Positions 1-30,196 of a DNA stretch of 30,196 bases are shown piece by piece. Numbering within the stretch: position 1 is the stretch's first letter; every line of letters begins with the position of its first letter. This stretch comes from a virus (Duplodnaviria > Caudoviricetes): positions 1 to 30,196 of the IMG/VR virus record IMGVR_UViG_3300027791_000088; one strand, written 5' to 3'. A program made the position numbers and the translations under genes. The notes beneath the pieces were generated by a model. The model ran no database searches, was not told the DNA's origin, and was given only the letters and a program-made list of their open reading frames with translations.

Positions 1-11
1 GGAGATTATTG

Positions 12-200
12 ATGTCTGGTCATTTCGCCACTGGTTCTACATTATACCAAGAATTTTTGGCGGAAAGAGAAGAGATATTAAAACACAAGTGGATCGAGTC
101 AGAGAAAGCTGGCGAAGATATAGGTTTTGAAAGAGCTTTATTAACTTGGGTAACTGGATACCGAGTTGAGTGGAAAAAACAGCGAGCTGATTTAAAATAA
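12..200 (+). CDS. small DUF4032-like protein
   Basis: LYQEFLAEREEILKHKWIESEKAGEDIGFERALLTW resembles the DUF4032 motif EI..H.W..SE..G.D.G. GGAG at 1-4 and ATG at 12 (ORF track starts at TTG 9). Confidence 0.6.
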   Translation: MSGHFATGSTLYQEFLAEREEILKHKWIESEKAGEDIGFERALLTWVTGYRVEWKKQRADLK

Positions 201-206
201 AACCTA

Positions 207-464
207 ATGGAACAATTCTTAGGTTTGGTATACACAGTGTGCTTTAGTACTTGCATTTGGCCGCAAATAATTAAAAGCGTAAAAACAAAAAAAGTAGAAG
301 ACGTCAGCATCTCTCTTTTTATTCTTTCTATTGTCGGATACATATCTGCTATATCTTATACCATTCTAAGAGTTGGCTTTGATTTTTGGTGGTTGATAAA
401 TTACTGTTTAAGTTTATTATCAGCTATAGTCATGGTTATACTGTGGTTTAAGTATAAAAAATGA
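207..464 (+). CDS. SemiSWEET / PQ-loop family three-helix membrane transporter
   Basis: 85 aa with three hydrophobic segments and the motif IWPQIIKSVKTKKVEDVS (PQ..K...TK...D.S); Asn in the third helix (WLIN). Confidence 0.8.
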   Translation: MEQFLGLVYTVCFSTCIWPQIIKSVKTKKVEDVSISLFILSIVGYISAISYTILRVGFDFWWLINYCLSLLSAIVMVILWFKYKK

Positions 465-1204
465 ACACTGTCATATTAAGCTCTTATTTTTCTAAGAAAA
501 GACATTCAAACAACGCTAACGACCATCATGTTGTAGGAAGGTTGCCCAATGGCCACGTTTTAAATGATGATTTTTCTTATATCAAAAAATGGTATAACTC
601 AGTACATAAAAACAACCTAAACGCTGTTCTTTTTCACGACAACCTTTCTGAAGATAAGGTAAAAAAGTACCAAACAGACAAGATAAAATTTATACGCACA
701 GAGGTAAACCATCATAACAATCAAGACTATAGATTTTTTTGTTTTAAAGACTTCTTGGAGAAGAATCATTTTGACTGTGTTTTTCACACAGATGTATCTG
801 ACGTTGTGGTTGTTAAAGACCCAGGACAGCTACTAAAAGATTTCCCAGAACACTCTTATTTTTTTTGTAAGGACAGCATAAAACTATGCCAATTCCCATA
901 CTTGCAATGGCATAAGGCATTTTCTTTTCAAGACGTAATGAAAATTTATCTGAATCAAAACAGATGGGATCTAATAAATGTGGGTGTAGGAGGAGGAAGT
1001 TTCGACTCCATGAAAAAATTTTACAACGAGTTTTGCAAGTTAAGAGAACCACTCGGAAACTTTGACAATGTTTTTGATATGTTTATTCCTCAATATCTAT
1101 TACGCTCTTACTTTGATGATAAATTTATTTTAGGAGAACCAGTTTGCAGCGAGTTTAAAGAATATCAAAACGACAGACAGGATGTATATTTTATACATAA
1201 ATAA
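461..1204 (+). CDS. putative glycosyltransferase-like (GT-A-like) protein
   Basis: VFHTDVSDVVV (DxxD) motif, later LINVGVGGG and terminal FIHK; lies next to gmd; ATGA overlap with the upstream gene. Confidence 0.5.
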   Translation: MNTVILSSYFSKKRHSNNANDHHVVGRLPNGHVLNDDFSYIKKWYNSVHKNNLNAVLFHDNLSEDKVKKYQTDKIKFIRTEVNHHNNQDYRFFCFKDFLEKNHFDCVFHTDVSDVVVVKDPGQLLKDFPEHSYFFCKDSIKLCQFPYLQWHKAFSFQDVMKIYLNQNRWDLINVGVGGGSFDSMKKFYNEFCKLREPLGNFDNVFDMFIPQYLLRSYFDDKFILGEPVCSEFKEYQNDRQDVYFIHK

Positions 1205-1207
1205 ATT

Positions 1208-2251
1208 ATGAAAAAAGTAATAGTAACAGGAGTAACAGGTCAAGTCGGATCTTATATGGCCGACTTTCTATTGAAGTTTACAGATCTAGAAGTTTATGGA
1301 GCCATTAGAAGGTTGAGTGTCCCCAATCACAAAAATATAGAAAAAGCTAAACTAGATCCAAAATTCAAGCTTATTGAAATGGATCTAACCGATGAGCATA
1401 GTATGTTCGGCGTAATTCAAGAAATTAAACCAGATTACTTTATAAATTTTGCGGCAAATTCTTTTGTTGGTAACAGTTGGCACATGCCAGCCAATCACTT
1501 TGATGTAAACGCCTTAGGAGTGATGCGTCAATTAGAAGCTATTCGCAAGATCTGTCCCGATTGTAAATATTATAATGCTGGCTCTTCTGAAGAGTTCGGC
1601 GATGTCGCGTATAGCCCACAAGACCTTAATCACCCACCAAGACCAAGAAGCCCTTACGGAGCGTCGAAGGTCGCCGCCAGACAAATTGTTAAAGTTTGGA
1701 GAGATTCTTATAATCTATTCGCTATCCAAGGATACCTTTTCAATCACGAATCAGAACGTCGAGGTGAAGAGTTTGTTACTAGAAAAATTTCTATGAATGC
1801 GGCTAGAATTAAAAAAGAATTAAATGAAGGCAAAAAGCCAGAACCATTTGATTTAGGAAATATCGAAGCCAAGAGAGACTGGAGCCATGCTTATGATTTT
1901 GTTAGAGCAGTATGGTTAATGTTGAATGAGGAAAAACCAAAAGATTATTTGTTAGCTTCTGGAGAAACTCACACAGTTAGAGAGTTTGTGGAAAAAGCAT
2001 TCGAAGCTGCAGAAATAGAAACTCATTGGCACGAAGAAGACAACCCAATCAACACAAAATTAATTCATACTAAAACTGGATCTATTTTATTGAACATCAA
2101 TAAAGATTTTTATAGACCAGCCGAAGTTGAACTTTTGCTTGGAGATCCATCTGAAGCGCAAAAAGACCTTCATTGGGAAAAAAGTGTTGACTTCACCACG
2201 TTAGTTCGTAGGATGGTTGTTAATGACATTGAAGAAATTAACGCCACATAG
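1208..2251 (+). CDS. gmd: GDP-mannose 4,6-dehydratase
   Basis: Motifs TGVTGQVGSY, SSEEFG, SPYGASK (YxxxK), FNHESERRGEEFVTRKI, GNIEAKRDW and RPAEVELLLGD. Confidence 0.93.
   Translation: MKKVIVTGVTGQVGSYMADFLLKFTDLEVYGAIRRLSVPNHKNIEKAKLDPKFKLIEMDLTDEHSMFGVIQEIKPDYFINFAANSFVGNSWHMPANHFDVNALGVMRQLEAIRKICPDCKYYNAGSSEEFGDVAYSPQDLNHPPRPRSPYGASKVAARQIVKVWRDSYNLFAIQGYLFNHESERRGEEFVTRKISMNAARIKKELNEGKKPEPFDLGNIEAKRDWSHAYDFVRAVWLMLNEEKPKDYLLASGETHTVREFVEKAFEAAEIETHWHEEDNPINTKLIHTKTGSILLNINKDFYRPAEVELLLGDPSEAQKDLHWEKSVDFTTLVRRMVVNDIEEINAT
2187..2214 (+). promoter_or_regulatory. sigma70-like promoter TTGACT-16nt-TAGGAT inside the gmd 3' end
   Basis: -35 at 2187-2192, -10 at 2209-2214, ATG at 2223 eight nt downstream. 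Confidence 0.5.
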
Positions 2252-2579
2252 AAGGCGACAACTAGCAATCCAAAGGCTTATTGAGGTTCCCAAGGTACAA
2301 AAGAGATTCTTTTGGTCTAGGGAGATGAAGTTATTAAAAGACCTAGAGGCTAGATATTCTCTAGACTTCCTGGAAATTGCCACTTTCCCAAAGAAGTACG
2401 ATAGCCTAGCTTACTTAGTGTCCAAAGAGTTGAAATCAACAATGGAAAGAAAATGGAGAAACTTCAACTTTAAAGTGGACTTGTCTAAATACGAATCCAT
2501 TGTTTTAGGAGAAAAAACTGGAAAAGATTACATTCCCAACGATAATAAACCAAAGAATACAAAAGATTTACTTAAATGA
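2223..2579 (+). CDS. hypothetical basic protein upstream of recA
   Basis: Open frame overlapping the gmd end, ATGA-coupled to recA. ATG at 2223 preferred over TTG 2217. Confidence 0.7.
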   Translation: MTLKKLTPHRRRQLAIQRLIEVPKVQKRFFWSREMKLLKDLEARYSLDFLEIATFPKKYDSLAYLVSKELKSTMERKWRNFNFKVDLSKYESIVLGEKTGKDYIPNDNKPKNTKDLLK

Positions 2580-3688
2580 GCGATAAAGATTCAGAAATAC
2601 TAGAAAAGTTCCTTAAAGACAAAAAAGGGCAACATTATAACTTCGAGGAAACGATTGACTACAAGGCATCCAGCGGGTCTCTTCAACTCGACTTGAACCT
2701 AAATGGTGGCTTCGGGCCAGGATTACACAGGTTTGTGGGCATGAACGAGGGCGGCAAAACTTCTGCAGCTTTAGAGGTCATGAAGAATATGCTTAACACC
2801 CAAAAGCAAGCCAAAGGTTTTTACATCAAAGCTGAAGGTCGTCTTTCAAACGAGATGGTAGCTCGGGCTGGCGTCAAGTTTGTGTATAATGCAAAAGATT
2901 GGGTAAATGGCACCTGCTTTGTTTTTGAAAGTAATATTTATGAGGTTGTAGTCGACGCTATCAAGACCTTAGTTGACCAAAACGAAGATAAGCAGCGCTA
3001 CTGCTTCATATTAGATTCTGTTGACGGCTTAATATCTCAAGTAGATATTGATAAATCCTTTTATGATTCTAACAAAGTGGCTGGCGGAGCAGTAATTGCA
3101 GCGAACTTTATGAAGAGAATGTCCATTTCTCTTGCAAAAAGGGGTCATATGGCCATTTTCATCAGCCAAGTGAGGGCAGACATCAAGTTAGACCCCTACT
3201 CCAAAGCTCCGATACGTCAGACGTCAGCAACAGGAGGCAATGCACTTTTACACTTTGCCAACTATATTATTGAGTTTGAGCCTCGATTTAGATCTGATAT
3301 GATTTTACAAGATCCAACAAAGAAGCAACCAGACCCTAAGACTAACCCTATTATTGGTCATTGGGCCAAAGCTACGATTAAGAAGTCCCCAAATGAGAAG
3401 ACTAATAATACCATTCCGTACCCTATCAGATATGGTAGAACTGGTGGCAAGTCTATTTGGGTAGAAAAAGAACTCGTCGACTTATTGTATATGTGGGAGT
3501 TCGTCACTAAAAAGGGTGCTTGGATTACAATTGGAGAAGAGTTTAAGGAGCTTGTTGCTGGCGTTACGCAAGATTTGCCAGAGAAGATACAAGGAGAAGC
3601 TAATCTATTTAAGATGATTGAAGAAAATGAGGAGCTTTCTGAGTTTTTAATTAATTATTTTAAATCCAATATTGGTGAATTAATTTGA
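2576..3688 (+). CDS. recA: RecA/UvsX-family recombinase
   Basis: SSGSLQLDLNLNGG, Walker A GMNEGGKT, catalytic E in IKAEG, Walker B FILDSV, IFISQVR and TGGNALLHFA. Confidence 0.9.
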   Translation: MSDKDSEILEKFLKDKKGQHYNFEETIDYKASSGSLQLDLNLNGGFGPGLHRFVGMNEGGKTSAALEVMKNMLNTQKQAKGFYIKAEGRLSNEMVARAGVKFVYNAKDWVNGTCFVFESNIYEVVVDAIKTLVDQNEDKQRYCFILDSVDGLISQVDIDKSFYDSNKVAGGAVIAANFMKRMSISLAKRGHMAIFISQVRADIKLDPYSKAPIRQTSATGGNALLHFANYIIEFEPRFRSDMILQDPTKKQPDPKTNPIIGHWAKATIKKSPNEKTNNTIPYPIRYGRTGGKSIWVEKELVDLLYMWEFVTKKGAWITIGEEFKELVAGVTQDLPEKIQGEANLFKMIEENEELSEFLINYFKSNIGELI

Positions 3689-4086
3689 AGTTCTTAACCT
3701 TATATGGCAAAGAAAAGCCTCTCAAAAGCCCACATAAGTACAAAATTAAATGGAACGGTAAATGCCGTAGTAAATTTCAAGCAGAGGTAAGAAAATACAT
3801 ATATAAGCATTGGAGATATGATGCTGTATATGAGGAATTCAGGGTTATAGGCACTCAATTATCTTTAGATTTCTACAACCACAATAGAAAAATAGCGATT
3901 GAAGTGCAAGGGGCCCAGCATTTACAGTTTGTAAAGCATTTTCACAAGACTAGAGCCAATTTTATTCGCCAAATACGTAGAGATAACAAAAAAATAGAAT
4001 TTTGTGAAATGAACGACATAAGATTAATAGAAATTTACCCAGATGACGAATTATCAGAAGATTTTTTCGCAAACCTTTTGGGGTAG
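3685..4086 (+). CDS. DUF559/Vsr-like PD-(D/E)XK endonuclease
   Basis: LDFY...KIAIEVQGAQH...RDNKKIEFC...IRLIEI pattern; TTG start in a TTGA overlap with the recA stop. Confidence 0.75.
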   Translation: MKFLTLYGKEKPLKSPHKYKIKWNGKCRSKFQAEVRKYIYKHWRYDAVYEEFRVIGTQLSLDFYNHNRKIAIEVQGAQHLQFVKHFHKTRANFIRQIRRDNKKIEFCEMNDIRLIEIYPDDELSEDFFANLLG

Positions 4087-4091
4087 TGTAA
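4086..4091 (+). promoter_or_regulatory. GTGTAA upstream motif (candidate phage-specific promoter element)
   Basis: 10 nt upstream of ATG 4102; the same hexamer lies 8-12 nt upstream of three other starts. Confidence 0.4.
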
Positions 4092-4101
4092 AATATTGAG
4101 G

Positions 4102-4350
4102 ATGGAATCTAAACCTAAATTTAAAAATTTTGAATTACCCCCTAAAATTCTTACTCAATTATATGAACTTACAGGTGGCGCAGAGTCCTATAAGGGCTTT
4201 ATAATAGCCTACTGCAACGAAGAGGGTACTCCAGTTGTTTACACAAACTGCGAGTCTCAAATTACAGAGTCTGGACTTATTAAATCTATAGAAAATTACA
4301 TAACTGAGTACACTCAAAATAGTTACGAATTAAGCCAAGAGTCGGAATAG
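4102..4350 (+). CDS. hypothetical protein
   Basis: Fills the gap between the nuclease and helicase genes. ATG at 4102 preferred over TTG 4096. Confidence 0.7.
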   Translation: MESKPKFKNFELPPKILTQLYELTGGAESYKGFIIAYCNEEGTPVVYTNCESQITESGLIKSIENYITEYTQNSYELSQESE

Positions 4351-4353
4351 TGC

Positions 4354-4381
4354 TTGACAAGCCAAGCGTTTTATGTAGTAT
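4354..4381 (+). promoter_or_regulatory. sigma70-like promoter TTGACA-16nt-TAGTAT for dnaB
   Basis: Perfect -35 at 4354-4359 in the intergenic gap, -10 at 4376-4381, ATG at 4391. Confidence 0.65.
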
Positions 4382-4390
4382 GGGCTACAT

Positions 4391-5905
4391 ATGATATATA
4401 GCCTCGAAATTGAAAAGCAGGTTTTGGCCGCCTTTATACAAAAGCCAAATACGCTCATAAACTTCATGCACCTTATTGGTGAATCGGATTTTTATGATGG
4501 ATCGCTATTGCACAAAACTATTTTTGCGGTCATAAAGAGAGCTTGCCAAAAAGACGAAAGTATTGACGACATAGTTTTGGTTCAAAGAATCAAAGACTTA
4601 GGGATAAAGTTTGAGGAAGACATCTCTCTGGTTGATTATGTAAGATCCCTCTCAATGAGAAGGATCAACTCGGAAGAAAAGATTGAGTCTTCCATCAAAG
4701 AGCTTAAAAAATACAGCGTCCGAAGAGAGATTACGAAGACAGCAAACAACATTGCGGAATCAATGAAAAGTGTATCTACAGACACTTCGTACTTAAAGAT
4801 TATTGAAAACGCCGATCAGATATATAACGATAAAATTAATTTATTTGAGGTCGGCGATGATGTCCCGTCAAATATTTACGAGGAGATGGAAGACTTTATC
4901 GAAGATCGGGGCAACAACCCAATCGATGAGTTTGGCATGATGGGACCACATCCAAAGATCAATGAGATTTATGGTTCTCTTTTGCGCCCAGGAAATATCA
5001 CCGTTATTGTCGCACGTTCTGGAGTAGGCAAGACTCAGTTTTGTATGCACTACGCCACCCAAGTTTCAGCCAGGTATGATGTTCCAGTTTTGCACTTCGA
5101 CAATGGAGAGATGAGTAAAGAAGAATTAATAATTCGGCAATGCGCTTCTATTTCTGGAGTCGCGTCCCACTTGTTAGAAAGCGGCAAGTGGAGGCAGGCT
5201 GGGCCAGAGGTTGTGTCTAAAGTGCGCTCCGTCTGGAGCAAGGTCAAAAAGCTCCAGTTTTACTACTACAACGTCGGAGGTATGGACGTCGATTCCATGA
5301 TTAACACGCTTAAACGCTTTTACTATTCAAAGGTTGGCCGCGGAAATAAGATGGTATTTTCCTTTGATTATATTAAAACATCTTCAGAAAGCGGCGGTAA
5401 CAAAAGCGAATGGCAGACAGTTGGTGAAATGGTAGATAAGTTTAAGAAGTGCATACAGAAAGAAATATTAGAAGAAGGCAATCCAGTAATACCAATGATT
5501 ACATCCGTTCAGTCAAATCGCAGCGGTATCACCACTAATCGTCAGAGCGCAAACATTGTTGATGACGAGTCTATTGTTTCTCTCTCTGACCGCATAACTC
5601 AATTCTGCTCTCATATGTTTATTCTACGCCAGAAAACAAATGACGAAGTTGCAGAAGAAGGTAATCAGTTTGGTACACATAAACTCATTAACGTAAAGTC
5701 TAGACACTTGGGCAAAGATATCGCGGGCGCAGTCGAGCCAGTTCAAGTCGACGACAACCTTCGTAAGAATTTTGTTAACCTATCTTTCATGAACTTTAAC
5801 ATTACAGAGTGTGGAGATTTGAGAGATATCGTAAACTTCAGAGATACTGGCGGGGATTTAAATCAATCTTCTTCTAACGGAATTCCTTCATTTGATGACC
5901 TATAG
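4391..5905 (+). CDS. dnaB: replicative DNA helicase, DnaB family
   Basis: N-terminal SLEIEKQVLA domain, Walker A ARSGVGKT, GEMSKEEL, FDYIK, SVQSNR and KSRH arginine-finger region. Confidence 0.9.
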   Translation: MIYSLEIEKQVLAAFIQKPNTLINFMHLIGESDFYDGSLLHKTIFAVIKRACQKDESIDDIVLVQRIKDLGIKFEEDISLVDYVRSLSMRRINSEEKIESSIKELKKYSVRREITKTANNIAESMKSVSTDTSYLKIIENADQIYNDKINLFEVGDDVPSNIYEEMEDFIEDRGNNPIDEFGMMGPHPKINEIYGSLLRPGNITVIVARSGVGKTQFCMHYATQVSARYDVPVLHFDNGEMSKEELIIRQCASISGVASHLLESGKWRQAGPEVVSKVRSVWSKVKKLQFYYYNVGGMDVDSMINTLKRFYYSKVGRGNKMVFSFDYIKTSSESGGNKSEWQTVGEMVDKFKKCIQKEILEEGNPVIPMITSVQSNRSGITTNRQSANIVDDESIVSLSDRITQFCSHMFILRQKTNDEVAEEGNQFGTHKLINVKSRHLGKDIAGAVEPVQVDDNLRKNFVNLSFMNFNITECGDLRDIVNFRDTGGDLNQSSSNGIPSFDDL

Positions 5906-6935
5906 AGAATCATTAGATAAGTTGGGCTACCCGCTCCAAGATTGCGGTTCTCATTGGAGAACTCGAGCTATATATAGAAATGGAAAAACAAACACTTCTG
6001 TTATCATCTATAAAGACAGCGGTGTTTGGAAAGATTTTGGCGGAGACAATCAAGCTAAACCTTTTTCTGCTTTAGTGCAGGAAACATTAAATACAAACGA
6101 CCCCAAGACGCTCAAAGAATATTTGATTGATGCTCCAGATCAACAATACAAACCCAAACCCATAGAAGAAAAAATAGAAATGGAAAAAATATATCCCGAA
6201 TCCTATTTAGATAAGCTTCTACCAATGAAGACTTTCTACGAAAAAAGAGGCATCTCTTCCAAAACGCAAGATAAGTTTAAATGCGGTTATGCTGGCGGTG
6301 GTAAAATGTACCGCAGGATCGTATTTCCCATTTATGATCTAGATAACCAGATACATGGTTTCTCTGGTCGCAGTGTTACCGATGATAAAAACATTCCCAA
6401 GTGGAAACATATGGGCCGCAAAACAAATTGGGTTTATCCCCATCATCTTTCGCGCAAAAGTATAGAAGAAAAAGAGGAAGTTATACTCGTAGAAAGCATC
6501 GGCGATTGTATGGCTCTTTATGAAGCTGGCTATGATAACGTCTTAATGTTGGCTGGTCTAGATATTTCCTCAAAAATAATTTCTTACCTAAACTCGTTCG
6601 ACTTAAAGAGAATTATTATTGCAACAAATAATGATGACAGTAAAGATGAGAACACTGGTGCGCTAGCATCAATCAAAGTCGCGGCGAAGTTGTCCTCCGT
6701 TTTTGACTTATCCCTAATTAAAATTAACCCTCCCGTCTGTAATGATTTTGGCGAAATGCTAGAGTGCGACACGGGCATGTTAGAAAATTTTAAAGAATGG
6801 TACGAAAGGAAAGACAAGTGGAGCTTAGGCGACAATAAATTTCAAGAGTATGTATTAAAGAAAATAAAATCAAACGACAAGTTGTTTAAAAATACACACT
6901 GCAAAAAATTAATAAAAATTTCAAATGGAAGTTAA
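5892..6935 (+). CDS. dnaG: DNA primase, DnaG/TOPRIM family, divergent
   Basis: RRIVFPIYDLDNQIHGFSGR, PKWK, TOPRIM VILVESIGD and IIIATNNDD. Start could be ATG 5895. Confidence 0.85.
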   Translation: MMTYRESLDKLGYPLQDCGSHWRTRAIYRNGKTNTSVIIYKDSGVWKDFGGDNQAKPFSALVQETLNTNDPKTLKEYLIDAPDQQYKPKPIEEKIEMEKIYPESYLDKLLPMKTFYEKRGISSKTQDKFKCGYAGGGKMYRRIVFPIYDLDNQIHGFSGRSVTDDKNIPKWKHMGRKTNWVYPHHLSRKSIEEKEEVILVESIGDCMALYEAGYDNVLMLAGLDISSKIISYLNSFDLKRIIIATNNDDSKDENTGALASIKVAAKLSSVFDLSLIKINPPVCNDFGEMLECDTGMLENFKEWYERKDKWSLGDNKFQEYVLKKIKSNDKLFKNTHCKKLIKISNGS

Positions 6936-7923
6936 ATTATCAGCAAGTCGTATCAAAACGGCGCAATCGTGCAGTTGGATATACTGGAGCAAGTACAAAC
7001 AAAAACTGCCCGATACAAATAATGACGGAGCTCGTCGGGGTACGGTGTGTCATAATGTTTTTGAATTTCTGTCTAAACAAAAAACCAAAACCCACTATAA
7101 TAAAGTAGTAAAGTCTAAAGACCCGTTTGCCTCTAAAGCTGTTCAGGATTTGATCATGTCAGACGCTACAGAGCTTGGAGTTACAGATGATGACAATATG
7201 AATCTAATAAAACAAATGATTCTTAACGGACTTAGTTGTAATTTTCACGGAGAAGATCTGGGTATACCAGACGAAGCTCATGCCGAGTTAGATTTCGACA
7301 TAGAGCAAAATGGTTATCATATTCGCGGTTTTATTGACCAATTATTTCTGTATAAAGATAAAAAGATCGCCATTATTCGAGATTATAAGACTAGCAAAAA
7401 AATGTTTGAGGGTAAGGAAAAAGAAGACAATCTTCAAGACTACATGTATTCACTTGCGGTCAAAACGCTTTTTCCAGAATATGTGAATAGGACTTCTGAG
7501 TTTTTATTTTTAAAGTTCGACTTAGATAAAAAGGGGCTGATGAAAATGAACCCTATTGACGAAGATGACCTAGAAGGTTTTGAACTACAACTATCTTCGG
7601 TTCAGGATTATTTAGAAAACTTTGATGAAAAAGACGCCGTATCAAATTTTGCTATAGACAAAGGCTTTCCAGATGATGGCTCGTTTGGGGGCAGGCTCCA
7701 ATGCGGTTTCGCTAAAGAAAAAGGCCAACTTAAAAAGGACGGCAGCGTTATGTGGCACTGCCCCTATAAGTTCGACTTTTGGCACGTTAGCATCTTAGAC
7801 AAAGATGGGGAGTTTCATTCTTCTTGCTTTCAAGACGACTTTAAAAAGGACATGGTTCCAGAGGGCGGAAGCCATGAATTAAAATATTACGAAGGCTGCC
7901 CAAAACACTTGACAAATAGATAA
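6925..7923 (+). CDS. PD-(D/E)XK exonuclease, RecB/AddB/Cas4-like
   Basis: LSASRI....C, GTVCH, IRGFID, IRDYKT, QDYMY and C-terminal cysteines (QC, HCPY, GCP). Confidence 0.85.
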   Translation: MEVKLSASRIKTAQSCSWIYWSKYKQKLPDTNNDGARRGTVCHNVFEFLSKQKTKTHYNKVVKSKDPFASKAVQDLIMSDATELGVTDDDNMNLIKQMILNGLSCNFHGEDLGIPDEAHAELDFDIEQNGYHIRGFIDQLFLYKDKKIAIIRDYKTSKKMFEGKEKEDNLQDYMYSLAVKTLFPEYVNRTSEFLFLKFDLDKKGLMKMNPIDEDDLEGFELQLSSVQDYLENFDEKDAVSNFAIDKGFPDDGSFGGRLQCGFAKEKGQLKKDGSVMWHCPYKFDFWHVSILDKDGEFHSSCFQDDFKKDMVPEGGSHELKYYEGCPKHLTNR

Positions 7924-7936
7924 TAGTATGTACATT
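7909..7936 (+). promoter_or_regulatory. sigma70-like promoter TTGACA-16nt-TACATT for the polymerase genes
   Basis: -35 at 7909-7914, -10 at 7931-7936, ATG at 7944 seven nt downstream. Confidence 0.6.
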
Positions 7937-7943
7937 GTTACAT

Positions 7944-8633
7944 ATGACGCCTTTATTTAAAACTCATTTTTCTATAGGTCGCAGCATTCTACGCATTGAA
8001 GATGTAGAAAGAATCTGCAAAGACGAAGAAATAAACGAAATCTTCTTGGTTGAAGATTCAATGACTGGCTTCCCAGAAGCTTTTAAAACCCTTGCAGATA
8101 AGTTAAGATTCGGTTTCCGCTTTTCTGTTTACAACGAAGACCTTAGTGAAGAGTCCGAAAGTAAAATGATTGCTTTTCCAGATGGAGACGCGGGAGCCAA
8201 AGAATTATATTCGCTGTACACCGAGAGCTTTGATAAAAAAATTGTAAACCCATGGGATCATACAAAAAATATAGCGTATGCTGTCCCTTTCTACGATTCC
8301 TTTTTGCATAAAAATTTAACTTCATTCTCAAACTGCATGATCGATCTTCCGTCTGATATTCTCTTCTTCGTAGAAAGAAATAGTTTACCATTTGATTCAA
8401 TTCTTGAAGAAAAAATTATAGATTACGTTACGAACACTTTTGGAAACACTGATAAATATATTGAGTTAGCAAAATCAATTTATTACGAGAGTATGGAGGA
8501 TGTCAGCGCATTTCAAACATACAAATGCATTTGCAATCGTAAGCCTGGTAGACAAGCTAGTTTGTCCAATCCGCGGCTTGATCATTTTGGTAGCGATCGT
8601 TTTTGCATAGAAGCCTGGAAGGAGGAGAAATAA
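7944..8633 (+). CDS. standalone PHP-like N-terminal portion of DNA polymerase III alpha
   Basis: PLFKTHFSIGRSILRIEDV..IC...I..IFLVEDSMTGF aligns with the DnaE start HLH.HS.YS.LDG...I..LV......A.ALTDH..M.G. It lies two genes before a DnaE that lacks this region. Confidence 0.75.
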   Translation: MTPLFKTHFSIGRSILRIEDVERICKDEEINEIFLVEDSMTGFPEAFKTLADKLRFGFRFSVYNEDLSEESESKMIAFPDGDAGAKELYSLYTESFDKKIVNPWDHTKNIAYAVPFYDSFLHKNLTSFSNCMIDLPSDILFFVERNSLPFDSILEEKIIDYVTNTFGNTDKYIELAKSIYYESMEDVSAFQTYKCICNRKPGRQASLSNPRLDHFGSDRFCIEAWKEEK

Positions 8634-8635
8634 TA

Positions 8636-9268
8636 ATGGAAGACTTACTTAGATTTAAATTTGATCAAAAATACGTTATCTTTGATACCGAAACCGAGGG
8701 CCTAAACCTCGTTTCTTCAAAGCCTTGGCAACTTGCTTGGATCGAGGCTAAGGGTAAAAAAATTATTAAAAAGCAAAACAGGTTTTTGATGTGGGAAGAC
8801 TTAAATGTCTCAGAGGACGCCGCAAGAATTACTGGCTTCAGCAAAAAAGATTACGTCTCTAAAGCCGAAGATCCAGCCGTAGTCTTCAAAGAGTTTATGG
8901 ATTTAATAAGCCAAGACGATGTCATTGTCGTCGGCCAGAATATTCTTGGCTACGACTTGTATATGCTTGGGGTTATTGCTCGTAATTTAAATACAAAAAT
9001 AGATTACTCTTTCGCTAAGCGGTGCTTCGATACTAAAGCAATTGCCACAGCTATAGCCAAAGACAACAAAAACCCAGATAAGGAAGATTTTCTAGCTTGG
9101 CAACTAAGATATCTTAATTATAGAGAAAGAGGCCTCAAGTCTAGTCAAAAGTTTCTGTTGCAGCATTATGATATTGACTTTGACGAAGGAAAGCTGCATG
9201 ATGCTTTATACGATATAGAAAAGAACTTTGAAATATTTCAAAAACAATTATGGGAATTAGAAATTTAA
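8636..9268 (+). CDS. DEDDh 3'-5' exonuclease (DnaQ/epsilon-like)
   Basis: ExoI IFDTETEGL, ExoII GQNILGYD, ExoIII LHDALYD. GGAGGAG at 8621-8627 supports ATG 8636. Confidence 0.88.
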   Translation: MEDLLRFKFDQKYVIFDTETEGLNLVSSKPWQLAWIEAKGKKIIKKQNRFLMWEDLNVSEDAARITGFSKKDYVSKAEDPAVVFKEFMDLISQDDVIVVGQNILGYDLYMLGVIARNLNTKIDYSFAKRCFDTKAIATAIAKDNKNPDKEDFLAWQLRYLNYRERGLKSSQKFLLQHYDIDFDEGKLHDALYDIEKNFEIFQKQLWELEI

Positions 9269-11826
9269 ATCCTCTTGAGCGTCCAATGCCCCCAGGTGTT
9301 CGTTTGCCAGGAATTGACGTAGAAAAGCGTTTTTACCTTGAACTGGGCATTGACCCCAAATCTTCCAACTACGACCTTCTGAGGGCTCTGTGTCTCCGTG
9401 GAGTGCAACAGAGAGGCATTGACAAGCTAAAAAACAAAGAACAATACTATGATCGTGTGAAAATGGAGCTTTCTGTCCTAAAAGACCTAGGATTCATTGA
9501 TTATATACTTCTAAATTGGGATGTTTTAAACTTTTGCCACGAAAATGAAATACCAACTGGCCCAGGTCGAGGTTCTGCCGCTGGGTCTTTAGTCCTTTTC
9601 CTACTACGCGTTACAAATGTAGACCCAATTAAATACGACCTTTTCTTCGAGCGTTTTGTCTCCAAAAGCAGAGCAAAGAAAACTATCGTGGATGGTATTA
9701 CTTACCTCGACGGCTCTCTACTTGCTGACGTAGATAACGACATTTCTTACGATCGTCGCCAAGAAGTCATAAAATATATTGAAGAGCAACACAAAGGAAG
9801 AACCTGTAAAATCTTAACCCTCAACACTTTGAGCAGCAAATTATGTGTAAAGGAGTGCGGTAAAATAGTTGGAGAGATGCCTGAAGATGAGGTTAATCAG
9901 ATAAGTTCTCTGATCCCTAAGCAGTTCGGTAAGGTGGCTAAACTAAGCCAAGCACTAGAAGAAAGCGACAAATTCAAAGAGTTTGCGGATAAAAACAAAA
10001 AAATATTTAAAATTGCAAAAAAATTAGAAGGATTAAACAAAAATACAGGAGTTCACCCATCTGGTATCGCTATTAGTTTCTACAATATTGAAGAAATTAT
10101 GCCGATGCAAAAAACAAACGATGGTAACTTAATATCTGCCTATGACATGAACGACGTTGCGTCCTTGACTGTCAAGTTTGATATCCTCGGACTTAGAACC
10201 CTTTCCGTAGTAAGCGACACTTGCAAGCGGTTGGGGATCAAAATGGAAGATATAGATGTTGGACTCCCAGAAATATATGAAAACTTCAAATTCATTGAGA
10301 CACCAAAAGGTTTGTTCCAGATTGAAGCGGATACAAATTTTAAAGTCTGCAAAAAGATCGCTCCTAAAAACCTGGAGGAGCTGTCTGCTGTTGTTGCGAT
10401 TGCTCGCCCTGGTGCACTTGACTATCTGGATGTTTATGCTGATTATGCTACCACCTCAAGATTTCAGTCAGTTAATGAATTCTTTGACGATATTCTTTCT
10501 TACACTGGCGGCATTCCCCTATATCAAGAGCAGTTAATGAAGATGGCCGTTAAGGTCGGATTTACCCTTGATGAGTCAGAACAACTTCGTAGAATTGTGG
10601 GCAAAAAGAAAGTGGATCAAATGCCCGCCTGGAAAGCCAAGATTGAGCAAAAGATTGAAGAGAAAAATTTAGACAAAGAAGTTGGGGAGGTTTTGTGGAA
10701 GGTCGCAGAAGATTCAGCAAACTACTCCTTTAATAAATCGCACTCAATTAGCTATGCAATTCTCGCCGCTATCACAACTTATTTAAAGTTTAAGCATCCG
10801 CAAGAGTTCTTTCTTTCCTTGCTTAAAATGACCAAGCATGAGCCAGACTCTCATGCCGAGATAGCTCTTATCAGCCAAGAGTTGTGCCAGTTCAACATGA
10901 AGCTTCTACCGCCAGATTTATCAAAGTCAGACATTAACTTTGGCATCGAAGGGCGCAACATTAGATACGGAGTTAATAGCGTCAAAGGAGTATCAGAAAA
11001 AACTCTAGAGAATTTGGTTGATTTTAGAAAAGCCCAAGAGACTAATCAAAACAAGTATGATATATTTATTAATGCCAAACAGTCAGGCATTAATATTGGA
11101 GTGCTTTCTGGTTTGATTCAAGGAGGCACAATGGATTCTTTTTGTGAAACAAGCTCAACTTTGCCCAATCGCTGTCGCTTAGTCTTAGAGGCTCAGTCTT
11201 TTAATATACTTACCGACAGAGAGAAGAGAAATATTATTCAAATCGGAGAAGAGTACAAACATGATGTTCTCAATACTATTCAAGCAATTGTAAAAGACTC
11301 TCTAGTCGCCGATGACGGTAGGCCTATTATGAAGGCGTCGCGTTTCCAAACATTCAAAAAGAAGTATGAAGGCTACAAGAGTATATATGAAAAAAACAAA
11401 AACCACCTTGAGTTTGCTAATTGGTTTTTTGAGAGAAAGTATTTAGGATACAGCCATTCTACAGAAATTAAAAAAGTTTTTAAAAACTCTGGCGACCTTT
11501 ATAACAGCTTAGAAATTAAATCCATAGCCGACCATGATAGAGTTAAGTTCGTAGGGGTGGTCACAGACTGTGTTTCTAGAACAAGTAAAAATGGCAACAA
11601 GTACATGAGAGCAGAAGTGCAAGACGACTTCGGCAAGGTTAATTTTATGCTTATGAATAATAGAAGGTCTTCCACTCTAGATAACTACTTAAACAATGGA
11701 GGTAAAAAACCAAAAGAAGGAGAGATAGTTTTTGTTTACGGAAGCAAAGGCGACGATGTCATTTTTGGAGAAAAATTAACCATCCTTGATGAAAAAATTT
11801 ACACAAAACTTTCAGAAGTAAAATAA
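9250..11826 (+). CDS. dnaE: DNA polymerase III alpha catalytic core, family C, lacking the PHP N-terminus
   Basis: GPGRGSAAGSLV, LFFERF, catalytic DVDND, GVHPSG, KFDILGL, YQEQLM, YSFNKSHS and C-terminal OB fold (SKNGNKYM). Confidence 0.93.
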   Translation: MGIRNLNPLERPMPPGVRLPGIDVEKRFYLELGIDPKSSNYDLLRALCLRGVQQRGIDKLKNKEQYYDRVKMELSVLKDLGFIDYILLNWDVLNFCHENEIPTGPGRGSAAGSLVLFLLRVTNVDPIKYDLFFERFVSKSRAKKTIVDGITYLDGSLLADVDNDISYDRRQEVIKYIEEQHKGRTCKILTLNTLSSKLCVKECGKIVGEMPEDEVNQISSLIPKQFGKVAKLSQALEESDKFKEFADKNKKIFKIAKKLEGLNKNTGVHPSGIAISFYNIEEIMPMQKTNDGNLISAYDMNDVASLTVKFDILGLRTLSVVSDTCKRLGIKMEDIDVGLPEIYENFKFIETPKGLFQIEADTNFKVCKKIAPKNLEELSAVVAIARPGALDYLDVYADYATTSRFQSVNEFFDDILSYTGGIPLYQEQLMKMAVKVGFTLDESEQLRRIVGKKKVDQMPAWKAKIEQKIEEKNLDKEVGEVLWKVAEDSANYSFNKSHSISYAILAAITTYLKFKHPQEFFLSLLKMTKHEPDSHAEIALISQELCQFNMKLLPPDLSKSDINFGIEGRNIRYGVNSVKGVSEKTLENLVDFRKAQETNQNKYDIFINAKQSGINIGVLSGLIQGGTMDSFCETSSTLPNRCRLVLEAQSFNILTDREKRNIIQIGEEYKHDVLNTIQAIVKDSLVADDGRPIMKASRFQTFKKKYEGYKSIYEKNKNHLEFANWFFERKYLGYSHSTEIKKVFKNSGDLYNSLEIKSIADHDRVKFVGVVTDCVSRTSKNGNKYMRAEVQDDFGKVNFMLMNNRRSSTLDNYLNNGGKKPKEGEIVFVYGSKGDDVIFGEKLTILDEKIYTKLSEVK

Positions 11827-13328
11827 TGGACTTATCTAAATTTAATTTAACGCCTTCAGCTAAAAAAGCCTTAAAGGACAGTGAGTTTATAGCGGAGACA
11901 TTCGGCCACTTAAAAGTAATAGACCTCCATCTTATAATTTCTATATTAGATTTTAGCCACAACAATATAGATTTTGTGTTTAGCTCCAATGGGATCATTA
12001 AAGAGGGAATTAAAAAAAGCATGGAGTATGCCGTGTCCAGCTACAAAGAGCCCAGAAGAAAAAAGAAAATATATTCTAAGGAGATACTAGACATTTTAGA
12101 CAATTCTCTTAAATTGTCAGCTAGGTTAAAAGATGAATTTATCGGGATAGACCATATACTATTTATCATACTAACTACAAGAGAAGAGCTGTGTGATTTT
12201 TTACTTTCCCTTGATATTGATTTAGAGAAAATCAATAGAGACCTAAAAGATACTATAAAAAATGGGATACCAAAAGATCTAGTAGTATCGAGTCAACCAG
12301 CTAAAAATCCGAAGGGCGAGTCTTTATCTGATATTTCAGATTGGTGTGAAGATTTAAATGACAAAATAGAAGCCAGAGGAGATTTTGAAATTTTCGGCAG
12401 GGAGGAAGAAATAGATAGAATCTTTGAAGTGCTTCTCAAGAAAAATAAGAGTAATGTAATTTTGGTTGGAGAAGCTGGTGTTGGTAAAACTGCAATCGTA
12501 GAGGGCATGGCAGAAAAAATACTAAAAAGACAATGCCCAGATTTACTTTTACATAAAAAAATACTTTCATTAGACTTAACTTCGGTTCTTGCTGGCACAA
12601 TATACAGAGGACAAATGGAAGAAAAACTTAAAAAAATTCTAGACCAGCTATCATCATCAGGTAATCATTACATTCTTTTTATTGATGAAATACACAATAT
12701 AATTGGCGCTGGAGGCGGATCAGATGGTGGAGGTTTGGACTTTGCAAACATAATGAAGCCAGCTTTATCTAGAGGAGATATGTCCTGTGTGGGGGCTACC
12801 ACCAAAGAAGAATACGAAAGATTTTTCAAAAAGGACGCTGCCTTAAATCGCAGATTCGAGAAAATAGACATAAAAGAACCCACAAAAGAAGAAACTTTTG
12901 AATTGATTAAAGTTGCCAAAAAATCCTATGAAAAATTTCACCAAGTTGAATATAAAGAGGATGTGCTTTCTAAAATAATAGATCTTTGCGATATTTATTT
13001 AACAAATAAAAAATTTCCAGACAAAGCTTTTGATATTTTAGACGAATCTGGAGCTAGAACCAAAAAAATAAACTTCGTTCGTCCGCAAAAAGCTAAAAAT
13101 ATGGAGGACAAGCTAATGAATTCTGAATTTCAAGAAAGCCCACAACACGCCAAGTTTCAGAAGGCTTACTCCAAAATCATAGAAAAATGGGGAAAAAGTC
13201 TCGAAAATAAAGTTTTTCCTGTTGACATTGATGTAATATATGATATATTCGCATATAAGTTAAACACCTCTAAAGAAAACGTTAGAAAAGGAAACAACAT
13301 TCCTTTATCAGGCAAAATAGGATTTTAA
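11826..13328 (+). CDS. ClpA/B/C-like protein with Clp-N repeats and only the first AAA+ module
   Basis: Two Clp-N repeats (FNLTPSAKKAL..HL; ILDNS..L...FIGIDHIL), GREEEI, GEAGVGKT, LFIDEIH, GATT..EY, ALNRRF and FPDKAFDILDE. It ends KIGF with no second NBD. Confidence 0.88.
   Translation: MDLSKFNLTPSAKKALKDSEFIAETFGHLKVIDLHLIISILDFSHNNIDFVFSSNGIIKEGIKKSMEYAVSSYKEPRRKKKIYSKEILDILDNSLKLSARLKDEFIGIDHILFIILTTREELCDFLLSLDIDLEKINRDLKDTIKNGIPKDLVVSSQPAKNPKGESLSDISDWCEDLNDKIEARGDFEIFGREEEIDRIFEVLLKKNKSNVILVGEAGVGKTAIVEGMAEKILKRQCPDLLLHKKILSLDLTSVLAGTIYRGQMEEKLKKILDQLSSSGNHYILFIDEIHNIIGAGGGSDGGGLDFANIMKPALSRGDMSCVGATTKEEYERFFKKDAALNRRFEKIDIKEPTKEETFELIKVAKKSYEKFHQVEYKEDVLSKIIDLCDIYLTNKKFPDKAFDILDESGARTKKINFVRPQKAKNMEDKLMNSEFQESPQHAKFQKAYSKIIEKWGKSLENKVFPVDIDVIYDIFAYKLNTSKENVRKGNNIPLSGKIGF
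13222..13249 (+). promoter_or_regulatory. sigma70-like promoter TTGACA-16nt-TATATT with TGn extension, inside the clp 3' end
   Basis: -35 at 13222-13227, TG at 13241-13242, -10 at 13244-13249. It would drive the 69 aa ORF. Confidence 0.55.
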
Positions 13329-13337
13329 TAATTAATT

Positions 13338-13547
13338 ATGAGAAAAACAAATCGTATCGTAAAAACAATGAAGCAAAGCGGAGGCCGATTCTTTGGTCTT
13401 CGGACAAAAGACGGAGCTAGTTATAACGCTCAGTTTGTTAATGAGACCCCCAGTTATGTGATTATTCACGACCGAAACGCTGGGGTTAAGCGAAAGTTCG
13501 CTAAAACCAGTCTAACTGGACTCAAAATGGGTACAGTCAGTATCTAA
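13338..13547 (+). CDS. small basic protein, possible Sm/Hfq-like or SH3-like beta-barrel
   Basis: 69 aa, helix followed by about five beta-strand-like segments; flanked by a promoter-like site and a terminator. The fold call is an inference. Confidence 0.6.
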   Translation: MRKTNRIVKTMKQSGGRFFGLRTKDGASYNAQFVNETPSYVIIHDRNAGVKRKFAKTSLTGLKMGTVSI

Positions 13548-13555
13548 TCAACTAG

Positions 13556-13579
13556 GGCGGTAGAAATACCGCCTTTTTT
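13556..13579 (+). terminator. intrinsic terminator
   Basis: GGCGGTA-GAAA-TACCGCC perfect 7 bp stem with a GNRA loop, followed by TTTTTT. Confidence 0.9.
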
Positions 13580-13585
13580 GTGTAA
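13580..13585 (+). promoter_or_regulatory. GTGTAA upstream motif
   Basis: Immediately after the terminator and 12 nt before ATG 13598, where a new promoter is needed. Confidence 0.45.
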
Positions 13586-13597
13586 TATAAACCATAT

Positions 13598-14806
13598 ATG
13601 GCTATCAAGGAGAAGGAAATATATCTAAATAATTTTTTTGCGGTCGACTGTAGACCCGATCAAAGAGATTCGGAAATATCAGAATTTGAAAAAAAGTTGA
13701 TAAAATCATACATTGAAAATATATTTTCAATTACTGAAGAATTTGAAAATGAAATAGAATTGATAAGTTCAAACTTTTTTTATGAAAGCTATTCTTTATT
13801 AATCGAAGGTCAAAAATATTTATTAAAAATTAGTTTAGACCCAGATAACAGAAGCCTTTCTACTGAAAAGAAAGCCTTAGATTCTGTAAGTGATTTAATA
13901 TCTTCAAAAATAGTAAATTACGAAAATGACGAAGATTCTGGAATTGAATTCCTTCTCGTTAGCTGGGAAAATGGCGAAAACTTTGATTTTTTCGGCGTGG
14001 ATGAACTCGTATATAATTTAGGCACTCTTGTATGTAATTTAGATTTTATGCATGAATCAGACTCTTCTGATCTAATGTCTTTTGAAGATAAATTTCTTGA
14101 AAATGAATCAATTTTAGAGATTATGGAGTCTTCAGATGAAATAGAGAAATCTATTCTTGCAAAATTGGTAGATTTAAATGAAGATGACATCAAACATATT
14201 TTTTCAATACTTAAAAACATTTCAAAGGAAAGGTATTCAGAAGATATAACCGTACTATGCCACTCTAACCTAAAAAAAAGTAACATTTTGTACCAATCAG
14301 AGTACATAAAGTTTATTAATTTTGAACGTTCTCATAAAGCAGATATTTATTATAGTCTTATGAAAGTTATTAACAATCTGAGCCTGTTCAAATCAGCTAA
14401 AGATGTTAGTGCTTTTTTGAAAAAATACCATTCTGTTTCTAAATTAGTCAACCATCTTTCGCTTGAAGAATTTTTAACTAAGTATGAAGAAAAAAAAGAA
14501 ACAAACCGACTTTTGATTTTTCAAGATATATTACACAGAGTGCTTTTTCATTTTGGTGCTTATGGGGCTTTTCATAAAGTAGAAGATTTAGCAAGGTATA
14601 CTGATTTGTATAACAACCTTAGACCTACCGTTGAAAAGTATTTTCAAGACTACATTAAAGGTTTAGATAAATTGTTTTATACTTGCATTTCAAGTGTTCA
14701 AACTTACGACATTAATGAACTAAATAAAATAATGGGCGTTCCCGAAGAAGAGCATTCAGAAGAATACTCAAATCCAGCAATAGAAGAATATCAAGCAGAA
14801 GATTAA
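13598..14806 (+). CDS. APH/choline-kinase-fold protein, probably catalytically inactive
   Basis: KYLLKIS and TEKKAL (Lys/Glu pair), LVSWENG hinge, VLCHSNLKKSNIL in place of HGDL...NIL, and KFINFE in place of IDFE. Confidence 0.75.
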   Translation: MAIKEKEIYLNNFFAVDCRPDQRDSEISEFEKKLIKSYIENIFSITEEFENEIELISSNFFYESYSLLIEGQKYLLKISLDPDNRSLSTEKKALDSVSDLISSKIVNYENDEDSGIEFLLVSWENGENFDFFGVDELVYNLGTLVCNLDFMHESDSSDLMSFEDKFLENESILEIMESSDEIEKSILAKLVDLNEDDIKHIFSILKNISKERYSEDITVLCHSNLKKSNILYQSEYIKFINFERSHKADIYYSLMKVINNLSLFKSAKDVSAFLKKYHSVSKLVNHLSLEEFLTKYEEKKETNRLLIFQDILHRVLFHFGAYGAFHKVEDLARYTDLYNNLRPTVEKYFQDYIKGLDKLFYTCISSVQTYDINELNKIMGVPEEEHSEEYSNPAIEEYQAED

Positions 14807-14820
14807 GCTATATAAAATAA

Positions 14821-14848
14821 TAGAATATCACATTTATTATATTATAAT
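14821..14848 (+). promoter_or_regulatory. probable promoter with perfect TATAAT and weak -35 (TAGAAT)
   Basis: TATAAT at 14843-14848 in the intergenic gap, ATG at 14854 five nt downstream. Confidence 0.45.
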
Positions 14849-14853
14849 CTTGC

Positions 14854-15321
14854 ATGAGTCACAAACAACACGATATTTATAAGCCAAATTCTTTTAATTC
14901 TGGATGCGCATTTTCTTTTAAAATTGTTGAAAAAGATAAGGAGGGCAACAATCAAAAACCTTCGTTCTTGGTTCAGTCAATCAAGCAAGCCAGCTGGGAT
15001 AGCCAAAAAAAAACGGGGTCTTTCAGCGCAAACGCCAAAGACCCAGAGAAGAATATTTATTTTAAGTTAGGTGAAAATGAAATTGGCGGCATGCTTAATG
15101 CAATTGAAAATTATGTAGAGTTCTCAGCTTATCATAGCTATAATGAAGATAAAACTCAAATATCTTTTAAGCCCTACACAAAGAAAAACGGTCAAAAAGC
15201 TTTTTCTTTCAGTGTGGTAAAAAACTCTACTCTAAAATTTGGAATGGGGGTTGAGCTGTCAGAAGCCAGAACGCTCAAGGGGTTGTTTGATCTTTTTCTA
15301 TTTAAGTATTTTGATTACTAA
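14854..15321 (+). CDS. Whirly-like single-stranded nucleic-acid-binding protein
   Basis: Colinear resemblance to Whirly domains: DIYK, FKLGENEIG, EFSAYH, QISFKP, FSFSVVKN, VELSEARTL. Two beta-sheet plus helix repeats. Confidence 0.6.
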   Translation: MSHKQHDIYKPNSFNSGCAFSFKIVEKDKEGNNQKPSFLVQSIKQASWDSQKKTGSFSANAKDPEKNIYFKLGENEIGGMLNAIENYVEFSAYHSYNEDKTQISFKPYTKKNGQKAFSFSVVKNSTLKFGMGVELSEARTLKGLFDLFLFKYFDY

Positions 15322-17003
15322 TGAAAAAAATTCTTTTTCATTCTAATTCAGCTAAAGCTTTTACTGGTTTTGGCAAAAATGCAAAAAATATCTTGCGCTA
15401 TTTGCACAAGACAAACAAGTATGAAATTGTTGAATTTGCAAATGCTGTGCAATGGGGAGACCCATCTCTTTCATCGAGACCCTGGAAGGCACAAGGTTCT
15501 TTACCTAATAACCCTTCAGTAGTTCAAGAAATAAAGTCTGATCAAGTCAAGGCTAGGGCGGCATCATACGGAGGATTTACCATTGATCAAGCCATAAAAG
15601 AATATAAGCCAGATATTTATATAGGATGTGAAGACATTTGGGCTTTTTCAGATTATTGGAAAAAACCTTGGTGGGATAAAATCAATAATATGATTTGGAC
15701 TACCTTGGATAGCCAACCAATACTCCCTCAAGCCCTAGAAGCGGCACCAAAAACTAAAAATTTTTACGTCTGGGCGTCTTTTGCAGAAAAAGACATGAAA
15801 GAACTAGGCCATGATCATGTAAAGACTTTGCATGGAACGGTAAACACAGAAGACTTTTATAAAATTAGCGATCTTGATAAGCGAAAAACAAGAAGCAAGT
15901 TTAATCTTTCCGACGAATTCATTGTTGGCTTTGTATTTAGAAACCAACTAAGAAAAAGCGTGCCTAATTTACTTGAGGGGTTCAAAATATTTAAAAAAGA
16001 TTGCCCCAAAGCCAAACTATTATTACACACGCATTGGGGCGAAGGTTGGGATATACCGAGACTTTTAAAAGAAAAAGGCATAAACAACGATGATATTCTA
16101 ACTACTTATTTTTGCTCTTCTTGTAAAAATTATGCAATAGCTCCGTTCTGCGGGCAAGAACAAACCTGCCCATTTTGCGGAGCCGAAAAGACTTTCAATA
16201 CCACAAATACTAGGGCTGGAGTAGATGAATCTCAACTAAATGAAATCTATAACATTATGGATGTTTATTGTCATCCATTTACTAGTGGAGGCATGGAGAT
16301 ACCAATCTTTGAAGCAAAAATGACCGAGCTTGTAACTTTAGTCACGAATTACTCTTGTGGAGAAGATTCTTCTGGACCCGAATGTGGAAGTTTCTCTCTT
16401 GATTGGTCAGAATACAGGGAACCAGGAACTCAGTTTATTAAAGCTTCAACATATCCATCTAGCATAGCAAAACAACTTAAAAAAGTTTACAATCTAAAAC
16501 CGCACAAAAAACTCGAAATGGGTAAAAAAGCAAGAGATTGGACTATTGAAAATTATTCCACAGACTCTATTGGAAAAAAATTAGAAAAAATTATAGATGA
16601 AATGCCCCCTGTAGAATACGACTTTGATTGGGATAAGGATCAAAAAGGCATAGATTTAGAAGATTTATTAGATGAAGGTAAGCGAATTGCTATTGTTGTT
16701 CCTGAATCAGCTGTAGATTTATTAGCAGTCAACTCTTTGATTGATAGCCTGCAAGACCTCTATGAAGATCACGATATTTATATTTTCACGATGCCCACCT
16801 TTTTTCCTTATATAGAAGATAATCCTAAGGTCCACAAGGTCTTACCATATTCCAATACAATAGATAATTCTCGCTTTTTAGAAGGTGTCGGAGAACACAA
16901 AGGATTTTTTGAATTAGCCTTTTTCCCCTCTTATGGCACTCAAAAATTTTCTAATTATCATCATAACGGAATAGATAAAACACATTATAAATTATATGAG
17001 TAG
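15321..17003 (+). CDS. GT4-like (GT-B) glycosyltransferase with a zinc-ribbon insert and a C-terminal GT9-like N-domain
   Basis: TGFG, RNQLRK and DVYCHPFTSGGMEIPIFEA; insert CSSC...CPFC; tail KRIAIVVPESAVDLL...IEDNPKVHKV. Confidence 0.8.
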   Translation: MKKILFHSNSAKAFTGFGKNAKNILRYLHKTNKYEIVEFANAVQWGDPSLSSRPWKAQGSLPNNPSVVQEIKSDQVKARAASYGGFTIDQAIKEYKPDIYIGCEDIWAFSDYWKKPWWDKINNMIWTTLDSQPILPQALEAAPKTKNFYVWASFAEKDMKELGHDHVKTLHGTVNTEDFYKISDLDKRKTRSKFNLSDEFIVGFVFRNQLRKSVPNLLEGFKIFKKDCPKAKLLLHTHWGEGWDIPRLLKEKGINNDDILTTYFCSSCKNYAIAPFCGQEQTCPFCGAEKTFNTTNTRAGVDESQLNEIYNIMDVYCHPFTSGGMEIPIFEAKMTELVTLVTNYSCGEDSSGPECGSFSLDWSEYREPGTQFIKASTYPSSIAKQLKKVYNLKPHKKLEMGKKARDWTIENYSTDSIGKKLEKIIDEMPPVEYDFDWDKDQKGIDLEDLLDEGKRIAIVVPESAVDLLAVNSLIDSLQDLYEDHDIYIFTMPTFFPYIEDNPKVHKVLPYSNTIDNSRFLEGVGEHKGFFELAFFPSYGTQKFSNYHHNGIDKTHYKLYE

Positions 17004-18090
17004 TATATCAGAAGTTTATGCTAAAGACCTTGGCGTTAAAATAGGAAAGGCGAAAATTACGGAACATTTCCATCCCATACCAGAAGGAAAATATATAACA
17101 TTCTTCAAGCAAGATATTATTCAAGCCAATCAATACGACTATTGGGAAACTGTTATATCTCTGCTGAACCCAATTTTTAAAAAGCATAAAATAATTGGGA
17201 TCGAATTGTATGATAATAAAATTCAAAGCGCTAAGCAAAATAATTTTTTAATCAAAAACTCGGAGTTATATCTAGGAATTGCAAATCATTTTATGATGAC
17301 TGCAGATATTTATAATAAACCATCTGTTTGTCTTTTATCGAACGTATATCCTAGCAATATAAATTCTGAATATTCTAAAGTTATTACCCCAGATTTTTCC
17401 TCAATCAAGCCGTCGTTTTCCTCGCAAGAGGCTAAAAAGAGAATTAATGAAATATTGCCAGAATATATTGCCCAATCTGTTTTAGATAAATTAAATATAA
17501 AAGAAAAAATAAAATTTAAAACGATAAGAATTGGCTCTTCTTACAACCAAGATCTCGTCGAAATTGTTCCTAACTTTTTTTCTGATCATGCAGATTTAGT
17601 AAATAAAAATATAAACATCAAATCAAACATTCATTTCAACAAAGAGAATATTATAAATTGGTGCAGACATTCAAATGTAAACCTTTTTTTAGATCAGGTT
17701 ATAGATGATGGAATGATTGACGCTTGTACAAACTTAAAGCAGGTAGTGTTTAATTATGACGCCAAACATAAAGACTTAGATCTCTCAAATTTTATTAAAA
17801 AATTAAAAAATAACAGAATCAATCTTGTTATTCACGTTCAAGATGAAAAAATATTTTCCGATACCAGTCTTAAATATTTTGATAACAATGTTATTAGAAA
17901 AAACAATATAGAACCAGAAAATGTTTCAAATGTGGAATGTAAATTCCTTTCTAAAAAGAAATTTGTTTCAGGGGGAAATGTATTTAATTCAGAATTTTCT
18001 TCTAAAACGCTTGACAATTCTAACAAATTCATCTACAATGAAGACTCAAAATTAGAAATAGAAAGTTTATACCTATATGTCGAAGAATAA
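16996..18090 (+). CDS. protein with a degenerate GT9-like C-domain plus an unknown C-terminal region
   Basis: KYITF...YDYWETVISLL...FLIKNSELYLGI....TADIYNKPSVCLLS resembles the heptosyltransferase C-domain. Confidence 0.55.
   Translation: MSSISEVYAKDLGVKIGKAKITEHFHPIPEGKYITFFKQDIIQANQYDYWETVISLLNPIFKKHKIIGIELYDNKIQSAKQNNFLIKNSELYLGIANHFMMTADIYNKPSVCLLSNVYPSNINSEYSKVITPDFSSIKPSFSSQEAKKRINEILPEYIAQSVLDKLNIKEKIKFKTIRIGSSYNQDLVEIVPNFFSDHADLVNKNINIKSNIHFNKENIINWCRHSNVNLFLDQVIDDGMIDACTNLKQVVFNYDAKHKDLDLSNFIKKLKNNRINLVIHVQDEKIFSDTSLKYFDNNVIRKNNIEPENVSNVECKFLSKKKFVSGGNVFNSEFSSKTLDNSNKFIYNEDSKLEIESLYLYVEE
18011..18039 (+). promoter_or_regulatory. sigma70-like promoter TTGACA-17nt-TACAAT
   Basis: Near-consensus, within the upstream gene's 3' end, ahead of ATG 18077. 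Confidence 0.6.
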
Positions 18091-18817
18091 ATTATATGGC
18101 CCAGATTTGTGGAAACGCAACGAACACGGACTTTTAGAGTCCGTTGATTATGAATTTAACAAAGATGGCTCAGTCAACTGGCGAGCTATGATTAGCCCAG
18201 AGCACTTGTATCCAAACAAGGATCATTTTGAAATGCGCAAGATGCCAGTTCCAGATTCCATTGAAGGGCTAGAAGACCACCAACTTTTGATTAAGCTCGG
18301 CGGCATTAAGGAGTTGGCGAAGCTTCGTGGATTTCATAATATCACTTATGATATCACAGAGTCTTCAGACAGCCGTGTTGTAGTTCAATGCATGATCGGC
18401 TGGATTAGTAACTACGAAAGCAATGGCGCTCAGTCTTTTGCGTCTATGGCAAATGCTACAACCCACAACACAAACGGATTTGCCGCTAAGTTTCTAGAAT
18501 GCATTGCAGAAAATCGTGCTTTTGTTCGTGCTGTACGCAATTTTTTAGGCATTCACATTGTTGGGGCTGACGAGATTGACTCTTCAAAGAACAAGTCTCC
18601 TATCGTATCCCCTCCTTCATCTGCTGGAGCGAAGGATATTAGCCCACAGGGTATTCTAAAGGAAAAAGCGGGGGTGAGCTTCGATTCTTTCAAGAACAAG
18701 CTTAGAGAGCTCTACAAGGAGCAACTTTATACGAATGATCCAGAAGTTATTAAAGAGTGGTCAAACTATAAAGACATTCCCGCTAAAGAGTGTCGCAAGC
18801 TATTAAAGCTCTTATGA
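18077..18817 (+). CDS. putative single-strand annealing protein (Rad52/Sak/RecT-like fold)
   Basis: LIKLGGIKELA, three beta-strand-like segments, then IAENRAFVRAVRNFLGI..VGADEI (A..RA..RA.R..LGI....E), a Pro/Ser linker and a small C-terminal domain. Confidence 0.55.
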   Translation: MSKNKLYGPDLWKRNEHGLLESVDYEFNKDGSVNWRAMISPEHLYPNKDHFEMRKMPVPDSIEGLEDHQLLIKLGGIKELAKLRGFHNITYDITESSDSRVVVQCMIGWISNYESNGAQSFASMANATTHNTNGFAAKFLECIAENRAFVRAVRNFLGIHIVGADEIDSSKNKSPIVSPPSSAGAKDISPQGILKEKAGVSFDSFKNKLRELYKEQLYTNDPEVIKEWSNYKDIPAKECRKLLKLL

Positions 18818-19260
18818 TTTTTGAAATAAAAACAGATTCTGAGTTGTTGGAATTGAGAGATGTTCTAGTAAATTTTTATAAAATATTACCATATGAAAAA
18901 GATTTGGAAGATGCTAAAAAAAAATGGCTCCTAATTTGGAAAGAATTAATCAAATCTAAAAAAGGTAAAATTTTTGCTTTAGAAAAAGAAAGAAAAATTA
19001 TAGGAGCTTTAGGTTTTTTGATAACTCCAGCCCTAGAAGATGGTGTTCTTACCGCTACAGAAGCTTTTTGGTATGTAGACGAAAAGCACAGGGGTTCTGG
19101 GTTAAGGCTTCTTAATAAATACGAGTCTTACGCAAAATCTAAAGGATGCAAAAGAATAGGTATGGTTCATTTAGAGAACTCAATGCCTGATAAGTTAAAG
19201 AAATTATATGTTCGAAAAAAATACAAACACGTTGAAAGTATGTATTTAAAAGAATTATAA
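18814..19260 (+). CDS. GNAT-family acetyltransferase
   Basis: FWYVDEKHRGSGLRLL acetyl-CoA motif, AKSKGC and KLYVRKKY. ATGA overlap supports start at 18814. Confidence 0.85.
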   Translation: MIFEIKTDSELLELRDVLVNFYKILPYEKDLEDAKKKWLLIWKELIKSKKGKIFALEKERKIIGALGFLITPALEDGVLTATEAFWYVDEKHRGSGLRLLNKYESYAKSKGCKRIGMVHLENSMPDKLKKLYVRKKYKHVESMYLKEL

Positions 19261-20157
19261 TTAGCTTATTAGATAATTCGTTCTGACTGTACCAGCCCCA
19301 TTTGTCTGAGATTCAATGGTGAATTCTTGATCTAAACTATTCGCTGCAATTGTTATAGAACCATCATCAGCTATTGGGAGATCAACAGGCTCAGCGGTTG
19401 TGAAAACGGCCCCGCCACTTGGAATAAGTTTTACTTCAGAATCTGTTCTTATTATAAAATCTGCATAAAAATCTAACGGTACTGTATTGTCAACTACTAT
19501 ATCAACACCAACAAAGACCTCTGTTACGAGATCCGATTGACCTACCACCAAGTCGTTTGCAGTTGATCTTGATATTAAAAATGGATTGGGATCAGAACTG
19601 GAAATTGTTGGGGACGAACTTAAACCATTAGACATCGACCCACCTACAGAAGCGCTCGCTTCTCCAAAGGTTAAGTAATCAGTGGGTATTACTTTGTAAA
19701 ATATAGTTTCATTGACACGCCCAGTTATATCATCGCTAGTAACGTTAATCTGGAAAGACTCTTCTCCCGCAGTTAACTGAAGAGGAAATGAAGTTACTCT
19801 ATTGCTATGATCTATTATATCCGTAGAAAAATTTTTATCAAATCCAGAGTAGACATCTGCTCGTTTTATATTTTTAATAGCAAGGCCGTCGTCGATTGTA
19901 TTTAAATCTCCAGAAAAGTAAGCCTTTAAATTTATATTTTTTTCTAGAATTATTACGTCCGTCATAGAGTCAGCAGGTTCAGTCAAAAGATTCGCTCCTT
20001 CAAATTCTAGCCCAGTTATGGCAAATTTAGGGAACTCTACTTTAAAACTTCCAGAACCACTAGGAAATTGCGTATCCTCGCTGCCTCTAACAAAGCACTC
20101 TACTCTATATCCATCCCCTGCTGGATGTCCGCCTATAACTACTTCATTAAATATCAT
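19261..20157 (-). CDS. hypothetical virion/tail-associated protein
   Basis: Acidic, beta-strand-like protein; ATGA-coupled to the end of J. Confidence 0.65.
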   Translation of the reverse strand: MIFNEVVIGGHPAGDGYRVECFVRGSEDTQFPSGSGSFKVEFPKFAITGLEFEGANLLTEPADSMTDVIILEKNINLKAYFSGDLNTIDDGLAIKNIKRADVYSGFDKNFSTDIIDHSNRVTSFPLQLTAGEESFQINVTSDDITGRVNETIFYKVIPTDYLTFGEASASVGGSMSNGLSSSPTISSSDPNPFLISRSTANDLVVGQSDLVTEVFVGVDIVVDNTVPLDFYADFIIRTDSEVKLIPSGGAVFTTAEPVDLPIADDGSITIAANSLDQEFTIESQTNGAGTVRTNYLIS

Positions 20158-23100
20158 AATATTCCTGTTACTCCTATTTGTAAGAACTGAAAATTAGAAG
20201 TTAGATTTCTGTTTATTATTGCTTCAGACCTTTCTACATCTCCAGTTAAAGTCACGGTGCACGGGACCCGCTGCCCTCCAACGAAGGAAATATCTACAAT
20301 ACCCGTGCTATCTACATCTAATATAAATTTTGTTTTGATTTCGTTATCAAATTCACTTTGAAAATTATCTGGACTCGTGTAATTCAAGTCGGATGCATCT
20401 GCACCAGTTGTTAATCCAATATAATTTATTATATGGCCACTCGTTAAAGCCTCTCCAGTTAATTCTGAATTGCCCAGCACCTTAAAGCCTGTGTTTGAAT
20501 CAAAAGTCTGAAGAAGAAAATCGCTAAATGTAGGGGGGTTGCTTCCAGCATGGGGTCCAGACAGAAGTGATGTAAATAGGGCAATTGGGTTGGTGCTATC
20601 TGTTATTGTATTATTTAATATTGTTTCTCCTCCAGTCCAAGCAGCTACATCCCATGGGTAATTTTCATTTTCGCCCCCTGACCAAGCAATTCTATTATGA
20701 CTAACAAATGAATCAAAATCGGGGTCAGTACTGTCTGTCACTATTCCGTTCGATATTGAAGCTCCGCCACTCCACAAAGCCACATCCCATGGGTAAATTA
20801 CATTTGATCCTCCAGACCATGCGATGTTACCAGCGGAAAGAATTTGATCAAAAGACGGAGCGCTGCTATTTGTCACTGTTTGGGGCTTTGCGCTCCAAGA
20901 TGACACATTAAATGGATATTGACGACCTTGATCGACAGAGATCCAAGCAATTCTGTCATGGGAAAGTTTCGATGAGAACACTGGGGAAGAACTATTTTCT
21001 ACGTGATCGGGCCCTTCTGACCAAGCATTAGCAGCAATATTTCCTGGAAAGTTTACATTTGCTCCGCCTGACCAAGCAATTCTATTATAAGATGGACTAG
21101 CTGGATCATCATCTGTTAAGATCCAAGTGTTGCTTGCTCCACTAGTTCTAATTCTTAGTCCAGAGGTTGTCGTATTTACAAATAAATCTGCACCCCCAGT
21201 ATATGTTCCATTGAAGGCGTTTGGATTGTCCGTCATCCCAGTTCCTACCGCACTTAGGAAAAATCCAGTATAATAAGTATTAGTTAAATCTTCATCAATA
21301 AGAATCCAACTCCCTCCAGATTTTTTAACTTTTAATCCAGGCTTTTGTGTATTCACAAACAAATCATTGCTCCCAGTATATGATCCATCGAAGCTATTTG
21401 GATTATTTATCATACCAGTGCCAACTGAAGATATCCTGAATCCAGTGGTAGCCGCTTGATCAGTTTTAAATATCCAAGTATCATCGGCTCCACTCTTTTC
21501 GATTTTTAATGTAGGTGTCGATTCATTCTCATATGAATCATTACTAATTCTAATATATGTTCCGTCGAAGCTATCTGAATTACCTACTATCCCAGTTCCA
21601 ATTCCATCTACATCAAATCCAGTAATATAGATATTAGCTGGGTCATCATCACAAAACACCCAAGTATTATTAGCCCCAGTTTGTTTGAGCCTCAATCCAG
21701 ATGTTGCTGTATTTTGATATAAATCAGCGCTCCCAGTGTATTCTGCATCGAAGCTATTTGGATTAAAGCTCATGCCACTTCCAATTCCTGGGTTCATAGT
21801 CAATCCAGTAAAAAAAGCTCCTCCAGACCATTCAGTTTCTGTAGCATCATATGGCGTGACAATACTAGGATGAGCTAGGTCTTCTCCTCCCGACCAAGCT
21901 ATCGGGAGATTGGTATAATCAATAGCTGGATCTTCATCAACAAGAATCCAAGTATCATTAGCTCCACTTGTCCTTACCCTTAAACCACTTGATACGGTAT
22001 TTTGATATAAATCCCCATCTCCAGTATATGTTCCATCAAAGTCTCTTGTATTTTGTGGCATCCCACTTCCAACCCCTTGTATCGTGAATCCAGTAGAATG
22101 TTGGATTATGTCCTGATTAATTGTAGTTTTTGATCCATCGAGAGCCTCTCCGTCCAAAAGCCCTTTTGAAAAACCCGTTCGAGTCACTTCAACTTGTAAA
22201 TGATGCAAGTTGCCATCATTCAATGAAGCCCCCGCATCGCCTGTAATAGCCACATGATCTACTCCATTTAAATTAATATAATTTTTACCATCTCCAGATT
22301 GAAACCACCCTATTCCAGTACCATCATTATGAGACTCCAGTAAATATTGTTTTCCGTCAAGACTTGCATCGAATTTTACCCAAGCTGCCATTGTAAAATC
22401 AGAAGTCTCTACATTTAAATCACTTCCACTTATATAAATATGATTATTTGCGCCATCAGTTTCGTTTGATCTTATACCTCTATCGAGGCCGCTTGTTAAC
22501 ATTTGTTGAAAAAGTGTATTTTTATCACCAGTTTCATTTACTACAAAATAGCTATCTTCTAGATTACTGTTTTCTCCAGATCTTTGACATAAAACTGCAT
22601 ACTGGTCATGTGTAAAAATATTATTTGTTGTCGAAGTGTCTGAACTATTGAATTGATTTAAAATTGAGTCCGACTTAAAAGAGAAATTTTGATTTCCAGT
22701 AGATGCATAATTTAGCACTTGTACTGGTAAATCGCTTGTTAGAGTATTGTTAAACGCTGATTCGTCTACGGCCAAATATGCATATTTACCAGTTGATCCT
22801 GCTGCAATATTATTTTCCTGAAAAGATGCGAAGTAAAATCCAGTATTAGATAATCCAGTTATACAAGTTTGAGAAGTATCATAAGGCGATGCTTGAATAT
22901 GCGGTTGTTGCAATTGTATAACAAGACTAGGCACTGAAGTAAATGGCTTAGAAAACTCAACAGCTTGATAGCCTGTATTATTATTTTTACTTACAAAATC
23001 AACTTCTATATTTTTCCCATCAATATTGTATCTTCCAGTTTGAGAAGCTACATATGCATAATCGCCGCTAGTAACACCCTCGTCATACCTAAGTGTTTTG

Positions 23101-26100
23101 TGTCTAAGTGCAAAACTAGTAGCAGTTGTAGAAGCCCTTCCTTCTTTACGATAAACATCCTTAAACGACTTACTGCATTTTTGTTGAACAAATACAGCAG
23201 GCACCTCTGAAAATGTTGCCGAAAAGGTCTTACTAAGCGTAGATGTGTATTCCTCTGCCGAACGTTGAAAACTACCTACTTCAAAATTTACACTTGCAGG
23301 TATTCTATATCTACCATCTCCAGTGTACCCAAACATCTCATCAATTTCTGAATTCAGTATCTCAAAAGAATTTTCGTTCGTTAGTGTTTTATATTCGATG
23401 GCAGATTGGTTGTTGTTACCAATGCCTGATTTTAAATTACCTTGAAGGTCGTAAATATTTATAATTTGGTCGATTACGTCAGATTGAACGCTACCTCCAA
23501 CTCTTCCAAATATATCTTCAAATTCTAAATTTATGATTGTATTTAAGGCTGGATTATTTTCGAAAAAAGAATTTTGACCGACTCCAGTTTCGTCCGCATT
23601 GTCAAATGTAGAATCAAAATCTGTTTCTATAAAAATATTTGAATACTCAGTGAAAGCCTCCTGATTATTTTGAAATCCAAAAGTGCTTAGCGTAGTTGTA
23701 ACTTGAGCAAGCGTTGAGGTGTTTGATCTTGCTACGGTTGGCGTTGTATTTTCTGAGAATACACTTACATTATAAGTTCCTATTTGATCTATTTTAGAGT
23801 CTCCGCTCAATGTAACAACTGTGGTGAGATCGTTACTCTTGAAAATAGTAGTAATAATAGTATTTGAGTTAGGTTCTTCTAAAATAATTATATATTTTTC
23901 TGGTGCCTTTGTGCTAACTAATGGATCGGTTATTGTTAGGTTTAAATTTTTAGTTCTACCTTCACCCGCAGTTAATGAATTTATTGTAACATTTGATGGC
24001 GGATCAGGTCTAACAACATCTGTTATAGCAAGATTAGGCTGAAATACATCTTGTCCTATATCAAAAGATATATTTTCTTCTACAAGTTTAAACTTACCCG
24101 TATGATGTATTGTGGCCGATACATTAAATCCTAGATTTTTATCTTCTGATATATTTAATACTCTATAATACTTTGGATCTCTTCCGCTTGCATCAATGTT
24201 ATAGATTGACCCATGTTTTATATTTGCATCTTTTTCCGAGAACCATTGGCTACTTGAGCCATTACTATCTGCTCCAGTTATGAATATAGCGACACCACTA
24301 TCTATAATTTCATAACTTGAATTTAAACCACCTATAGAAGGAGTTATTTTTAAAGACATTATTTGCGGATTATGTATTTCTTTATACAACTCATTGTTTG
24401 ATCCTGGGGCATTATAAAAATCCTTAATTCCAGATTTTCCTACTGGGTTATATATATGTATGTTTCCTCCAGTTACATAATCGGTTAAATCACTGCCTAT
24501 TGCTGGCTCGACTATTATGGCCGATGGCCCCACGCCTAAATTAGACGTAGATGAATCTGGATCCGTGTAATTAGTTTGCCCGCTTACTCCCAAAACTGTC
24601 CCGTAGTTTCGAGTAAAATTTTTCATCTCATCTTCAACCCTTATTATGTCTCCTGGCTGTACCAAAAGACTCTCTAATCCAGCATTGAAAGATATTGTTT
24701 CTGTGGTGTATTGAGATTCAAACAAAACGTATTTTGCTAGTCTATGGGCTTGAGCTTTTGAGGTGCATCCAATCCCTTCTATTTGTTTGAAATTTAACCC
24801 CGCATACTTTATAGCTTCAGGGTCTTCAACATATTCCGTCTGTGATGTAAAATTATTTCTTTTATCCAAAAAAGAAACTTCCACGGCAGATAGCTTTGTC
24901 GATCTATCTACATCCGCATACGAAAACATTCCATCTTTAACATTTAAATTATTAAAAATCAAATGAGGGGGAAATTTATTTCTGGCAGACGCTCCGTTAG
25001 AAGGGTCATTAACATCTTCAAAAAAGTATGGCCTATCGACTTTAACAGAAACGCAAGAATTATCAAAATACGTCATTGCTCTAAACGACCTTGCTAGATT
25101 TTGTATGGCGTCAAAAGCATTAGTCTGATCTTTCATTAATATATTGCAACTAAATCTAGGCTCAAGACCGCCAAATCCATCATCTAATCCAATAAATCTG
25201 CCAGCACCTACACTATTGGTAGTACTGCTTCCATCGTGCATTGTTACTGCATCGCAATACATACCTATTTCATATAGGGTCCATTTATCTATAATATCTA
25301 TATCTCGTAAATAAGTCCCTAAACCGTATCTCTTATTAGTTAAAAGGTCATAATATATCCAAGCTGGATTATCGGACCAAGCATATTTAAAAGTTCCATC
25401 CCATTGGCCATTATTAGCATAGATCACGTTGTGCCTTGTAGTACCGTCTGAAGAAAATCTTTTATCTGTTCCGTCAGCATTTGTTGGATTATAATTAGAG
25501 GGTATTTTTATTTTTTTGCCTTTAAGTCTAAATGTTCTTGCTGGAACTTGTGGGTGGTATTGAGAATCTATGATACTCGCTATATAACAACTTCCAGGAT
25601 AGTGATAGGTGTCGTTATATTTTTCTGTTATCGTGCCTACGCCCGCGTTGCGGCCAACTAAATTAGACATTGTTTCAAATTGGTCCTTATGCACCTCTAT
25701 AAAATTATATAAATCGGTATCAGACAATACAGGTAAAACAATATTCTCTAAGGTGAATGTGTATGGGGCCGTAATAACGCCGCGTACCGCTACCTTCCCA
25801 TTCGAATCTCCAACTGATTTCCCTTTTCCTGGCCTGACTGTAAAGCTAGGGGTAGACTCTTGTCTATTACCGTCTTTAGTGTATTTCCCGACTTTAACTG
25901 TAAAAGATACCGTAAGTGGCAAAGGTTGTCCCATTTTACTTTTACCAGCTTCATTTTCGCTTTTAGTAGAATATGATTTCGTGTCTTTTAGCGAGTCTAT
26001 TTGCAGGCCTAAATCCACCAAATCTATATCTTTATCATAATTTGTATATATATATTCTTTGGCGGCCGATTCTATCGGCACATAATTTTGCCAAGTGACA

Positions 26101-26624
26101 AAGTCTCTATTGCCTCCGCCCTCGTCTCTTACATCCCTACTCCCACTTCCTGTCTTTGCGCCATTTGCCGCCCCACCCATGCTATACGGCCCTTTAATTT
26201 TATAAGATATTTTTGTTAACTTACTCGGTTTTTTTGAAATACTACATGCGGTCTGTAAAATACTTCCTGATTTAAATTCAATATTATATTTAGAATGGCT
26301 TGAGTTGTTTTGAGGGTCTCTTAGCGCCGTATCATTAAAATAAATTCCTTGATCAATAGGTAAAGCACCTGCAGATGCCGAGTTCCCAACGGTAAGATGC
26401 TCATTATTAAATTCTTTCAAAGCTCGTGTGCCAATTAAAGTTTTGCCCTCTTGACTAACCAAACCTTCGACCTCGCCTTCACATATTAAATCTACTGCTT
26501 CATACAGCTGATGACCTTGCTTGACATTAGCCCCATCTGGTGGCATCAAGTAAGAGGGTTGGGCTCCTTTACTCCTACCAGCTATAACTATCTTTTTCTT
26601 GAATATATTTTTGTAAAAACCCAT
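20154..26624 (-). CDS. tail tip / host-specificity protein J-like, with FN3-like, H-type-lectin-like, LamG-like and repeat domains
   Basis: DLICEGEVEGL, KIPSNY, WDGTFK.AWSDNPAW..YDLLTNKRYGLG, IDKWTLYEIG.YCD, EPRFSCN, GCTSKAQAHR and PGDIIRV. Confidence 0.93.
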   Translation of the reverse strand: MGFYKNIFKKKIVIAGRSKGAQPSYLMPPDGANVKQGHQLYEAVDLICEGEVEGLVSQEGKTLIGTRALKEFNNEHLTVGNSASAGALPIDQGIYFNDTALRDPQNNSSHSKYNIEFKSGSILQTACSISKKPSKLTKISYKIKGPYSMGGAANGAKTGSGSRDVRDEGGGNRDFVTWQNYVPIESAAKEYIYTNYDKDIDLVDLGLQIDSLKDTKSYSTKSENEAGKSKMGQPLPLTVSFTVKVGKYTKDGNRQESTPSFTVRPGKGKSVGDSNGKVAVRGVITAPYTFTLENIVLPVLSDTDLYNFIEVHKDQFETMSNLVGRNAGVGTITEKYNDTYHYPGSCYIASIIDSQYHPQVPARTFRLKGKKIKIPSNYNPTNADGTDKRFSSDGTTRHNVIYANNGQWDGTFKYAWSDNPAWIYYDLLTNKRYGLGTYLRDIDIIDKWTLYEIGMYCDAVTMHDGSSTTNSVGAGRFIGLDDGFGGLEPRFSCNILMKDQTNAFDAIQNLARSFRAMTYFDNSCVSVKVDRPYFFEDVNDPSNGASARNKFPPHLIFNNLNVKDGMFSYADVDRSTKLSAVEVSFLDKRNNFTSQTEYVEDPEAIKYAGLNFKQIEGIGCTSKAQAHRLAKYVLFESQYTTETISFNAGLESLLVQPGDIIRVEDEMKNFTRNYGTVLGVSGQTNYTDPDSSTSNLGVGPSAIIVEPAIGSDLTDYVTGGNIHIYNPVGKSGIKDFYNAPGSNNELYKEIHNPQIMSLKITPSIGGLNSSYEIIDSGVAIFITGADSNGSSSQWFSEKDANIKHGSIYNIDASGRDPKYYRVLNISEDKNLGFNVSATIHHTGKFKLVEENISFDIGQDVFQPNLAITDVVRPDPPSNVTINSLTAGEGRTKNLNLTITDPLVSTKAPEKYIIILEEPNSNTIITTIFKSNDLTTVVTLSGDSKIDQIGTYNVSVFSENTTPTVARSNTSTLAQVTTTLSTFGFQNNQEAFTEYSNIFIETDFDSTFDNADETGVGQNSFFENNPALNTIINLEFEDIFGRVGGSVQSDVIDQIINIYDLQGNLKSGIGNNNQSAIEYKTLTNENSFEILNSEIDEMFGYTGDGRYRIPASVNFEVGSFQRSAEEYTSTLSKTFSATFSEVPAVFVQQKCSKSFKDVYRKEGRASTTATSFALRHKTLRYDEGVTSGDYAYVASQTGRYNIDGKNIEVDFVSKNNNTGYQAVEFSKPFTSVPSLVIQLQQPHIQASPYDTSQTCITGLSNTGFYFASFQENNIAAGSTGKYAYLAVDESAFNNTLTSDLPVQVLNYASTGNQNFSFKSDSILNQFNSSDTSTTNNIFTHDQYAVLCQRSGENSNLEDSYFVVNETGDKNTLFQQMLTSGLDRGIRSNETDGANNHIYISGSDLNVETSDFTMAAWVKFDASLDGKQYLLESHNDGTGIGWFQSGDGKNYINLNGVDHVAITGDAGASLNDGNLHHLQVEVTRTGFSKGLLDGEALDGSKTTINQDIIQHSTGFTIQGVGSGMPQNTRDFDGTYTGDGDLYQNTVSSGLRVRTSGANDTWILVDEDPAIDYTNLPIAWSGGEDLAHPSIVTPYDATETEWSGGAFFTGLTMNPGIGSGMSFNPNSFDAEYTGSADLYQNTATSGLRLKQTGANNTWVFCDDDPANIYITGFDVDGIGTGIVGNSDSFDGTYIRISNDSYENESTPTLKIEKSGADDTWIFKTDQAATTGFRISSVGTGMINNPNSFDGSYTGSNDLFVNTQKPGLKVKKSGGSWILIDEDLTNTYYTGFFLSAVGTGMTDNPNAFNGTYTGGADLFVNTTTSGLRIRTSGASNTWILTDDDPASPSYNRIAWSGGANVNFPGNIAANAWSEGPDHVENSSSPVFSSKLSHDRIAWISVDQGRQYPFNVSSWSAKPQTVTNSSAPSFDQILSAGNIAWSGGSNVIYPWDVALWSGGASISNGIVTDSTDPDFDSFVSHNRIAWSGGENENYPWDVAAWTGGETILNNTITDSTNPIALFTSLLSGPHAGSNPPTFSDFLLQTFDSNTGFKVLGNSELTGEALTSGHIINYIGLTTGADASDLNYTSPDNFQSEFDNEIKTKFILDVDSTGIVDISFVGGQRVPCTVTLTGDVERSEAIINRNLTSNFQFLQIGVTGIL
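20510..22097 (-). repeat. five-copy protein-level repeat in J arranged A1 B1 A2 A3 A4 A5 BC BC BC BC C
   Basis: A = TG(F/L)...G.G...N...F.G.Y.....W....D (x5); B = IAW.....P....W (x5); C = S..P.F (x5). A 22 nt exact repeat cctgaccaagcaattctattat lies at 20677-20698 and 21067-21088. Confidence 0.9.
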
Positions 26625-27208
26625 TATCCTAAATCAGCACTAGTAACATTTGTTGAAATAATATTCGAGCCAACGCGAAGTTCTCCGTACAATAATGGTA
26701 TCGGAAAACCCTGAACCGCGTTATTTTGTAAATTAGTAAAAATATAGCTAGACATATCAATTTTACTTTCTGCCGTCTGAGGTTTTGGGGTCTCAACTGG
26801 GAATAATAACGACATGATGCCTTGAACTAATAGTCCAATCGCCAAATTAGCCAAAAATCCGCCAGCTCCAATAGCTGCACCTAGGGCGGCTACGGCTCCA
26901 GCGGCAAATCCTACAATCGCTGCGATCGCACTAAAAATGAACGCACCAGTTATGGCTGGGACAATATGTATTTCTTCAGGGACGCTTGCTGCTGCTAATT
27001 CATCAACCGTTTTCCATTCTTTGTTTGGGTTTTTGGGATCTATAAAAGCGTAACTTAATCCCTCTTTGAATTTAGAAAGCAAAAAATTTCTAACTCCTGG
27101 ATTATTAGCTTCCAAGGCGTTAGTGATATCTAAAAGCTTATTTACTTTAAATTTATGGTTTGTTCCATAAATTTCTCCAAATTCTCCGTGTATAATTACA
27201 TTAACCAT
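26624..27208 (-). CDS. tail assembly protein I-like (ubiquitin-like N-domain)
   Basis: V.IHGEFG..YG, EIHIVPAITG, Ala/Gly-rich hydrophobic segment and QGFPIPLLYGELRVGS. Confidence 0.9.
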   Translation of the reverse strand: MVNVIIHGEFGEIYGTNHKFKVNKLLDITNALEANNPGVRNFLLSKFKEGLSYAFIDPKNPNKEWKTVDELAAASVPEEIHIVPAITGAFIFSAIAAIVGFAAGAVAALGAAIGAGGFLANLAIGLLVQGIMSLLFPVETPKPQTAESKIDMSSYIFTNLQNNAVQGFPIPLLYGELRVGSNIISTNVTSADLG

Positions 27209-27593
27209 CCAAAAACTCCTTTAACATTATTACACCTTTTTCTGATCTTTGGAAATTAGGCATATCAAATAAATGAAACCTCTCTGTAACCAAAGAGTAT
27301 ATCAAGAACGGATAAAGACAGTTTTTTGAATTTTCTATATCGTATTCAGATGGTTCCTCCCTGCCGTTTACGTGTGTGTGAAATATAGCTAATAATTCAC
27401 CACTTAATTTTACTTGCAAAAAATCCGCTGGATTAATCAAAAATATATCATCATCATTTGAATGATTTTTGGCGGCCTTAAAAATTAATTTACCGTCTTT
27501 ATATAGAACAAAACCACAAACTTCTTTTCCTAAGTCCGTGTTCGCGTATTCGATTAAATCCTTCTTAAAACTATCCTTTAGGTTGGTATGCAT
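27201..27593 (-). CDS. tail assembly protein K-like, JAB/MPN metalloprotease domain only
   Basis: EVCGFV and FHTH......PSEYD JAMM motif; no NlpC/P60 domain. Start may be 27593 or 27614. Confidence 0.85.
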   Translation of the reverse strand: MHTNLKDSFKKDLIEYANTDLGKEVCGFVLYKDGKLIFKAAKNHSNDDDIFLINPADFLQVKLSGELLAIFHTHVNGREEPSEYDIENSKNCLYPFLIYSLVTERFHLFDMPNFQRSEKGVIMLKEFLDG

Positions 27594-28587
27594 GAGTCCC
27601 TGGGAATCCCCCAAATCTTAGTCCAGTTTTTCCAAATCTTAGTTTGCAGGCTGATATTTTTTTTGAACAGTCGTCCCTTTCCCATTTGCTGGATATTGGC
27701 GGGAACTCCTCATTTCCATTCGCGCTAGATGCGACACAGACATAAAAAGTTCGTAAGGGTTTTACTGAAGCCCCATTTATAGAGCTTTCTGAATCATCAT
27801 CAGAAATATCATGATTAGCGACCTCTATATATACATGGTCTCCTTTGCTGTATGTAATTTGAGGGCCCCATTTACCTTTATATTTTGTTGCGGTGATGGC
27901 TACGACATTGCCACTAGAATCTTTAAAATCATTATCATTTAAGGTCTTTACAGGTTGACCAGCATAAAGACATCCACAGCCCCTGTATACCCATGTGCAG
28001 TATTTAGAGTAAACGTTTCTGTTTGGTAAATAAGAATTATCTAATTCGAAAACAGTAGATAGTTCTAGTTCTACCAGGTTTTTTGTTTCCGATGTTCTTC
28101 TATTTATGTAATAGGTTTGATCTGGTAAATACGAACTTGCAGAAGCCTCGCTATTCTGAGTAACTATATCGAAATACGGATTTTTTCCTCCTGGAAAATT
28201 AATATCATCTAAAAACCTAGCGAAAGTTCTTTTTCTTATTACTTTACAACCAATTAAATTGTTATGTACTTTTAGATATTTTGATATGACATAGTCTATG
28301 TTTGCCACTTTTATCCTTGGCCTGGCAAGGCTGTTGTCACCCTTCACTTCAAAACCGCTAACTTCCATGGGATAAGATATGTATTCTTGGCCTTGCCACA
28401 TGATTCTGTCTACTGTCAGCGTAGTGTTGCCATCTCCGCGTTGCACACCAGCGGTACTGGGGCATAAAGCTAATACACTACTTGCATCATCTGGCCAAGC
28501 AAAATATATTAAAAAAAATTCCAATAGTTGGCTCGGCTCAAGAGACATTGCCTCAGATGCTACTTTTTGATTTATTCCTTCTGCCAT
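27571..28587 (-). CDS. minor tail protein L-like
   Basis: WQGQEY..YP....GFE, RKRTFARFLD..NF, CTWVYRG.GC...DDCSK..SACKLRF and FGGFPG. Confidence 0.93.
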   Translation of the reverse strand: MAEGINQKVASEAMSLEPSQLLEFFLIYFAWPDDASSVLALCPSTAGVQRGDGNTTLTVDRIMWQGQEYISYPMEVSGFEVKGDNSLARPRIKVANIDYVISKYLKVHNNLIGCKVIRKRTFARFLDDINFPGGKNPYFDIVTQNSEASASSYLPDQTYYINRRTSETKNLVELELSTVFELDNSYLPNRNVYSKYCTWVYRGCGCLYAGQPVKTLNDNDFKDSSGNVVAITATKYKGKWGPQITYSKGDHVYIEVANHDISDDDSESSINGASVKPLRTFYVCVASSANGNEEFPPISSKWERDDCSKKISACKLRFGKTGLRFGGFPGTHAYQPKG

Positions 28588-28594
28588 ATTTACC

Positions 28595-28622
28595 TTTACA
28601 CTTTCTTTGCTTATCTTATAAT
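28595..28622 (+). promoter_or_regulatory. sigma70-like promoter TTTACA-16nt-TATAAT
   Basis: In the 40 nt divergent gap; ATG 28628 lies five nt after the -10. Confidence 0.55.
28596..28601 (-). promoter_or_regulatory. GTGTAA upstream motif heading the tail-tip operon
   Basis: TTACAC on the plus strand, 8 nt upstream of the L start codon. Confidence 0.45.
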
Positions 28623-28627
28623 ATATT

Positions 28628-29224
28628 ATGTTGCCTAGAATTAAAGAATTGTTTTACATATACCAAAAAAATATATATTCAATTTTGTCTAATGTAAACG
28701 TCTCGGAATATGATTTTATAGCTGAATCTTTAGACAACATAACCGAAGACGATATCTGCGACGACGAACACCTTTCTTGCTATTCCTTTGTAATTAGCAT
28801 AGAAGGAGGAGAGATAAACCCCTCAAGATTTATTATTGGAACAAAAACTAATCCAGACCTATTTGAAAAAAATGCGTTGAATATGTTAAATACTTTAAAT
28901 ATATGCCCCATAACCCCCAATGGGTTCAAATGGTACGGTGTTGGTTGGGATATAAAAAATGATCAAATAAAAATATATTTTTTAAAAAATGACCTTTCTC
29001 AAATATACTGCAAAGAATACCGTAGGAGCTCATCTGAAAAAATAAAAGAAAAGCTTTACGATGTAGGCGAAAAATTCACAAAAATGTACAAAGACGATGA
29101 AATAATAGATCAAATTAACTCAAACAACTATGACCACAAAATTGTTAATAAAATGGTATCTTTCGGGTTTAATTTAGACACTTACAGCGAGTACAAGGAT
29201 AAAGTAACATTATACTTTGATTAG
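28628..29224 (+). CDS. hypothetical protein
   Basis: 198 aa AT-rich ORF with no confident family. Confidence 0.7.
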   Translation: MLPRIKELFYIYQKNIYSILSNVNVSEYDFIAESLDNITEDDICDDEHLSCYSFVISIEGGEINPSRFIIGTKTNPDLFEKNALNMLNTLNICPITPNGFKWYGVGWDIKNDQIKIYFLKNDLSQIYCKEYRRSSSEKIKEKLYDVGEKFTKMYKDDEIIDQINSNNYDHKIVNKMVSFGFNLDTYSEYKDKVTLYFD

Positions 29225-29230
29225 AGCAAA

Positions 29231-29758
29231 ATGAACAGAGATAAATACGAATTTTCTAATCATGAGAATTTCGATGAGGTTTATAAAATAGCCAAATTGC
29301 AATTTAAAAAAATTATTAAAAATTTCAATCAATATGACTTTAAAGATAATTTTGAAGACCTGTTTTATGGGGGCGATAGCTGTCATAAACTTTTTTTGAG
29401 AAAAAATGGCGTTATATTATGCGGGACATTAGCCTTCTTATTCGAAGACTTCGCTTTTTGTGACATATTTTTTTGGAACGAATTGCATCAAAAGACCAAT
29501 ACAATGGAATTTAGATACTTTTGCGAGAGATTCTTTAGAGACACTAATAAAATTGGCATTAAAAATATGATAGTGCCAATGGATAAATCTAGATCAAAAC
29601 ACGATTTTTTTAAAAAATACTGCCAAAAACTTTATTTTACGAAAGATGAATATGATATTCGCGACAAAATTATAGAAAATGAATACAAAAATCACTATCT
29701 TTTAAAAGTTAATTACGAGGACTATTTTAAAAAATCTAAACAAGTAAAAAGGGTGTAA
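29231..29758 (+). CDS. hypothetical protein, possibly degenerate GNAT-like
   Basis: 175 aa; KLFLRKNGVILCG beta segment and KIGIKNMIV segment fit a GNAT layout, but there is no acetyl-CoA motif. Confidence 0.55.
   Translation: MNRDKYEFSNHENFDEVYKIAKLQFKKIIKNFNQYDFKDNFEDLFYGGDSCHKLFLRKNGVILCGTLAFLFEDFAFCDIFFWNELHQKTNTMEFRYFCERFFRDTNKIGIKNMIVPMDKSRSKHDFFKKYCQKLYFTKDEYDIRDKIIENEYKNHYLLKVNYEDYFKKSKQVKRV
29753..29758 (+). promoter_or_regulatory. GTGTAA upstream motif
   Basis: 9 nt upstream of ATG 29768; also supplies the stop codon of the previous ORF. Confidence 0.4.
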
Positions 29759-29767
29759 TACATATAT

Positions 29768-30127
29768 ATGTCGGAAAATCCAAATTTGTTGAGAAGTGAA
29801 ATTAAAGGGACATCTGATCGCGGTCTTCTCGCGGGAGGTCATTTTGAGTCTAGAATAACTGCTTTAGGCGCCATATACCCAATTGAAGAGAGTCAGAATT
29901 TTCACATGTTTTCGAAAATTATACAAGAGTTAAACAGAAAACTAGATCAATACGGATTATATAGTAATATTATCGAAGATACTGATGCGGGATTTAGACC
30001 ATTAAGCCTTGGTTCTTTCTTCGGAGAGACCGTAAGCGTCAACTATCCTGATTTTTTACAATTACAAAGTAACGAATTTTTACTTCAACAAGACGGATTT
30101 AGATTAATTTTAGAGCAAGACGTTTAG
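29768..30127 (+). CDS. hypothetical protein, probably virion-associated
   Basis: C-terminal FLLQQDGFRLILE motif of the type seen in phage structural proteins. Confidence 0.6.
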   Translation: MSENPNLLRSEIKGTSDRGLLAGGHFESRITALGAIYPIEESQNFHMFSKIIQELNRKLDQYGLYSNIIEDTDAGFRPLSLGSFFGETVSVNYPDFLQLQSNEFLLQQDGFRLILEQDV

Positions 30128-30140
30128 AGCAATAATAATC

Positions 30141-30196
30141 ATGGCGAACAAAAAAATACCAGAACTTACGGAACTTGCTTCAGTTAACTCAGCAAC
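30141..30196 (+). CDS. partial CDS (5' end), tail-fibre-like N-terminus
   Basis: ATG 30141 reads MANKKIPELTELASVNSA, like the MA.KKIS.L starts of phage fibre proteins; runs off the window. Confidence 0.55.
   Translation, partial: MANKKIPELTELASVNSA

Follow-up and report, generated by a model that had tools for sequence, protein, structure and literature searches.

Nested copies of one module, probably an out-and-back arm, within the LamG domain of a marine phage tail-tip protein

The principle of recursive, or nested, insertion of protein domains is already known, from Si3 and from tail sheaths. In Si3 of the cyanobacterial RNA polymerase beta' subunit, as described in PMC10895346, the modules SBHM-2 to -5 are built from distant regions of the chain, and the body is elongated, at 150 A. 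The phage tail-tip protein analysed here resembles Si3, as that source presents it, in that homologous copies of one module are inserted in a loop of a host domain and do not form a simple tandem array. It differs in that both the host and the module are other ones (the tip unit, searched by sequence, lacks a match in Pfam or PDB), and in that close relatives here differ in copy number, from 0 to 5, with splits at three sites of the module. In the sheath proteins of the T4 gp18 type and of the diffocin (CD1363), domains I-IV are inserted in one another like Russian dolls, domains III and IV being less conserved (PMC6088184). The tip protein is likewise a phage tail protein of domain-in-domain build, the depth of which varies between relatives (two to four domains in sheaths); unlike the sheaths as that source describes them, it has one module inside its own copies, and it belongs to a non-contractile tail tip.

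Lambda gpJ, which is trimeric (PMC10721106), shares with the present locus the L-K-I-J gene order and homologous hub domains (PDB 8iyk_J), but H-lectin-like repeats, a LamG domain and the nest appear to replace the central fibre and the receptor-binding domain of lambda. Periscope proteins (SasG, Rib, SHIRT) are described in PMC8201768 as carrying tandem, highly similar domains, with the ligand-binding domain at the far end. As in these proteins, the number of modules differs between relatives (0-5 in the tip protein); in contrast to the periscope proteins of that account, the tip copies are nested and 41-58% alike, and the lectin-type domain lies, by sequence order, at the base. In the passages of PMC4432964 consulted, nested domains figure only as a filter category, and our literature searches, whose scope took in little of the subscription literature, gave no described self-nested phage tail domain among the matches listed. 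What is new here is an unnamed module, its three split sites, a complete series from 0 to 5 copies, and possible intermediates.

The reading that we favour, with a probability of about 0.8, is that five modules of about 105 residues are nested in the LamG domain, each outer copy likely folding from an outgoing and a returning piece, and that together they likely form an out-and-back arm adding putative reach or binding surface. The customary picture of repeat proteins is one of beads on a string; this family provides a natural series of 0-5 self-nested copies, split at three different loops. Its near-identical sister alleles and orphan-half variants make it possible to test how recursive nesting originated, how folding proceeds without mispairing and whether depth alters host attachment. 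The family also offers a scaffold for designed out-and-back arms.

The tail-tip gene and the insert in its LamG domain

The window, i.e. the whole stretch of 30,196 nucleotides that was analysed (IMG/VR record IMGVR_UViG_3300027791_000088), was found in 20 runs from 12 studies, all of them marine or seawater metagenomes; three rows carry a flag as possible source. Its tail-tip genes, and the gene that follows them, are:

20154..26624, minus strand: lambda-gpJ-like tail-tip protein, 2156 aa (PF13550; phrog_31, E 4e-109), with a hub at about aa 331-900
26624..28587, minus strand: upstream lambda-like tip genes L (27571-28587), K/JAB (27201-27614) and I (26624-27208)
19261..20157, minus strand: 298-aa gene downstream of the tip gene (33% identity, E 9e-32, to aa 1849-2152 of P0033)

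The hub of the tip protein matches phrog_31 over aa 331-900 and lambda gpJ (8iyk_J) over aa 333-693 (E 2e-40). Past the hub, 8iyk_J and the tip protein showed no sequence match; our structural model began at aa 1391. In the distant relative P0033, the homologue of the 298-aa gene is fused onto the end of a J-like protein, which indicates that the protein is split in the clade of the window. DnaE, DnaB, primase, RecA and ClpA-like genes are present elsewhere in the window, which marks the phage as a large one whose tail tip is of the lambda type. On the plus strand (1208-2251 and 13598-19260) lie GDP-mannose dehydratase, glycosyltransferase, phosphotransferase-like and acetyltransferase genes, which suggest that the phage modifies glycans or DNA. 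Within the tip gene, two H-type-lectin-like repeats precede the LamG domain (about 22750-23260, minus strand, aa 1127-1290); they align with one another (hhalign, 92%) and match PF09458 weakly. The idea that LamG itself lies within a third H-lectin-like domain found no support (hhalign probability 0.3%).

The nest and LamG occupy the last third of the 2156-aa tip ORF. In reading order, their parts are:

22095..22454, minus strand: N-terminal half of a LamG/pentraxin-like domain, aa 1391-1510
21909..22094, minus strand: A1, outermost level, aa 1511-1572
21810..21908, minus strand: B1, aa 1573-1605; the insertion point of levels 2-5 (site III) lies between B1 and C1
21624..21809, minus strand: A2, probable partner B2C2
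21447..21623, minus strand: A3, the most divergent copy, probable partner B3C3
21270..21446, minus strand: A4, probable partner B4C4
20964..21269, minus strand: A5B5C5, the innermost, unbroken unit, aa 1786-1887
20838..20963, minus strand: B4C4
20703..20837, minus strand: B3C3
20565..20702, minus strand: B2C2
20517..20564, minus strand: C1, which closes level 1 as a lone piece, gained or lost with A1B1 (89+16 and 88+20 aa)
20157..20516, minus strand: C-terminal half of LamG and end of the protein, aa 2037-2156

A preliminary description, made from the sequence of the window, had proposed a three-part repeat with five copies of each part in a bracket-like order. The motifs are indeed there, A and the IAW of B within about 6 nt of where that description had put them and the lone C within about 13 nt. 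A motif scan placed the starts of A at aa 1511, 1606, 1668, 1727 and 1786 (nt 22094, 21809, 21623, 21446 and 21269), IAW at nt 21902, 21080, 20951, 20825 and 20690, and the C motifs at nt 20993, 20867, 20732, 20597 and 20543. A further match of the C pattern, at aa 1619, lies inside A2 and is no true C. The order between the LamG halves is therefore A1 B1 A2 A3 A4 A5 BC BC BC BC C1; of the 756,756 orderings of five A, five B and five C, 273 are valid nestings. Linkers between consecutive pieces are a few residues only.

The A copies are 41-58% identical to each other at the amino acid level (shuffle z 13-21) and 59-68% at the nucleotide level, A3 being the most divergent (41-47%). The four BC copies are 34-59% identical (z 6.5-14.5), B1 is more weakly similar to them (z 1.7-4.8), and A and BC are unrelated (z about 0). 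The middle copies have retained W, D, G and P at the core positions. The same order was observed in a relative that is 99% identical (L022) and in one that is 74% identical and also has five levels (L001), and in run X15, which carries no source flag, the whole stretch is present, gap-free, in one contig; an assembly artefact is thus ruled out as the source of the five-level order.

The block had also been proposed to interrupt a LamG domain, and relatives with and without an insert confirm it. In the empty allele L038, PF13385 matches across the insertion site (30.5 bits, cut-off 27.6), whereas in L034, which carries an insert, the match extends only to profile position 101. The tip protein of the window, in which LamG is interrupted, gave no PF13385 match in the Pfam profile search. 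Pfam names nothing here, and profile searches miss split domains.

If the copies are nested, the chain would run out via A1B1, A2, A3 and A4 as far as the fifth, unbroken unit, and would come back via B4C4, B3C3, B2C2 and C1 into LamG. The preliminary description had envisaged a telescoping stalk that would diversify a receptor-binding protein. By sequence order LamG would stand at the base of such an arm, so that a change in depth would not push LamG outward; the tip of the nest is another copy of the same module. Should the protein be trimeric like lambda gpJ, three arms per tip would be expected. Our best guess for the putative role of the arm, which we consider an even bet, is that it supplies reach or extra binding faces for host attachment.

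Copy number and matched indels among relatives

Relatives were collected as 67 protein rows, including the window; five rows without the second LamG half were dropped, and the rest gave 39 distinct LamG interiors. On a profile built from 15 unbroken units, the breaks recur at three places, close to profile positions 13, 60 and 85. Depth in the 39 interiors is 0 (L038), 1 (14 rows), 2, 3, 4 (L027) or 5, and 15 interiors have a depth of 0 or 1. The distance between the two LamG halves equals 90 + 105 x depth (r 0.999, for 17 rows that we chose and depths from our own parse), one nesting level being about 105 aa.

By the motif parser, 35 of the 39 interiors are balanced, last-in-first-out nests; the number rises to 37 with P0014 and P0015, whose parser failures were pattern errors corrected by eye, and the count is not blind because the C-motif pattern was tuned by eye on the same sequences. 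A permutation test on 10 architectures gave p 5e-5, a value that overstates the case for balance because the relatives are not independent. The expectation of the preliminary description that A and BC counts change together thus held for most interiors, but not as an absolute rule: P0008 has an extra BC of 47 aa and P0016 an extra first strand of 20 aa. Both are nearly identical to balanced siblings (P0008 to P0047, 97%; P0016 to L033, 100%), and their extra halves are either orphan intermediates, which would mean that halves can change alone, or assembly slips. An ABC unit stands alone in 14 of the 39 interiors, and P0032, another fibre protein, has one as well. Further relatives stood at 2/2 (P0045, and the distant P0033, whose nest has its split at the first of the three sites), 3/3 (P0046) and 1/1 (P0053), and P0054 carries one garbled single. 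In the distant clade, four of six loci are empty alleles.

The strongest evidence for nesting comes from matched indels. Eleven pairs of close relatives, which we chose, were compared. First, in three pairs the difference is a single complete unit (L034/L038, 105 aa; L007/P0053, 105 aa; P0007/L025, 106 aa). Second, in six pairs there are two indels, apart from each other, which together make whole units (89+16, 88+20, 20+86, 59+41, 59+44 and 118+85 aa); the cut shifts from pair to pair, and the module is thus split at three different loops. The remaining two are the unbalanced pairs, P0008/P0047 and P0016/L033.

These indels bear on the proposal that A and BC are two small domains arrayed in tandem independently of one another, and that the 5/5/5 count arose by chance. 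Any nest can formally be written as tandem N-parts followed by tandem C-parts, and P0008 and P0016 do alter one run alone. However, wherever the cut is made, at any of three different places, the two pieces always make up one unit; a piece of 16-20 aa is too short to be a domain, and balance is found in 20 of the 24 multi-copy interiors by the parser (22 with P0014 and P0015). The proposal of independent arrays is already largely refuted, and we regard it as very improbable.

Sister alleles also indicate which halves belong together. The outer A and the outer BC of L007 are contiguous in P0053, where the inner unit is absent, and similarly the outer A and outer BC of P0007/L004 are contiguous in L025. 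An A4-type core was gained with a B4-type half (L027 compared with L026), and the A3 core was gained with B3 (window compared with L027). This co-gain argues for a nested, last-in-first-out register; under in-order pairing, A3 would go with B4 and A4 with B3. The depth series, the matched indels and the register all agree with the nesting of copies put forward in the preliminary description. From these sequence comparisons, nested folding of the split levels is strongly inferred, and A2-B2C2, A3-B3C3, A4-B4C4 and A1B1-C1 are the pairings that we infer within one chain.

Predicted structure and pairing of the halves

AlphaFold2 was run on aa 1391-2156 with 24 sequences (mean pLDDT 56, pTM 0.41). 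Confidence was highest in the outer and inner parts (pLDDT mostly 55-77 in the LamG halves, 63-87 in A1B1, 66-81 in A5B5 and 76 at the C1 end) and lowest in the middle levels (23-32 from B4 to C3, 30-56 in B2C2). The alignment used by AlphaFold set the halves of relatives out of nested register, which may be why confidence in the middle levels is low. A two-level piece, A4-B4C4, gave a pLDDT of 33 (10 sequences). The pentraxin 4pbp_A aligned to the model over 182 of 206 residues (rmsd 2.7, Z 15.8) in the model range 1-756; as the N-terminal half has only 120 residues, LamG is predicted to close around the insert from both halves. One part of the expected structure, the re-closed LamG, was thus recovered, whereas the A4-B4, A3-B3 and A2-B2 contacts were not seen in these low-confidence models, and for the middle levels it is the sequence that argues, strongly, for nested folding.

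The middle levels could instead be loose or degenerate, with only the outer and inner levels folding and A3, A4, B4C4 and B3C3 being tolerated with no adaptive role. Model confidence is low exactly at these levels, which include the most divergent A copy; orphan halves are tolerated in 2 of the 39 interiors, and empty and single alleles are common. On the other hand, all five levels persist in L001, which is 74% identical, the middle copies conserve the core W, D, G and P, and balance across depths points to selection for completed units. We therefore consider degenerate middle levels unlikely.

About as unlikely, or very slightly less so, is a pairing of halves between the chains of a gpJ trimer (domain swapping), or in another register, which would produce an interwoven three-chain stalk. 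Lambda gpJ is a trimer in the account cited above, such a stalk would also require balanced counts, and the middle pairings are resolved in neither model. Nevertheless, the same A and BC are contiguous in single and un-nested alleles, the co-gain of halves tracks the last-in-first-out register, consecutive pieces are joined by linkers of a few residues, and LamG closes within one chain in the model. These observations favour nested folding within one chain.

In the model, the unit resembles a small beta meander, and a Foldseek search with the 766-aa model returned only low-TM jelly-roll matches. The unit matched nothing in Pfam (0 of 15 members), in PDB sequences or among isolated phages, and its hits in the protein atlas were all under 0.9. 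Against 1.84 billion representatives there were 16 hits, the last 9 of which we regard as unrelated repeats, since they add up weak stretches, none above 9 bits, most of which fall on one short part.

Mobility, recombination and age

Close to the first LamG strand, and preceding the nest, a stand-alone unit is inserted in L005, L006, P0004-P0006, P0008 and P0010. P0032, an unrelated fibre protein that has beta-roll repeats (PF21300), carries a single unit at aa 1152-1269. Copies ahead of the LamG core and in P0032 suggest that the module is mobile.

Depth likely changes by recombination among co-occurring relatives, as judged from sequence comparisons. The DNA of L004 and L025 is 94-100% identical to about aa 1500 and then mostly 70-86% identical (93-96% in two late windows), and architecture does not follow the tree of the hub (33 of 39 rows; the six without a full hub were left out). 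In three of four runs (X8, X10 and X11), diverged contigs that skip a 177-nt piece of the A3 core occur beside the five-level type of the window. Depth could change by one of two routes: the innermost loop would gain or lose a complete unit, or two matched half-changes would take place, possibly via an orphan-half stage. Depth is unchanged in L022 and in near-identical contigs of X10, X11 and X15. The copies are old, as judged from the nucleotide identity among A copies, and the five-level form is stable across samples, which argues for change at the level of lineages and not for a fast switch.

A broader and more tentative scenario, which we think possible though doubtful, is that of an adhesion domain that is mobile, hosts copies of itself and has three loops permissive to insertion, in which co-infecting marine phages would gain or shed entire levels by offset recombination and thereby tune the putative reach and valence of the tail tip and the host range. 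If true, it would be a recursive counterpart to tandem-repeat length variation, intermediates included.

Other sequences were also observed at these positions. A different domain of 117 aa lies inside B1 of P0015 (L010:7694-8044), and also of P0013 and P0049, making a fourth insertion point in the module. That it might be a distant copy of the unit found no support for P0013/P0015 (no profile link, probability 0.9%), and its hits in the protein atlas were all under 0.9. Within the last 500 aa of their tip genes, the distant relatives L058, L059 and L060 carry other, unrelated inserts in the same LamG; in L060, two copies of one such insert are apparently present in two loops, as judged by eye.
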